Source: Alkalispirochaeta sp. (lineage in GTDB: Bacteria; Spirochaetota; Spirochaetia; DSM-27196; Alkalispirochaetaceae). From it: 64,000 nt of DNA. Position 1 is the stretch's first letter, and every line of letters begins with the position of its first letter. This document shows, piece by piece, positions 1-64,000 of the stretch. The DNA lies in the NCBI GenBank assembly GCA_965601925.1, contig OZ271854.1, positions 384,001 through 448,000 of the forward strand. The letters run 5' to 3'. The position numbers were made by a program, and so were the translations under genes. Below the pieces are notes generated by a model, which searched no databases, was not told the origin of the DNA, and worked only from the letters and a program-made list of their open reading frames with translations.

Positions 1-569
1 TTCGAAAGGCTGACACCGATCAGTTTCATCAACTCCGGGTTGACCCCCTGACTGATCACCATTTGTTGATTATCTCCCATTGCACCGAGCGTCAGCCCCA
101 TATCGGTATGGAAGAAGGCGTCGAGCAACACCTTGACGGTGAGGCTTACGACCACAAAGAATATCAACACCGACCACGGCTCCGCGATCGCCGGCGCGAG
201 GGTATCGACCACCAGACTGAGAATCGTGCGCTGCCGCAACAGCGGTAAGTTGGCACGATTTCCGAGGACTCTGATGTTGATCGACCAGAGCATCGTCATC
301 GTAAGGATACCGGCGAGAAGGTTGGGAACCTTGAGTTTGTTGTGGATTGTCGCGGTCACGGCGCCTGCGGCGAGCCCGCCGCCGAAGGCGAGGAGCAACG
401 CGAGGGCGAGCGGCACACCGTTGACGACGGATATCCCCATGATCGCGGCGCCGAGGGGAAAGGTTCCGTCGACGGACAGATCGGGGAAGTTGAGAATGCG
501 AAACGTGATAAAAACGCCGAGGGCCATGATGCCGTACAGGAGGCCCTCGACGAGAATTCCTTCAATCAC
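1..569 (-). CDS. ABC transporter permease, partner of the upstream ABC_sub_bind protein (3' end runs off the window)
   Basis: Hand translation from GTG at 569: VIEGILVEGLLYGIMALGVFITFRILNFPDLSVDGTFPLGAA...LLAGILTMTMLWSINIRVLG. The PDLSVDGTF motif is typical of this permease family. Absent from the ORF track because it is truncated. Confidence 0.9.
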   Translation of the reverse strand, partial: MIEGILVEGLLYGIMALGVFITFRILNFPDLSVDGTFPLGAAIMGISVVNGVPLALALLLAFGGGLAAGAVTATIHNKLKVPNLLAGILTMTMLWSINIRVLGNRANLPLLRQRTILSLVVDTLAPAIAEPWSVLIFFVVVSLTVKVLLDAFFHTDMGLTLGAMGDNQQMVISQGVNPELMKLIGVSLS

Positions 570-590
570 GGAGAGGACGTGCCGGCGAGC

Positions 591-1604
591 CTAACGAAGC
601 TCGCCGTTCTCGATGACCATCGAAGCGTCGGCCATGACGCTACCGGGAATCGCTATACCGAGCTCGCTCGCGACGTCGAGATTGACGAGCAGATTGAGAT
701 CCGACGGATCGGTGAGAAAGAGCGTCGGGATCTCCTCGGGGTCGGTGCCGTTCAGCACATCGGCGACCAATCGCCCGGTAGCGCGGCCGAACTTATAGTA
801 GTCGAATCCCAACGCGGCAAGCACCCCACCCGGCTCCGCCGAGGTCGTGTCGGCGCTGATAACGGGAACACCGGCTGAGGAAGCGACATCGACCAACGCG
901 GAGAGGGCGCTGACGACGGTATTGTCGTTACTGACGTAAATCGCGTCGACGCGGCCGACGATCGACTGCGTCGCGGCACGCACCTCGCTGGAGTTCACGA
1001 CGGTGGCCTCAACGAACGCGAGCCCCGCCTGTTCGGCGGCTTCGCGAGCCATGGCGGCAAGGGCGACCGCGTTGGCCTCCCCGCTCGCGTACACGTGTCC
1101 CACCGTCTCGACATCCACGAGTTGCGTCATCAACTCCAACTGAGCCGCCACGGGTGCCATGTCCGACGAGCCGGTGACGTTACCCTCTCCGGCCTCGAAA
1201 CTCGGTACGAGCCCGGCGCTCACGGGGTCCGAGACCGCAGCGTATACTACAGGTATATCGTCGATGGCATTTACGAGGGCTTGCGATGTCGGAGTTGCAA
1301 TACCGATAGCCAGACGCACGGAATCGTTTTCGAACTTCGTCGCAATGCTTGCCGCGGTCGAGATATCGCCGTTGGCGTTCTGTAGGTCGTATTCAAGGTT
1401 GGTAAAGCCGATCTCGGTGAGCTCGTCGATAATTCCCTGCTCGACCGCATCGAGGGCCGGGTGCGCCACGATCTTGGAGATGCCGATAACGTTACTATCG
1501 GGAGCTTCGATCTCTTCGGCGGAACCGCCGGCAAAGGCCGATCCGAGAGCAATCGTCATGAGTACGACGGCAACCGTCGGTATCATCTTACGTCGGTACT
1601 GCAT
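591..1604 (-). CDS. ABC transporter substrate-binding protein, ABC_sub_bind (TrpX-like, aromatic amino acid type)
   Basis: IVAHPALD, NANGD, IATPTSQA and NVTGSSD motifs plus a signal peptide. Start moved to MQYRRK, which has AGGAGG upstream. Confidence 0.88.
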   Translation of the reverse strand: MQYRRKMIPTVAVVLMTIALGSAFAGGSAEEIEAPDSNVIGISKIVAHPALDAVEQGIIDELTEIGFTNLEYDLQNANGDISTAASIATKFENDSVRLAIGIATPTSQALVNAIDDIPVVYAAVSDPVSAGLVPSFEAGEGNVTGSSDMAPVAAQLELMTQLVDVETVGHVYASGEANAVALAAMAREAAEQAGLAFVEATVVNSSEVRAATQSIVGRVDAIYVSNDNTVVSALSALVDVASSAGVPVISADTTSAEPGGVLAALGFDYYKFGRATGRLVADVLNGTDPEEIPTLFLTDPSDLNLLVNLDVASELGIAIPGSVMADASMVIENGELR

Positions 1605-1773
1605 ATTCTTACACCCTCCTTGTAGGCGCGTCAGAGTACTGCAAAGGGAGGGATCTGTCCATCGCGGGGGTGGTTCGGTACGAAGTCGTGGCGGAGCGCC
1701 CGATACGAGAAGACGCGGCGTCCGCAACGCACGGGGGAGAGACGCACGCCGGCGGCCTCTCCACGCCTACGAT

Positions 1774-1807
1774 CCGTCGATCCATCGCGAGTACGACGGA
1801 TCGACGG
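1774..1807 (-). terminator. 14-bp hairpin downstream of the beta-propeller gene, possible terminator or stabilising stem
   Basis: CCGTCGATCCATCG-N6-CGACGGATCGACGG, with one G-U pair on the minus-strand RNA. No U-tract follows. Confidence 0.45.
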
Positions 1808-1820
1808 GGAGCGATACGGC

Positions 1821-3155
1821 CTACGGCACGAGGGCTACCGTGTGTGCGCCGCGGGGCACAAAGATGCGGTAGTCGGTCGCTTCCAAGGCGACGTTGGACT
1901 CTCCATCGCGGACCAAGCGCCAGAAATCGACCCGACCGACCCCGGCATCATCACCAAACTGGTCGAACACGGCCACCGCGACGTAGTTTCCCGTCGTATC
2001 GAAGACGATACCCTCCGGCAAGACGCCGTCGATCTCATAGTCCGATAGCCACGCGAGACGTCCCCGCTCGGCGTCGAACGTCATGAGCGACAACGATGCG
2101 GCCGACGGATTTTCCGGCAGATGGCTGCGCTCCAAGTTCACGGTAACGACGAGGTCGCCTCCGGGACTGATCGCCAGACCCTCGGGATTCGCCGGAACGG
2201 CCGGCCCGGGCACGACCCGGTGAAACACACCGTCGGCTCCGTCGAGATCGGGCCGAACGATGGAGAGAGAACCGGCGCTGTTATTGAAGTCCGTGATGCC
2301 GAGCGCGAGATTCCAGTTCATGTCGGCGGTGATGAATGCGGAGCCGTCGCGGGACCACAGGGCGGTGAAGGGAAACAGTCCGACCGGTGTCGGTTCACCG
2401 ACGGGACGAACGACGAACGTCCCATCGGCCTGGGCGGCGAGGGAATAGAATGCGACCAGATTCAGCGGCCCGACGACTACGCCGAGCGTAGTATCGTCAC
2501 GCCACTCAACGGTGTTCGGAAAGGCGAAATCGTTTTCGATACCTAAGGAAAATCGTTGCGGCTCACCCACGTCGACACCGTCGACGGGAAGGAGGATGAG
2601 CTGTGCGTCGGGCGCCCAGTTGGTAATGGCGAGTGTGTCGCCCGCGCCGTTTATGTCGATGTAGTGACCGGCAAATCCCCCGAGATCGACAACCTCGACG
2701 AGCTCCGGTCGCCGCGGGTCGGAGAGATCGATAATACTCATACGCGTAGAGAATGCGAGGTCCTCCTCGAACGTCACGTCCCCGGCCTCGCGGGGCTCGC
2801 GGATCTCCAGCACATAGGCAACCGTACCGTCGGGAGAAAGCGCCATAGTCGGCGGCGCCCACACCGAGTTACTTACCGGCAGCGTCGCGGTGAACGGCGA
2901 GCGTCCCAACCCGAGGACGGTAAGCGTGTCGCGTTCTTCGATAGGCTCGCCGATACGATCATCGACATACGCGCTGGCCAACGTGTCGGTGTCCGACAAC
3001 ACCACGAGGTAGCGCCCTCCGAAATCCGGCGGAACGCCGAGCGTACCACCGACTTCCGGCGACGCATTCCCTCCGGGCTCACGTTCCGGCGTGACACAGC
3101 TCGTAAGAAATACCAACAGCAGCGCAACCGCGCCTGCGGAACCAAACGTTTTCAT
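1821..3155 (-). CDS. Lactonase-like beta-propeller lipoprotein
   Basis: Lipobox-like LVFLTSC. Repeated blade motifs ALSPDG, LWSRDG, PEGLAISPGG and PEGIVFDTTG. AGGAGG upstream. Confidence 0.75.
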   Translation of the reverse strand: MKTFGSAGAVALLLVFLTSCVTPEREPGGNASPEVGGTLGVPPDFGGRYLVVLSDTDTLASAYVDDRIGEPIEERDTLTVLGLGRSPFTATLPVSNSVWAPPTMALSPDGTVAYVLEIREPREAGDVTFEEDLAFSTRMSIIDLSDPRRPELVEVVDLGGFAGHYIDINGAGDTLAITNWAPDAQLILLPVDGVDVGEPQRFSLGIENDFAFPNTVEWRDDTTLGVVVGPLNLVAFYSLAAQADGTFVVRPVGEPTPVGLFPFTALWSRDGSAFITADMNWNLALGITDFNNSAGSLSIVRPDLDGADGVFHRVVPGPAVPANPEGLAISPGGDLVVTVNLERSHLPENPSAASLSLMTFDAERGRLAWLSDYEIDGVLPEGIVFDTTGNYVAVAVFDQFGDDAGVGRVDFWRLVRDGESNVALEATDYRIFVPRGAHTVALVP

Positions 3156-3340
3156 GAAGACCTCCTAAAACATCGCCGTGGTCGGCGTAGCTTCAAGAAA
3201 CCCACATCATCGCCGCCGGACCATGCGTATTTCTCAGGGTTACCGGCCAATTTCAAAGAGCGGAGCGGGGTGAGGGCGCCGCGTCTGCGAAACGGCCGCG
3301 CGGCTGCGATGTACGGTACGGTACCGCCGATCGGATGTGT

Positions 3341-3802
3341 CTACCGGTTGGGATCGTACCGTCTCATACGTCTCTCCAACTCGGCCGCCGGAACGTCTTC
3401 CATGTGCGTCGCGATCGTCCATCGATAGTGAAAGGGATCTTCCACGATACCGTGTATGTCGCCGAAAAACTGTTCTTGCACGGCCATGATCGAGGTCGCG
3501 CCGGCGGCAACCGCTCGATTGAATGCGACCACCGCGTCCTCGACGTACAAGTGGACGGCGGCCGGCGATCGTCCGAGCGTTTCCGCACTTACGAATCCTT
3601 CGTCCGGAAACTCGTCCGCCAACATGATCTTGCCGTTCCCGATCGTGATATGCGTATGCATGACCACTCCCCCCGCCTGCATGCGGTACCCTTCGATCGC
3701 CCCGAAGGCGCGGCCGTAGAACTCGACGGCCGCGGGAACGCTTTTCACGATTAAGTACGGCGTAATGGAACCGAATCCGTCCGGTATTGCATGTGTCTTC
3801 AT
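3341..3802 (-). CDS. VOC/glyoxalase family protein (PhnB-like)
   Basis: ITPYLIV...AVEFYGRAFGA, IMLADEFP and QFFGDIHGIVEDPFHYRWTIAT motifs. Confidence 0.9.
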   Translation of the reverse strand: MKTHAIPDGFGSITPYLIVKSVPAAVEFYGRAFGAIEGYRMQAGGVVMHTHITIGNGKIMLADEFPDEGFVSAETLGRSPAAVHLYVEDAVVAFNRAVAAGATSIMAVQEQFFGDIHGIVEDPFHYRWTIATHMEDVPAAELERRMRRYDPNR

Positions 3803-3828
3803 GGTGTAGCGAAGGTATCAGGCCCCCT

Positions 3829-4659
3829 TCACGGTGTATTGGAAATTTTTTGAAACGGTCCGGGCAGGTGATAAGGATCGTAACTCGCCGTAAGACGATA
3901 CTGTGTCGGCGTTACGCCGGAGAAATCCATGAAATCGTTGTGAAAATGCGCTTGGTCGTAGTACCCGCTCTCAAGTGCTATCTCGACGAGGCTGCGCGAC
4001 GAACGACTCAATGCGCGCACCGACCGCTCGAACCGTCGCACGCGAAGAAACTGCTTCGGCGTAAATCCCAACCGGTCTGAGGATGAGCGGTGGAGCTTGT
4101 AGTAACTGAAGTGAAGCGACTCCATGAGATCGCCGATCGACCGACCCGCCGAATCGGCGGCTGTCAAACACTGCGCGATCGTGTCCATGTGGGACAATCG
4201 ATTTCGGAAGAGCGCAACGAGCGTGTCTACCGCGTGCCGAATCGCAAACGGCGGATACAAATCGTCGGGGGCGCCGCGTACATCCACCACGTCGGCGAGA
4301 CCGATAAATCTGTTTTTGAGATGAGACGCGGGAACTCCCGTGAGCGCGAAGAGGGCTCCGGGTTTGAGATGGGCACCGACAATCCGCTCGTGCGGTTCGT
4401 GATAGATCGCGAACGGCCGATCCCGCGGTGCAACGACCAGCGCACCGCGGTACTCCACGGCTTCGCCGTCTGCTCCGCGAATACGCACCGCGCCGGACGT
4501 TCGATTGACGATGATTTCCGCCGATACCGAGGGCAGAATCCGCTCCGGCGCAGGAGACGGCGCGCCATCGAAATCGAGCGTCCAAAACGTCTCGACGAAA
4601 TCGCGCACATGGTCCGGTGGTTTTATGAGGACGAGGTTCGGTGACGCCGCGTTACCCAT
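3829..4659 (-). CDS. AraC family transcriptional regulator
   Basis: C-terminal AraC HTH LGFTPKQFLRVRRF...IALESGYYDQAHFHNDFMDFSGVTP. N-terminal ERILP domain of the type often paired with VOC genes. Confidence 0.9.
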   Translation of the reverse strand: MGNAASPNLVLIKPPDHVRDFVETFWTLDFDGAPSPAPERILPSVSAEIIVNRTSGAVRIRGADGEAVEYRGALVVAPRDRPFAIYHEPHERIVGAHLKPGALFALTGVPASHLKNRFIGLADVVDVRGAPDDLYPPFAIRHAVDTLVALFRNRLSHMDTIAQCLTAADSAGRSIGDLMESLHFSYYKLHRSSSDRLGFTPKQFLRVRRFERSVRALSRSSRSLVEIALESGYYDQAHFHNDFMDFSGVTPTQYRLTASYDPYHLPGPFQKISNTP

Positions 4660-4695
4660 CCGCTACCCCGTCGACGCTCCGGCCGGTGCGAGACA

Positions 4696-4926
4696 TCATT
4701 CCTCCGAAACTGCCGCCACGATGCGTCGTATAATCGGCGCTACGATCACCGCCGTCGGTATACTGACCACGAGACTCACGAGAAACGCGTGCATCCAGCG
4801 GCCCCAGAATCCCGAGTCGAAAAACTCGGTGTTGATCCCGGTGAGCGTAAAGCTCATCAGCAGCGCCATCGTCGAGCCCATGAGAGCGCTGAACAACGCT
4901 CCCCGATATCGTTTCGGTATTTTCAC
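4696..4926 (-). CDS. Small membrane protein, DUF2798-like
   Basis: 76 aa from GTG with AAGGAG upstream. Pattern LFSALMGSTMALLMS...FWGRWMHAFLVSLVVSIPT...VAPIIRRIV. Confidence 0.75.
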   Translation of the reverse strand: MKIPKRYRGALFSALMGSTMALLMSFTLTGINTEFFDSGFWGRWMHAFLVSLVVSIPTAVIVAPIIRRIVAAVSEE

Positions 4927-5038
4927 GCATTCATCTCCTTGATGCGAACGGTATTGTATTACATCGAAGAGTTGCGGGATATGCCAGGTACATATCGCAG
5001 GAAACCTTGTCGATTTCAACGGCGGCGGTCGGCCGGCG

Positions 5039-5956
5039 CTACGCGTCGCGAAACCGTCGCCTGAATGCCGAAGGACTCAATCCGGTCCTATGTTTGAAAA
5101 AGCGCGAAAAATGCGCCGCATCGGAGAACCCCAAACGAAAGGCGACGCGCTGAATCGGTGCGTGCGAGCGCGCCAGCTGCGCCTGCGCCTCGGTGATCGT
5201 CTTTTCCGCGATCCACACTTTGACCGATTTACCCGTTTTGCGCTTGATCACGGTGCTGAAATAGTTCGGGTGGAGATACTGCGCGGCGGCATAATCCTGA
5301 ACCTGATACAAATCGGTTGCCGTCTCGGTCGCCAGGGCGCGGTAATGCGCCTCGAGCTGTTGCTTAAAGGCCCGTACGATGCGCGTCTCGCCGTCCGATT
5401 CGGTGAGCGGGTCATAGTTCGCCCAAAATCGTTCCTTGATTTTGACGAGCAGTATCGTCATGAGACTGCCGAGGATGGTCAGGCGGTGCCGTGAGGCGCT
5501 CTCGAACTCATCGTACATACGAGAGCCCAACTCGTCGAAGACACGAAGCGTTTCACCGGCGACCGAATGCGGCGGGACGACCTCCGCTATCAAAAACGCG
5601 CACTCGTCCAGGATCGTCTCTTGGACGTAGCGCTTCAAAAAGGCCTCGGAGAACGCAATGACGAAGCCCGACACTAGATCGTAGGTACCGTATCCCTTGA
5701 TGTGGCCGGGGTTGGAAAAAAAGAGCGCCCCGGGGCGAATAGGGTACCGATTACTATCGATGACGTAGAATCCGTTCCCCTCTCGTACGAGGACGATCGA
5801 ATAGTAGTTGACGCGAAACAACGGCGACGTGTACGGCCAAGCGGGCTGCAGTTGCTCGAGACGATGTATCGCGAAGTCGCCGCCTCCCCGGATGGGTGCG
5901 CCTATAGCGTCATAGTGCTCGGCCAAGGAGTCGTGTATGAGAAAGTCCTGTTGCAT
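5039..5956 (-). CDS. AraC family transcriptional regulator
   Basis: Cupin-like N-terminus and HTH LHPNYFSTVIKRKTGKS...VAFRLGFSDAAHFSRFFKHRTGLSP. Start at MQQDF is inferred. Confidence 0.9.
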   Translation of the reverse strand: MQQDFLIHDSLAEHYDAIGAPIRGGGDFAIHRLEQLQPAWPYTSPLFRVNYYSIVLVREGNGFYVIDSNRYPIRPGALFFSNPGHIKGYGTYDLVSGFVIAFSEAFLKRYVQETILDECAFLIAEVVPPHSVAGETLRVFDELGSRMYDEFESASRHRLTILGSLMTILLVKIKERFWANYDPLTESDGETRIVRAFKQQLEAHYRALATETATDLYQVQDYAAAQYLHPNYFSTVIKRKTGKSVKVWIAEKTITEAQAQLARSHAPIQRVAFRLGFSDAAHFSRFFKHRTGLSPSAFRRRFRDA

Positions 5957-5976
5957 GGAGGTGCCGATTGACGACT

Positions 5977-6123
5977 TCACAACCGAGGAACGGCGGGGAA
6001 ACGGTGCAAGGGTCGCAGCCATCCCGGCATCACACAACGCATATCCGAGACCGCCGTCAACAGGCCACATCGAATATCGACGTTCACCTCCCCGATATGA
6101 AGGACGCGATCGTTATCGGTCAT
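5977..6123 (-). pseudogene. Possible PfkB-family carbohydrate kinase remnant, or a 48-aa small ORF
   Basis: Strong GGAGG SD, then MTDNDRVLHIGEVNVDI, which resembles the PfkB first strand motif. Similarity is lost after about 18 codons. Confidence 0.45.
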
Positions 6124-6297
6124 ATTCCTCCCTCGCCTAGGGCGACCCGAACACAGTGTGCATCTCATTCTCACCATCGGGAGATAGCCCGACGGTGCAC
6201 CGGACGTCGATCCGTTGAACGCGTCTACGTTCGCCGGGCGACGTACAATGAAGACGCTTCAACACACCACGCAATAGGTAAAGTATCGTCTTTGGAC

Positions 6298-6330
6298 AAA
6301 AAAGTCCGCCCCGGAGTATCCGAGGCGGAC
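6298..6330 (-). terminator. Rho-independent terminator of the glycine betaine transport operon
   Basis: Minus strand GTCCGCCTCGGA-TAC-TCCGGGGCGGAC followed by TTTTTT. Confidence 0.85.
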
Positions 6331-6377
6331 CGTTCTACCGTCGAAGCGCCCGCTATCAAGAGTGGGCGCTTCTTCGA

Positions 6378-7280
6378 CTACTCAATCGATACGCCGGCGG
6401 GGAGGGCCGCGTTTACCGCCGCCAGATTTTCATCGACGAACAATCGCGCCGACTCGAAGTAGTCCATTCCCTCCGCTTCGTTGTTCACCATCACGGAACC
6501 GAAATCGAGAGACTGCCAATCGGTTTGTGCGAGAAAGGCGTACACCTCGGGCATATCTTCCTCGAGACCGACACGCGCCATGGTATGGATATTCTCGGAC
6601 GCTCCGAAAATTCCGTCGGGATCATCGAGCAACTTCAGGTCCCAACGGCCGAACGCCCAATGGGGCGCCCACAGTGTGACGACGATCGGCGTCTCGTTCT
6701 GGTAGGCGTCGTCCAGGGCGGCCAGCATCGTGGCGCCGCTTCCCTCCAAGAGGGTAAACTCGCCGAGGCCGCTTAAATTGTCGGCGATTGCGCCTTCGGT
6801 CTGCTGCATCATACCGGCTCCGGGATCGATACCGGTAATCTCGAAGTCGACGAGTTCGCCGGCGGCCGCCAACTCCGGAATACTATCGACCGGTACGTAG
6901 GTAGGCACGATCAAACCGAGGGCGGCGCCGGTGAAGTTGGGACCCAGATCGACGATCCGGTCGGTGTACTCTCCCTCGTCACCGAAGAAGGAGCCGTGCG
7001 TCACCGGCAGCCACGCGGTCAGTTGCGCATCGACATCGCCCTCGGCGAGGGCGGCCCACATGGCGGCGTTGGAAACCGGGGTCGCTTCGACCTCGTATCC
7101 CATGCGAGTCATAATTTCCGCCGCAACGTGGGTAATCGCGACGCCGCGGGCCCATCCGTCGACGTATGCAAGCTCAACGGATCGCGCCTCCCCCGTCTCC
7201 GTTTGTCCGGACGCAAAGGAAAACGCGGGGGCCACGGTGAGCAATACGAGGCCGACGATAAATCTTTTGAATGTAACCAT
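6378..7280 (-). CDS. opuAC: Glycine betaine ABC transporter substrate-binding protein
   Basis: AWLPVTH, GIDPGAG and LWAPHWAFGRWDLKLLDDP (Trp prism of OpuAC). Confidence 0.92.
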   Translation of the reverse strand: MVTFKRFIVGLVLLTVAPAFSFASGQTETGEARSVELAYVDGWARGVAITHVAAEIMTRMGYEVEATPVSNAAMWAALAEGDVDAQLTAWLPVTHGSFFGDEGEYTDRIVDLGPNFTGAALGLIVPTYVPVDSIPELAAAGELVDFEITGIDPGAGMMQQTEGAIADNLSGLGEFTLLEGSGATMLAALDDAYQNETPIVVTLWAPHWAFGRWDLKLLDDPDGIFGASENIHTMARVGLEEDMPEVYAFLAQTDWQSLDFGSVMVNNEAEGMDYFESARLFVDENLAAVNAALPAGVSIE

Positions 7281-7363
7281 GATACTCCTCCTTACAGAGT
7301 TTCATAACCACCCGAGCCAACCCCGGGCGGTATCGGTGCGTAATTGATATGAACGACCGACGT

Positions 7364-8200
7364 CTACCGCCGGCCGTTTTTTGTAATGCTTTGGGTGATG
7401 CGGTCGAGCACCATTGCGACGATCACCACGGCGATACCCGCCTCGAACCCTCGTCCCGGTTGGAGGCGCTGGATGGCGCGCCACACCTCGCCGCCGAGTC
7501 CGCCGGCGCCGATCATCGCGGAGATTACCACCATCGATAGGGCAAGCATAATCGTCTGGTTGACGCCCGCCATAATCGTCGGCATTGCCAACGGCATCTG
7601 CACCTTAAAGAGCTTTTGCCGCGTCGTGGTACCGAAGGCGTCTGACGCTTCGATCAACTCGCGGTCGATCTGCCGTATACCCAGAGAGGTGAGGCGGATC
7701 GACGGCGGTACCGAAAAGATAACCGTCGCAAAGACCGCCGAGACGGGCCCCAATCCGAAGAATGGGATCGCCGGGATGAGGTACACGAAGGCCGGCATCG
7801 TCTGCATGAAGTCCAAAATCGGCTTCACGGCGACGTAGAACCGGTCGTTCAGCCCCGCGGCAATTCCCAGGGGAAGACCGACAATGACGGCAAGGATCGT
7901 CGAGATGAGCACCAAAGCGATCGTAGATACGGTTGCGTCCCACAGTTCGAGGTTCCAGACGAACAGCAGCCCGACAAGGCCGAAGATCGCCACACCGCGT
8001 CCGGCGATACGCCACGCGATCGCCGCGACGATGAGAATCAGCAGCCACGGCGGCGGCACCAACAGGACATCGACGAGGCCGTCGATACCCGCCTCAACGA
8101 CGGCAGATATCCCGCGGGTCAACCACGAGAGCGCTTCGGTCAATACGTCGAGGAGCGCCTCGACCCCTTCGCCGAGCGGTATCTTGGGTATGCTACGCAT
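7364..8200 (-). CDS. opuAB: Glycine betaine ABC transporter permease
   Basis: PILDFMQTMPAFVYLIP and AGVNQTIMLALSMVVISAMIGAGGLG (ProW/OpuAB). Confidence 0.93.
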   Translation of the reverse strand: MRSIPKIPLGEGVEALLDVLTEALSWLTRGISAVVEAGIDGLVDVLLVPPPWLLILIVAAIAWRIAGRGVAIFGLVGLLFVWNLELWDATVSTIALVLISTILAVIVGLPLGIAAGLNDRFYVAVKPILDFMQTMPAFVYLIPAIPFFGLGPVSAVFATVIFSVPPSIRLTSLGIRQIDRELIEASDAFGTTTRQKLFKVQMPLAMPTIMAGVNQTIMLALSMVVISAMIGAGGLGGEVWRAIQRLQPGRGFEAGIAVVIVAMVLDRITQSITKNGRR

Positions 8201-9404
8201 CGTTACCCCCTTGCTCGGCGAGAGCCGCCAGGATGGCGCCGCGCACGATCACGCCCTTCAAAAGACCTTTGTCGTCTACGACCGCGACCGGATTCTTGCT
8301 TTCGGCTACGAGAGGGAAAATCTCCCGAATAGGCTCGTCCGGAGGAACGGTGGCAATCTCGGCGAGATCGGCAACGTGGTCGAGCCACTTTTCCTCTCTC
8401 TTGAGCGCATCGGAGGCGCGCTCCGCGGACACGTGGCCCACGAGTTCGTAGTTCTGCCGGACGACGAAGATTCCCGACAGCCCCGCCTCGCGCATGGTGT
8501 GCAGCGCGGTACGCGGCCCATCCTTTACAAAGGCGACGGGTCGCGGCTTTTTCATGACGTCCCTCGCGGTAAGTACCTTCGTGATGTCGACGTTCTCGAC
8601 AAACCGCTCGACGTAGGTGTCGGCGGGCGAGGAGAGAATCTCCTCTGGCGTACCGATCTGTACGACATTGCCGTCCTTCATCAAGACGATCCGATCGCCC
8701 ATCTTGAGCGCTTCGTCGAGGTCGTGGGTGATAAAGACGATCGTCTTCTTTACCTCGCTCTCAAGGGCCAACAACTCGTCCTGCATGTCGGTGCGTATCA
8801 ACGGATCGAGGGCGCTGAACGCTTCGTCCATCAACAGCACGTCGGGCTCGATTGCCAGTGCACGGGCGAGGCCGACGCGTTGTTTCATGCCGCCCGAGAG
8901 ACTTTCGGGGTAGTAGTCCTCCCACCCGGCGAGGCCAACCTGTGAAAGTGCGGCCAACGCTTTCTCGGCGCGTACGGCCGGCGATACTCCCTGAACCTCC
9001 AAGCCGAACTCGGCGTTCTGACGAACCGTTCGATGGGGCATCAACGCGAAGCTCTGAAACACCATCCCGAACTTGTGACGTCTGAGCTCCCTCAAACGCT
9101 CCTCGTCCATCGCGGTAACCTCTTCGTCGTCGACGAAGATCTGACCGAACGTCGGCTCGTGAATCCGATTGATGCACCTGAGGAGCGTCGACTTTCCGCT
9201 CCCGGAGAGTCCCATGACGACCAACGTTTCTCCCTCGTAGATATCGAAGGTCGCGTCGGAGACGCCCACGGCACATCCCGTTTTGGCGAGTATCTCCTCT
9301 TTCGTGCGTCCCTCCTCGATCATGGCACGCGCGCGTTCGGGGTGACGACCGAAGATCTTGTAGAGTCCCTTGATTCTGATTTTTACGTTTCTATGTTCTT
9401 GCAT
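8193..9404 (-). CDS. opuAA: Glycine betaine ABC transporter ATP-binding protein with CBS pair
   Basis: GLSGSGKST, LSGGMKQRVGLARAL, MDEAFSALDPLIR and C-terminal CBS domains. Confidence 0.93.
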   Translation of the reverse strand: MQEHRNVKIRIKGLYKIFGRHPERARAMIEEGRTKEEILAKTGCAVGVSDATFDIYEGETLVVMGLSGSGKSTLLRCINRIHEPTFGQIFVDDEEVTAMDEERLRELRRHKFGMVFQSFALMPHRTVRQNAEFGLEVQGVSPAVRAEKALAALSQVGLAGWEDYYPESLSGGMKQRVGLARALAIEPDVLLMDEAFSALDPLIRTDMQDELLALESEVKKTIVFITHDLDEALKMGDRIVLMKDGNVVQIGTPEEILSSPADTYVERFVENVDITKVLTARDVMKKPRPVAFVKDGPRTALHTMREAGLSGIFVVRQNYELVGHVSAERASDALKREEKWLDHVADLAEIATVPPDEPIREIFPLVAESKNPVAVVDDKGLLKGVIVRGAILAALAEQGGNDA

Positions 9405-9655
9405 GTAATGAATCTGCGCAGGTTTCGAGCCGATTATTCTTTATAATACGAAAAGAATCAGCCAAAAACAGGGGCTTTTTTTGAAGCGGTCTAAACTTAA
9501 CAAATGATGGCGCCTTCAGTAAACCCTTATGAAATAATAATTAGTATTTCGTTCGGACAGATCGAGACGTGTTTTTTAATTCGATGTAAAACATTTCGTC
9601 TCGTGTATGATTCCATGAATTGTATCGTCGCGGCGTGATGTGGTAAGAATCGTAC

Positions 9656-10249
9656 ATGCGTCTTGTCTGTCTTGATCTCGAAGGTGTTCTCGTTCCGGAA
9701 ATTTGGCAAGGTGTCGCCGAGGAGACCGGCGTCGCCGAACTCAACCTTACCACGCGCGACATACCCGACTACCACGAGCTCATGCGAAAACGGTTGGCAA
9801 TCCTCCGTCGAGAGGGTGTAACACTGCCGCGGATTCAGGCTGTGGCGGAGTCGATGGAACCGTTGGACGGCGCGAAAGCATTTCTCGACGAGCTTCGCTC
9901 ACGCGTACAGGTCGTCATACTGTCGGATACGTATGTCGAGTTCGCCTCCGCGCTCATGCGCCGACTCGGATGGCCGCTGTTGTTGTGCAATACTCTGAAC
10001 GTGGACGGCGCGGGGCGCATCGTCGACTATCATCTGCGGCAGGAAGATGGAAAACTTCACGCCGTGCGCGCCTTCCGCACGCTCAACCTGGAGGTGCTCG
10101 CCGCCGGGGATTCGTACAACGACCTATCTATGATTTTGGAGGCGGACAAGGGAGCGTTCTTCCGTCCCCCGGATTCGATCGTCTCCGAGCATCCCGGTGT
10201 GTCGGTATGCCGAACCTATCAAGAACTTTTTACGTTCCTGACGTCGTAG
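9656..10249 (+). CDS. thrH: Bifunctional phosphoserine phosphatase/homoserine phosphotransferase
   Basis: CLDLEGVLVPEIW, TTRDIPDY, ILSDT and AAGDSYND, the ThrH HAD motifs. Confidence 0.93.
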   Translation: MRLVCLDLEGVLVPEIWQGVAEETGVAELNLTTRDIPDYHELMRKRLAILRREGVTLPRIQAVAESMEPLDGAKAFLDELRSRVQVVILSDTYVEFASALMRRLGWPLLLCNTLNVDGAGRIVDYHLRQEDGKLHAVRAFRTLNLEVLAAGDSYNDLSMILEADKGAFFRPPDSIVSEHPGVSVCRTYQELFTFLTS

Positions 10250-10288
10250 GTAGCGAAGACACGAAAACCTATACTATACTCATCCGCG

Positions 10289-12004
10289 ATGCTTCCCGAT
10301 GATTCCGGAGGCGAGATCCGCAAACGTGCAGAAGAGATCGCCCAACGACAAACGACTCCCGGAGAGTCACCGCAGGATCGGCTCATATACGAGTTGAAGG
10401 TCCACCAGATCGAGCTGGAAATGCAGAACAGCGAACTGCGCAGCTCGCAACAGGAACTGCAGCGCGCACGCAAGCAGTATGAAATTCTCTTCGATTTCGC
10501 CCCCGTAGCATACTTTGTGTTTAACCAGGAGGGGGGCGTGGTTGAGGCCAACCACGCCGGTGCGGCACTACTCAAGACGGAGCGCAAGTTCCTGGACCGC
10601 AAGCCGTTCATCGTCTTTTTGGCCAACGAATACCACACCGTATTCTTCAACCACCTACGCCGCGTATTCGAGTTGGGGCACCGTCAGAGCACGGAGATTC
10701 AGATCAATACGCGCCAAGGCGGGCAGATCTGGGCTCGTCTGGAGAGTCGTCACCAACGAAGTATCAAGGGCGACTCACAGTGCCTCACGGCGGTGCTCGA
10801 TATCACCGATCGCAAACGTATCGAAGACGATCTGATTCTGGCCCGCGAGGACGCGATGAGTGCCAACCGCGCCAAGAGCGTCTTTCTTGCCAACATGAGC
10901 CACGAGATCCGCACTCCCATGAGCGGTATCCTCTCGATGAGCGAGCTGGCACTCCAAATGAAGCTTCCCGCCGAGGCGGGGCGATACGTCACCGCGATCC
11001 ACAGCGCCGCCCGCTCGCTCTTGTCGGTGCTCGACGACGTGTTGGACGTCTCCAAAGTCGAGGCCGACCAGTTGAGCATCGACAAGCAACCGTTTGCCAT
11101 CCGGGAGCTCCTTACGACGCTGCAAGCGATGTTTCAGCCCCACGCGGCGCAGAAACACCTGGATCTCATCGTAGAGGTACCCGATGCGGTCTCGGATACT
11201 CTCGTGGGCGACCGCAACCGAATCCGACAAGTCCTCGTAAGCCTTCTTGCCAACGCACTCACCTTCACCGAGACCGGCACGGTGACGTTGAGTCTCCGCG
11301 AGGATGAGCTGTCGGGTTTCTTGCGCGAAGTGACCTTCGAGGTGGCCGATACGGGGCCGGGCATCACTCCGGCGGAGCAGCGGCGCATCTTCGAGACCTT
11401 CAACCGGTCGTTGGACGACGAGGAGTCGCGGTACGAGGGCAAGGGACTCGGTTTGGCGATATCGCGACGTTTGGCAAAGTTGATGGGCGGTCAACTTTAC
11501 TTTGAGACCGACCCCGGGAAGGGCAGTCGCTTCTTCCTGTCGGTACCTCTTGAACTTCCGGGAGAAGACGAGGATGTCGACGGTCCCGCACCGGCCTCCC
11601 ATAACGCGGAGGAGACCCAACACGGGACGATTCTCGTCGCCGAGGATAGCGCTATCAACCTCCTGGTGATTAGGACGGTACTCGAGAAGGCCGGGTATGA
11701 CGTGGTGACGGTCGGCAACGGCCACGATGTGATCGAAAAACTTGAAAACGGCGCCTTCGATCTCGTTATAATGGATATATCGATGCCGGGATTGGACGGC
11801 CTCAGCGCGACGCGTCAGATTCGCTCGCGCCAAGGCGACGCATCAATTCGGTGGGACATACCGGTAATCGCAATCTCGGCGCACTCCATGAAAGGAGACC
11901 GTGAGCGCTTTCTTGACGCAGGCATGAACGATTACATTAGCAAACCGTTCGTACGCGACACGGTACTTTCGGTGGTCCGCAAGCATCTCAGGAGTACCTC
12001 ATGA
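10289..12004 (+). CDS. PAS-domain hybrid histidine kinase/response regulator
   Basis: N-terminal ELKVHQIELEMQN coil, PAS domain, H-box ANMSHEIRTP, DTGPGI and GLGL boxes, receiver domain AEDS...MDISMP...ISKP. Confidence 0.92.
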   Translation: MLPDDSGGEIRKRAEEIAQRQTTPGESPQDRLIYELKVHQIELEMQNSELRSSQQELQRARKQYEILFDFAPVAYFVFNQEGGVVEANHAGAALLKTERKFLDRKPFIVFLANEYHTVFFNHLRRVFELGHRQSTEIQINTRQGGQIWARLESRHQRSIKGDSQCLTAVLDITDRKRIEDDLILAREDAMSANRAKSVFLANMSHEIRTPMSGILSMSELALQMKLPAEAGRYVTAIHSAARSLLSVLDDVLDVSKVEADQLSIDKQPFAIRELLTTLQAMFQPHAAQKHLDLIVEVPDAVSDTLVGDRNRIRQVLVSLLANALTFTETGTVTLSLREDELSGFLREVTFEVADTGPGITPAEQRRIFETFNRSLDDEESRYEGKGLGLAISRRLAKLMGGQLYFETDPGKGSRFFLSVPLELPGEDEDVDGPAPASHNAEETQHGTILVAEDSAINLLVIRTVLEKAGYDVVTVGNGHDVIEKLENGAFDLVIMDISMPGLDGLSATRQIRSRQGDASIRWDIPVIAISAHSMKGDRERFLDAGMNDYISKPFVRDTVLSVVRKHLRSTS

Positions 12005-14904
12005 GCAAACCCGACGGCAAAGAAAAATCGTTCTACATCGTCGGAGTGGGAGCCTCGGCCGGCGGCCTCGAGGCGTTGGAGTCGTTTTTCGACAACACGC
12101 CGACGTCCGACGACTTTGCATTTGTCGTCATCCAGCACCTCTCGCCCGACTACAAGAGTCTCATGGCTGAGTTACTCGCGAAGCATACCGAGATGGAGAT
12201 TCATCCGGCCGAGGACGGCATGGAGATACGTCCGGGCTCGATCTACCTCATTCCACGCAAGAAGAACATGACCGTGTACAAACGCAAGCTCTTTCTCACC
12301 GAGCAGGAGCACGGTCTCAACCTCCCGATCGATATCTTCATGCAATCCCTGGCCGAGGATGTCGGCGAGCATGCGATCGGCGTTATTCTCTCCGGTACCG
12401 GGAGCGACGGCACGCGAGGCGTCAGGTCGATCAAAGAGGCCGGCGGGTTGGTCATCGCCCAGGACGAGGACGACGCCAAGTTCGACGGGATGCCCCGCAG
12501 CGCAATCTCCACCGGAATCGTCGACTTCGTACTCCCGGCGGATAAAATTCCGCAGGAGCTCAAAGCCTTCGTCAACGGCGACGTCAAGCTCGTTACCGAA
12601 AATGCGCAGATCCGTTTGGGCGATACCAACGCGATTACCAAGATATTCATGCTCATCAAGCGCAAAACCGGGGTCGACCTCTCGTTTTACAAGGAGACGA
12701 CCATTCTTCGCCGACTGGAGCGGCGAATGGGTATCAACCAGATCCACGACGTGAACCGGTATATCGCCTTCCTGGAGGAAAATCCGCAGGAGATCAACAC
12801 ACTCTTCAAAGAGATTCTCATCGGCGTCACGCGATTCTTCCGCGACAGCGAGGCGTTTGACGTGCTGGCGGATGAGGTAATCCCCGAGATTTTCAACGCC
12901 AAGGAGTCGGGCGATCCGATCCGGGTATGGGTCGGCGGATGCTCCACGGGCGAGGAGGCGTACAGCCTGGCGATCTCTTTGGCGGAATATGCCGAAGAGC
13001 ATTTTCTCCAAAATGACATCAAGATATTTGCGACCGATATCGACAAAGATGCGATCGAGTTCGCCTCCTATGGGTTATACCCCGAAAGTATTGCAGCCGA
13101 TGCGTCGCCGGATCGGTTGGCAAAGTACTTCATAAAAAAGGGCGAAAGCTACCAGATCATCCCGGCAATCCGCGAGATGGTGATCTTTGCGTACCACAAC
13201 ATCTTCAAGGATCCGCCGTTCCGCCGCATCGACCTCATCAGCTGTCGTAACCTGCTCATCTACCTGCAGCCGGTACTTCAGAAAAAGGTGCTCTCCAGCT
13301 TTCACTTCTCGCTTAACACGAGCGGATACCTCTTTTTGGGCTCCAGCGAGTCGATCGGCGATCTGAGCAAATACTTTCAATCCGTCGACACGAAGTGGAA
13401 GATCTTCGCCTATAAAGGTGAACACCACCCCCGGGATTTGCGGATCACTCCGCCGGAGCCCAATTGGTACGAGCACAGAATCTCCAACGATCCGCCGCTC
13501 GAAACCCACGTGAGATCTATACAACGTTCGGACTCGATGTACGAGCACCTCATCGAGGACTATCTCCCGCCGACGATCGTCGTCGACGAGAATCGCCAAG
13601 TCATTCACGTCTTCGGCGAGCTCGGCGACTATCTCAAGATTCCGGCGGGAAAGATGGATCTCGATCTCCTCAAGATGGCGCGCAAGGAGGTCGGCATTCC
13701 TCTGGGAACGGCACTTCAAGCGGCGATTCGCGAGCACGCGGTCATCGCCTACGAGGACGTGGTGGTGCCGCTGCAAAACGGTGAAGCGGAGACGATACGA
13801 CTCACGGTACGCCCCCTGGACGGGGGCTCGGGGGGACGCTTTTTCGCCGTGCTCTTCGAGACGCAGGAGGATCAAGACACCCGGAAGCCGGTCGCGGCGA
13901 TGAAGTTCGACCTCGACGAGAGCGTCCGTCGCCGTATCGCCGATTTGGAGAGCGAGCTCCGGTATACCAAAGAGAATCTCCAGGCGACCATCGAGGAGTT
14001 GGAAACCTCCAACGAGGAGCTACAGGCGACCAACGAGGAGCTGCTGTCGTCCAACGAGGAGTTGCAAAGCACCAACGAGGAGCTGCAATCGGTCAATGAG
14101 GAGTTGATCACCGTTAACTCCGAGTACCAGAAGAAGATCGAAGAGCTTTCGGAGCTCAACGACGACATGGACAATCTGTTATCGGGTACGGCGATCGGCA
14201 CGATCTTCCTCGATAGCGAGCTTACGATCCGCAAGTTCACGCCGCCGGTCGCGCGGCAGATCAACATTATCAAGACCGACATCGGGCGCCCCTTCACCGA
14301 CCTGTCCCACAACCTGCACTACGAGAGTCTTCTGGAAGACGTCACGGCGGTGATGAAGTCCGAGGAGCCGCGCGAGGTCGAAGTACAGAATAAGGACGGC
14401 TACTGGTTTCTCGTAAAAATTCAGCCCTACCGGAGCGAGCAGGAGAAGACGAAGGGTATCGTCCTCTCTCTCATCGATATCACCAAGCGCAAGACCGCAG
14501 AGCTTGCACTGTTGAGACAGCACGAGCTCTTGATGCAGGTTCTCGACTCCAATCCGTCGGCGATTACCATGCTCGACCATCGGGGACGGATTATCTACGC
14601 CAACTTGCGCGGTGCGGAGCTGCTCGGGTATCCCAAGGAACAGCTCCTATCCATGAGCCACGAGGATCCGGCCTTCAACCAGACGAAGCGCGACGGCGGC
14701 GCACTATCGGCCGAGGAGCTCCCCTTCTCGGTCATCCAGAGAACACGCCGGTCCGTCACCGATTTCGAGATGGATATCACCACCGGAACGAAGGCGAAAC
14801 GGATCAGCATCCGGATCAACGGCAGCCCGATCTACGACGAACACGGCGAGGTCGAGGGCGCCGTGCTCCACATGCACCAAATCGAAGACGACGCGGCGGA
14901 GTAG
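12001..14904 (+). CDS. CheB methylesterase-CheR methyltransferase-PAS fusion protein
   Basis: GASAGG, QHL and GSDG (CheB triad). [10 protein letters not shown] and DLISCRN (CheR). NEELQ heptad coil, then PAS domains. ATGA overlap with the kinase. Confidence 0.93.
13990..14106 (+). repeat. Degenerate 21-nt tandem repeat encoding (S/T)NEEL heptads
   Basis: AACGAGGAG(C/T)T recurs every 21 nt. Protein reads [38 protein letters not shown]. Confidence 0.85.
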
Positions 14905-14917
14905 TAACCGCCGCTCG

Positions 14918-15703
14918 TTACGAGGTGGCGGCGGGAGGGCCCAAGGCTCGAATCCGAACCGCCAGACGGTAGTAGTCAAGGGCGCCGCCGCTGCGCAGAT
15001 CGTGCTGAAAGATCGTCCGACCGCGCCCCGGCGCCTCGGCGAGTGACGCGTTGTGGCGGATCGCCTCAAGCACGACACCGTCCCCGAGACGCGTGCGGAG
15101 TTCAGCAATGATCTCCCGTGAGAACGCGGCACTCTCCTCGAAAAAGGTCGGTATGATACCCCGAACGCTCAACTCCGGGTTGGCGTGTCGCCGCGTCTCG
15201 TCTACCAACTCGATAATCTCGACCATGCCCTCCATCGCGAGAAAGTGCGCCTGCATCGGAATGAAGGCTTCGCGCGAGGCGACCAGCGCGCTCATCGTCA
15301 ATAGGTGTGTCGTCGGCGGTGTGTCGAAGATCGTGTAGTCGAAGCGTTCCATGGTCGCCTCAAGACGTTCCTTGATCCACGATTGCGCCTCGCCATGGGC
15401 GGCGAAGCGCCGCTCAAAATCCTCCAAGCGGCGCGAAGAGGGCATGACTTTGAGTCGCGGCACGTACGTATCCCGGAGCGCCTTCTCGGCGGGAGTGTGC
15501 CCCTGCGCCACCTCACCGAGGTCGGACTCGACTTCTGCGATTGAAACGCCTAGTGACATCGTGGCGTGGGCCTGCGGATCGGCGTCGACGACGAGCACGG
15601 TGTTTCCCATGTGGGCGAGCGCCGCCGCAATGTTGACGCTGGTGGTCGTCTTACCGCATCCTCCCTTGCGGTTGGTAAAGACAAGGCGTCGGCCGATGCT
15701 CAT
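14918..15703 (-). CDS. Orphan ParA/Soj family ATPase
   Basis: Deviant Walker A RKGGCGKTT, plus DADPQ, FDTPP and LAEAP. No parB nearby. Confidence 0.92.
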   Translation of the reverse strand: MSIGRRLVFTNRKGGCGKTTTSVNIAAALAHMGNTVLVVDADPQAHATMSLGVSIAEVESDLGEVAQGHTPAEKALRDTYVPRLKVMPSSRRLEDFERRFAAHGEAQSWIKERLEATMERFDYTIFDTPPTTHLLTMSALVASREAFIPMQAHFLAMEGMVEIIELVDETRRHANPELSVRGIIPTFFEESAAFSREIIAELRTRLGDGVVLEAIRHNASLAEAPGRGRTIFQHDLRSGGALDYYRLAVRIRALGPPAATS

Positions 15704-17721
15704 CGATTGCCTCCGGTGATGATCTGATTCAAAATATGGCGCGTGATGGTATACAACGGCGGCACGCCCTCCTCCGTGGTGAGGGGCGCCGCGAGATTGG
15801 CGCCGGCCTCCAACGGCAAGTCGGATACGTAGTACAACGATCGAATCTCGATGTCGGGGCCGATGACTCCCAGCTGTTGTGACTCAAGTATCTCTCTATA
15901 GTAGTGCATGCCTTCCATTTCAATCCCCACGACATCTCGAATCTGTCGATAAAACTGCAACATCTGACGATTCTGCAGGAGCGTCCCGTCGACGGTGAGC
16001 ATCGGCCCGCGATGAACCGTCACGCCGTGCGGTGCGCTCTGACTCGACAATGGCTGGAGCAGGTCACTATGTTGCGCGATAAATGCCGTCGGCGCAAGAA
16101 TATCGCCGCGCCGCCCGACGAGAGCTCCCGCCTTTCCGAGGAAATTTACGCTTCGGATGTTCTGTCCGTAAAGCATGAGGAGATTTCGGATGACGTACTC
16201 CGCCTGTTCGCCGAAGGCGTAGTCGATATTCACAATGACATCGTCGCAGCTCGGCGAGGCGGCTGCGATAGCCTCGACTCCGGGATCGAACGACGCGTCG
16301 ACGAGCGAGGCGAGGTCTACCAACTGCACGCGAATTCCGGTACTTACCGTCTCTTCCAGACGATGGTGTCCGTACCGACGCGCCATGCGCTGCGATTCCG
16401 TCACGTGATCGGGATGTTCGAGAAAAAAATCGCGGGCGAGGGAATACACAAGATCGTGGGGATTCTCCCACCGCACGTCCAAGGCCGGATGAGAGCGCTC
16501 GACCGCCCAACGCTCGATCGCATCGCGCCGTTCGACAAACCACGGATTGAGACAGTTGGTCACCGAGTGCGTGTTGCTGCTCACGATGTGGACGCCGCGG
16601 TGCGGCGGTAGATCGGAGGGATCGATTCCCGTGAGCTCTCGATTGACCCGCGCTACTTCGGCGATCCACAGCTCGCCGCGACGTGCAATGTGCGTGCGTT
16701 GTCGCCGTCTGACGTCGATATCGAACATTTCGCGATGGCGGGCGATTTCGGAAATGCGCGCCGCGGCATCGTCGGGCCATATGCGAACCAGCGCATCGAC
16801 CTCGCGAGAGCTGAACGAAAGCGTATTGAGAAATGCGCGAACCTCATCGGCGAAGTGCGCGTCGTCCGCAACGAACTCGGCGATGCGGGCGAGGCTCCCG
16901 TCACGCCCGACGCGTTTGCGAATCTTCTGAGCCTCCACCGCGTAAACGCACAAGCACGTGACGAGATCGATTAAATCCGAATCCCCGGTGCGGAGCAGCA
17001 CCAGATCTTTTCCGGGTAGCACCTCCCACACGTCTCGCCGGCGCGCCGAGGTGGGCACCACGGGAAAGAGGCGCTCGGAGCCGGCCAGAGCCGGTGGGAG
17101 CTCGTCGACCAGCAGAAACGCGAAGGTTCGCGTCAGATTGTCCGGTAGGCGACGCACCGCGTAGGTAAGCGCGCCGGTATCGATACGGTATTCGTCATGT
17201 GCCCCCGGGTGCAGCGCCGGCTGCAGCGCCAGATAGAGCGGTACGAGCGACCCGATGCCGATGTGGCCGCGCTGTGCGCCCTGGAGGAGCTCGAACTTAA
17301 AACGATCGAACGCGGAGAAGATTCCCTGATTGTCCCTGAGGATTGTCCCGAACCCCTGAGCCAGACTCGGTGAGGCGTGCAGGAGGCGCCGAAACTCCTC
17401 GCCCGAAATGGAATAACACTCGCACTCCGTCAGCGCTCGTGCGCTGAACAGGCGCGGCTCCTGAAAAATCGCCTCCCATTCGCCGAACACCCGATACGTT
17501 TCGATTACGGTGACGAGATCATCGTCGACACGCCGCGGATCGAACACCTCAACGGTGCCGCGGGCGATGAGAAACACCGATTGATCCACATCGTTCTGAC
17601 GGAATATCGTATCCCCCGGTGTAAAGCGGTGAGGACGGAGGCGGAGGGTAAGGTCTCGTCGTTGTCGATCCCGAAGGAACCGAAACGGATGGATCCGGCG
17701 CAGGAGCTCGATTACATCCAC
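15700..17721 (-). CDS. Cyclic-nucleotide-binding protein with C-terminal nucleoside phosphorylase/nucleosidase-like (DUF6909-like) domain
   Basis: cNMP cassette IFRQND...FLIARGTVEV...FGEWEAIFQEPRLFSARA. C-terminus has DYAFGEQA, FLGKAG, GIEMEG and YVSDLP. Confidence 0.75.
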   Translation of the reverse strand: MDVIELLRRIHPFRFLRDRQRRDLTLRLRPHRFTPGDTIFRQNDVDQSVFLIARGTVEVFDPRRVDDDLVTVIETYRVFGEWEAIFQEPRLFSARALTECECYSISGEEFRRLLHASPSLAQGFGTILRDNQGIFSAFDRFKFELLQGAQRGHIGIGSLVPLYLALQPALHPGAHDEYRIDTGALTYAVRRLPDNLTRTFAFLLVDELPPALAGSERLFPVVPTSARRRDVWEVLPGKDLVLLRTGDSDLIDLVTCLCVYAVEAQKIRKRVGRDGSLARIAEFVADDAHFADEVRAFLNTLSFSSREVDALVRIWPDDAAARISEIARHREMFDIDVRRRQRTHIARRGELWIAEVARVNRELTGIDPSDLPPHRGVHIVSSNTHSVTNCLNPWFVERRDAIERWAVERSHPALDVRWENPHDLVYSLARDFFLEHPDHVTESQRMARRYGHHRLEETVSTGIRVQLVDLASLVDASFDPGVEAIAAASPSCDDVIVNIDYAFGEQAEYVIRNLLMLYGQNIRSVNFLGKAGALVGRRGDILAPTAFIAQHSDLLQPLSSQSAPHGVTVHRGPMLTVDGTLLQNRQMLQFYRQIRDVVGIEMEGMHYYREILESQQLGVIGPDIEIRSLYYVSDLPLEAGANLAAPLTTEEGVPPLYTITRHILNQIITGGNR

Positions 17722-17726
17722 CGCGC

Positions 17727-17738
17727 CATGCTATCATG
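17727..17738. promoter_or_regulatory. Putative bidirectional extended -10 promoter
   Basis: CATGCTATCATG reads TG-C-TATCAT on + and TG-A-TAGCAT on -, inside a 47-bp gap between divergent genes. Confidence 0.55.
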
Positions 17739-17768
17739 CCGTCATAGAGTGTCGAAAGGGAGCACGCG

Positions 17769-18356
17769 ATGCACGAGTACGATCCGAACTATCGCGAGCG
17801 CGCATTGGACGACATTTCACGACGATTTGCCGATGATCTCCTTTCCGAGGAGCGATTCGAGACGGCTCTGGCCGAGATCGGCCGCGCAACGACGAATCAG
17901 GACATTGCCGCGATACTGGGCGACCTCCCGACTCGTACGGCCTCTGGGAGCCGTCCGTCCACGCACGACGTCGACGGCGACCACCGGATTGCGGACGCCG
18001 AGGAGGCGTCAACGCGGCTCCCCGCCGATCGCGGAAGTTCGATCGTCGCGATTTTGGGTGAGCGCCGCCTTACCGGGCGTTGGTTGCACCATCGGTACGT
18101 GAGCGTCGTGGCGGTGATGGGTCTCGTCGACTTGGACCTCTCGGCGTGTAAAATCGAAATGCACACCCATATTCATATCGTCAGTGTCATGGCGGAGGTA
18201 CGTCTCCATATCCCGAGCGGTATTACGATCACCAACGACGTGGCGACGCTCATGTCGGGGCACACCGACGAGACGCCCGCCGCGCGTGGCGGCGGCGGGC
18301 ACATACGACTCACGGGAACGGTACTCCTCTCGGAGTTGAAGGTTCGACGAACGTAA
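17769..18356 (+). CDS. DUF1707 (SHOCT-like) + LiaF-like C-terminal domain protein
   Basis: RERALDDISRRFADDLLSEERFE...ILGDLP, followed by VAVMGLVDLDLS and VMAEVRLHIP beta repeats. Confidence 0.75.
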   Translation: MHEYDPNYRERALDDISRRFADDLLSEERFETALAEIGRATTNQDIAAILGDLPTRTASGSRPSTHDVDGDHRIADAEEASTRLPADRGSSIVAILGERRLTGRWLHHRYVSVVAVMGLVDLDLSACKIEMHTHIHIVSVMAEVRLHIPSGITITNDVATLMSGHTDETPAARGGGGHIRLTGTVLLSELKVRRT

Positions 18357-18393
18357 CCCGACGCACGCCGAAGTCGACCGGCGGCGCGGCGTC

Positions 18394-19365
18394 TTAGTTC
18401 AGCACACCGGGCGCGGCGGGAGGGCGCAGAGTGATGTGTCCTCGCACACGCTGCAGAATGTGCCAACCGTCGGTATAGGTGAATCCCTCACACAGGTCCA
18501 TGAGATGTTGTTCGGACGGCTCGTCGAAACCGAAGTCAAAACTGCAGATCGGGTGTTCGATGAGACCGCGAATGAGGGCGAGATCGAGTCCGCGAGCCAT
18601 CAGAAACTGCGCAAACGAAGAAGCATCGAGTCCGGCGGGGGTACCGTCGGGTGCGAGCAGGTAGTCGCGGGTATCCAGCAACTGCTCGAAGGGGCTCCTG
18701 GAGATGTGCACGGCACGAGCGATCGGCATCCTCTGCAGCAAGAGCCCCCGCTCCACGAGCGCCCGCTTCATCTCCACGGCGACCTCGAAAAAGTGACGGT
18801 AACCCTCACGGGTACGAAAAGTCATAACGGCGATGTCGGTCGCGGCGCTGTTCTTGTGCAGGAGTGCCGGCACGTCGTAGTTCACGATCCAGACATCTTG
18901 GTACCGCTTGACCACCTGCCCGGCGATCCGAAACACCGCCGACTCTTCCACCCATAGATCGAAGAGCTCCTCGGGCGACCACGCAAACCGGCGCAACGCC
19001 TCGAAGGCGCCGATCACGCGGGCGGGTCGGAACTCGGCCCGGTAGAAGTCCTCGAACTGCCGTATCATATCCAGCGTAAACGCCCGACCGCCGTGAACGG
19101 CGAAAAAGAGCCTGAGCGAATAGTGGCGTTCTATGATCTTGCGGCTCACGATGTAGTCGCCGGGCATATTGGCCATATATATCAGCTTTACATGCTGATC
19201 GTTCTTACGGCATTCCTTGATAACCGAGAGAATAGCACTCTCCACGGCGACGCCGTTACTCTCCGGGCGTAAATAGAGGAAAATATCAAGCAGGTCCGGA
19301 TCGGGGTCCGGCCCGACGTACGGGACGAGAATCTTCGGTTTATGAAGCGCCTGCGTCTCCATCAT
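18394..19365 (-). CDS. Hypothetical protein, probable atypical nucleoside-diphosphate-kinase-like fold
   Basis: IFLYLRPE, IIERHY and AVHISRSPFEQL resemble NDK-like motifs. Overlaps the pheT end by 26 nt. Confidence 0.5.
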   Translation of the reverse strand: MMETQALHKPKILVPYVGPDPDPDLLDIFLYLRPESNGVAVESAILSVIKECRKNDQHVKLIYMANMPGDYIVSRKIIERHYSLRLFFAVHGGRAFTLDMIRQFEDFYRAEFRPARVIGAFEALRRFAWSPEELFDLWVEESAVFRIAGQVVKRYQDVWIVNYDVPALLHKNSAATDIAVMTFRTREGYRHFFEVAVEMKRALVERGLLLQRMPIARAVHISRSPFEQLLDTRDYLLAPDGTPAGLDASSFAQFLMARGLDLALIRGLIEHPICSFDFGFDEPSEQHLMDLCEGFTYTDGWHILQRVRGHITLRPPAAPGVLN

Positions 19366-21106
19366 CGCCGTGGATCAATACCTCCAAGTCGACCTCACCG
19401 CCGGTACAGGGCATCTGAATCCCCCATGCGTCGAGGACTCGGGGATGAACTTCACCGAAGACACCGACGACATTCTCGCTTCCGGCGCGAACGATCTGGG
19501 CCGCTCGCCCGGGAATGAATCGGCTGTCGTGCACCTCCCGGACGGTGTATTCATGCCCTAGATAGTACAGTATAGCCGATATATGGGAGTTTACCAGATT
19601 GAAACCTGCGCCTCGATCGGCGGAGACGAATCCGAGTTTGGTGAGCGTTCGGGTTCCGCTCGCCTCGTTTTCGGCGCGGCAGGCGATCTTGCCGACTTCG
19701 AACACGTGGTGCGGATAGACGGCGTTTCCGCTCACCGACTCGGCGGCGAGGAGCGACGGCAGAATCGATGGACGCACGAACTCATAATTCTCGCTCATCG
19801 GATTGGCGATGCGCACGACGTGAGAGAGCGCCTCGGTCCACTCGTCCTCGGGATACATCCTCTCGACGAAATCCCTTCCCGAACCGAGATAGTTAAAAAT
19901 CATCTCCTGGAATCCCAGACCGACCATTACGGTCTTGGCGCGGCGAGAAAACTCTTCGATCGGCAGTAACCGTCCCACGGTAAAATCGCGCGGCATTTCG
20001 GCGACGAAACTTTCCATCCCACGGCCGATCATCACCTCCTCGACGACGTCGACGGCGTGAAGAAAGTCGTTGCGGTACTCCGGCACCCGAATGGAAACGT
20101 GTTCGACGTCCGACGGCGAGGTCGGCTCCGTCACCTCGATCCCCATACGGCGCAACGCCTCGGTCACCTCGGAACGGCTCAGATCGACGCCGAGCATAGC
20201 GTTAATCTCGCTCATCGCAGCGTCTCGTCCGGTCTGGAAATAGTAGGGCACGGTGATCTCTCGTCCATACGGCGTATCGTACGGATACTCGATACGTACC
20301 GGCTCGATGGCGTATCCCATGTCCGCTGCGTCGCACGCAACGATCGAGGCGGTTAGGAGGAGAGAATCGAGATCGCTTCCGGTTAGCTCCACAAAGAGCG
20401 TCGTATCACCCTCCACGACGGCGCCGATCGTAGCGCTGTTTATTACCGGCGGAAAGCTCAGTATCCCCCCGCGATCGTCGGTCAAAATAGGGAAGCGCGG
20501 GAGCTCGGCGACGATGTGACCGAACTCGACTCCCTTGGGGTGTTCGGTAAGCATCTGGCGCATCGAGAGCTCGCGCTCCATCTGCAGCGGCACGAATCGC
20601 GTCGAATCGGGATCGACCGCCTTGTAGTGTACGGGATACTCGATAAGGTCCGACCGGTAGATTCCCATGGAGATCGAACGCCGTTTTCGCCCGAAGTTCC
20701 ACGTAAGCTTTTCCTGCGTCTGAATCAAGTCCTTGAGCACCACCTCACTCAAGGGAGGGCCGGTCATGACGAATCCGGCGAGATAGGGCCTGATATCCCC
20801 TACCGACCGATCCACCACGACGCGGCGCGATCCCGTCTCGCGTTGCGTCGCGGCGTTGGAAAAGAAATCGTACTGCGGCGGCTCCGCACCGCGATACAGG
20901 CGCAACTGTCGCGCCAGACCGGCGGTCGACCACAGATCGGGCCGGTTGGTGTCGTTCAGCTCGACCTTCATAAACCCGTCGTCGCCGGCCGGCTCGTCGA
21001 GCTCGGCCTTGGCGGCGGGGAAAATGGCCTCCAGTTCGTCGTCGGTGATGGCAGACGCGCCGATCGCCGTAGTCAGCGCCGCGCGCGATATTTCGATTTT
21101 CGGCAT
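19340..21106 (-). CDS. pheT: Phenylalanine-tRNA ligase beta subunit (short archaeal/eukaryote type)
   Basis: ELNDTNRPDLWS, QTQEKL, SFPPVINS, YRNDFLHAVDVVEE and FGEVHP. 588 aa. Confidence 0.96.
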   Translation of the reverse strand: MPKIEISRAALTTAIGASAITDDELEAIFPAAKAELDEPAGDDGFMKVELNDTNRPDLWSTAGLARQLRLYRGAEPPQYDFFSNAATQRETGSRRVVVDRSVGDIRPYLAGFVMTGPPLSEVVLKDLIQTQEKLTWNFGRKRRSISMGIYRSDLIEYPVHYKAVDPDSTRFVPLQMERELSMRQMLTEHPKGVEFGHIVAELPRFPILTDDRGGILSFPPVINSATIGAVVEGDTTLFVELTGSDLDSLLLTASIVACDAADMGYAIEPVRIEYPYDTPYGREITVPYYFQTGRDAAMSEINAMLGVDLSRSEVTEALRRMGIEVTEPTSPSDVEHVSIRVPEYRNDFLHAVDVVEEVMIGRGMESFVAEMPRDFTVGRLLPIEEFSRRAKTVMVGLGFQEMIFNYLGSGRDFVERMYPEDEWTEALSHVVRIANPMSENYEFVRPSILPSLLAAESVSGNAVYPHHVFEVGKIACRAENEASGTRTLTKLGFVSADRGAGFNLVNSHISAILYYLGHEYTVREVHDSRFIPGRAAQIVRAGSENVVGVFGEVHPRVLDAWGIQMPCTGGEVDLEVLIHGDDGDAGAS

Positions 21107-21115
21107 GATTCCCCC

Positions 21116-22678
21116 TTATCCGGCGCGACGCCTGAGCCGAACGTGCTCGATATCGGAACTGAAGAGCTCTCTTAGGTCGTTGAGTCCCAGATGCATCAGC
21201 GCCATCCGATCGATACCGAGCCCCCACGCCAACACGGGAACGTCGATCCCCATAGGACGCGTCACCTCGGGACGGAAGATTCCCGATCCACCGAGCTCAA
21301 ACCATCCGAGGCGCGGATGTTTGATATGCACCTCTACAGACGGCTCGGTGAACGGAAAGTAACCCGGCACGTAGCGCACTTCCGTTGCGCCGGCCAGCTG
21401 TTCCGCGAACATCTTCAAGAGGCCCAGTAAGGTGCGCAGATTGACGTCTTTTCCCAGAACGATTCCCTCGGTCTGGTAGAAATCGGCAAGATGCGTTGCA
21501 TCGACCTGATCGTAGCGAAAACAGCGCAGAATCCCGAAGTACTTGCCGGGAACTTTCGCCGTCGGTAGCGCTTTCGCCGACATGACCGTTCCCTGACTCC
21601 TGAGAATGAGCCGGCGCGTGAAGTCGCGATCGAAGCGATAGTTCCATCCTCGACTGCCGGTTTCCCACCCGTTCTCGTGCGTTGTCGCGACGCGGGAGAG
21701 AAACGGCTCTTCTATTTCGGTGGCGTGGCGCGGATCGTCGACGTAATACACATCGTGAATGTCCCGCGCCGAGTGAAATTGCGGCATAAAGAGCGCGTCG
21801 GAGTTCCAGAACTCGGTCTCGACGATCGGTCCGTCAAACTCCTCGAATCCCAGGGAAACGAGCTTGTCTTTTACCGAGTCGAGATACTCGCAATAGGCGT
21901 TGCGCCGCCCCGGGAGCACGCGCGCGACCGGCGCGGAGAGTGCATACTCGCGAAACCGTTTGCCTCGCCACGTACCGTCGCGGAGCATCTCGGGCGTCAG
22001 TTGCCCCTCTTCGTCTCCGGTTAGCCCCGCGGCCGCCAAGGCGTCGCGCACCTCCGTGCCTTGGACGGACAGTCGATATCGCACCCGCTCGCGCTCGATA
22101 ATCCGAAACATCGCCGACGACGCGCCGCGCTTCTTTGCGTGCCCGGCGATCGCCGCACGCTCCTCCTCGGAGAGCGAGGCGTCTTCGATTCCACCCGCCG
22201 CCGCGCGGTCGAGGAGCCGGCGAAGCACCGCGTCGGGTCGAGGCATGTCCTCATTGGAGTCGATCGCGGAGGCGAGGCGTACGCGCTTCTCGTCGTCCAT
22301 GGCGAGGACGTTCAGTTTGGAGAGGTGGCCGAAGGTCGAACCGACGTCCCTTTTCTCGAGCCCCGTCGCCGCGGCGAGGTGAGGCATCGCCAGAGGTCCC
22401 TTCTCGGCGACGGTCCTGATTATACGCTCCGCCGGCGTTCCGGCGGCGGCAAACTCCGCCCCGAGTTCGGTGCGTTCGTAGGTCACCGAGGGAAGGCGCT
22501 CTACCTCATCGATAAGCGCCTTGGCGGAGAGCCAACTAATCGCCTGGTTGCACTGCCCCAGTACCAGACCGAGATCGATCTGCATGCGGTCGGCGTCGAA
22601 TACGGAGTCAACATCGTACCGGAGAAGGGTCTTGACCTCCAACGGGTGAAGACTCTTGAGAGTTGCATCGGAAACCAT
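21116..22678 (-). CDS. pheS: Phenylalanine-tRNA ligase alpha subunit (long archaeal/eukaryote type)
   Basis: FWNSDALFMPQFHSARD, FRYDQVDATHLADFYQTEG, YFPFTEPS and AWGLGIDR. Start at MVSD is inferred from TATAAT 7 nt upstream. Confidence 0.96.
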   Translation of the reverse strand: MVSDATLKSLHPLEVKTLLRYDVDSVFDADRMQIDLGLVLGQCNQAISWLSAKALIDEVERLPSVTYERTELGAEFAAAGTPAERIIRTVAEKGPLAMPHLAAATGLEKRDVGSTFGHLSKLNVLAMDDEKRVRLASAIDSNEDMPRPDAVLRRLLDRAAAGGIEDASLSEEERAAIAGHAKKRGASSAMFRIIERERVRYRLSVQGTEVRDALAAAGLTGDEEGQLTPEMLRDGTWRGKRFREYALSAPVARVLPGRRNAYCEYLDSVKDKLVSLGFEEFDGPIVETEFWNSDALFMPQFHSARDIHDVYYVDDPRHATEIEEPFLSRVATTHENGWETGSRGWNYRFDRDFTRRLILRSQGTVMSAKALPTAKVPGKYFGILRCFRYDQVDATHLADFYQTEGIVLGKDVNLRTLLGLLKMFAEQLAGATEVRYVPGYFPFTEPSVEVHIKHPRLGWFELGGSGIFRPEVTRPMGIDVPVLAWGLGIDRMALMHLGLNDLRELFSSDIEHVRLRRRAG

Positions 22679-22770
22679 GGCGCGCATTATAGACAAAAGC
22701 ACACGCGACACACCACCCTGTCCCACAGACGAGGATTGCACGCCCCGTGTCGCGCTCGGACCGGACTCGT

Positions 22771-25700
22771 TTACTCGTCGGAGGCGATCTTGTCGCGGAG
22801 CGTACGTACACGCTCGCTTAACTGCTGCCCTATTTCCGGGTCGGGAACATTGCCGCTGAGCGACGCGAGGTACGAGAACGTTCCCGCGAGACCCTTACGA
22901 TCGATGCGTGTGCGGTTCGACGACGAGTCCGGTGCACTCTCGGCACTCTTCGCGCGACGCCCCGCCTTCTCCCGCAGCGTCGTCCGTCCGCTTAGCCGAG
23001 CGTGAAGCCCCGCAAGCTTCAACCGCGCCTCGCTCTGTCGATACTCCTGATCCCTCGTCGGCGGCAAACTGTCGGCCAGGCTCATTAAGTAACGGAAAAG
23101 TCGCGCATGGGGCGCGAGGGGCGTATCTTTGTCGGAGTGAGCGCTGCCTGCGGTCTTCGGCGGCGCGCCGAGGCGATCCTGGATGCCGGCGATCATGTCC
23201 CGCAGCTTGCGTCTGAGGGAAGGATCGGCCGGCGCCTCGTCTGCGTCGTCGTCCATCGCGTCGGACTCCGTCGGTGCGTCCGCTGCGTCGTGTGTCGACG
23301 AAGGAGATGCGGCCTCGCGCGATGCGCCCCCTTCGATCTCACCGGAGGCGCCGGGCTGCACGTACGGCTCGCTCTCGTCGGCGGGTACGGCACGATCATC
23401 TCCGACCGACGCCTCGCCGCCGTCCTCGCCGGTGTCGTACGCGCGTTCCGACGCGGAGTCGTCCAAAGACGGCTCCATCGCTCCGTCGGCCTCTGCATCT
23501 CCCTCACCATCCGACATTTCGAGGTGTCCGACACCCTCTCCCGATAGAGCGTCTTCGGTCGGCTCTTCGCCTTCGAACACCCCGTCGACACCCGCTTCAT
23601 CGTCGCCACCGGTCTCTTCACCATCTCCGACGAAACGGCCGACGCCGCGTCTCGCCTCGTCGGCGGTCTCTCGATCCTCGACCTCACCGTCGCGGCCCGC
23701 CTCGACTCCAACCTGCTCCGGCACGAGTGTACCGTCCGGTGTCGGATCCACCGTTTCACCCCCGGATTCGACGTCGCGCTCACCGATCTCGGCTCCCTCG
23801 ACCGGTATCCCGCGGGTCTCTTCTTCCCCGTTCGCCGGTGGGGCGGCGAGCGGGGCGCCCCCGTTTTCGTCTTCTGCTGCAACCGTCGCCGGGGCGACAG
23901 GCGCCTCTTCGTCGATTCCGGCGTCGACGGCCTCCTGCACCGCTACCGGCTCGCCGTCCGCCGGGGCCTCCTCGGCATCCTTCGTCGGCTTCGCGGGAAC
24001 CGGTCGAGGGCTCACGGCAGCAAGCGGAAACCCTCTGATCGGCTCTTCGGCCCGCTCCTCCTCCGGTTCGTCCGGCGGAGGCTTGCTGAGCGGCTCGTCG
24101 CGTTTCGGAAAGGGCATCTCATCGGTTTCGTCCGGGAGATCGCGCAGATTGGATTCCAACGGATCGTCGAACGCACCGCCTTCTCCCCGTCCCGCGGATG
24201 TGCCGTTTCTGGGAGTCTTTTGTTCGATCTCACCGGTATCGGGCGGCTCGGCGATAGGCGGCGGTTCCGCGCCGACCGGCTCCTCGACGGCTTCCTCTTC
24301 CTCTTCCTCTTCCTCTTCCCGTTCGGAGACCGTGCCGCCGTTGAAGCTCAGAATCGGTATCGATTCCTCGTCGAGGCCTTCGGCCTCACTCGTCTCCATG
24401 TCCACCACCGTTTCGGCGATCCGGCCTTGGTTGGCGAGTCGTCCGAGCTTCTCGAGATTTCGCTGCCACTGCTCGGCGTTCTCCGCCTCCCAATCGTTGA
24501 CCATTTGCTCGTACAGCTCGAGGCTTTCGTTGAGGTTGCTGAGGTCGTCGGCGTTTCCGCGGTGGCCTTGGAGGGATATCAGCTCGTCGGCCGCTGCGAG
24601 CGCCCCCTCGCGGTCTCCGAGAACCCGGTGCACGTTGGCCCGTGAGGTGAGTAGTCGCGGATCGTCCTCGCCCAACCGGGCGGCATGCTGCAGTGTTTGA
24701 CGCGCCTCGGTCTCCTTTCCGAGGTCCGCGAGTATCTCCGCCTTGCGCAACAGACCGCTCACGTCCTGCGGGTTGGACTGTACGGCGCGCTCCGCGAGTT
24801 CCAACGCCTCCTTATGAAAGCCGTCGCCGCGCAGGATACCGGAGAGATCGGCGAGATAGGAGCCGTCCTGGGGCCTACCTTCGGCGTACCGCCGGAGGCT
24901 TTGCTCGCCGGCCTCGCGTTCACCGCTGCGATACTGAGAGAGCCCGAGTTCCCGCATCGCATCCAAATCGGTGGCGTCGCCGGCCACGATCCGCTCCCAC
25001 ATCCGCGCGGCCTGGTCGTGCATTCCCGACCGGGTGTACACGCCGGCGAGGCTTCGCTGGAGACGCACGTTGTCGGGGTCCCGCTCCAGCATCTGGGATA
25101 ACGTCCGCCGGGCGGCCGCGGGATCGCTCCCGCGCTCTACGATCTGTCCAAGGTTGGTCGCGGCCCGCGCGTACTGCGGAGCCTGCTCGAGGGCGGTGCG
25201 AAATGAACGAATCGCCTCGTCGATACGCCCGGAACGAGCCAGGACGGTGCCGAGGTTATTGCGCGCGGTGTAGTTGTCGGGCTCCAACTCGAGTAGCTCG
25301 TTGAAGGCTTCCTCGGCGCCGTCGAGCTCGCCCATACGCTCCAACACGATTCCGAGGTTGTTGACCGCGTCGGTCCAGCCGGGATGAGCCCTACGCGCCG
25401 CCTCATAACTCCGACGCGCATCGTCCAACCGTTCGACCGTCTGATAGGTGTTACCGAGATTATAGTTGAGGGTCGGGTGGTTGGGGTCGTGTTCGAGGCC
25501 GTGCTCGAATGCCGCCATCGCCTCCTCGTGCCGACCCTGGGCGTCATAGAGCGTACCCAGATTGTTGTACGCCGCAGCGAGTGTGGGGTCGGCGGCGATC
25601 GACCGCTCGTACGCATCGATCGCCTCGTCGTGGTCGCCGAGATCCTTGTGGATGTTGCCGAGATTGTAAAACATCTCACCGTTGCTCGGCTCGAGAGCGA

Positions 25701-25992
25701 GTGCACGACGGACCAACTCGATCGCTCGTTGAGCGTCGCCGGTCTGACGATAGATAACCGCTAAATTGTTGAGCGCTTCGGCATTCTTGGGGTCCAGGAC
25801 GATCGCGTGCTCAAAGCGTTCGATGGCCGGAGCGTACCGTTTTTGGCGACCGTAGATCGTTCCGAGCAGAACGTGCGCCGCGGCGATATCGGGAAAATCA
25901 CTCAGAAGCTCCGACGTCAATCGCTCGGCTACTTCGAGATCGTTGACTCGAAATGCGCTTATGGCTCTGCTGAGGCGTTCCTGATGTTTCAT
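22771..25992 (-). CDS. Tetratricopeptide repeat protein with long acidic low-complexity linker
   Basis: Many TPRs (ALNNLA, YNLG, YNNLG), then roughly 400 aa rich in E/D/A/P including poly-E, then a short helical C-terminal domain. Confidence 0.88.
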   Translation of the reverse strand: MKHQERLSRAISAFRVNDLEVAERLTSELLSDFPDIAAAHVLLGTIYGRQKRYAPAIERFEHAIVLDPKNAEALNNLAVIYRQTGDAQRAIELVRRALALEPSNGEMFYNLGNIHKDLGDHDEAIDAYERSIAADPTLAAAYNNLGTLYDAQGRHEEAMAAFEHGLEHDPNHPTLNYNLGNTYQTVERLDDARRSYEAARRAHPGWTDAVNNLGIVLERMGELDGAEEAFNELLELEPDNYTARNNLGTVLARSGRIDEAIRSFRTALEQAPQYARAATNLGQIVERGSDPAAARRTLSQMLERDPDNVRLQRSLAGVYTRSGMHDQAARMWERIVAGDATDLDAMRELGLSQYRSGEREAGEQSLRRYAEGRPQDGSYLADLSGILRGDGFHKEALELAERAVQSNPQDVSGLLRKAEILADLGKETEARQTLQHAARLGEDDPRLLTSRANVHRVLGDREGALAAADELISLQGHRGNADDLSNLNESLELYEQMVNDWEAENAEQWQRNLEKLGRLANQGRIAETVVDMETSEAEGLDEESIPILSFNGGTVSEREEEEEEEEEAVEEPVGAEPPPIAEPPDTGEIEQKTPRNGTSAGRGEGGAFDDPLESNLRDLPDETDEMPFPKRDEPLSKPPPDEPEEERAEEPIRGFPLAAVSPRPVPAKPTKDAEEAPADGEPVAVQEAVDAGIDEEAPVAPATVAAEDENGGAPLAAPPANGEEETRGIPVEGAEIGERDVESGGETVDPTPDGTLVPEQVGVEAGRDGEVEDRETADEARRGVGRFVGDGEETGGDDEAGVDGVFEGEEPTEDALSGEGVGHLEMSDGEGDAEADGAMEPSLDDSASERAYDTGEDGGEASVGDDRAVPADESEPYVQPGASGEIEGGASREAASPSSTHDAADAPTESDAMDDDADEAPADPSLRRKLRDMIAGIQDRLGAPPKTAGSAHSDKDTPLAPHARLFRYLMSLADSLPPTRDQEYRQSEARLKLAGLHARLSGRTTLREKAGRRAKSAESAPDSSSNRTRIDRKGLAGTFSYLASLSGNVPDPEIGQQLSERVRTLRDKIASDE

Positions 25993-27515
25993 TATTCCCT
26001 TCTTCCCGCACGCACCTGAACCTCATTCGACAATCGACTCTGCCGGCCATGGACGTCGTAACTCTCGACGGCAAACACATACGCTCCGTCGGGTCGAAGT
26101 CCCTCGATGCGGAACGTCGTGTCGAGACCGACGTCAACGGGACTGATACGATCTGCGGTTCCGACGTATCGACGCGGTCGCTCTCCAAAATACACACGAT
26201 ACCCGGCAAGGTCTTCGGTTACGACCGGATCCCACGCAATCTCGACGCCGCCGGGAATACCGATTCCCCTGACGGCTCGTGGAATCGGGGGTGGAAGCTC
26301 AGGGCGATACGCAATCCGCGCGTTTCGGACCCGCGGGCTCTCCCGACGCTCGGCGTCGGCGAGCAGATCGAAGCGCATTTGGATCCACGCGCCGCGCTCG
26401 TCCGGAGAGAGCACACCGTCGTCGGGAAGCTCGCGCCACGGCGCGTCGAGCGCAAAGCGTAGATCGTCGCTCACGATTCCCTCGGCGAGACGATACCACG
26501 TTCGTACCTCGGTACGTCCCGGCTCATGCACATTGACGCGGACCGAGGTGACGCGCGCTCCCCGACCGCCGAGGAACACGGGCGTCGTGAAGGCGCTCCC
26601 CGATTCGCCCGAATAGCGCGTCGGACGCGCCTCACGCGTCGCATCGGCGGCGATGGAAAGCTCATCCAACACGCCGTGGTACCCCTCGCCGACGATAAGG
26701 CCGTCCCCGGTGTCGCTTCCGAACAGAATCGTGTACGCCGAACCGTCCTCCGTGCCGCTCTCGCTTAAATATGCGATTGCCTCCGGTATGCCGTCGACCC
26801 GATAACTCATTTGTCCCGTCGTAGCGTCGAAACGGAGCTCGTGGTGCGACCAGCGTTCGGGAACCAAGCCGCGTCGGGCCGATAACCGTATGCTGGAGAT
26901 CGAGCGACCGCCGTCGGCGTGCGCTTCGCTCACGAGATTGTTAAGCGTCCAGTGGAGTCGACTCTCGTCGATCTCGAAGCGCAGCTCCTGGAGCACCGGC
27001 GCCCCCGCATTCAAGAGGGCGCCCCGCCAGCGCACGACCGATGCGCCTTCATTAACGCGAATCGGATAGAGCCACAGTCGGATGGAAAACGAGCCGGGCT
27101 GCGAGTACGGTGTCAAAAGGGCGCTCCCCCGGGGAACGTAGGAGAGCATCGATTGTCCGTCGAAGGCCGCCGCGCCGGAACCGAATCGACGATGCGTATC
27201 GACCACGCGCGCGCCGCCGGGCACGAGGTCATAGTTCCCGGCCTCGTCGCGGAGTAGGCCGTCGAAGGAGACGAGCAAATCACTCGCCTCGTCTACGCGC
27301 CGTCGCCAGTCGGCGAGTACGATATCCTCGCCGCCCTGCCACCCGTCGGCGAAGGCTGTGTTCTCCAATAGAGCGATCGTGTCCCATCCGGCGCGGCCGC
27401 CGAGATGGATCGTCTCGTCCGGAAGCTGTGCAAATCCCCACGTCGGAATGATGAGCGAGAAGACCCACGGCAGGATCGCGATCGGGAGTCGAGACGGACG
27501 TTTCTTACTTGACAT
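25992..27515 (-). CDS. Secreted LamG/ConA-like + fibronectin type III protein
   Basis: Signal peptide. FSIRLWLYP, WSHHELRFD and YHGVLDEL (LamG). WDPV...GYRVYFG...YVFAVESYD...SRLSNEV (FN3). Start may be 27530. Confidence 0.8.
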   Translation of the reverse strand: MSSKKRPSRLPIAILPWVFSLIIPTWGFAQLPDETIHLGGRAGWDTIALLENTAFADGWQGGEDIVLADWRRRVDEASDLLVSFDGLLRDEAGNYDLVPGGARVVDTHRRFGSGAAAFDGQSMLSYVPRGSALLTPYSQPGSFSIRLWLYPIRVNEGASVVRWRGALLNAGAPVLQELRFEIDESRLHWTLNNLVSEAHADGGRSISSIRLSARRGLVPERWSHHELRFDATTGQMSYRVDGIPEAIAYLSESGTEDGSAYTILFGSDTGDGLIVGEGYHGVLDELSIAADATREARPTRYSGESGSAFTTPVFLGGRGARVTSVRVNVHEPGRTEVRTWYRLAEGIVSDDLRFALDAPWRELPDDGVLSPDERGAWIQMRFDLLADAERRESPRVRNARIAYRPELPPPIPRAVRGIGIPGGVEIAWDPVVTEDLAGYRVYFGERPRRYVGTADRISPVDVGLDTTFRIEGLRPDGAYVFAVESYDVHGRQSRLSNEVQVRAGRRE

Positions 27516-27553
27516 GACGAGCAGGCCCATAGTTCCGTATTGTTAGCATCGGC

Positions 27554-29356
27554 ATGTCACGGGACGAACTCAAAAACACGATCCAGGATTTTCCTCGTAA
27601 CGCGGGCGTATACATCATGCGCGATGTCGACGATACGATTCTGTACGTCGGCAAGGCGAAGAGCCTGCGCGCCAGGGTGCGGTCGTACTTTGCAAAGGAT
27701 CTGCCGATTAAGACCGCCGTTCTTATGTCGCGGGTGATACGCATAGACTACCTCGTCACCGGCAACGAGTACGAGGCGCTCTTGTTGGAAAACGAGCTTA
27801 TCAAGCAGCACACCCCGCGCTACAACATCAACCTCAAGGACGGTAAAAGCTATCCGGTGATACGCATTACCACCGACAAGTATCCGCGTGTCTTCAAGAC
27901 GCGGCGTATCGTCCAGGACGGTTCAACCTACTTCGGACCCTTTACCAGCGTGTGGCGCCTGGAAGCGTACCTCGACCTGATCGACCGTCTATACCCGCTC
28001 CGGAAGTGTCGCACCACCGAACTCAAGCCGCGCAAGTCACCCTGTCTGTACTGGCACATCGGCCGGTGCGCTGCGGTCTGCGCCGGTAAAACGAGCCACG
28101 AGGACTACACGGCGCGTATCGAGTCGATCAAACGCCTTCTGTCGGGCAGAACCGGGGCGATCCGCAAAGAGCTGTCCGAGCGCATGGATGCCGCGAGCGA
28201 GGCGCTGGAGTTCGAGAAGGCGGCGCAGTATCGCGACGCCCTCACCGGCCTCGACCAAATCGAGAGCGAACAGCGCGTCGTCGATTTCGATCCCGAAATC
28301 CGGGATTACATCGGGTACGCCGCGCGGGACGAGCTGTGCACATTTGTCGTCTTCCAGATGCGCGCCGGCAAACTGGTGGGGAGCAACGTCTTTCACGCCG
28401 AGCTTCCGGGAACGGACGAGGAAAACCTCGTGGAGTTTGTCCTGCAGTTCTACGGGTCGACCAGCAAAGCTCCTCGCGAGCTGTACACCTCGGCCTCTAT
28501 GGGCGACCTTGCGACGTTGCAACGGTTCTTTCGCGAGGAGCTGGGAAGCGAGGTCGAAATCCGCACGCCGGAGACGAGTCGTGACGCTTCGGTCCTGCGT
28601 CTGTGCATAGAAAACGCCCGCCAGGAGTTGGACCGACGCCTACGAGAAAAGGGCGACCTTCCGGCGCTGGAGGAACTCGCCGCGGTTCTCTCCCTACCGA
28701 ATCCGCCGTTGCGGATCGAGGGCTTCGATATCGCCCACGTCGGGGGACGCAACACCGTCGCCAGCCTCGTGAGTTTCTCCAACGGCGTGCCGGACAAGAG
28801 CCAGTACAAGCGTTTTCGTATTAAGAGCCTCAAGGAGGGGCAAATCGACGACTTCGCCTCGATGCGGGAGGTGATCGCGCGGCGCTATACGAGGGTCAAA
28901 AACGAACGCCTGCCGCGCCCCGATCTTATCCTCATCGACGGCGGAAAGGGCCAAGTGGGAGCGGCGCAGGAGATTCTGGACGCCCTGGATCTCGCGATTC
29001 CCATCGTCGGACTTGCGAAGCGCAATGAGGAGCTCTTTCTTCCCGCCCACGGTGAGCCGATCCTCCTCCCCGAAGGATCGCCGCCCTTGAGAGTGCTTCA
29101 GCACGTGCGGGACGAGGCGCATCGCTTTGCGACGACCTATCGCGCGGGGCTCCAGAAAAAAAGCGCCCTGACACCGGTTCTGGAAAAAGTCCCCGGGATC
29201 GGCCCGCGCCGGGCCGCCAAAATCCTGCGCTCCTTCCCGGATGTCGAGGGTCTCGTCGAGACCCCTGTCGACGTCATCGCCAAAAGCACCGGCATCAGCG
29301 AAGAGCAGGCCTACACCGTGCAGGAGTTCGTCAGGCGGGAGCTGTTCGGCCAATGA
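27554..29356 (+). CDS. uvrC: Excinuclease ABC subunit C
   Basis: GVYIM...YVGKAKSLRARVRSYF, four-Cys motif, IEGFDIAH, LIDGGKGQ, RDEAHRFA and HhH motif VPGIGP. Confidence 0.97.
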   Translation: MSRDELKNTIQDFPRNAGVYIMRDVDDTILYVGKAKSLRARVRSYFAKDLPIKTAVLMSRVIRIDYLVTGNEYEALLLENELIKQHTPRYNINLKDGKSYPVIRITTDKYPRVFKTRRIVQDGSTYFGPFTSVWRLEAYLDLIDRLYPLRKCRTTELKPRKSPCLYWHIGRCAAVCAGKTSHEDYTARIESIKRLLSGRTGAIRKELSERMDAASEALEFEKAAQYRDALTGLDQIESEQRVVDFDPEIRDYIGYAARDELCTFVVFQMRAGKLVGSNVFHAELPGTDEENLVEFVLQFYGSTSKAPRELYTSASMGDLATLQRFFREELGSEVEIRTPETSRDASVLRLCIENARQELDRRLREKGDLPALEELAAVLSLPNPPLRIEGFDIAHVGGRNTVASLVSFSNGVPDKSQYKRFRIKSLKEGQIDDFASMREVIARRYTRVKNERLPRPDLILIDGGKGQVGAAQEILDALDLAIPIVGLAKRNEELFLPAHGEPILLPEGSPPLRVLQHVRDEAHRFATTYRAGLQKKSALTPVLEKVPGIGPRRAAKILRSFPDVEGLVETPVDVIAKSTGISEEQAYTVQEFVRRELFGQ

Positions 29357-29415
29357 TGGGGAGTACGCGATACGTTCCCGCCTCAGCTCCCGTCGACTCA
29401 CGGGACATATCGACC

Positions 29416-29845
29416 ATGAAACACGATCGCGTGCTGTTTTGGGATTTCGACGGAACGCTTGCGCACCGGAACGGCTTTTTCAGCGAGGTGCTCCTGCAGA
29501 TACTCGATGAGCGTGAGCCGAGCCACACGACCCGAATTGACGATATTCGGCCGTTCCTCCGAGACGGCTTTCCCTGGCATTTTCCCGAGCGGACGCACTT
29601 TGAACTATCGGACCCGGCGGCGTGGTGGGCCTTTGTAGAGCGATCGTTCGTGCGCGCTTTCGTAGGCGTCGGTGTCTCGGAGAAAAAGGCGGTCGAATAT
29701 GCCGAACTGTCGCATATGAGGTATATCGACTCCACCGGATTCGAGCTCTACGACGACACAGAAGAGACACTCGACCACTGCGTGAACGGAGGCTGGACAA
29801 ATATCATCCTCTCGAACCACGTGCCCGAACTACCCTCGATCTACG
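29416..29845 (+). pseudogene. Truncated HAD-family hydrolase
   Basis: Motif I WDFDGTL and motif II ILSNH are present. Motifs III/IV (KP, GDxxxD) are not seen, and the frame runs on antisense into the GH43 gene. Confidence 0.7.
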
Positions 29846-30012
29846 TCGCGTCGCTGAAGCGGTTGGCGTCGGAGGGAAACGACGTTTTCCGGCTTGGGTG
29901 CAAAGCTCGCGACGACTGCGCTCGCGCGCACCGCAGGCCGCTCCCGGCACGGCATCGCGCGCGCCTCGGCATCGACCGGACACGCATCGACGGCAGGGAT
30001 CGTCGGCGCACC

Positions 30013-31668
30013 TCACTCCTCGCAGTACTCCAGGTAGTCAAAGTCCGCGACAAGCCCACGCCCCGACGCGTCCCAACAACCGATGCCGACGAAGGTGCCG
30101 GTAAATCCCAGCGGCTCGGCCGTATCGTCGGACAAGAGCGATGCATCCAGGGTCGGCCCGACGGCGCTCCACCCCGCTCCTCCCTGACGCCAAAAAAAGT
30201 TGAGATCTTTCCCGGACACCTCGACGGCGAGATCGACGGCGCCGTGCTGCAGGGGGACTTCGTCGTCTCCCAGAGGAGTCGTGACGACCCGTCCGACATA
30301 CCGTACGATTCCCAGACACCGCTCCGCCCGGTCCGCGGCACTTAGGCGGAGTAAATACTGGTTGTCCTCATCGTAGCGTACGATAAGTCCTGCGAGCTGC
30401 TGAAAGTCATCCGGGGCTGCGTCTATGCGCGTCTCGGCGCGCCAATCGAACGCTTGAACGCGCCGCGCCGCGATGGTCTGACGAAATCGGCTCGTCGGTG
30501 AAAGGGCGCCTCTCAGCCGCAACCAACCGGGACGCGCCGAGAGATCGAAGCGGTCGTCGACCGGTTCGCGAAGTGTATTGAGCTCCGCGGCCATAGTAGG
30601 TCCGTCAAAATCGTCGCGCCATACGGGCGTCCGCGGGGGCTCCGAACCGCCGTCGCCGGCCGGTACGTCACGCTCGGCGAACGCGACGCTCCACTGCGGA
30701 GCGCGGCTGGCCGGCCACGGCCACCCGTCGGAGCGCCACTCCAGGACTTGGAGCGCCGTTTCACGACCCAAGGGGCAGTTGAGTGTATCCGCCACCGGGC
30801 GCCCGCACAGATGGGCCAACACCCACTGTCGATCGTCCCACCGCGCCATACTCCCGTGTCCCGCCTTCTGTAAACCCGTCTCCAGATGCGGCCTGATGTC
30901 CCCTTCCTCCGCAACGGCCGCGTCGAAGCCGCACCGATCGGCCACCGAGGTAATGAGGGGCGTTTGAGGATGCAGCTCGTAGGGGCCGTCGATCGTTCTA
31001 CTGCGAGCGAGTACGACCGCGTGGCCGTAGGAGGTGCCGCCTTCGGCGGTCATGAGATAGTACCACCCGGCGCGACGATACAGGTGCGGAGCCTCGGTAT
31101 ATCCGATCTCGGTGCCGGGGAATATCGAACGAATGGGGCCGACCAGTCGCTCGGCACGGGCGTCGTACTCCTGAAGCACGATCCCGCCGAAACTGTTGCG
31201 CCCCGGCCGGTAGTCCCATTTGACGTTCACCAGCCACTTACGCCCGTCTTCGTCGTGAAAGAGCGACGGATCGAATCCACTGGCGTTGAGAAACCGCGGC
31301 TCCGACCACGGCCCCTCGATCGTCGCCGCGGTCACTACATAGTTGAGGCTATCTTTGAACCCGTCGTTGGATCGCGATCCCACCCACTCTTTGACGTCGG
31401 TGTAAATCAACCAAAACCGCTCGTCGGCGTAGCTCAAACACGGCGCCCAGATACCCCCGGACGGCGGATTGCCCGCCATATCGAGTTGCGAGCGACGATC
31501 CAACGGTCGGGCGACCAACCTCCAGTCGCACAAGGTGCGACTGGAATAGATCATCACACCGGGAAACCACTCGAAGGTGCTGGTGGCGATGTAGAAATCG
31601 TCGCCGACCCTACAGATAGACGGGTCGGGATGAAACCCCCGCAAGACGGGATTATGGATTGTCGGCAC
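30013..31668 (-). CDS. Glycoside hydrolase family 43 beta-xylosidase/arabinofuranosidase (XynB-like, cytoplasmic)
   Basis: NPVLRGFHPDPSI, STFEWFPG, GIWAP, GFDPSLF, TEAPHLY, TAEGGT and QKAGH. C-terminal beta-sandwich with FTGTFVG. No signal peptide. Confidence 0.93.
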   Translation of the reverse strand: MPTIHNPVLRGFHPDPSICRVGDDFYIATSTFEWFPGVMIYSSRTLCDWRLVARPLDRRSQLDMAGNPPSGGIWAPCLSYADERFWLIYTDVKEWVGSRSNDGFKDSLNYVVTAATIEGPWSEPRFLNASGFDPSLFHDEDGRKWLVNVKWDYRPGRNSFGGIVLQEYDARAERLVGPIRSIFPGTEIGYTEAPHLYRRAGWYYLMTAEGGTSYGHAVVLARSRTIDGPYELHPQTPLITSVADRCGFDAAVAEEGDIRPHLETGLQKAGHGSMARWDDRQWVLAHLCGRPVADTLNCPLGRETALQVLEWRSDGWPWPASRAPQWSVAFAERDVPAGDGGSEPPRTPVWRDDFDGPTMAAELNTLREPVDDRFDLSARPGWLRLRGALSPTSRFRQTIAARRVQAFDWRAETRIDAAPDDFQQLAGLIVRYDEDNQYLLRLSAADRAERCLGIVRYVGRVVTTPLGDDEVPLQHGAVDLAVEVSGKDLNFFWRQGGAGWSAVGPTLDASLLSDDTAEPLGFTGTFVGIGCWDASGRGLVADFDYLEYCEE

Positions 31669-31768
31669 GGTACTCCCTTTCGTTATCGAAATATGAACGC
31701 AGCGGCATGAACAACGCGATGGATCGCGCCGCGTGTACCCGATACGCTCGCGCGTTCTGGGGCGACAC

Positions 31769-32599
31769 TCATCCCTTTATGGCCCCGACGGTCAGCCCCT
31801 TGATAATCGACTTGGAGAAGAGCACCACGACGACGATGATCGGTACGACCGAAATCGTAACGCCCAGATAAATCGCGCCGAAGTTCGCCTCGTACAATCC
31901 GCGAATGTTTGAGATAACCACGGGCATGGGAAACTTGTCCCCGGAGCTCAGGAGTACCAACGGCGTGATCAGATCGTTCCATTTGAAGACGAAGGTAAAG
32001 ATCGACATCGTCGCGATAGCCGGCATGGAGAGGGGAACGATGAGGCGCAGAAACGTGTAAAACTCACCGGCTCCGTCGATGATCGCCGCTTCGATGAGCG
32101 AGTCCGGAATGCTCGATTCGATGTAGGCGCGTACGAAAAAGACCATCCCTGCGTTGGCCATGAGGGGCAATATCAGCGGCGGATAGGTATCGATAATCCC
32201 GAGGCGTACGCACAAGTCATAAAACCCGATGAGCGCGAGCTGTTGGGGAATCATCATCGTCGCCAAAACGATCCAAAAAAGAAGCTCCCGACCGGGAAAG
32301 CGAAACTTCGCAAACCCGTAGGCGGTCATCGCGCCGAAGAAGGCCGACAGTACGACGCTGGGTACGGTAATGATCGTACTGGCAAGAAAGCCGCGCCAAA
32401 TGTTCACCCTATCCTGAATAATGCGATAGTTCTCGACGATGCGGTCCCCGGGAAGAAGCGCGATACCTTGTGAAATCTCGACATTACTGCGTGTGGCGTT
32501 AATTACCATGATGTAGAACGGTACGACGCTGACCGCGGCGAGTACGACAAGAACGATGTACAAGACGCCCTTTTCGACGCGCCTCCGCTTCGCAATCAT
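31769..32599 (-). CDS. Carbohydrate ABC transporter permease (MalG-like)
   Basis: [19 protein letters not shown] loop and C-terminal GLTVGAIKG. Confidence 0.92.
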
Positions 32600-33522
32600 C
32601 GCACACTCCTTCGCGTCGAACTCCGTTCGTAACTGATCACCTTAAACGCGATTACCGAAAAGACGAGGATCATGATGAATAGGACGTAGGCGACCGCCGC
32701 GGCGTAGCCGACGTTGAAAAAGGAGAACGCTTGGTTGTAGAGATAGAGCACCATAGTGGTGAGCGCGTTATCGGGAGCGCCGCGGCCGTTGGTTAACACG
32801 CGAGGGATATCGAAAATCTGCAGCCCGCCTATGAGGGAGGTGACCGCGACGTAGAGCATGGTCGGCCGTAAGAGCGGGAGCGTGATGCGGCGAAAGACCT
32901 GCCACGTTGAGGCGCCGTCGATGTGCGCCGCCTCGTATAGCTCCTCGCCGATCGCGCTGAGGCCGGCCATGACGATGATCGTGGTATAGCCGAACCATTG
33001 CCACCACTGAATGAAAGAGACCGTACCCTGGGCGATGAGGGGCTCTTGCAGCCAGTTGATCGGCTCCGCCAACACACCGAAGCGCAGTAACATCTGGTTG
33101 AGGGCGCCGAAACGCCAATCCAATAGTACCGCGAACAGTACGCCGATCGACGCGGCGGTTACCAGATTGGGTAAAAAATAGAGTGTGCGCAGCGTCTCCC
33201 GTCCCCCGATACTGCGGTCGCTCAATATCACGCCCAAAAAGAGCGCGATGGCGATTTGCGGCACAAAATTAACCAACCAGATGTACCAGGTATTGCCGAT
33301 CGCCTGATAGAAGAGCGCGGTCGAGAAGAGCCGCCGATAGTTGTCCAATCCGGCGAACTCGTTCTCGAACATAGTAACCGGCGTCTGGAAACTGAGGATA
33401 AGCGTATAGATCATCGGGTACAGTTGAAACGTGAGAAACGCGAGAAAATACGGCAGGACGAACAAGTACCCCTTGTTGTCCCGTCGATGAAAGAAACGCC
33501 GGATCGATGAATCGACTGCCAT
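32596..33522 (-). CDS. Carbohydrate ABC transporter permease (MalF-like)
   Basis: [17 protein letters not shown] and GYAAAVAY. Start at MAVDS is inferred. Confidence 0.92.
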
Positions 33523-33595
33523 GTACACCTCCGAGTACCGTTGGTCGAGCCGGCCGGAGAGGGCTTCCTCGCGACCGGCCGACAAACCGGACGAT

Positions 33596-34930
33596 TCAGC
33601 GCTCTACCACGACCCGCGTAATTCCCGGCACGATATCGCGCACCGCTACTTCGAAATCGGCGATCGCCTCCTCCAGCGTCTTTTGACCGTTGGCATACTG
33701 GTCCACCTGATCACCCCACGCGTTCTGAATCTGGAAGTCCCAAGGACCGACGAACGAGACGTCGACCTGCGTCACCTGATCGAAGAAATAGGCGTAGTGA
33801 TTCTGTCCGTCGAGGAACGGCTCGGAAAAATCGTCCTGAATCGCCCGAATCACCTCGACATTGGAAACGAAGTCGCCGGTATCCCGAGCCCAGTCGGCCT
33901 GGAACTCCGGATTGCTACCGACGAATCGCACCAGCTCCCACGCCAGCTCCTTGTTCTCGGAGAAGCGATTGATACCGATCCAAGTACCTCCCCAGCTATA
34001 CGGCGCCGGGGGATCGGCGAGGCCCCAGTCGCCGGAGAACTCGGCGTTTCCCGCGTCGGCCTCGGGCTCGGCGTTGGGCTTGAGCACGTAGTGGAGTCCC
34101 CACGTGGGCAGGATGTAGGCAAAGACGCTACCGTCGGCCATGGATGAGAACCACGGCGGCTGCCACGTTCTCGTCCCCGCCTCGATCCGGTTCTCCCGCA
34201 TCCGGCGCGCAATACGCATGTAGTCCACCAGACTCCGAGGTATCGTGAGCGTGTCGCCGTCGACGTAGGGATCGGTACGGCGGTTGGTGACGAACTCCAG
34301 CATATCCGAGTAGCCGGCCACGAGGAATCGCTCGCCGCCGTAGGTCTCCTGAATCATCTCGCCGAGCTCATAGAAACGGTCGATATCGCTGGTGTACTCG
34401 GAAACCGCTTCCGGATCGTCGGTCCCGAGCACCTCTCGAGCGATGCTACGACGATAAAAGAGTCCGCCCGGAGTAGCCTGCCACGATAGTGCGGTTATCT
34501 CCCCCGCGTCGTCGCGCGCCAAATCGACAACGTAGGGCACCAGATCGTCGACAAGCGCTTCGGCGTTGTACGGTGCGCCGGAAATCGGCTCCCAATATCC
34601 CGCGTCGATCAACTGTCGAAACCACGCTCGTTCGCCGGTAAAGACATCGGGAACCTCGGAGCGACCGCGAAGGGTATTGTTGATGCGGTTGAGATAGATC
34701 TCATCCTGATTGGGGAAGACGGTAAACTCGACCTCTACTCCGGGATACACCTCCTCGAAGTACTCGATCATATCCCCCAACTCATCGGTAAAAGACCAGA
34801 CGACGAGCGTACCGGACGGTTCACCGTCCACCGCCGCGCCACCGGCCTCTCCCTGCCCTCCGGCACCCACCGAATACACGAGTAGTAGTGCGCAGGCCCA
34901 CGTTAGGGCCGTTCTTCGTAAGGGACTCAT
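33596..34930 (-). CDS. Carbohydrate ABC transporter substrate-binding protein (family 1)
   Basis: Signal peptide, [22 protein letters not shown] and [17 protein letters not shown] upstream. Confidence 0.9.
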
Positions 34931-34947
34931 GGGTTCCTCCTCGTATT

Positions 34948-34994
34948 ATTGGTACTATATTTGTACTTCCAATCGACAATCAAAAGTACCTTTT
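34948..34994. promoter_or_regulatory. Candidate operators for the AraR-type regulator
   Basis: ATTTGTACTTCCAATC (34959-34974) matches 12/16 of the Bacillus AraR box ATTTGTACGTACAAAT. Nearby are ATTGGTAC and the AAAAG-TAC-CTTTT inverted repeat. Confidence 0.45.
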
Positions 34995-35144
34995 AAGACA
35001 CATTATCACGCTGAAGGGGAGCGGTAAAGCGAAATGATCGAAATAGAGCACGATATTCGGCCTTTAGTTGCAAAGAAGCAGATACTTTTACCATACCTTT
35101 ATATAACGATTGCCCATCATTCGGTCTCTTGATATGGTAGGATC

Positions 35145-36278
35145 ATGGCGCGATTAGTGTCTTCGAGCGCGGAACACACCGGACTCAAGTACCTCTATGT
35201 TCGCGATCTGTTGGTACATCGCTTCAAAAAAGAACGATATCAGCCCGGGCAAAAGCTTCCGACGGAGCAGGAACTCTCGCGGAGCCTCAGCGTCAGCAGA
35301 ACCACGATCCGCCAGGCGCTCAAACTCCTGGAGGACGATGATATCATCGTACGGCGTCACGGAAGCGGTACCTTTTTTGCCGGCCACGCCGGTCCGACTC
35401 CCCGACCCGAGACGACGAACGGATTGATCGGAATGGTCAACTTTTTCTTCATGGACTACATCTACCCGGATATCCTCCGCGGTATCGAGCAGACGATCTT
35501 TTCGGAAGGGTATACGCTGGTGCTCGCCAACTCGCACCAGAACGAGCACCAAGAGCTCCTTTCGGTCGAGCGTTTAGTCGAACAAGGAGTAAAGGGACTC
35601 ATCCTGGAGCCGTCGCGCAATCTCCAGATACGAGACGATCATCCCATGGCGGGACTCTTGGACACTCTCGACATACCGGTGGTGACGACGCACTGGGGTA
35701 TCGAGCACCGGCGCGTATCGACGGTCTCGATCGACGACGAATGCGCCGGATATGAGGCGACGCGCCATCTCATAGAACGAGGCCACCGATCCATAGCAAT
35801 CGTATATAAGGAAGATGTGCAGGCCGGCTACGACCGTTACCGAGGCTACCGCCACGCGCTCGAGGAGGCGTCGCTCCCGCATTGCGAGGAGTGGGCCGCG
35901 GCGTATGACAGTCAACTGGAGTTAGACGACCCACGCCAGGGATACGCGTTGACGCAGCGGCTCCTCGATATCCCACAACGGCCCACGGCGATCTTCTACT
36001 TCAACGACTTCAACGCGATTCAGGGATACCGAGCGATCCAAGAGGCGGGGTTGAGAATACCCGAGGATATCTCGGTCATCGGGTTCGACAACTATCGCAG
36101 CGCAGAGCTCCTCTACCCGCCGCTGACCACATTCGAGCATCCCAAGTATCGCTTGGGCCGGTGGGCGGCGCGCATCCTTCTGGACGAGATCACCGAACCG
36201 CGCCCGCGCCTCCCCAAAAAGATGGTCTTTGAGCCGATATTGATAGAGCGCGAAAGCGTCGCGCCACCACCCGCGTAA
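35145..36278 (+). CDS. GntR-HTH/LacI-sensor hybrid regulator (AraR-like)
   Basis: LPTEQEL...VSRTTIRQAL...HGSGTF, then LacI-type core IPEDISVIGFDN and LTTFEHP. Confidence 0.92.
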   Translation: MARLVSSSAEHTGLKYLYVRDLLVHRFKKERYQPGQKLPTEQELSRSLSVSRTTIRQALKLLEDDDIIVRRHGSGTFFAGHAGPTPRPETTNGLIGMVNFFFMDYIYPDILRGIEQTIFSEGYTLVLANSHQNEHQELLSVERLVEQGVKGLILEPSRNLQIRDDHPMAGLLDTLDIPVVTTHWGIEHRRVSTVSIDDECAGYEATRHLIERGHRSIAIVYKEDVQAGYDRYRGYRHALEEASLPHCEEWAAAYDSQLELDDPRQGYALTQRLLDIPQRPTAIFYFNDFNAIQGYRAIQEAGLRIPEDISVIGFDNYRSAELLYPPLTTFEHPKYRLGRWAARILLDEITEPRPRLPKKMVFEPILIERESVAPPPA

Positions 36279-36313
36279 ATCGCGCGACCATGCGAGCTCC
36301 TTCGGAACGTGCG

Positions 36314-37369
36314 TTACACCCGGTCTCGCTGCCGTTCGAAATGCGCGTAGCTCCACGGCCATATCGCGCCGTAGTGTCCCTGGGGACTCCACGCCCCGCG
36401 CCGTACGATGACGCCGTACAGGTACTGTTGAACGATGCCGTGGTGGAGGGCCGCGGGGACCGTCCGCAGTAGCGCGTCCACCTCGCCGGTCAGCGTTTTG
36501 ATCGCCTCGCACTCCGCTAGGGAGTAGCGGGATGCGGCCGCAAGCAGACTCTTTCGAACTCGTTTACTCGTAACTCGCTGCCCGGTAAGGCGTGAAAGCT
36601 CGTCAAAGAGCGTCGCATCGCCGACGCCGGATGACCGCAACATGCACACCTGATAAAGACGATCCAACTGCCAGGATAACCCGATAACGAGCTGAATCGT
36701 CTCGCTCGTAGCCGAGAGCGCGGCCGCGATGTCCAACGCGTGATCCAGATCGCCCTCGACGACTGCGTCGTACAACGAGAAGACGCTCTCTTCTCGTCCG
36801 TGATAGATAAACCGGTCGACGTCGTCGACGGTCACGCGCTCCCCGACAAAGGCGATGAGGCGGTCGGCCTCGTGCCTCAGGTCCAACGTGTTATTCTGCA
36901 CCAGCTCGAGCATGAGCTCAACGGCGTCCGGTTCGATCCGCACTTTGTGTCGCCGGAAGTACCCCTGCAGCCACGACTGCTTCTGGTTGTCGAACATCTC
37001 CCAGAAGACGCGCTTGTTCCGACTCCCCGCCGCCTTTTCGAGGTCTCTGGAGACCGAGGACTCGGCACTCTCCAGAATCAATACCGAACCGGGAGTCGGC
37101 TCGGCTCCGTACTCCACCAAGGCTCGCACCTCGTCCTTACGCTTCAACTGCTCGACGGCGCGATAGAGGATATACGTCGCCGACCCGAAGAGTGAGCCGT
37201 TACGTAAGATGGCGACGACATCCTCGGGCGGTGTCTCGAACGCGTAAAACCGATGCTCTTCCAAACCGTCGCCGTGCTCTTTTTTGAGGGCCTCTCGGAT
37301 CTCGGTGATGGCGGCGAGTTTTTCACCCTCCTCGGGGCCGACAAAGAGAAGAACGGGGGCGATCGGCAT
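36314..37369 (-). CDS. holA: DNA polymerase III delta subunit
   Basis: LLFVGPEEGEK, LRNGSLFG, VFWEMF and EESVFSLYD. Size and context fit. Confidence 0.85.
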   Translation of the reverse strand: MPIAPVLLFVGPEEGEKLAAITEIREALKKEHGDGLEEHRFYAFETPPEDVVAILRNGSLFGSATYILYRAVEQLKRKDEVRALVEYGAEPTPGSVLILESAESSVSRDLEKAAGSRNKRVFWEMFDNQKQSWLQGYFRRHKVRIEPDAVELMLELVQNNTLDLRHEADRLIAFVGERVTVDDVDRFIYHGREESVFSLYDAVVEGDLDHALDIAAALSATSETIQLVIGLSWQLDRLYQVCMLRSSGVGDATLFDELSRLTGQRVTSKRVRKSLLAAASRYSLAECEAIKTLTGEVDALLRTVPAALHHGIVQQYLYGVIVRRGAWSPQGHYGAIWPWSYAHFERQRDRV

Positions 37370-37374
37370 CGATC

Positions 37375-37986
37375 CTACTCGTAATTTCGTACGATATGTG
37401 CAAGGCGACCCAAGATACGGGCGTCGCGCGTATAAATCGGCGGATAGACGGGATTCTCGGCTTTGAGCTGGATTCGATTACTCTCACGATAGAATCGCTT
37501 GAGCGTAACCGCCTCGTCGATCATCGCGACGACGATATCGCCGTTATCCGCAACGGGCTGCTGCGAAATAATCGCGATATCGCCGTCCATGATCCCGGCG
37601 TTAATCATGCTGTCGCCGTGAACGTGGAGAGCGAAATAGCGCTTGTTTCCCAACATCATCGCCGGAACCGAAACCGTACCGTCGTAGTTCTCCTCGGCGA
37701 GAAGCGGCTTACCGGCCGCAACCATTCCCAGAATGGGTACTTGGCGTACCGACGTCTCGTCGGTCTCCTCGGCCGGATCGTCGAGCACCTCTATCGCGCG
37801 CGAGCGGTTCGTATCGCACCGAATCGCGCCCTTGCGCTGCAACGCCTTCACGTGATCGTAGGCGCCTTTTACCGAAATCCCGAAGTGCTCGGAGATCTCC
37901 CGAATCGTCGGTGGGTACTTATTCTCCGCGACGAATCGCCGAATAAACTCGAGAACCTCTTGCTGTCGATTGGTAATCGGTCTCAT
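37375..37986 (-). CDS. lexA: SOS repressor LexA
   Basis: TNRQQEVL...YPPTIREI HTH, VAAG cleavage site, GDSM catalytic Ser and TLKR catalytic Lys. Confidence 0.95.
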   Translation of the reverse strand: MRPITNRQQEVLEFIRRFVAENKYPPTIREISEHFGISVKGAYDHVKALQRKGAIRCDTNRSRAIEVLDDPAEETDETSVRQVPILGMVAAGKPLLAEENYDGTVSVPAMMLGNKRYFALHVHGDSMINAGIMDGDIAIISQQPVADNGDIVVAMIDEAVTLKRFYRESNRIQLKAENPVYPPIYTRDARILGRLAHIVRNYE

Positions 37987-39320
37987 CGTTCCACCTCAAT
38001 CCCGAATTTCTTGATCTTTGCGTGCAAGTTACTGGGATAAATACCCAACTCCTGCGCCGTGCGCGAGATATTGAAGTCGTGCTCGCCAAGCTTCTCGACC
38101 AGAAACTGCCGCTCGAAACGATCGCGAGCCTCTGCAAGGCCAAGATGAAGAAAATCGCTCAGGGGCGACGTACGGACGGCGGTTGTTCGGCTACCTACGA
38201 AGCGTTCAACCTCGTCGCGCGTTATCTCGGTACTATCGGCCATTATGCTAACCCGTTCGGCGAAATTCTTCAACTCGCGAATGTTGCCGGGCCACCGATA
38301 TGTCGAAAGTGCGTCTAATGCGTCGTCGGAAAAGCGCAACTCGCCGTTGAATGCCGCCAACAGGAGCGGAATATCCTCGATACGCTCGCGCAACGCCGGC
38401 ATCCCGATCGGCACGACGTTGAGGCGAAAGAAGAGGTCCTCTCGAAAGCTCCCGCCGGCGATCGCCGAGGCGAGATCCTTGTTGGTCGCCGCAATGATTC
38501 GCACGTCCACCGTTACCGACTCCTCACTACCCAACCGTTCGAATCGCATCTCCTGCACGACGCGCAGAACCTTCGCTTGGGCGTTCAAGGACATGTCGGC
38601 AACTTCGTCCAAAAAGAGCGTCCCGCCGTGGGCAAGCTCGAACTTGCCCTTGCGCCCCGCCTCAGCGCTCGTGAAGGCACCCTTCACGTGGCCGAACAAC
38701 TCGCTCTCGATAAGCGTGTCGGGAATGGCGGCGCAGTTTACGGCGACGAACGGTCCGTCGGAACGCTCGCTCCGCTCGTGAATCTCCCGCGCCACCAGTT
38801 CTTTTCCGGTACCGTTCTCCCCGGTGATCAACACTCGAGCGTCGCTTGAGGCGGTGTGCTCGATGAGCTCTCGCACGTGCCGAATCGCGGCGCTCTGCCC
38901 GACGAGGCGATCGCGGGGTACCAACTTGCCGCGCAACGTCTCGTTCTCGCGCCGCAGATGTTCAATCTCCAAGGCGTTACGCGTTACCGTCGTGACGCGA
39001 TCGATACTCAGAGGCTTCTCCAGAAAGTCGAACGCGCCGCGCTTTACCGCCTTGACCGCCATATCGATGTTTCCATGGCCGCTGATCATTACGACCGGCA
39101 CGCGCGGGAAGCGTTCTTTCACCTCCTCGAGCACGTCCAGGCCGCCCTTGCCCGGCAACCACACGTCCAAGAGCACGCAATCGACGACTTCGCGTTCGAG
39201 CATTCCGATGCCGATCAGTCCGTCTTCGGCGGTGAGAACCTGATACCCTTCGTCGGAGAGAATATCGGAGAGGATCTCGCGAATCCCCGCCTCGTCGTCG
39301 ACGATCAGAACCGTCATCAT
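37983..39320 (-). CDS. Sigma-54-dependent response regulator (NtrX-like: REC-AAA+-Fis HTH)
   Basis: VDDE/LDVW receiver, GENGTGKE, GAFTSA, LFLDEV, FREDLFFRL and WPGNIREL. Confidence 0.93.
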   Translation of the reverse strand: MMTVLIVDDEAGIREILSDILSDEGYQVLTAEDGLIGIGMLEREVVDCVLLDVWLPGKGGLDVLEEVKERFPRVPVVMISGHGNIDMAVKAVKRGAFDFLEKPLSIDRVTTVTRNALEIEHLRRENETLRGKLVPRDRLVGQSAAIRHVRELIEHTASSDARVLITGENGTGKELVAREIHERSERSDGPFVAVNCAAIPDTLIESELFGHVKGAFTSAEAGRKGKFELAHGGTLFLDEVADMSLNAQAKVLRVVQEMRFERLGSEESVTVDVRIIAATNKDLASAIAGGSFREDLFFRLNVVPIGMPALRERIEDIPLLLAAFNGELRFSDDALDALSTYRWPGNIRELKNFAERVSIMADSTEITRDEVERFVGSRTTAVRTSPLSDFLHLGLAEARDRFERQFLVEKLGEHDFNISRTAQELGIYPSNLHAKIKKFGIEVER

Positions 39321-41134
39321 ACCTCACCGCTCCCTTCGTGGAATTGCTCGACCGGAAGATCGAGCACAAAGGTCGTGCCGCTGCCCGGCGCGCTCTCGTA
39401 GGATATGCGTCCATCGTGGTCAAAGACAATACGCTCAACGATGGCGAGTCCGAGTCCGGTGCCGTGGGGCTTACTCGTGACGTACGGCTCGAAAATGTCG
39501 CCCTGCAGATCCTCGGGGATACCGGGCCCGTCGTCCTCCACGCGCACGCGGCAGATACGTGCACCGGCACGCTCCGCCTCTCTCGCCGATACTGCAATCC
39601 GTACCGCATCTGCGCTCGCCTCGACGGCGTTGGCGTACAGATTGACGAAGGCCTGACGCAACTGCCCTCTGTCGGCCTTCACCCGCATCTCGTCGGCGAC
39701 GCCGGTGAGGTCGAGCGTCACGCGCGGGTCCTCACGATACATCGCGGCGACCTCATACAAGAGCGCTCTCAGGTCTACATCCTCGAACCGCGGCTCCGGC
39801 CTGCGCGAGAACGACCGAAACTCGTTGAGAAGGGACGTCAGCTCTTCGACCTCGCGGACGATCATCGAAACGGTGCGGTCCAGCACTTCGCCGAAATCGG
39901 GCGAGCCCACTTCATAGCGCCGTTTCAGCCGTTCCGCCGCGAGACGAATCGGCGTCAGCGGATTTTTGACCTCGTGGGCGAGGCGTTGGGCGATCTCCTG
40001 CCACGCCTGCACCTTCTCAGCCTGAGCGATTCGTCGTCGCGTCCTGTCGAGTTCGGTCACCATACGATTGAACGAAATCACCAACAGGCCGAGGTCGTCT
40101 CCCGGCCTGGCGAGAATGCGTACCGAGTAGTCACCGTCGGCGACTCGTCTGGTCGCCTCCTCCAACGACTCGATCGGACGCATGATCCTATCGGAGAGGA
40201 AAAATCCGGCGAGAATCGCGAGCAGGAGGATGGGAGACGCGAAGACGCCGTAGAGAATCGCAACGATCAACACAAACGTAGAGCGCAACCCCTCCAAGCG
40301 CGAGAATATCTCCTGAGCCTGGGTGAGTCCTCGCGCCCGCGCTTCGAAGCCCGGCGGTAAACGCACCGTGAGGAGTGCGACCATCGTCTCAGCGCCCTCC
40401 CCTCCTGAACGGACGCCGACGACAAGTCGCAGTATTCCCTCTCCCGCTACCGACGCACGAGCGACCGGTCCGACATCGCCGAGCCGTACTCGGGCCGGCG
40501 GTGCGGCACTGCGAAATCGTCTATCGCCGCGAAACGCAACCTCCGATCCGTCCGCGTCGAACAGCTGAAACGTCGCCGCCAGCGGGACGCGTTGACGAAT
40601 CTCGGGCCAGATCTCGCCGCCCGACGCATCGACCGCGATTTCGCTCCACCGATCGGCGACGATACGCTGCATCGATCCGTCGAGACCGAACACGCGGAGA
40701 TCGTAAATCTGCCGATCGTAATAGTCGAAGATGAGGCTCAGTCCACCGCGAACGGCGTCGCCGGTACCTGAGTTGAACAGAAGCTGTAACGCGGAGGAAA
40801 GAAAACTCACGGAGACGACCCCCTGTGGGACCGCGGCGAAGATGACCACGGCGGCAAAGAAGGTCGTCAAGCGCGCCTTGAGAGAGCTGCCCGGTTTCCT
40901 GGCACTGCGGTCGCGCACCAGTCGCGCGACATTCAGTCCGACGACGGCCAATAACCCGGTTGGAAAGATTACGGCCAAAGCGCCGAACACCCAGACGAGG
41001 CTCCTGTCGATCTCGAGCGGATTGACCAAGAGACGGTTGGAGAGGAGCACGGTGAGCATCACCACAACGCCGTATAACGCGCCGAGGCTCGCGAGCGTCG
41101 TCATCGACGCGGTGGCGTTGCGTAGCGCTTTCAT
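39317..41134 (-). CDS. HAMP-domain sensor histidine kinase (NtrY-like)
   Basis: TM segments, HAMP, AWQEIAQRLAHEVKNPLTPI, DDGPG and GTGLGL. Confidence 0.92.
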   Translation of the reverse strand: MKALRNATASMTTLASLGALYGVVVMLTVLLSNRLLVNPLEIDRSLVWVFGALAVIFPTGLLAVVGLNVARLVRDRSARKPGSSLKARLTTFFAAVVIFAAVPQGVVSVSFLSSALQLLFNSGTGDAVRGGLSLIFDYYDRQIYDLRVFGLDGSMQRIVADRWSEIAVDASGGEIWPEIRQRVPLAATFQLFDADGSEVAFRGDRRFRSAAPPARVRLGDVGPVARASVAGEGILRLVVGVRSGGEGAETMVALLTVRLPPGFEARARGLTQAQEIFSRLEGLRSTFVLIVAILYGVFASPILLLAILAGFFLSDRIMRPIESLEEATRRVADGDYSVRILARPGDDLGLLVISFNRMVTELDRTRRRIAQAEKVQAWQEIAQRLAHEVKNPLTPIRLAAERLKRRYEVGSPDFGEVLDRTVSMIVREVEELTSLLNEFRSFSRRPEPRFEDVDLRALLYEVAAMYREDPRVTLDLTGVADEMRVKADRGQLRQAFVNLYANAVEASADAVRIAVSAREAERAGARICRVRVEDDGPGIPEDLQGDIFEPYVTSKPHGTGLGLAIVERIVFDHDGRISYESAPGSGTTFVLDLPVEQFHEGSGEV

Positions 41135-41214
41135 CGAAATCTACCGCACCTCATCCGGCGGGTCGAAAGACGGACGCACGCGAAGGCGAACCGGTCCGTC
41201 GCGAAATCGAAACG

Positions 41215-41481
41215 TTACTCTTCCTCAAATCGATTTTCAAAGAGTTGCGCCAAACTCGCGACCGCCTCTTGCTCGTCCGTTCCGTCGGCCGCGATCGTGA
41301 TCGCCGAGTTGTACCCCGCACCGAGGGTAATAATTCCCATGATCGACTTTGCGTTAATCGTCTCGTGGTCTTTTTTGAACTCGATATGCGAGGCAAATTG
41401 GGACGCCGTCTGAACGATAAGTGCCGCCGGGCGCGCGTGAATACCGGCGCGATTGCGGACCACTACCTCCTTTTCAACCAT
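41215..41481 (-). CDS. ptsH: Phosphocarrier protein HPr
   Basis: GIHARPAA (His15) and NAKSIMG (Ser46). AGGAG upstream of MVEKE. Confidence 0.95.
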   Translation of the reverse strand: MVEKEVVVRNRAGIHARPAALIVQTASQFASHIEFKKDHETINAKSIMGIITLGAGYNSAITIAADGTDEQEAVASLAQLFENRFEEE

Positions 41482-41490
41482 GAACACTCC

Positions 41491-42474
41491 TCACGAAATC
41501 GCTTTTTTCTGCAGATACGCCTTGCGGGCGTTCTCGCTATCGAGCCACCGCATGACATTTCGATTGAACTCCCGCGCGCTATAGTATCCCATTTTCTTCA
41601 GCCGCTCGTTCATCGCGGCGGTCTCGATGATGATCGGAATATTACGGCCCGGTTTGACGGGGATCTCGAGGTACGGCGTCGCTACATCCAAAATCTCCCA
41701 CGTTCGCTCTTCGGCACCGATACGATCGTACGCCTTTCTGGAGTCCCACTCTTCGAGCTGGCATATCAACTGGATCTGCTTATTCTCGCGGATCGATCCG
41801 ACGCCGAACAGATGCGTAATGTTGATGATACCCAGACCGCGGATCTCCATGTGGTGGCCCAGTGCCGGGTTGGCACCCTGGCCGAGGAGAATGTTCCCCG
41901 CCACTCGACGAATCTCCACCGCGTCGTCGGCGACCAACCGATGGCCGCGCTCGATCAGCTCCAACGCCGCCTCACTCTTGCCGACTCCGCTATCTCCCAA
42001 AATGAGCACCCCGATACCGAACACCTCGACCAACGTGCCATGGATCGTCTCGCGCTCGGCAAAGACGTTGCCCAGAGCGCGAATCAGGCGCATGACGAAC
42101 TCGCTCGTAGCAAGGCTGGTTTGGAGGGTGGGACATTCCGCCTCATCGGCGATGCGCATGAAATCTGAAGTCGGCGAGAGGCCGTGGGTAAAGACGCACG
42201 CGGGAATATCGAGACGAAACAGCTCCTCAATGGTCTCTGTCGTCCCTTCCCGCGCCAGCTTCTCGACAAAGGCCGTCTCCCCGCGCCCGAAGATCTGGAT
42301 CCGCTTCACGCCGAAGTTATCGAAGAACCCGTTCAACGCGAGTCCCGGCCGATTGAGTTCGGTGGTGGAAATCACCCGCAATAATCCCTGACGACCGCCG
42401 ATGCAGGTCAAATCGAGGTCGTTGTGTTCCTTTAGATCGAGATCCAGAAGATCGAGAACGGTAAACTGGTCCAT
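41491..42474 (-). CDS. hprK: HPr(Ser) kinase/phosphorylase
   Basis: NRPGLAL, HGTLV, GDSGVGKSE, LVADD and EIRGLGII. Confidence 0.96.
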   Translation of the reverse strand: MDQFTVLDLLDLDLKEHNDLDLTCIGGRQGLLRVISTTELNRPGLALNGFFDNFGVKRIQIFGRGETAFVEKLAREGTTETIEELFRLDIPACVFTHGLSPTSDFMRIADEAECPTLQTSLATSEFVMRLIRALGNVFAERETIHGTLVEVFGIGVLILGDSGVGKSEAALELIERGHRLVADDAVEIRRVAGNILLGQGANPALGHHMEIRGLGIINITHLFGVGSIRENKQIQLICQLEEWDSRKAYDRIGAEERTWEILDVATPYLEIPVKPGRNIPIIIETAAMNERLKKMGYYSAREFNRNVMRWLDSENARKAYLQKKAIS

Positions 42475-42476
42475 AA

Positions 42477-42776
42477 TCAGGCTTTATGATCCTGCTTCTT
42501 TTCTACTTCTTTACGAACTTTTTGGTCGACCTTGTCGACCAGCTCATTGATTCCCTTGTTCAACTCATAGGAATCGGACTTGATAACCGCGTTGGTTCCC
42601 CACCGAAAGTGAATTTTTGCCTCCAACGCAAACATATGATCCTTCTCCTTGGTGAGGGTGAAGTCCAAATCGACGATCTTGTCGGCGGCGAAATCGATTC
42701 GTTGCATGCGCGTTTCCAATAGTTGCTTGGTCTGATCGTCGGCATCAAAATGAACCGCTTTGATCGTCATATTCAT
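42477..42776 (-). CDS. hpf: Ribosome hibernation promoting factor (short HPF/RaiA)
   Basis: 99 aa directly after rpoN. MNMTIKAVHF...INELVDKVDQKVRKEVEK pattern. Confidence 0.85.
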   Translation of the reverse strand: MNMTIKAVHFDADDQTKQLLETRMQRIDFAADKIVDLDFTLTKEKDHMFALEAKIHFRWGTNAVIKSDSYELNKGINELVDKVDQKVRKEVEKKQDHKA

Positions 42777-42797
42777 GGTACACCTCCATATCGTGGA

Positions 42798-44171
42798 TCA
42801 TCGCTCGTAGGACGAGCTTATTTTGAGCTCCTTGCGGTACTTGGCGACGGTTCTCCGCGCGATCTTGATCCCCCGTTGCGCAAGCAGATCGGAGATACGC
42901 TGGTCGGAAAGGTGCTTTCCGGTCTTCTCTTCCCCTTCCAGAATCTCCCGCACGATCTCTTTCACCCCCCCTTTACTATACCGGGAACCGCTCGGTCCCG
43001 TACCGGCGATGCTATTCGAGAAGAAGTGTTTCAACTCGAAGATACCCCACTCCGTTTGAATATACTTTCCATTCGTGACCCGGGACACCGTCGCCTCGCT
43101 TACGTCTACCTCGGCTGCGATATCTTTGAGTGTGAGGGGTACGAGGTACTTTTTGCCCTTGAGAAAGAAATCGCGTTGAAAATCGAGAATCGCCCGCGCA
43201 ACCCTGAGAAGCGTCTGGTTCCGCTGCCGCACGCTGTGGATAAACCACCGCGCATCGCGTACCCGCGCGCCGGCGAAACGGCGGGCATCTTTGTCGCCAC
43301 CGTCGGCGATCTCGGAGAACATGTCGTCTACTCCCAATACCGGTATCTCCTCGTCGTTGACGACCAGTACGAACTCGCCGTCACGGCGACGCAGAATGAG
43401 ATCGGGTACGACATACCGCGACTCGTCGGTGGAAAACATGCGGCCGGGAAAGGGGGTAAGACCGCGAATCACCTCCAGCGCCGCACCGACCTCCTCGGTC
43501 GTGATCGATAGTGCGCGGGCTATCTCGCGAAACTTGCCCTTCTCCAAGGGTTCGAGATGGTCCCGTATGATCTCGGCGATACCCCGCGGCGGATCGGGCA
43601 CTCCGAGCGCCTGAACGACCAGAGACTCTTTATAGTCGGCAGTACAGCACCCGACCGGCTCGAACAGGCGAATGGTGTGCATCACCTTCCGGAGCGCCTC
43701 GTGGCGTTCGACGTCGACCAACGTCATCGGATCCTCGCGATGAAATCCATCTTCGTCGAGGTTGCGGATTAGCAGCAAGCCGAGAGCAAATTCATCCCGA
43801 TCGATCGGCTGAAGCTGCAACTGCCACACCAGATGTTCCTGGAGCGATTCGGGCCGCGAGAGCGTTCCTTCGATGAAGAGCCGTTTGCTGTCTTCATCTC
43901 CTTCGTATCGACTTCCCGTAACGAATCCCGGATCCGAGGAGTTCTCGAAATACTCGTACTCCTCGCGGCGTGCCGTCTCTTCTACTTGGGTATCGAGGGA
44001 GACGGTCGGTGTGTCCTGTACGACCTCGAGCGCCGGGTTAGCCTCCAACTCCTCGCGGATACGCAGCCTGAGATCCTGCAACGGGAGCGTCATGATCTGA
44101 ATGCTTTGCAAGAGCTGCGGAGTCATCCGAAGCTCCTGTCGCTGCACGAGCGCAGGACGTTGATACTGCAT
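42798..44171 (-). CDS. rpoN: RNA polymerase sigma-54 factor
   Basis: MTPQLLQSI, NPALE, PLTLKDIA...SEATVSR and RpoN box ARRTVAKYR. Confidence 0.97.
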   Translation of the reverse strand: MQYQRPALVQRQELRMTPQLLQSIQIMTLPLQDLRLRIREELEANPALEVVQDTPTVSLDTQVEETARREEYEYFENSSDPGFVTGSRYEGDEDSKRLFIEGTLSRPESLQEHLVWQLQLQPIDRDEFALGLLLIRNLDEDGFHREDPMTLVDVERHEALRKVMHTIRLFEPVGCCTADYKESLVVQALGVPDPPRGIAEIIRDHLEPLEKGKFREIARALSITTEEVGAALEVIRGLTPFPGRMFSTDESRYVVPDLILRRRDGEFVLVVNDEEIPVLGVDDMFSEIADGGDKDARRFAGARVRDARWFIHSVRQRNQTLLRVARAILDFQRDFFLKGKKYLVPLTLKDIAAEVDVSEATVSRVTNGKYIQTEWGIFELKHFFSNSIAGTGPSGSRYSKGGVKEIVREILEGEEKTGKHLSDQRISDLLAQRGIKIARRTVAKYRKELKISSSYER

Positions 44172-44224
44172 ACCACCCATAATGGGAGAGCCCCAAATCT
44201 TTGTCAATTTGGGGTGCCTATCGG

Positions 44225-44959
44225 TTATGACTGGTAATCGTCTCCGAGATAGATCTTTCGCGCCGTCTCGTTGGCCTCGATCTCGCCTCTCGTTCCGGCG
44301 ACGACGATCTGCCCCTGATGGATGAGGTAGGAGTAGTGCGAGATGGCCAACGTGTCCCGTTCGTTGTGATCGGTTATAAGAATGCCGATGCCCTGCGACG
44401 CCAACTGCGCGACGATCGTCTTGAGTTCGAACCGTGCCCGCGGATCGATACCGGCAAACGGCTCGTCGAGCAGCAAGAAGCGCGGCTCGATCGTAAGGGC
44501 GCGGGCGATCTCGGTACGTCGCCGTTCTCCGCCGGAGAGGGTATACGCCTTCTGTCGACGCAACGCGGTAATACCCAGCTCATCTAGGAGCTTGTCGACA
44601 CGCTCGCGCTTCTCGCCGCGCGTGAGGTCGCGGCGCGGCTCAAGCACCGCCATCAGATTTTGCTCAACCGAGAGCTTGCGAAACACCGACGGTTCTTGGG
44701 GCAGATATGATATACCCAAGCGCGCCCGTTGATACATGGGGAGGCGGGTGATGTCGTTCTCGTCGAGATACACGCTCCCCGCACTCGGCGTGATAAAGCC
44801 GACGATCATATAGAAACAGGTAGTCTTTCCCGCGCCGTTAGGACCGAGAAGGCTCACGACGCGCCCATTCTCCATCGAAAACTCGACGCCTCGGACGACC
44901 TCGCGCTTTCCGAAGCGCTTTCTCAAGCCGGCGATCCGCAAGGTATTGGTGGCATTCAC
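44225..44959 (-). CDS. lptB: LPS/glycolipid export ABC transporter ATP-binding protein
   Basis: GPNGAGKTT, YLPQEPSVF, LSGGERRRTEIARAL, LDEPFAGIDP and ITDHN. GTG start with GAGGAG. Confidence 0.94.
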   Translation of the reverse strand: MNATNTLRIAGLRKRFGKREVVRGVEFSMENGRVVSLLGPNGAGKTTCFYMIVGFITPSAGSVYLDENDITRLPMYQRARLGISYLPQEPSVFRKLSVEQNLMAVLEPRRDLTRGEKRERVDKLLDELGITALRRQKAYTLSGGERRRTEIARALTIEPRFLLLDEPFAGIDPRARFELKTIVAQLASQGIGILITDHNERDTLAISHYSYLIHQGQIVVAGTRGEIEANETARKIYLGDDYQS

Positions 44960-44966
44960 GATCTTG

Positions 44967-45803
44967 TTACTCCTCGGAAAGACGCTCGGCGGAACCGTCG
45001 GTCTCCGTCCCCTCGGTAGAAGGCTCCGGCGACCCGTCCTCGCCGCCGGTCGACTCGTCGATGGCCCCTTCACCCTCAGATGCTTCTCCCGACTCTCCGG
45101 TATCTTCCCCGGCGTCCCCGAGTTCGGACTCGTCGTTTGCGGCGCTTTCTTCGGCGTCCGCCGCCTCCTCATCGTCCTCGACGACCACCGACCCTTCGAC
45201 CCGTCCCTGCAGCTCGATCTCTTCGGTCTCGAGGTTGAGGACGATACGGCTCGCCCGATACTCGTCGCCGCGCCAGAAGACCACGGGGAATCCCGAGAGC
45301 TCCAGGATCTCCTCAGCGCGACGGTATCGGAGAAACTGCGCCCGGGCCGTGAGATCGTCCTGCAACACCCGCACCGCAATCTGTACGAAAATGAGATCGC
45401 CGCCGTCGCGTGTTTCGAGGTATCCGCCTTTGAGGAGAAGCTCGTTCCCGGCGTCTTCCACCACGACCGATCCCTGTGCTTGAGAGTTCTCCGTCTCCCG
45501 GTCGAACCGTAGCGACTCGGCGGTGATTACCAGGTCGCGTTCGGCGTCGGTGACGCGCACGTTTCCTCTCGTCTCGGCGTAACGAAAGTCGGTGCCCGAA
45601 AGCTCGATCTCATCGGCGTCCAACGTGATCGCGTCGCTGACCACGCGGGCGTTGCCTTCCAGGAGCGTACGTTCCCGCCCTTCGGCCAGAACGACCTCCG
45701 TTCGATCGCCGGAAAACGAAAATGCGTCAGCGTGCGCAAAGCCGCCGCCGACAATGAAACAGAGCACAACCGACGCGATCGCCGTCGTTTCGCGGCGCCT
45801 CAA
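44967..45803 (-). CDS. lptA: LptA/OstA family periplasmic protein with acidic tail
   Basis: Signal peptide and beta-jellyroll repeats (LEGNARV, RGNVRV, QGSVVV). Lies between lptC and lptB. Confidence 0.8.
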   Translation of the reverse strand: MRRRETTAIASVVLCFIVGGGFAHADAFSFSGDRTEVVLAEGRERTLLEGNARVVSDAITLDADEIELSGTDFRYAETRGNVRVTDAERDLVITAESLRFDRETENSQAQGSVVVEDAGNELLLKGGYLETRDGGDLIFVQIAVRVLQDDLTARAQFLRYRRAEEILELSGFPVVFWRGDEYRASRIVLNLETEEIELQGRVEGSVVVEDDEEAADAEESAANDESELGDAGEDTGESGEASEGEGAIDESTGGEDGSPEPSTEGTETDGSAERLSEE

Positions 45804-46414
45804 GAGTCGTCCTCATCGGAAAACACACCCTCTACGCCGCGGTCGAACTCGAGCGAGTTACGACGCCCGTCCAAGCGCAGCCCGTAGCCGCGCAGTTGCG
45901 AGCCGTCGTCGCGGTCAAGGGTCACCACATCCTCGTCCTCACCCGACAACACGCGCTCGGCGTCATTCCAATAGAGAAACTCACTTTGGAGCTCGGCCTC
46001 TTCTACCTGGGAGTAGAACCGTACCACACCCCGTAACTCGACGTTCTCGGTATCGAAAAAAAGCGTTCCCGCCTCGGCGCGTCCCTCCAGCCGGAGCTCC
46101 CCGTCGGGGCCGAACTCGCGAAACTCGAGTCCGCCGAACTGTTGATATCCTTCGTCCGGAAAACTCGCGATCCGGCGCGCCGTGAGCTCCAGGCGGTTTT
46201 CGCGCTCTATCACCATGCGCACATCGAGAATCTCGACTTGGGGGAGCGCACCGTCCACCTCGCCCTCTATCGTCGCACCGCTGTAATCGAAGGTACACGC
46301 CGAAGCGGCGAGGAGGGAGACGACGACGCAGGCGAGCCGCTGCACCGTACGCGCAGCGCGCATCCGAGACGGTGCGCCGCACGGAGCGATCACCGGCGCG
46401 CTATACCGGTACAC
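45800..46414 (-). CDS. lptC: LptC-like protein
   Basis: N-terminal anchor/lipobox LLAASAC, LQSEFLYWND, VTLDRDDGSQLRGYG, and gene context. Exact start uncertain. Confidence 0.78.
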   Translation of the reverse strand: MYRYSAPVIAPCGAPSRMRAARTVQRLACVVVSLLAASACTFDYSGATIEGEVDGALPQVEILDVRMVIERENRLELTARRIASFPDEGYQQFGGLEFREFGPDGELRLEGRAEAGTLFFDTENVELRGVVRFYSQVEEAELQSEFLYWNDAERVLSGEDEDVVTLDRDDGSQLRGYGLRLDGRRNSLEFDRGVEGVFSDEDDS

Positions 46415-48023
46415 CGACCGTCATCCGCTCGACGGCGGCGCCGATAAACCCGCGAAAGAGGGGGTGCGCCTCCACCGGTTTGGACTTGAACTCGGGATGA
46501 AACTGGACGCCGACACCCCAGGGGTGCCCCGCCCACTCCAACGACTCGACCAACGAATAATCCTCCGTTACACCGGCGGTAATAAGGCCGCTCTCGTTCA
46601 GCTGCTGTCGATACGCGTTGGAGACCTCGTAACGGTGTCGGTGGCGCTCCTCCACGATCTCACGTCCGTACACCGTCCTGATCGTCGTCCCCGGTAAGAG
46701 CCGCGACTTACTCGCTCCGAGGCGCATCGTACCGCCGTAGTTCTTCACATCGACCTGCTCTTCCAGAAGGCTCACCACCGGATGGTTGCATTCGGGGGCG
46801 AACTCGGTGCTGTCCGCATCCTCGAAGCCCAAGACGTGGCGGGCGTACTCGATGACCATGACCTGCATGCCGAGACAGATACCGAAGTAAGGAATGCCTC
46901 CGGTGCGCGCATACTCTGCGGCAAGTACCATGCCGTTGACGCCGCGCCCGCCGAAGCCTCCGGGGATTAGGATACCGTGTACCCCGGAAAAAATCTCATC
47001 GAAGTCGGCGTCCGGCTTCTCCAGACGTTCGGAGTCGATTTTGACCAACTCCACACGGCACTCGTTGGCGATTCCGCCGTGGAAGAGCGCCTCGTCGACC
47101 GACTTGTAGGAGTCGGAAAGCTCAATGTACTTACCTACCACGGCGATCCGTGCGACGCACTCCGAACCGGTGACGACGCGTACGACGCGCTCCCAGTCGG
47201 AAAGTTTCGCCGGCGATATCTCGATGCCCAGGCGCTTCATCGCAATCTCATCGAGTCCCTGACGATGGTACATCAACGGTATCTCGTACAACGTCGACTG
47301 GATGTCGTAGGCGGAGATGACACCTTCGACGGCGACGTTGGTAAAGAGAGCTATTTTCCGCTTGAGATCGTCGGGAAGGGCCGCAGGCGCCCGGCATAGA
47401 AGGATATCGGGTTGAATACCGATCTCCCGCAACTCCTTGACCGAATGCTGGGTCGGCTTCGTTTTGAGCTCGCCGTTCACTACCTCGGGAATAAGCGTCA
47501 CATGCACGGCGAGCACGTTGGCGGCGCCCAACTCGTGAATAATCTGGCGTACCGATTCGAGAAAGGGAAACGATTCGATATCGCCGACCGTGCCGCCGAT
47601 CTCGACGATCGTGACATCGACCCCCTCCTCGTCACCGACGGCTCGAATTCGCTGCTTGATGCGGTCCGAAATATGCGGGATTACCTGCACGGTACGCCCT
47701 AAGTAACGACCTTCGCGCTCGCGCCGAATTACTTCTTGGTACACCTGGCCCGTGGTGATGGAGTTTGCCCGCGAGAGTGGCGATGAAGTAAAACGTGCGT
47801 AATTTCCTAAATCGAGATCGGTTTCGGCGCCGTCGTCGGTGACGTAAACCTCGCCGTGTTGATACGGACTCATCGTCCCCGCATCGACATTGATGTAGGG
47901 ATCGACCTTTATCATACGGACTGCAAGTCCCCGACTCTCCAGAAGACTCCCCAAAGATGCGGCTGCGATTCCCTTTCCGAGACTCGAGCAAACACCACCG
48001 GTAACAAATATGTACTTGTTCAT
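46401..48023 (-). CDS. pyrG: CTP synthase
   Basis: KYIFVTGGVCSSLGKG, KTKPTQHSV, GICLGMQ, RHRHRYE and QFHPEF. Confidence 0.98.
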   Translation of the reverse strand: MNKYIFVTGGVCSSLGKGIAAASLGSLLESRGLAVRMIKVDPYINVDAGTMSPYQHGEVYVTDDGAETDLDLGNYARFTSSPLSRANSITTGQVYQEVIRREREGRYLGRTVQVIPHISDRIKQRIRAVGDEEGVDVTIVEIGGTVGDIESFPFLESVRQIIHELGAANVLAVHVTLIPEVVNGELKTKPTQHSVKELREIGIQPDILLCRAPAALPDDLKRKIALFTNVAVEGVISAYDIQSTLYEIPLMYHRQGLDEIAMKRLGIEISPAKLSDWERVVRVVTGSECVARIAVVGKYIELSDSYKSVDEALFHGGIANECRVELVKIDSERLEKPDADFDEIFSGVHGILIPGGFGGRGVNGMVLAAEYARTGGIPYFGICLGMQVMVIEYARHVLGFEDADSTEFAPECNHPVVSLLEEQVDVKNYGGTMRLGASKSRLLPGTTIRTVYGREIVEERHRHRYEVSNAYRQQLNESGLITAGVTEDYSLVESLEWAGHPWGVGVQFHPEFKSKPVEAHPLFRGFIGAAVERMTVGVPV

Positions 48024-48063
48024 CCCGGGGCTTCATTATCCGCGCCGCTTTGCGCGCTGTCAA
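48024..48063 (-). promoter_or_regulatory. Sigma-70 promoter of pyrG
   Basis: TTGACA (48063-48058)-N17-GATAAT (48040-48035), ending 11 nt before the ATG. Confidence 0.75.
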
Positions 48064-48113
48064 CGAACGAAGGGGGTCATACGGCAATTCTTGTTGTGAT
48101 AAGAATCGTCGGG

Positions 48114-48153
48114 GCCCCCGGCACTTCCTCCGCTCGTCGGAAGTGCCGGGGGC
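48114..48153. repeat. Perfect 15-bp inverted repeat between divergent promoters
   Basis: GCCCCCGGCACTTCC-N10-GGAAGTGCCGGGGGC. Confidence 0.9.
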
Positions 48154-48168
48154 TGTCGAGAATGATGT

Positions 48169-48197
48169 TTGACAGCACCTACACCAACGATTACTCT
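48169..48197 (+). promoter_or_regulatory. Sigma-70 promoter of cheR-cheB
   Basis: TTGACA-N17-TACTCT. Confidence 0.65.
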
Positions 48198-48235
48198 TAG
48201 GGCAAGAAATGTGAACCTTTTAAAGATAGTACACT

Positions 48236-49051
48236 ATGTCTGACTTCCTTGGCGACGCCGACTTCGAGCGATTTCGAAGCTTAATTTACGATGAGAGCGG
48301 AATTCACTTTTCCGAAACCAATCGAACTATCCTGGAGAGCCGTCTCAAGGAGCGGTTGCGGGCGGCTAACATAGAAACCGTCGGCGAGTACTACACGTAC
48401 GTTCGTTCCACCGGCGAAGAACTCAAAGTGCTGCTCGACGCGGTGACGACCAACCTCACCCGCTTTTTTCGAAACGCGGCACACTGGCAAACGTTCGAGA
48501 ATTACGTGATGCCGGACTTAATCCAGCGAAAGCGTGCCAGCGGAGATCAAACGTTTCGGATGTGGAGCGCCGGATGCTCCACCGGCGAAGAACCCTACAC
48601 GCTCGCCATAGAGATGCTGGAACTCATGCCCCCCGGGTTCAGCGTCGAGATTCTCGCCTCCGACTTAAGTCTCAAGTCGCTCTTAACGGGTCAGCAGGGG
48701 TACTATCGGGAGAGCCGCGTCGCGGGCATACCGGAAGGGCACCTGGCCAAGTACTTCGATCACAAAGAGGGCGGCTACCAAGCCAAAGACGAAGTAAAGA
48801 GACTGATCAAGTTCGACTATCACAACCTCAAGCACGACAGCGGGCGACGAAATCTCGATGTCGTGTTTTGCCGCAACGTATTGATCTACTTCGACGATGC
48901 CGCGCAAAAGGCGGTCGTCGACCGATTCTGGCAGGCGATGGCGTCTCACTCGTATCTGTTTATCGGACACAGCGAGTCGTTATTCGGTATGGAGACCGAT
49001 TTCAAGTTCATTAGAACCGATTGGGCGTGCATCTACGGGAAAGAGGTCTGA
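48236..49051 (+). CDS. cheR: Chemotaxis protein-glutamate methyltransferase
   Basis: TTNLTRFFRN, WSAGCSTGEEPY, FCRNVLIYFD and IGHSESL. Confidence 0.96.
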   Translation: MSDFLGDADFERFRSLIYDESGIHFSETNRTILESRLKERLRAANIETVGEYYTYVRSTGEELKVLLDAVTTNLTRFFRNAAHWQTFENYVMPDLIQRKRASGDQTFRMWSAGCSTGEEPYTLAIEMLELMPPGFSVEILASDLSLKSLLTGQQGYYRESRVAGIPEGHLAKYFDHKEGGYQAKDEVKRLIKFDYHNLKHDSGRRNLDVVFCRNVLIYFDDAAQKAVVDRFWQAMASHSYLFIGHSESLFGMETDFKFIRTDWACIYGKEV

Positions 49052-49054
49052 CAT

Positions 49055-50242
49055 ATGGAAATCGGTGTTCTCGTGGTAGACGATTCCGCTTTGATGCGCA
49101 ATCTGGTGAGTCGCATCGTCAACGCCGCACCGGATCTCACCGTCGTCGGGACGGCGATGAACGGAGAGTTTGCACTGAGCAAAATTCCTCGCCTCAAGCC
49201 GGACATTATCGTCCTCGACATCGAGATGCCGGTCATGACGGGCATCGAGTTTCTTCAGGAGCGGGAGAAGCGGGGAATAGACATACCGGTCATTATTCTC
49301 TCTTCGATCGCCCAGAAAGGCGCTAAAGTCACGATGGAGGCGTTGGCCCACGGGGCCAGCGACTTCATTACCAAACCGTCCGGCGCAATTTCCCAGGATA
49401 TTCACATCGTCGGCAATCAGCTGGTGGCGCTGCTTCGCGGATACGGCGGGAAATACCGCCGGATGCGGGGACTGGAAGTGCCCCCGGCGCCGGATGATGA
49501 CGGTGCGTTCGTACCCCAGACTCGCGGCGACTCGACGCCGCCGGCCGCGGCACATAGCGTTCCGGACGCGCACGAGGACGGCGTTGCGACGGTTGACCGC
49601 CCTATCCAAAAAAAGCCGGCGGTTGTCGTTGAACGCAAGAAACCGAAGAGCGAGCCGGGACCACTCGAGCTTATCGTGCTCGGCATCTCTACCGGTGGGC
49701 CGAATGCGCTTCGCAAAGTATTCACCGATATAGACGGCGACATCGGCGTCCCGATCGTCGTCGTCCAACATATGCCCGCCGGGTTCACCACCGAGTTCGC
49801 CCGAAGCCTCGATCGCGTTTCATCGCTTGAGGTAAAGGAGGCGGCGGACGGCGACATACTCAAGCCCGGTCGCGTACTTATCGCTCCCGGTGATTATCAC
49901 ATAGCGGTAGAGCGACGCAAACTCGCCGGCATCGCTCACCTGAATCACGACGCTCCCTGCAACGGTCACAGACCGTCGGCGGGGGTACTCTTTCAATCGG
50001 CCGCCAAGCATTACGGTAACAAGGTGATGGCCGTCATCATGACCGGCATGGGACGCGACGGCTCCTTCGAGATCGGAGAGATCTACGAGGCGGGCGGCGT
50101 CACGCTCGGGCAGGACGAGCCGTCGAGCGTCGTCTACGGCATGCCCCGGGTCGCCTTTGAGAGTGGTCATCTCCACCGCCAAGTCTCGTTGGACGAGATG
50201 GCGAAAGAGATAAACGAGACGGCGAAGACGCTGAAGGCATAG
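49055..50242 (+). CDS. cheB: Chemotaxis response regulator protein-glutamate methylesterase
   Basis: Receiver VVDDS/LDIEMP, then ISTGGP, VQHMP and MTGMGRDG. Confidence 0.96.
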   Translation: MEIGVLVVDDSALMRNLVSRIVNAAPDLTVVGTAMNGEFALSKIPRLKPDIIVLDIEMPVMTGIEFLQEREKRGIDIPVIILSSIAQKGAKVTMEALAHGASDFITKPSGAISQDIHIVGNQLVALLRGYGGKYRRMRGLEVPPAPDDDGAFVPQTRGDSTPPAAAHSVPDAHEDGVATVDRPIQKKPAVVVERKKPKSEPGPLELIVLGISTGGPNALRKVFTDIDGDIGVPIVVVQHMPAGFTTEFARSLDRVSSLEVKEAADGDILKPGRVLIAPGDYHIAVERRKLAGIAHLNHDAPCNGHRPSAGVLFQSAAKHYGNKVMAVIMTGMGRDGSFEIGEIYEAGGVTLGQDEPSSVVYGMPRVAFESGHLHRQVSLDEMAKEINETAKTLKA

Positions 50243-50357
50243 ACTGCGCCGCCGACGCAGCTCACACCCCGCGAATCGCGCGGGGATGTGAAAAACGCTT
50301 TAATGAACGTTGATCTGAAAGTTTTGGAGCGAAATCACGCCCGCTGTGTCGCAGATT

Positions 50358-51692
50358 TTAGTTGTTAATCACGAGATCGAAGGAGCTCGATCCTAAACCT
50401 GATTCTTCGACTATGTTGAGCCAATACCGTTCGCCGGGAGTGAGCGTTATGATTTTGACCTCATCCGCATTATCAGTGTTGGTGTTCGATAAATCGAGAA
50501 ACATTTGATCGGCTTCACTACCGTGAAACAGCATCCAATCGATATTCGACGCGAGATTAGTGACCTCAATACTATGCGCCCCAGCGGAAGCGGATCCGGC
50601 GATAAAGGTGTAGTACCGATCGCCGGACGAACCGATCGATTGGTTATCATAGGTGGTATTCAGATCGATCGGAAAATGCCCGCTATATAAATCGACCGAC
50701 CCCGTGTAGCTTCCGGCGATCACATCTCCGCCCCAAAGGGCAAGATTCCACTCTAGTGTATAGTCCGTTCCGACATTCGAGACGGCAACTGCTCCCATGG
50801 CTATCCGATCGTAAGAGCTTGGCGTAAACCCGTACCGATCGATGAAGACGTCTCTGCTGAGCTCCGATGCCGCATAGTCGATGGCCGCGCCGTCCGCACC
50901 TACCATGACAATTACGCCCGTCATCGTACTCGCCGTACTCGACAGAGAGGTAAGCACGTACGTGCCGGCATCAACGTCCCGTGAATCGCTGTTGTCGTTT
51001 AACGACATGTAAATCATGCCGCTATCTACGGAGGACGAAATAAACACGTCGGTACGGTACGCACCGTCGGCGCCTAATCCGAAATACTCAAGATTGAGCG
51101 TATCCAACCCGTCTATCGACGGTACGCCGTCGGGCCCGTCCGATCCTCCATGGTCAAGGCTCCCGGTGTAGCTTCCGCGTATCGAGCCGCCGTCGGATAG
51201 ATCAAGATTCCACTCAAACGTGTACTCGCTGCTCGATTTCGAAACCGTAACCGTTCCACTGATGATTTGATCATGCTGGTTAAGCGTAATCCCTTGCGTC
51301 TCGATGACATTACGAGGAGCCACTGAAGCCATATAATCAACGGAAAATGTGGTGCTGTTGAATCCGACGACGACATTGATATCCGACATTGTACTCGGCG
51401 CCTCGGAGAGAGTATCGAAGCGATAGGTACCCGCTTCTACGTCGCCTGGATCGACGGAGTCATTGAGCACAAAGTTAATTTGATCCGCCGTCATGGTGGA
51501 ATTAATCAACACTTCGGTCGTATAGCCGCCGTCGGTACTCGGTCCGCCGGCACCGGTAAACTCCAAGTAGTTCAAACCGCGTAGAGCTGGAACTTCGTCG
51601 TCGTCCTCTTCCTGGAGCGCCGTCAATAAATCGCACGCCCCCAGCAAACCTATCAGTCCGAACAATAGACCGAGGTACAGAAACCGCCGCAT
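50358..51692 (-). CDS. Lipoprotein with two tandem ~155-aa beta-rich repeats and a PPC-like C-terminal domain
   Basis: Lipobox LLGAC with AGGAG upstream. Duplicated DVxAGTY and YTxEWNL...GSYTGSxD motifs. Confidence 0.75.
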   Translation of the reverse strand: MRRFLYLGLLFGLIGLLGACDLLTALQEEDDDEVPALRGLNYLEFTGAGGPSTDGGYTTEVLINSTMTADQINFVLNDSVDPGDVEAGTYRFDTLSEAPSTMSDINVVVGFNSTTFSVDYMASVAPRNVIETQGITLNQHDQIISGTVTVSKSSSEYTFEWNLDLSDGGSIRGSYTGSLDHGGSDGPDGVPSIDGLDTLNLEYFGLGADGAYRTDVFISSSVDSGMIYMSLNDNSDSRDVDAGTYVLTSLSSTASTMTGVIVMVGADGAAIDYAASELSRDVFIDRYGFTPSSYDRIAMGAVAVSNVGTDYTLEWNLALWGGDVIAGSYTGSVDLYSGHFPIDLNTTYDNQSIGSSGDRYYTFIAGSASAGAHSIEVTNLASNIDWMLFHGSEADQMFLDLSNTNTDNADEVKIITLTPGERYWLNIVEESGLGSSSFDLVINN

Positions 51693-51924
51693 GAGTAATC
51701 TCCTATATGTTGAACTTAATGTCCAAAAAAGTAGCATGGTTTCCTTTTCTTGACAATATTCCAATACGAAATAAAAATGAATTTTTTCCGGCATCTAAGG
51801 CTATTTCAGACGAAGAATGTGCACATTACTCCATAAAAGATAAGAACTTACGAGTATACTTACGTATCCGATCTCTGTGCCGTGAGAATGACACTATTCG
51901 GACGCCGTAGGCGCCTGGCCTCTC

Positions 51925-53025
51925 TCATCGCCGCGACGATTCTCGAACCATGAGCTCCGCCTCAAGCAGAAACTCACGTGGCGCGCGGTCGGGGTGCGCA
52001 ATGCGGCTGAGCATCGCCTCGACTGCCGCGTCACCGATAGCCTCGCACGGTTGTTTGAGCGTGGTGAGAGGTACGCGGACCAGGCGGGCGTATTTGACGT
52101 CGTCGAAGCCGATGATTCGCACGTCGCGCGGGATGGCGACGCCCACCTTTTCCAGAGAGAGGATGAGCAGCGCCGCAGTCTCGTCGTTGACGCATACGAT
52201 ATCCCGCGCTCCAGACGCCATGAGCCGCTCCACGGCGTCGAGGTTTTCCGGATCGAGAAAGTGCTCCCACTCCGGTGACGGGATGAGGTCGGCGGCAAGG
52301 AGCGCGAGCCGGTAGCCGTCGACGCGTCGCTCCACGGTGGTGGCGGTGTGCGGTCTGGCGACAAAATCGACTCGCCGCGCCCCTTGCGAGGTCAGGTGCT
52401 CGGTGGCGACCCACGCTGCACGGATATTGTCAATGCCGACGATATCGAATTCGCTCCGTTCGGGAAAGGGAAGATAGTCTGCGTCGAGGAGCACGACCGG
52501 AACACGACTCTGCGCTAAGCGATCGATGACGGCTCTGTTCGTTGTGCCGCGGTCGGGATCGAGCTCGGCCGGCTGGAAGAAGATACCGTCGACCTCCTGA
52601 GCGATATAGCGGTCGGCCGTTCTGAGAAGCTCCTCGCCGGAGGTACCCTGCGCTGCGGAGCCTCCCCAACTCAGCGTGTAATGGTCCTCGGTGGCGCGTT
52701 CGGCTATACGGGCGCAGACCGGTTCGAAAATTTCGCCGCGCCCCAAGCCCGGTACCAGGAGGCCGAAAGTATGAGGTCTGTCACCGCTCCCCGGCGTAGT
52801 TACGAAGCTACCGGAGCCGACCTTTCGCTCGATTAAACCTTCGGCGGCGAGATCGTTGAGCGCTCGCGTCACGGTGGGACGCGATACACCGTATTCGCGC
52901 GCCAACTCGCGCTCGGTTGCTATGCGCTCGCCCGGGCTGAGCACGCCGGTATGAATGCGTTCTCGAATCCGGCGACTGATCGTCTCGTGCTTCTTTGCCG
53001 AACTCTCCGATGCGTGATCCATCAC
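51925..53025 (-). CDS. GntR-HTH/LacI-sensor hybrid regulator
   Basis: TERELAREYGVSRPTVTRAL...GSGSFV, IPRDVRIIGFDD and LTTLKQP. Confidence 0.92.
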   Translation of the reverse strand: MMDHASESSAKKHETISRRIRERIHTGVLSPGERIATERELAREYGVSRPTVTRALNDLAAEGLIERKVGSGSFVTTPGSGDRPHTFGLLVPGLGRGEIFEPVCARIAERATEDHYTLSWGGSAAQGTSGEELLRTADRYIAQEVDGIFFQPAELDPDRGTTNRAVIDRLAQSRVPVVLLDADYLPFPERSEFDIVGIDNIRAAWVATEHLTSQGARRVDFVARPHTATTVERRVDGYRLALLAADLIPSPEWEHFLDPENLDAVERLMASGARDIVCVNDETAALLILSLEKVGVAIPRDVRIIGFDDVKYARLVRVPLTTLKQPCEAIGDAAVEAMLSRIAHPDRAPREFLLEAELMVRESSRR

Positions 53026-53046
53026 CGACTCCTTACTCCCGTTCTA

Positions 53047-53102
53047 TTGACAAATTGTCTTTTCCAATGTATTCCAATGTATATCCAATCATAATGATTG
53101 GA
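53047..53102. promoter_or_regulatory. Divergent promoter/operator array with TCCAAT repeats
   Basis: TTGACA at 53047, TTCCAATGTA x2 (53062-53081) and perfect inverted repeat TCCAATCAT-A-ATGATTGGA (53084-53102). Confidence 0.65.
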
Positions 53103-53113
53103 AAGGTCATTTT

Positions 53114-54499
53114 ATGAACTCTACCGCAGCACCGCTCCTTGGAGTCGATATCGGCACAACTTCGATATCTATCGTCGTTGTCGATTCTGCCAGTGGTCGC
53201 AATCTCTCGAAATACACCGAAAACCACAACGCCCGACTCCCGTCAGACGAGCCGGGATCGTACATACAAAACCCGGATATTCTCGCCACGACGGCGCTTC
53301 GGCTCATCTCTCGCGTACGAGAACAATACCCCAACATCGCCGCATTGGGTATCACGGGACAGATGCACGGAATTATCATTCTCGACGAAGCCGGGCGCGC
53401 GATCAGCCCCGCATATACGTGGCTGGACCGCCGCCTCGCGTGGCGTAGCCCCGATGGACGACCATTTCAGGCGCTGATGAAGGCCGAGTTGGGCTACGAT
53501 GTGCCGGTAGGATACGGCGTGGGTACACTGTTCGCGTTGCAGCGCCTCGGTGCGATACCCCCGGGAGCGCGATATGTTGCCGGCGTCCCCGATTACGTAG
53601 CGATGCGGCTGATCGACGGGAAGGGCCCGATAACGGCCCCGGGCCTCGCGCATAGCATGGGTTGCTACTCACTCCGGGAGGCACGCTTTCACTCCGATCT
53701 GTGGCGCCGCACAAGCTCACTCGCTCCCCCGGAAGTCCGCAATGCGACGGAGGTTATCGGCGAAACGTCCGACGGTATCCCCGTCGTCGCGCCGGATGGG
53801 GACAACCAGGCGAGCTTCATCGCCGGCATTCGCGATCCCGACCGCGCCATCTCGATCAACATCGGAACGAGCGGACAAGTCAGCGTGCACGTCCCTTCAA
53901 CATCGACCGACTCTGAGAACGACGGCTCTATGGAGCGGCGCCCCTATCCGGGAGGCGGGACGCTCGCAGTGGGGGCGACTCTCAGCGGCGGCAAATCGTT
54001 CGAGGTGCTCACCTCTCTGATCGGGGATATCATGAAGCGCATCGACGCCGGGAAGTACGACCCGTACCGTCTGTTGGCCGATCTGCCGCGGCCGGTGGAG
54101 GGAACGGCGCTGCAGGTGGACACCCGATTCACCGGCACGCGCACCGATCCGTCGACGCGTGGCGCAATAACGCGACTGGGGACGGATAATATGACCCTCC
54201 CCCACCTTTACTGGGGTATCGCCGACGGCGTCGTCACCGAGCTTGTACAGTTGCTTGCGGATCATCGTCGAATCCTGGACGCGTCGGGGAGTTACATCGG
54301 AATCTCGGGCAATGCAATCAACCGCAGTGCGGCGATCCGCACGATCCTCGCGGAAAAACTCGCGCGACCGCTACGCCGCCCGGTAGACGTCGAGGCGTCC
54401 GCCAGGGGTGCGGCAATGCTCGCGGCGGCGACTCTGGAAGGGGGGGCCGCCGCACTCCCTGCGATCCAGTCGCGGATGATACGCTACGTGGAAGAGTGA
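53114..54499 (+). CDS. FGGY carbohydrate kinase, sedoheptulokinase-like
   Basis: GVDIGTTSI, GITGQMHG, TWLDRR, GDNQAS, NIGTSGQVS, GATLSGG and FTGTR. Confidence 0.85.
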   Translation: MNSTAAPLLGVDIGTTSISIVVVDSASGRNLSKYTENHNARLPSDEPGSYIQNPDILATTALRLISRVREQYPNIAALGITGQMHGIIILDEAGRAISPAYTWLDRRLAWRSPDGRPFQALMKAELGYDVPVGYGVGTLFALQRLGAIPPGARYVAGVPDYVAMRLIDGKGPITAPGLAHSMGCYSLREARFHSDLWRRTSSLAPPEVRNATEVIGETSDGIPVVAPDGDNQASFIAGIRDPDRAISINIGTSGQVSVHVPSTSTDSENDGSMERRPYPGGGTLAVGATLSGGKSFEVLTSLIGDIMKRIDAGKYDPYRLLADLPRPVEGTALQVDTRFTGTRTDPSTRGAITRLGTDNMTLPHLYWGIADGVVTELVQLLADHRRILDASGSYIGISGNAINRSAAIRTILAEKLARPLRRPVDVEASARGAAMLAAATLEGGAAALPAIQSRMIRYVEE

Positions 54500-54514
54500 C
54501 GCATCGCGTTGGGA

Positions 54515-55360
54515 TCAACCCAGCCCGTACTCGCGTGCCTTGGCGGTGAGAAAGGCGACGCCGTCACGAATCAACGCCTCGGGATCCTTGACGATGTCGC
54601 GCCACATACACGTTGCGCGGGCGATGTCGGGATTGAGCCGTACAAAGGACTCCATGACCAACGCTCCGGTGAAATCGATCTCCTTCAGTCCGGCGAAGAC
54701 GTCGTCCCAGTCGACGGTACCGGTGCCGGGCGTGCCGCGATGACTCTCGGAGAGATGGATGTAACCCATACGCGCCCCGGCGAGTCGAATCGCGTCGCTG
54801 TACGACTCCTCCTCGATATTGAGATGGTACGTATCGAGGTGAATGAACACGGATGGCGAATCGATGCGGTCGAGAAGCTCGCTCGCCTGCCGGGCGGTAT
54901 TCACGAGAAAGGTTTCATAGCGGTTGACCGGCTCGATCCCGAGCCGTATCCCCCGCGGCTCGGCATACTGGGCCACGCGGGAGAGTACATCGGCGATCAC
55001 CCGATAGTCGTCCTCGGAGGGCGGTCGACCCGGTAACGCTCCCAACGTCCCGTAGATGACGCCGGTGAGCGTCTTACCGCCGGCCTCTTCGACGGCGTCG
55101 ACCGCCGTACGCAGAAACCGCTCCGCCTTTTCGGGCTTATCGGGCAGACTCGCCTCAACCGGCAGGCCGAGCGAATAGGTCGCATAAATGCCGTGCTCAT
55201 CGAGGAGTCGCTTGGTCCCGTGTGCGTTGAGGCGATCGGGGTGGAGAAGCGGAATCTCTACAAAATCGAGCCCGATGCGCGCGGCCTCGGAAATGACCCG
55301 TCTACCGGTCGTTTCGTTCCATTCTCCTTCCCATACAAAGGCGTGTGCTCCAAACTCCAT
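54515..55360 (-). CDS. Ketose 3-epimerase (D-tagatose/D-psicose/L-ribulose 3-epimerase family)
   Basis: IEPVNRYE, HLDTYH, IHLSESHRG and MESF carry the Glu/Asp/His/Glu metal ligands. Confidence 0.87.
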   Translation of the reverse strand: MEFGAHAFVWEGEWNETTGRRVISEAARIGLDFVEIPLLHPDRLNAHGTKRLLDEHGIYATYSLGLPVEASLPDKPEKAERFLRTAVDAVEEAGGKTLTGVIYGTLGALPGRPPSEDDYRVIADVLSRVAQYAEPRGIRLGIEPVNRYETFLVNTARQASELLDRIDSPSVFIHLDTYHLNIEEESYSDAIRLAGARMGYIHLSESHRGTPGTGTVDWDDVFAGLKEIDFTGALVMESFVRLNPDIARATCMWRDIVKDPEALIRDGVAFLTAKAREYGLG

Positions 55361-55411
55361 ATCGTACTCCTTTACCGTGATTCGCCCGATACCGGGTCTC
55401 GCTCGCCCGAC

Positions 55412-56446
55412 CTATACATAGGTCTCGTGGCGCCGTTTTTCGCGTTGCTCCGATCGCCGACGTTGAACGAACCGGTACGCAATGACACCCGTCAGCATAA
55501 CACCCCACAACGCCACCGTGGCAAACGAACGCACTCCCAAGAGGTTGAGACCGCTGGTTGCCATTTGGAGAATCACCAAAGCCATCACCAGCCCCGAAAC
55601 CTTGCCGAATCCGCCGAACGGATCGGTGCCGCCGAGCATACAGATAAGCACCGTCGAGAGGAGCAACGACGAGCCTTGGCGCGCGTTGGCCGAGTTGAAA
55701 CGCGCCAGCATGACGATCGCGGCTACGCCGGCCAACACCCCGGAGAGTATATAGGTACGCATGAGGACTGCGCGGACATCTACGCCCGAGAACGCGGTCG
55801 CCGTCGGATTGGATCCGACGAAATAGAGGTGCACGCCGTACGGCCGACGCCTGAGGAGCACCGCGACGAGTACGGCCACAACCGCAAATATCCACATTTG
55901 AATCGGAATGCCGATAACCGACAGATTTCCGAGGACGAGAAACTGCGAAGGAAGGCCGGAAATGACGAATCCCCGCGTAATGGAGAGCGTAACACCCTCG
56001 TAGAGAATCATCGTTCCCAACGTCGTCAGTACCGCCGGCACCTCCACATACCCGATGAGGTACCCATTGACGGCACCGAGAGCGGCCGAGGTCGCAAGCC
56101 CGACTACCACCGCCACGCCGACCATCATCCACATGACGAGCCCGGTCGTCTCCGCCGGCACCACACGCGTCAAAAAGAGTGCCATGACCACCGCGCTCAG
56201 GTTGGCGGAACTGATGATCGAGAGGTTGATCCCCGCGGTAATCATCGCGACCATCATGGCGAGTGCCAAGAGTCCCAACTCCGGCATTTGCGTCAAAAGA
56301 TTGGAGAGGTTGACCGGCCGTACGAAACGCCCTCGCGTCGCGATCGTCATAACGGCGACAACAACGACGATCAACCACGGCAGCGCGGCGATGTCGTTAT
56401 TCCGCTCGCTCCACCGCCGATACGCGCGTACAAAATCAGCGAACAT
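55412..56446 (-). CDS. Monosaccharide ABC transporter permease
   Basis: AGINLS, VGSNPTATAFSG and LGGTDPFGGFG. Start at MFADF is inferred. Confidence 0.9.
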   Translation of the reverse strand: MFADFVRAYRRWSERNNDIAALPWLIVVVVAVMTIATRGRFVRPVNLSNLLTQMPELGLLALAMMVAMITAGINLSIISSANLSAVVMALFLTRVVPAETTGLVMWMMVGVAVVVGLATSAALGAVNGYLIGYVEVPAVLTTLGTMILYEGVTLSITRGFVISGLPSQFLVLGNLSVIGIPIQMWIFAVVAVLVAVLLRRRPYGVHLYFVGSNPTATAFSGVDVRAVLMRTYILSGVLAGVAAIVMLARFNSANARQGSSLLLSTVLICMLGGTDPFGGFGKVSGLVMALVILQMATSGLNLLGVRSFATVALWGVMLTGVIAYRFVQRRRSEQREKRRHETYV

Positions 56447-57452
56447 CGATCGTCCGTTCCTTTCGTTTTGCCAACACCGTCTTGAACGACGTAACACTGA
56501 TGCTTCCCAGCACCACCGCTCCGATAATCACCTGGTGCCAATACGCCGGGACCCTGAGAATCGTCAACGCGTTGGTGATCACGGTAATCAATGCAACGCC
56601 CAGAAGCGTGCCTCCGATCGTCCCGGCGCCACCGAAGATATCGGCCCCTCCCAAGACGACCGCGGCAACCACATCGAACTCACGACCTACCAGTGCGTTG
56701 GGTGCGACGGTCTGGGTGTTGAGCGCCTGAACGAGTCCCGCTACACCGGCCGAGAACCCGAGAAAGGCGTATGCAAATAATCTGAGACCGAAGATGTCCA
56801 GGCCGGCTCGACGCGCCGCCTCGAGATTCCCGCCGAGGGCGTACAACCGTCGTCCGAGTTTGGTATAGCGCAGGATAAATACGCCGACGCACGCCATAAA
56901 AAACCAGATAAGGGTAATGTAGGCCATGCCGTACGACGCACCGTTTTCATCGACCAATGAAAAGATAAATCCTCGCCCCACCGCGCCGAACCAACGGGGA
57001 AAGTCGTAAATCCACGTCCCTCCGGAGAGAATCTGCAGGACGCCGTAATAAATATTGAGATTTGATATGGCGATGATGATCGACGGCGCGTTGAGCCAGT
57101 GGATCAATGCCGCATTGATTCCTCCCAGGAGCGTTCCGACGACCAGGGGCACGAGAATCGCAACGACCACCGGCGTCTCGGGATTGGAGGCGAGCATGAG
57201 TGCCATCACATACTGGGCGACCGTTGCGGTGGCGGTAAACGAGATATCGAGTCCTCCGGCAATGAGCACGAAGAGGAATCCCACGGAGAGAATACCGGTA
57301 AAGGCCGCGCTCCTGAGGATCTGAAACCCGTTGCGTCCCGTGAAAAAGCGCGGATTGACGAGGGATACGACGGTGACTACCCCGACGAGAATCAACAGGA
57401 GGTAGGTTTCATTGCGGGAAAAGACGCGGGTAGTAAGGCCGTTGTGTCGCAT
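56436..57452 (-). CDS. Monosaccharide ABC transporter permease
   Basis: GGLDISF, LGGNLEAARRAG and VVLGGADIFGGAG. Confidence 0.9.
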   Translation of the reverse strand: MRHNGLTTRVFSRNETYLLLILVGVVTVVSLVNPRFFTGRNGFQILRSAAFTGILSVGFLFVLIAGGLDISFTATATVAQYVMALMLASNPETPVVVAILVPLVVGTLLGGINAALIHWLNAPSIIIAISNLNIYYGVLQILSGGTWIYDFPRWFGAVGRGFIFSLVDENGASYGMAYITLIWFFMACVGVFILRYTKLGRRLYALGGNLEAARRAGLDIFGLRLFAYAFLGFSAGVAGLVQALNTQTVAPNALVGREFDVVAAVVLGGADIFGGAGTIGGTLLGVALITVITNALTILRVPAYWHQVIIGAVVLGSISVTSFKTVLAKRKERTIDVR

Positions 57453-57459
57453 AGCTCCT

Positions 57460-58950
57460 CTACGCCAAGTTGAATTGCTCGAGAAGTGCCTCCTCGGCGC
57501 CGGGGCCGGGAGTAATCTCGTCGAGGATGCGTCCCCGATCCATCACCAACACGCGGTGGCAGTTGGCCAGCACCTCGTGAACCTCGTCGGAGATCATGAT
57601 GATACCGATGCCCGTTTCGGCGAGTTGCTTCACGATCTTGTGGACGCCGTTTTTGGCCACTACATCGATGCCCACCGTCGGCTCATCGAGGATGAGCACC
57701 TTCGGCCGCGTGGCGAGCCACTTGGAGAGCACGACCTTCTGCTGGTTCCCACCCGAGAGCGTCTCGACCGGAGAGTCGAGGTCGGGAATCTTGATCGCGA
57801 GTTTGTCGACCCAATGTCCGGCGAGGGAGACCGTGCGACCGCGATCGAGAAGTCCGAGGGCGTTCAGGAGCTCATCGAGAACCGAGACGGTCACGTTGGA
57901 CAAGATCGGCTGCGCCATCACGAGTCCCTGGGTGAGCCGATTCTCGGGAACGTAGGCGATACCGGCGCGTGTCGCCGCTCCGTTACTGTCGAGTTCGAGC
58001 GCCTCGCCGGCGAGATAGACCGCCCCCGAATCGGGCGGATTCATACCGAAGAGCGTCAGCGCGAGTTCGGTACGCCCGGAGCCGAGTCTGCCGGTGATGC
58101 CGAGGATTTCACCCTCGCGCAGGGTGAGCGATACATCGCGGTAGTTGCTCCTCTTGGTGAGCGCCTCCACCCGCATGAGCTCGCCGGCGCCGTCGGCAAC
58201 CGGTGCCGGCGGTTGCGTTACGACCTCCTGACCGGTCATAAGGTGGATCAGCTTCTTTTGATTCAACTCAGCGGGTCGGTACGTGCCGACCGAGCGTCCG
58301 TCCCGAAAAACCGTTACCCGCTCGGCGATTTCGAAGATCTCGTTGAGTTTATGACTCACAAAAAGTGTGGCGATGCCGCGCGACTTGAGGAGCATAATCG
58401 TCGCAAACAACCGATCGACCTCCTGCCGGGTGAGCGAGGCGGTCGGCTCGTCGAGTATCAGTAACTTCAGATCACCCACGATCGAACGCGCGATCTCGAC
58501 TTGCTGCTGCTCGGCGATAGAAAGAGACGCAACGAGACGATCGAGATCGAGCTCCAGACCGATCATGCCCATAGCTTCGCGGGCGCGCGAGCGAATCGCC
58601 TTCCAACTGACCAGCGGGCCGGGGGTGTCGCCGTACAGCCCGAAGGCGATATTCTCCCGCACCGTCAGATTGGGAAAGAGCGCCAGATCCTGGTAGATGA
58701 CGCGCACGCCGTGGTCGATCGCCTCACGGGCGGAAACGGACGTCGTCTCGCGCCCGTCGATCACGATGCGAGAGCCGGGCTCGGGTCGAACCACCCCGGA
58801 GATGATCTTTATCAGAGTCGATTTGCCCGAGCCGTTCTCGCCGACGAGACAGTGGATTTCACCCCGCTCGAGGGCGAAATCCACGCCGTCGAGGGCGCGG
58901 ACACCGGGATAGAGTTTGGTGATGTTCGTACACTCGATGAAGCTGCCCAT
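57460..58950 (-). CDS. Monosaccharide ABC transporter ATP-binding protein (tandem NBD)
   Basis: GENGSGKST, LDEPT, LSGGNQQKV and DEPTVGID. Confidence 0.93.
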   Translation of the reverse strand: MGSFIECTNITKLYPGVRALDGVDFALERGEIHCLVGENGSGKSTLIKIISGVVRPEPGSRIVIDGRETTSVSAREAIDHGVRVIYQDLALFPNLTVRENIAFGLYGDTPGPLVSWKAIRSRAREAMGMIGLELDLDRLVASLSIAEQQQVEIARSIVGDLKLLILDEPTASLTRQEVDRLFATIMLLKSRGIATLFVSHKLNEIFEIAERVTVFRDGRSVGTYRPAELNQKKLIHLMTGQEVVTQPPAPVADGAGELMRVEALTKRSNYRDVSLTLREGEILGITGRLGSGRTELALTLFGMNPPDSGAVYLAGEALELDSNGAATRAGIAYVPENRLTQGLVMAQPILSNVTVSVLDELLNALGLLDRGRTVSLAGHWVDKLAIKIPDLDSPVETLSGGNQQKVVLSKWLATRPKVLILDEPTVGIDVVAKNGVHKIVKQLAETGIGIIMISDEVHEVLANCHRVLVMDRGRILDEITPGPGAEEALLEQFNLA

Positions 58951-58986
58951 CAAATCTCCCGTCCCGGGACCGCAAAACTCGGCCGA

Positions 58987-59973
58987 CTAAAAACCGAAGG
59001 CGTCGGCGTTCTCGGCGGTGACCTCCGCCGGCGCGTGAAAGGTGACGACCGTACCGTCGATCGCCGGCTCTCCGTACTCGGGGAGACTACCGATACCGTC
59101 GAAGCTCCCACCGGTCAGAAAATGGCGGACCAAATGCGCCGAGTCGCGACCGATTCGGTAAGGATTGCTGATGTAGTTCGCGTTGATCGATCCCTCTTCC
59201 AGATACGACTTGGCCTGACTCGGAACCGATCCTCCGACGATCGCGATATCGTCGCGGTTGAGCGACGTAATCGCCTGAGCGCCGCCGATTGCGCCGAGAC
59301 TCCCGATATACATGACGCCGACGAGGTCGTCGTAGGCGGCAATCAGCTCCAAGGTTCGATCCTGAGCCTCCTCGACGCTCTCCGAACCCTCCAGACGGCT
59401 GGTGACTTGGTACAATCCGGGATAGGTCGCCTCCTGATGGGCGACGGCCATGTCGGCGCGCTGGTTGTGTGACTCAACGGTGAGCCCGCCTACCATGATG
59501 GCGTATCCGCCCTCCGTGCCAGCTTCGCGCACGAACAGATCCATCATGTCCGAACCGTAACGCTCGGCAATGAGAAACTCGATATCGAGGTCGGCATTTT
59601 GCACGCCCGGCGCTTCCTGGGTAACCATCAGGATGCCGGCATCACGCCCGCGGGCGAGAATCGGTTCGAGCACTTGTGTATCGTTGGGCACGACCACGAT
59701 CGCATCGGGTTCCTGTGCGATCGCGTCCTCCAAGATACGCGCCTGAGCGGCGGGATCGGTGTCCGGAGCGCCGACCACGGTGATATCGAGATCGCCGATC
59801 TCTTCGGCGTAGTCCTCAAATCCGTTTTCCATCGCGGTAAACCACGGAATACCGACCAGTTTGGGAATAAAAACGATCTCGTACACACCGTCGTCTTCCG
59901 CGGCGCCTCCGGCGAACACAGCCGCTCCGACCAAGATCGAAAACATCAAAAGGAACATCGCGAATCGTCTCAT
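58987..59973 (-). CDS. LsrB-like sugar ABC transporter substrate-binding protein
   Basis: IVFIPKLVGIPWF resembles LsrB IAFIPKLVG. DAIVVVPND motif. AGGAGG upstream. Confidence 0.85.
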   Translation of the reverse strand: MRRFAMFLLMFSILVGAAVFAGGAAEDDGVYEIVFIPKLVGIPWFTAMENGFEDYAEEIGDLDITVVGAPDTDPAAQARILEDAIAQEPDAIVVVPNDTQVLEPILARGRDAGILMVTQEAPGVQNADLDIEFLIAERYGSDMMDLFVREAGTEGGYAIMVGGLTVESHNQRADMAVAHQEATYPGLYQVTSRLEGSESVEEAQDRTLELIAAYDDLVGVMYIGSLGAIGGAQAITSLNRDDIAIVGGSVPSQAKSYLEEGSINANYISNPYRIGRDSAHLVRHFLTGGSFDGIGSLPEYGEPAIDGTVVTFHAPAEVTAENADAFGF

Positions 59974-60123
59974 GGAACTACCTCCTCCTATATTGGCCTA
60001 CACCCAGGATACACCGTAGCAGAAATACGTCAAGGCCAATTAGCATATAATTATACCTCCAATTACTATACCAATTTTGCAAATGGTAATGTATTATTCC
60101 CGCCTATTCCTCTATACGCGACG

Positions 60124-60152
60124 TTGACACGCACGACTCGACGCGATACGCT
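60124..60152 (+). promoter_or_regulatory. Sigma-70 promoter of the thiamine ECF operon
   Basis: TTGACA-N17-TACGCT just upstream of the riboswitch. Confidence 0.65.
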
Positions 60153-60165
60153 CAGATTAACATTC

Positions 60166-60262
60166 ATATATGGGGAGTTCGGACCCTTTCCGGACTGAGA
60201 GGAGAGTAGAATGGGCTCTCGACCCTTTGACCTGATCCGGATAATGCCGGCGTAGGGAAGTC
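60166..60262 (+). ncRNA. TPP riboswitch (THI element)
   Basis: GGGG...CTGAGA...ACCCTTTGACCTGATCCGGATAATGCCGGCGTAGGGAAG, upstream of ykoFEDC. Boundaries approximate. Confidence 0.95.
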
Positions 60263-60301
60263 GATACGGTCTCGGTACGAGGTCGTAGACCACGCAAAGC
60301 C

Positions 60302-60330
60302 GGCCGCCATTATGGCGGTCTTTTTTGTTT
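60302..60330 (+). terminator. Riboswitch attenuator terminator
   Basis: GGCCGCC-ATTAT-GGCGGTC followed by TTTTTTGTTT, before the ykoF start. Confidence 0.85.
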
Positions 60331-60366
60331 CAGCCCATCCACCTCCTTCCCCGCGAGGAGGCTTTT

Positions 60367-60978
60367 ATGCGAATCGGCGCGCACATCTCGTTGTATCCCA
60401 TGACCGATCGGTTCGTGGAGACGATTCTACCGGCGGTACGCGCTATCGGCCGCAGAGACGATCTCGACGTCACGACCGACGACGTGAGTACCTTAATCCT
60501 CGGGGAGGCGGCAGCGGTATTCGCCGCCGCCCGGGACGCCTTTGCTTCGACCGCGGCCGGCGGCGTTCACGTCGTCTTAAATGCGCTCTTTTCCCGCGGA
60601 TGCCCGGGGGACTCTTACTGCGCCGCGCAGTCGCCCGACCGGACCGCGGATGATCCGATGTCGGCCACGGCTCCCTCGACGGCGCCCGATCCACCGACAT
60701 CGGCCGACGGAGACGCCATCGAAGCGGCGGCACAGTTCGCGTTGTATCCACTCGGTCTCGACACCTACATGGACGAGATTTATCGTGCGATCGAGACGAC
60801 ACGCACCGGTGGGGCGAGGAGCACATCCAAGAACTTCTGTACGCGCCTCGACGGCACGGCGAGCGCGATCTTTCGCACTTTGTATCGGTCGTTCGTCGAT
60901 GCGACGGCGACACACGTCGTCGTTCACGCGACCGTTTCGGCCAACAGCCCGAGTACGAGAGGAGCGGCAACTCGATGA
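60367..60978 (+). CDS. ykoF: YkoF-family thiamine/HMP-binding protein
   Basis: Duplicated (S/A)LYP ferredoxin-like domains, TDDVST, FSRGCPG and TVSANSPS. GAGGAG SD. Confidence 0.88.
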   Translation: MRIGAHISLYPMTDRFVETILPAVRAIGRRDDLDVTTDDVSTLILGEAAAVFAAARDAFASTAAGGVHVVLNALFSRGCPGDSYCAAQSPDRTADDPMSATAPSTAPDPPTSADGDAIEAAAQFALYPLGLDTYMDEIYRAIETTRTGGARSTSKNFCTRLDGTASAIFRTLYRSFVDATATHVVVHATVSANSPSTRGAATR

Positions 60979-61571
60979 CTACTCGACAGTCTTCCGCGTC
61001 CGGTTGGACTACAAGGGAAAGCGTGGTGGTGGCCGTATCCTCGGCGGTATTCGGTATGTTGTACCTCGCATGGGTTCAGGTGTGGCTCGTGGCCCAGGGA
61101 CTCATAGGCCCGATCGCTATGGACATCGTGTTCGGCTTCTGGTTTGCGGGCTCCACGTTCAACGCGTACGTGATCCGCAAACCGGGCGTCGCCTTTGCGA
61201 CGGCGATGATCGCCGTTGTAGTGCAGATTCTCTCCGGGAATGCGGCCGGCGCCATCCTATTGCTCACCGGTCTCGTCCAAGGCGCCGGCTCCGAGCTACC
61301 GTTCCTCCTCACCCGATGGAGGCGTTATACGTGGCCCGTCATCGTCGCATCCGCGGCGGCGGCGGCGATCATGAGCTTCGTCTACAACTGGGTTCGCTTT
61401 GACTACGGGAATCTCGACGGCGCGCTCTTGATCGCGATGGGATCGTTCCGCCTCGTAAGCGGCGTCGTGCTGGGAGCGATCGTGCCGCGCCTGTTAGCCG
61501 ACCGGTTGATTCGAACCGGCATCTTTGTGGGCCTTGCAATCGATCCGGCGGCGACCGATGGTGTTGACTGA
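60975..61571 (+). CDS. ykoE: ECF transporter S component, YkoE type
   Basis: GFWF...IRKPGVA...GLVQGAGSEL. Confidence 0.88.
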   Translation: MTTRQSSASGWTTRESVVVAVSSAVFGMLYLAWVQVWLVAQGLIGPIAMDIVFGFWFAGSTFNAYVIRKPGVAFATAMIAVVVQILSGNAAGAILLLTGLVQGAGSELPFLLTRWRRYTWPVIVASAAAAAIMSFVYNWVRFDYGNLDGALLIAMGSFRLVSGVVLGAIVPRLLADRLIRTGIFVGLAIDPAATDGVD

Positions 61572-62898
61572 TCGACTTACCGTGACCTATCCCCGCCGCG
61601 GCGCCGCGCTACGGGACACCACCATCGCTCTGGAGCCCGGTTCGACGGCGTGGGTGGTCGGCAACAACGGGTCGGGAAAGAGCACGTTGGGTCTCGCCCT
61701 CGCCGGCCTCATACCGGAGATCGTACCGGCAACACGACGCGGGACGGTAGTGATCGGCGGTCGGGATCCCGCCGCACTCTCGACGCGTGGGCGTGCCACG
61801 TCGGTCGGCGTGGTTCGCCAGGACCCGGAGGCCCAAATCTGTACGTCCTCGATACCGAGCGAACTCGCCTTCACGTTGGAGAATCGCGCCGCTCCGGCCG
61901 AGACAATCGCACAATGCGTCGGGCGAACGATGCGGGAGTGGGATCTCGGCCACCTTTCGGACCGCCCGCTACACACGCTGAGCGGCGGGGAAAAGCAGCT
62001 CGTCGCGATTGCGGCGGTCGCCGTCGCGCCGCCGCCGCTGTTCATCGTCGACGAACCCGCCGCCTATCTCGATGAGGAGCACCGAGCACTCGTGTACCGG
62101 TCTCTCGTCGAGTTGCGGAGTCGCCGTCCCGAGATGATCATGCTCATCGTGGAGCACCGCACCGACGGCCTCCCGGAACCGGACGTCGTCTTTCGGTGCG
62201 TCGACGGGCGTGTTGTCGTCGCCGACACTCCCCCACGACGCTGGGGTACCTCGTTTCCTCGTCTATCGTCGCAGCCGTTGCGCGACCGCATCGCGCTCTC
62301 CGTCGAAGGGCTCTCGTTCCGGTGGGAGTCTGTCGACCGCGCCCCTCGGATGCTCTTCCGAGAGTTCGATCTTCGCGTTCGGCACGGTGAGATCGTCGTC
62401 GTCCGTGGACCCAACGGATGCGGCAAGACGACACTCCTCAGACTCATTGCCGGGGCGCTGAACGGAGCGGCGGGACGGATTATCGCCGAGGATATCGCCT
62501 ACGTCCCGCAAAACCCCGAGCACCTATTCGTCTCCTACCGCGTCCGGGATGAACTCATCCAGGGGAGCCGCGGCGACCCGGGGCGGGCGGCGTTCATCGC
62601 CCGGCGGTTCGGTCTCGAGGAGCTGTGGGACGCGAACCCGTACGAGCTCTCAAGCGGCCAACAACGACGCGTGAGCATTGCAATCGCCGCAGCCGGCGGC
62701 GCCTCGTTGGTGTTATTGGATGAGCCGACTTTCGCGTTGGACGAGGAGGGAGTCGTGAGACTCATCGAAACGATGGAGGCGTTGCGGGCCGAGGGATCCG
62801 CCCAACTTGTCGTCACGCACGACCGCCGATTCGCCGAACGGGTGGCTCACCGGTTGGTCACGATCAGGGACGGTCGACCCGTGGAGGAGCGCCCGTGA
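61558..62898 (+). CDS. ykoD: ECF transporter duplicated ATPase
   Basis: Two NBDs: GNNGSGKST/LSGGEKQ/VDEP and GPNGCGKTT/LSSGQQRR/LDEPT. Confidence 0.86.
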   Translation: MVLTDRLTVTYPRRGAALRDTTIALEPGSTAWVVGNNGSGKSTLGLALAGLIPEIVPATRRGTVVIGGRDPAALSTRGRATSVGVVRQDPEAQICTSSIPSELAFTLENRAAPAETIAQCVGRTMREWDLGHLSDRPLHTLSGGEKQLVAIAAVAVAPPPLFIVDEPAAYLDEEHRALVYRSLVELRSRRPEMIMLIVEHRTDGLPEPDVVFRCVDGRVVVADTPPRRWGTSFPRLSSQPLRDRIALSVEGLSFRWESVDRAPRMLFREFDLRVRHGEIVVVRGPNGCGKTTLLRLIAGALNGAAGRIIAEDIAYVPQNPEHLFVSYRVRDELIQGSRGDPGRAAFIARRFGLEELWDANPYELSSGQQRRVSIAIAAAGGASLVLLDEPTFALDEEGVVRLIETMEALRAEGSAQLVVTHDRRFAERVAHRLVTIRDGRPVEERP

Positions 62899-63638
62899 CG
62901 AGCGCCTCCACGTTCTTGGCGCGCGTCAATCCCTTGACCCGCGCCGCCGTATCGGTCGCATACATCATCGTTGCGACCATCGGATCGAGTGCCGCGCTCT
63001 CGGCACTATGGCTCGTCACGGTGAGCGGGGCCACACTCGGTCTCACGACGATCTCGCCCCGCCGCCTTCTCATCCGGATGGTGCCGTTTGCCGTCGTCGG
63101 ACTCGGGTTCGTGTGGATGAATCTCTTCTTTCACCGTAGCGGTGACGTGGCGGTAGGGTTGCGCGCCGGCGGAGAGCTCATGCTGAGGGCCCTGGTATTC
63201 GGCGGCTTCTCGTTGTTTTTCGTTCTCGACATGGATCGGGAGACCTTCGCGCGCTCGCTGATACGGTTTCTCCACGCGCCGCCCCGCGTAGTGTACGCGG
63301 TCATGGTCGCCTTCCGTCTCCTGCCGATTCTTCGCACCGAGTTCGAGACGATTCGTCTCGCCATGCGGTTGCGCGGCATCCCTCGGACACGAGGCCTCGT
63401 CGATCGTGCGACGGCGCTCAAAACGGCGCTCTCCGCGCTATTCGTTGCGTCCATTCGTCGTGCGCAACGACTCGCCGTGGCGCTTGAGGCCCGTGGCCTG
63501 GACGACGGTCCGCGTACGTTCCTTACCTCGCCCCGATTCGGAAGTCGGGACGTGATATTCGCCGCGACGGCGTTGGCTTGCATGGGAATCTCACTGTGGT
63601 TGGTATCGTGGAAGCTCTGGAACGGACGTTTCGTATAA
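62895..63638 (+). CDS. ykoC: ECF transporter T component
   Basis: NPL start, AFRLLPIL, AMRLRG and ALEARG coupling-helix motifs. Confidence 0.86.
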   Translation: MTSASTFLARVNPLTRAAVSVAYIIVATIGSSAALSALWLVTVSGATLGLTTISPRRLLIRMVPFAVVGLGFVWMNLFFHRSGDVAVGLRAGGELMLRALVFGGFSLFFVLDMDRETFARSLIRFLHAPPRVVYAVMVAFRLLPILRTEFETIRLAMRLRGIPRTRGLVDRATALKTALSALFVASIRRAQRLAVALEARGLDDGPRTFLTSPRFGSRDVIFAATALACMGISLWLVSWKLWNGRFV

Positions 63639-63724
63639 GTATTGTCGGCCACGCAGCGGCGAGACTTGCTCGCCCGTACCGTTTCCTCTATGCTATGGAT
63701 GCGATCAAGATCGAGTGTATGTGA

Positions 63725-64000
63725 ATGAGTAGCGATACCGAAGACTTAATCAGACTCTCCTTTTTTACCGACATGGCACAATCGATCGCCTCGGCGATCA
63801 CGCTGGAAGAGACGCTCTCGGAGGTGATGCGCCACGTCGGCGGTATCTTCGCCCCTCGCAACTGGTCTCTCCTCCTTCGCGACGCAAAGACCGACGAGTT
63901 GGTATTCACACTGGTCACCGGCGGCGGCGAAGTCGACAAGCTCAGGGGACGTCGACTGGCTTCCGGGAAGGGGATCGCCGGATGGATCGCCGCACATCAA
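63725..64000 (+). CDS. GAF-domain sensor protein, partial (N-terminus typical of GAF-GGDEF proteins)
   Basis: Hand translation: MSSDTEDLIRLSFFTDMAQSIASAITLEETL...NWSLLLRD...ELVFTLVTG...GKGIAGWIA. Runs off the window, so the output domain is not visible. Confidence 0.8.
   Translation, partial: MSSDTEDLIRLSFFTDMAQSIASAITLEETLSEVMRHVGGIFAPRNWSLLLRDAKTDELVFTLVTGGGEVDKLRGRRLASGKGIAGWIAAHQ

Follow-up and report, generated by a model that had tools for sequence, protein, structure and literature searches.

The 673-aa protein encoded in the window, by which we mean the whole 64,000-nt stretch of DNA analysed, probably has a housekeeping role, as a purine N-glycosidase of the NP-I (PNP/MTAN/Amn) superfamily that is controlled by a second messenger, and is accompanied by a relocated, co-translated ParA of chemotaxis type. 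We put the probability of this reading, which is drawn from sequence comparison and a predicted structure, at roughly 0.55. The features of the locus are given in Table 1. The motifs from which an earlier note had started were all found in the open reading frame (FGE...PR at residues 79-90, FLGKAG at 527-532, GIEMEG at 599-604 and YVSDLP at 631-636), as was the overlap it described between the TGA stop and the ATG of the ParA (ATGA, 15703-15700). Overlooked in that note was a family already in Pfam, DUF6909, which takes up residues 158-668 and includes a middle domain of about 210 residues (PF21850; E 2e-119, 399.8 bits against a gathering cut-off of 27, with positions 3-534 of the 535 in the profile covered). 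Homologues are already named 'cyclic nucleotide-binding domain-containing protein' or 'DUF6909 family protein' in the source databases. The literature searched contained no mention of 'DUF6909' or 'PF21850', and a fusion of AMP nucleosidase with a cyclic nucleotide-binding domain was not found there.

Table 1. Features of the two-gene locus and its surroundings (positions in the window).
Feature	Position	Strand	Remarks
cNMP_binding-DUF6909 gene	15700..17721	-	673 aa, GTG start; Pfam, AlphaFold model
cNMP-binding domain	17317..17721	-	residues 1-135; Pfam, fold match, conservation
Phosphate-binding cassette G80-E81...R90	17484-17452	-	inside cNMP domain
Middle domain	16687..17316	-	residues about 136-345; conserved basic and acidic residues
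PNP/MTAN/AMP-nucleosidase-fold domain	15703..16686	-	residues about 346-673; N383, K530, M602, E603, D634
Orphan ParA gene	14918..15703	-	261 aa; AAA_31, deviant Walker A
Shine-Dalgarno and stop/start overlap	15700..15714	-	translational coupling, 673-aa gene to ParA
Sigma-70-like promoter match, extended -10	17728..17755	-	weak; ends 7 nt before GTG
DUF1707/LiaF-like gene	17769..18356	+	opposite strand, between cluster genes; both matches below cut-off
323-aa orphan	18394..19365	-	syntenic upstream neighbour, core gene of host order
pheT and pheS	19340..22741	-	upstream housekeeping context; Pfam; recurrent in related loci

Domains of the 673-aa protein

The AlphaFold model (pLDDT 95.9, pTM 0.94) has three parts: a cNMP domain, the middle domain and a PNP/MTAN/AMP-nucleosidase fold. 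The check that had been proposed for the last of these upheld the fold. Aligned with hhalign, the C-terminal domain matched an AMN-like profile with P 95% (E 2.9e-8), and residues 343-673 of the model gave Z scores of 18-21 to MTAN, PNP, UP and Amn, a range within which the fold search does not rank these enzymes (20.6 for MTAN 6aym, 20.4 for PNP 1odi, 18.3 for Amn 7uwq; 15.4 for Amn 1ybf). A PDB sequence search with the C-terminal profile returned no PNP relative, so that profile-profile and structure comparison were needed to establish the link. PF01048 is matched at E<=0.1 by 22 of 54 family members, the 673-aa protein itself scoring below the Pfam cut-off, and no NCBIfam match to the AMP nucleosidase models TIGR01721 and TIGR01717 was obtained at E<=0.1. 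Foldseek with the whole model found mostly cNMP domains and one MTAN row.

The features of the NP-I superfamily, a Met-Glu ribose motif and a base-contacting Asp, are present and align with the Amn motifs. N383, M602, E603 and D634 correspond to Amn N205, M404, E405 and D428, ie the base and ribose residues are kept. K530, E601-M602-E603 and S633-D634 are invariant in all 113 aligned homologues, and M602, E603 and D634 are each found in 127 of 128 alignment rows. The 5'-phosphate site is not conserved: H188, Y189, R381 and K436, which form it in Amn according to an excerpt of PMC9584410, are replaced by E362, L363, T580 and A644 (H188 and Y189 were placed by the spacing of the motifs and by the range aligned in the fold match). 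Because these four residues have no counterpart, the substrate, putatively a purine nucleoside or nucleotide, would be bound differently from AMP in Amn. The Arg before the G-x-x-G strand, the phosphate-binding Arg of hexameric PNP and uridine phosphorylase, gives way to F527, and that position is hydrophobic in 126 of 128 rows; because of this replacement the domain would be expected to break the N-glycosidic bond by hydrolysis. The catalytic Glu that follows the first strand in MTAN may have no counterpart here, its place being taken by S386 as judged only by offset from the aligned range.

The middle domain had no informative PDB match by sequence search, and the whole-model fold search that gave the Z scores barely probed it. 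Its residues H171, R191, R227-R229, R244, D249, E263, K266, R268, H329 and E331 are invariant in 113 of 113 homologues, and the basic patch among them may supply a new phosphate site.

At the N-terminus, Pfam cNMP_binding covers residues 31-115 (E 1e-16), and this part of the model gives Z of about 18 to the cNMP domains of SthK, Clr, PKA-R and PycTIR. Both the fold and the G-E...R cassette of the class are present, G80 and R90 being invariant in 113 of 113 homologues and E81 found in 112. Glu83 of the cassette is atypical; solved cNMP domains carry Ala there, and E is found in 108 of the 113. In a wide alignment the G/E/R triad is intact in 64 of the 98 cNMP-bearing rows. The host genome encodes 22 cNMP domains and has 15 class III cyclase matches, 14 of them over the cut-off; none of the 15 falls in the window, in agreement with the earlier note. 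cAMP (or cGMP) from these many cyclases might tune the activity of the enzyme, which would couple purine salvage, or else the adenylate pool, with signalling.

It is possible, if unlikely, that the fold is right and the chemistry or the regulation different, ie that the protein is a phosphorylase whose phosphate site has been rebuilt, acts on modified nucleosides or by-products of cofactors, or carries a cNMP domain with another ligand or none. A rebuilt site could draw on K530, R538, R661 and the middle-domain arginines, and the first three are kept in 127, 118 and 113 of the 128 rows, respectively. The tie of the top Z scores among MTAN, PNP and UP points the same way, as do the protist DUF6909 members, which have NADAR or a DFP/phosphopantothenoylcysteine-synthetase-type domain fused to them. 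Against a different chemistry, the sequence profile is far nearer to the AMN-like profile than to that of UP/DeoD, with which P was 13%. As to regulation, Glu83 and the degenerate triad in 34 of the 98 cNMP-bearing rows favour a different ligand or none, but the invariance of G80 and R90 among close homologues argues against it.

Distribution and neighbourhood of the enzyme gene

The DUF6909 gene was found in 73 of 99 genomes of the host order, nearly always at one locus and usually beside pheS-pheT. A branch with support 100 that includes protist proteins has the cNMP-fused members on one side. No confirmed match was obtained in IMG/VR or in 50,697 phage records; 2 of 72,556 plasmid records carry the gene, and a metagenome scan with profile P0189 gave one locus. 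Amn was absent from all 99 genomes of the order, although four control genomes do match. The genomes without DUF6909 thus also lack Amn and there is no complementary pattern; with Amn in none of the 99, a complementary distribution of the two was an uninformative line of evidence.

The enzyme gene adjoins the 323-aa orphan in 29 of 32 genomes, the other three being split across contigs, and the orphan itself is present in 40 of 41. It has an Atlas row with a score of 0.89 and NDK on 22% of the members. Its identification as NDK was unsupported by a PDB profile search and by hhalign to the host's own NDK (P 0.9%); a canonical NDK is encoded elsewhere in the host genome. DUF1707/LiaF-like genes also occur in 10 related loci. 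Since the promoter search returned 3 sites where 1.4 +/- 1.2 were expected, the sigma-70-like match must be regarded as weak; from the position of its end, a leaderless start of the 673-aa gene is possible.

The near-core spread, the synteny with pheS-pheT, the protist relatives and the lack of matches in the phage collections searched fit a housekeeping role and not one in defence. The earlier note had held signalling or metabolism to be as likely as defence; the first two are supported, and defence fits less well. An anti-phage effector, either Cap17-like (an ATP nucleosidase) or Pycsar-like, switched on by a cyclic nucleotide, now appears highly improbable. PNP-domain ATP nucleosidases do serve as defence effectors, according to an excerpt of bioRxiv 10.1101/2023.01.24.525353, and the cNMP domain matches PycTIR weakly by sequence model (E about 1e-4) and also in structure (Z 18.8), as would be the case for any cNMP domain. 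Against these stand the vertical, mostly single-locus distribution, the window free of class III cyclases, and the PADLOC search, in which the enzyme domain had no match better than E 0.04. At 1e-10, 8 of 123 neighbour ORFs matched PADLOC, mostly generic entries, and neither the recurrent neighbours nor these matches included a cyclase or CD-NTase. On the cyclase, phage and PADLOC results the defence reading was rejected.

The ParA and its linkage to the enzyme

The ParA matches AAA_31 with E 8e-44 and has an intact Walker A, KGGCGKT; its Shine-Dalgarno sequence is GGAGG at 15714-15710. Its NCBIfam minD score is far below the cut-off, and the C-terminus is short and, by eye, unconserved. As the earlier note stated, there is no parB nearby; the two ParB_N matches of the genome, C1:1625775 and C1:4488356, both lie beyond the window. 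The genome's parAB lies at C1:1624925-1626689, by the skew minimum at 1628705. The sites of Soj's two non-specific DNA-binding arginines (R189 and R218 in B. subtilis) both carry R in 10 of 10 chromosomal Soj proteins, whereas in the 59 rows of the orthologue group the six residues seen most often at each site do not include R. Chromosome partitioning was therefore rejected as the function of the orphan ParA, given the parAB elsewhere, the missing arginines and the lack of an adjacent parB.

The nearest non-orthologous relatives whose context is known are in chemotaxis operons (cheA/cheW) in three of three cases, and in a quick tree the branch joining the orthologues with the chemotaxis-containing group has a support of 83. 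ParAs of such operons position chemoreceptor arrays, according to an excerpt of PMC9178275. The copy studied here is encoded outside a chemotaxis operon. Neither the chemotaxis proteins of the host genome nor the enzyme showed a ParB-like partner peptide, and a crude regular expression for it matched four times in the whole genome, only ParB itself being convincing.

The earlier note regarded the ParA as dedicated to the enzyme and proposed a survey of their co-occurrence. The survey gave a divided answer. In the host family the ParA adjoins the enzyme in 20 of 20 DUF6909-bearing genomes, and the 4-nt overlap recurred in all 16 related loci; a functional pair would give the same pattern. Elsewhere the enzyme does without it: the ParA is missing from 53 of the 73 DUF6909 genomes of the order and from 64 of the best 80 DUF6909 loci, some of which end close to the gene. 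The link is thus real but local: it was added later, within one bacterial family, and represents one inherited event rather than independent cases.

A true two-gene module confined to the host family seems rather improbable to us; in it the ParA, no longer part of a chemotaxis operon and no longer binding DNA, would position or gate the cNMP-nucleosidase. Cell poles or sites near cyclases are examples of where it might be positioned. The constant adjacency, Shine-Dalgarno sequence and overlap favour such a module, as do genome G017, which retains a separate chemotaxis ParA as well, and the orthologous CheA of the host, which has neither an upstream ParA nor a ParB-like N-terminal peptide. It is opposed by the single origin of the linkage, by the many genomes in which the enzyme has no ParA, by the lack of a ParB-like peptide in the enzyme, and by genome G020, where the ParA is intact although only a 5' remnant is left of the gene for the enzyme (a MAG, in which an assembly error is possible). 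Its most specific form, a ParA of chemotaxis arrays that has taken on as its cargo a cAMP-gated purine nucleosidase whose middle domain is a new phosphate or allosteric site, is very doubtful; if true, it would be a spatially positioned nucleotide-degrading enzyme under second-messenger control.

We prefer the housekeeping N-glycosidase, with a ParA of the ParC/PpfA-like type whose move to its place behind the enzyme gene would date back to the ancestor of one family. This ParA is co-translated with the enzyme and probably positions another cargo. If this is correct, a cAMP-regulated nucleosidase occurs not only in free-living spirochaetes but also in some other bacteria and in protists, and ties second-messenger signalling directly to purine salvage. 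The pairing with ParA carries weight only if the two proteins bind; otherwise it is a lineage-specific rearrangement of an operon.

Comparison with known systems

Within PF21850 the 673-aa protein falls in the cNMP-fused branch. Amn (EC 3.2.2.4; 1t8r, 7uwq, 1ybf; TIGR01721) is the best profile match and shares the base and ribose residues and the possession of extra N-terminal domains, but the 673-aa protein lacks the 5'-phosphate residues, has another middle domain and adds a cNMP sensor. MTAN (6aym, 4f1w) and hexameric PNP/UP (1odi, 4lnh) superimpose with Z 19-21 and an rmsd of 2.5-3.6 A over about 200 residues, although identity is only 12-16% and F527 occupies the position of the phosphorylase Arg. 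The parallel drawn earlier with Pycsar and CBASS holds at the level of domains and no further: Cap17/Detocs share the layout of a sensor and a PNP fold, and the Pycsar effectors the cNMP fold, whereas here there is no cognate cyclase or CD-NTase beside the enzyme, no defence context, and a vertical, near-core distribution. With Vibrio ParC and Rhodobacter PpfA, which belong to chemotaxis operons, the ParA described here shares its orphan state, its place away from oriC and its kinship to ParAs of cheA/cheW operons; unlike them, it has no adjacent ParP- or TlpT-like partner, stands outside a chemotaxis operon and follows a metabolic gene.

Gene pair and surroundings

Both reading frames described in the earlier note were found as claimed, and the stop of the DUF6909 gene overlaps the start of the ParA gene as ATGA, with GGAGG five bases upstream. 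The host genome is a single 5.05-Mb contig, C1, in which the window is C1:384001-448000. Neither parB nor a class III cyclase was found within the 64-kb window, in agreement with that note. The DUF6909 gene has a GTG start, with no Shine-Dalgarno sequence seen by eye; together with the weak promoter-like match ahead of it, this makes a leaderless transcript possible. A CheB/CheR gene similar to the CheB-CheR-PAS fusion of the window recurs in 15 of 80 loci.

Features of the locus and of related loci (window positions unless a contig or locus is named)
Feature	Position	Strand	Remarks
PAS-histidine kinase-receiver gene, CheB-CheR-PAS fusion	10289-14904	(+)	convergent with ParA 3' end
ParA gene	14918-15703	(-)	261 aa
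cNMP_binding-DUF6909 gene	15700-17721	(-)	673 aa
Promoter-like match, extended -10 (weak)	17728-17755	(-)	ends 7 nt ahead of GTG
Orphan gene	18394-19365	(-)	323 aa; directly after pheT; no Pfam match; core gene
pheT, long pheS	19340-22741	(-)	588 aa with PhetRS_B1 domain; 541 aa
True parAB of host	C1:1624925-1626689		beside GC-skew minimum
Third ParA-like gene of host	C1:5021421-5022188	(-)	29% identity, more distant; no adjacent parB
DUF6909 5' remnant, G020	L162:1220-1498		
CheA/STAS protein after chemotaxis ParA	L174:6884-9382		ParB-like N-terminal peptide, by eye
CheA/STAS protein after chemotaxis ParA	L181:4539-7100		as above
CheA/STAS protein after chemotaxis ParA	L183:2237-2782		as above

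The 323-aa orphan is present in 40 of 41 relatives, with Y31-x-R33-P34-E35 and H220 invariant. An identity as NDK, raised by an Atlas lead and by motifs that looked similar by eye, found no support from hhalign. The sizes of pheT and pheS resemble those of the archaeal/eukaryal-type PheRS.

Fold, predicted active site and putative cNMP sensor

Pfam places cNMP_binding at residues 31-115 of the long protein and DUF6909 (PF21850) at 158-668 (E 2e-119), with a PNP_UDP_1 match below threshold. An AlphaFold model built on a 128-row alignment (pLDDT 95.9, pTM 0.94) was compared as a whole with 48,161 representative chains, which barely probes the middle domain (residues 136-345). Residues 1-135 resemble cNMP domains (Z about 18), and residues from about 346 to 672 resemble MTAN (6aym, Z 20.6, rmsd 2.5, 199 aligned), PNP (1odi, Z 20.4), uridine phosphorylases (Z 19-20) and AMP nucleosidase, Amn (7uwq, Z 18.3, 229 aligned). 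In profile comparison the C-terminal part scored P 95% (E 2.9e-8) against 19 AMN-like proteins, one of which matches the solved Bacteroides Amn 1ybf (E 5e-102), only 13% against a UP/DeoD profile of 13 rows, and less than 1% against each of two unrelated controls. The PNP/MTAN/Amn fold proposed in the earlier note is thus borne out by the predicted structure and by profile. The protein is a real, uncharacterised cNMP-fused enzyme of predicted nucleosidase fold, its fold and residues being those given by the model and the alignment.

PMC9584410 gives N205, W383, M404, E405 and D428 as the base and sugar residues of Amn, and H188, Y189, R381 and K436 as its phosphate residues. By alignment, M404/E405/D428 correspond to M602/E603/D634, each kept in 127 of 128 rows, while R381, W383 and K436 are replaced by T580, L582 and A644. 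N205 is matched with N383, and H188/Y189 with E362/L363, by motif spacing and structurally aligned range, a less certain mapping. Phosphorylases use an arginine ahead of the G-x-x-G strand; that position is F527 here, and is hydrophobic in 126 of 128 rows. With the M/E/D and N equivalents kept and the phosphate residues replaced, base and ribose recognition are predicted to be retained and the Amn phosphate site lost. K530 (127 of 128 rows), R538 and R661 are invariant across 113 close homologues, as are R227-R229, R244, E263, K266 and R268 of the middle domain, and these residues could build a different site.

In the sensor domain G80 and R90 occur in 113/113 close homologues and E81 in 112; Glu83 stands where SthK has Ala. 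The G/E/R triad is intact in 64 of the 98 cNMP-bearing rows of the wide set. Class III cyclase matches number 15 in the host genome, 14 of them over the cut-off, alongside 22 cNMP domains, so a dedicated cyclase is unnecessary.

Our preferred reading, to which we give a probability of about 0.55, is that the enzyme would hydrolyse a purine N-glycosidic bond in housekeeping metabolism, tuned by cNMP, and that a chemotaxis-type ParA was relocated behind its gene and would be co-translated with it; we infer the chemistry, the ligand and the ParA cargo. A different chemistry or ligand seems rather unlikely.

Linkage and relatives of the ParA

A ParA orthologue occurs in 21 of the 22 genomes of the host family, the host included, and lies directly 3' of DUF6909 in 20/20 with both; the 4-nt overlap was present in 16/16 loci examined. 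In the other families (77 genomes) a match at E<=1e-60 was obtained from G330 alone, where it is a paralogue on a separate contig, so this ParA is absent from 53 of the 73 DUF6909 genomes. G020, a MAG 90% complete, retains ParA and a DUF1707-like gene intact beside a short remnant of DUF6909, either a true deletion or an assembly error. The dedicated ParA of the earlier note holds for adjacency within the host family, and is weakened in that most DUF6909 genomes of the order lack it and that it appears to outlive the enzyme gene in G020. The pairing is a family-specific linkage and the partnership only putative; a true ParA-enzyme module, despite the constant adjacency, is improbable.

The three non-orthologous relatives with DNA context all belong to chemotaxis operons. 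The copies of G017 and G330 are immediately 5' of cheA, followed by cheW and MCP genes; the G451 copy has two cheW genes on one side and, on the other, a STAS gene and then an Hpt-bearing ORF truncated at the locus end. In a quick tree the group neighbouring the orthologues includes the proteins of G017 and G330 (support 83), and the G451 protein is placed nearer Soj, on a long branch. Both DNA-binding arginines of Soj are present in 10/10 rows of chromosomal Soj; at the equivalent sites, the residues common in 59 orthologue-group rows do not include R. The peptide likeness in the table refers to the N-terminus of the host's own ParB; the host's orthologous CheA lacks such a peptide. These sequences suggest that CheA itself may be the ParA activator in the spirochaetes that carry them. 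Orphan ParAs such as PpfA and ParC position chemoreceptor clusters, according to PMC9178275.

Distribution and comparison with known systems

Of 41 near relatives, 33 carry DUF6909. In the order it occurs in 73 of 99 genomes, or 37 of 50 when high-quality genomes alone are counted, and in a phylum-wide set it occurs in 6 of 251. Amn was not found in any of the 99 genomes of the order, four control genomes matching in the same search. Searching 1.84 billion representatives without a profile yielded 481 matches; the 50 scanned include extra REC, GAF, NADAR and DFP domains, and four named members come from protists (the ciliate Blepharisma, Ploeotia, Neometanema and Sulcionema). P0180 (from a ciliate), P0182 and P0229 carry a C-terminal DFP (phosphopantothenoylcysteine-synthetase-type) and/or an N-terminal NADAR domain; P0144, P0146 and P0232 have receiver or GAF domains N-terminal to the cNMP-like region. 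Judged from these last three architectures, the family appears to have recruited sensory inputs repeatedly. A FastTree phylogeny with a midpoint root only was built on 93 rows of the 128, after leaving out short ones and thinning the close set; every cNMP-fused protein falls in one branch of 80 rows (support 100), and the other 13 rows are unfused proteins.

A literature search, with most subscription papers outside its scope, found no paper naming DUF6909 or PF21850 and none combining AMP nucleosidase with a cNMP-domain fusion; on cAMP in spirochaetes a single, unrelated paper came up.

Recurrent neighbours of DUF6909 are pheS-pheT, a HAD hydrolase and the 323-aa orphan, which is within about 3 kb in 29 of 32 genomes with both (manual count). 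Neighbour ORFs from 30 of 80 loci were reduced to one for each cluster, 123 in all (mechanical calls, some in wrong frames); eight of these had PADLOC matches at 1e-10, most of them generic domains by manual reading and none a cyclase. No relative was found in 50,697 phage records, none of 39 pattern matches in IMG/VR was confirmed, and two of 72,556 plasmid records matched, the one inspected having housekeeping neighbours. A role in defence is thus very improbable, the point of likeness being to Cap17-type ATP nucleosidases (bioRxiv 10.1101/2023.01.24.525353), which have the fold in common with the present enzyme but differ in genomic context.
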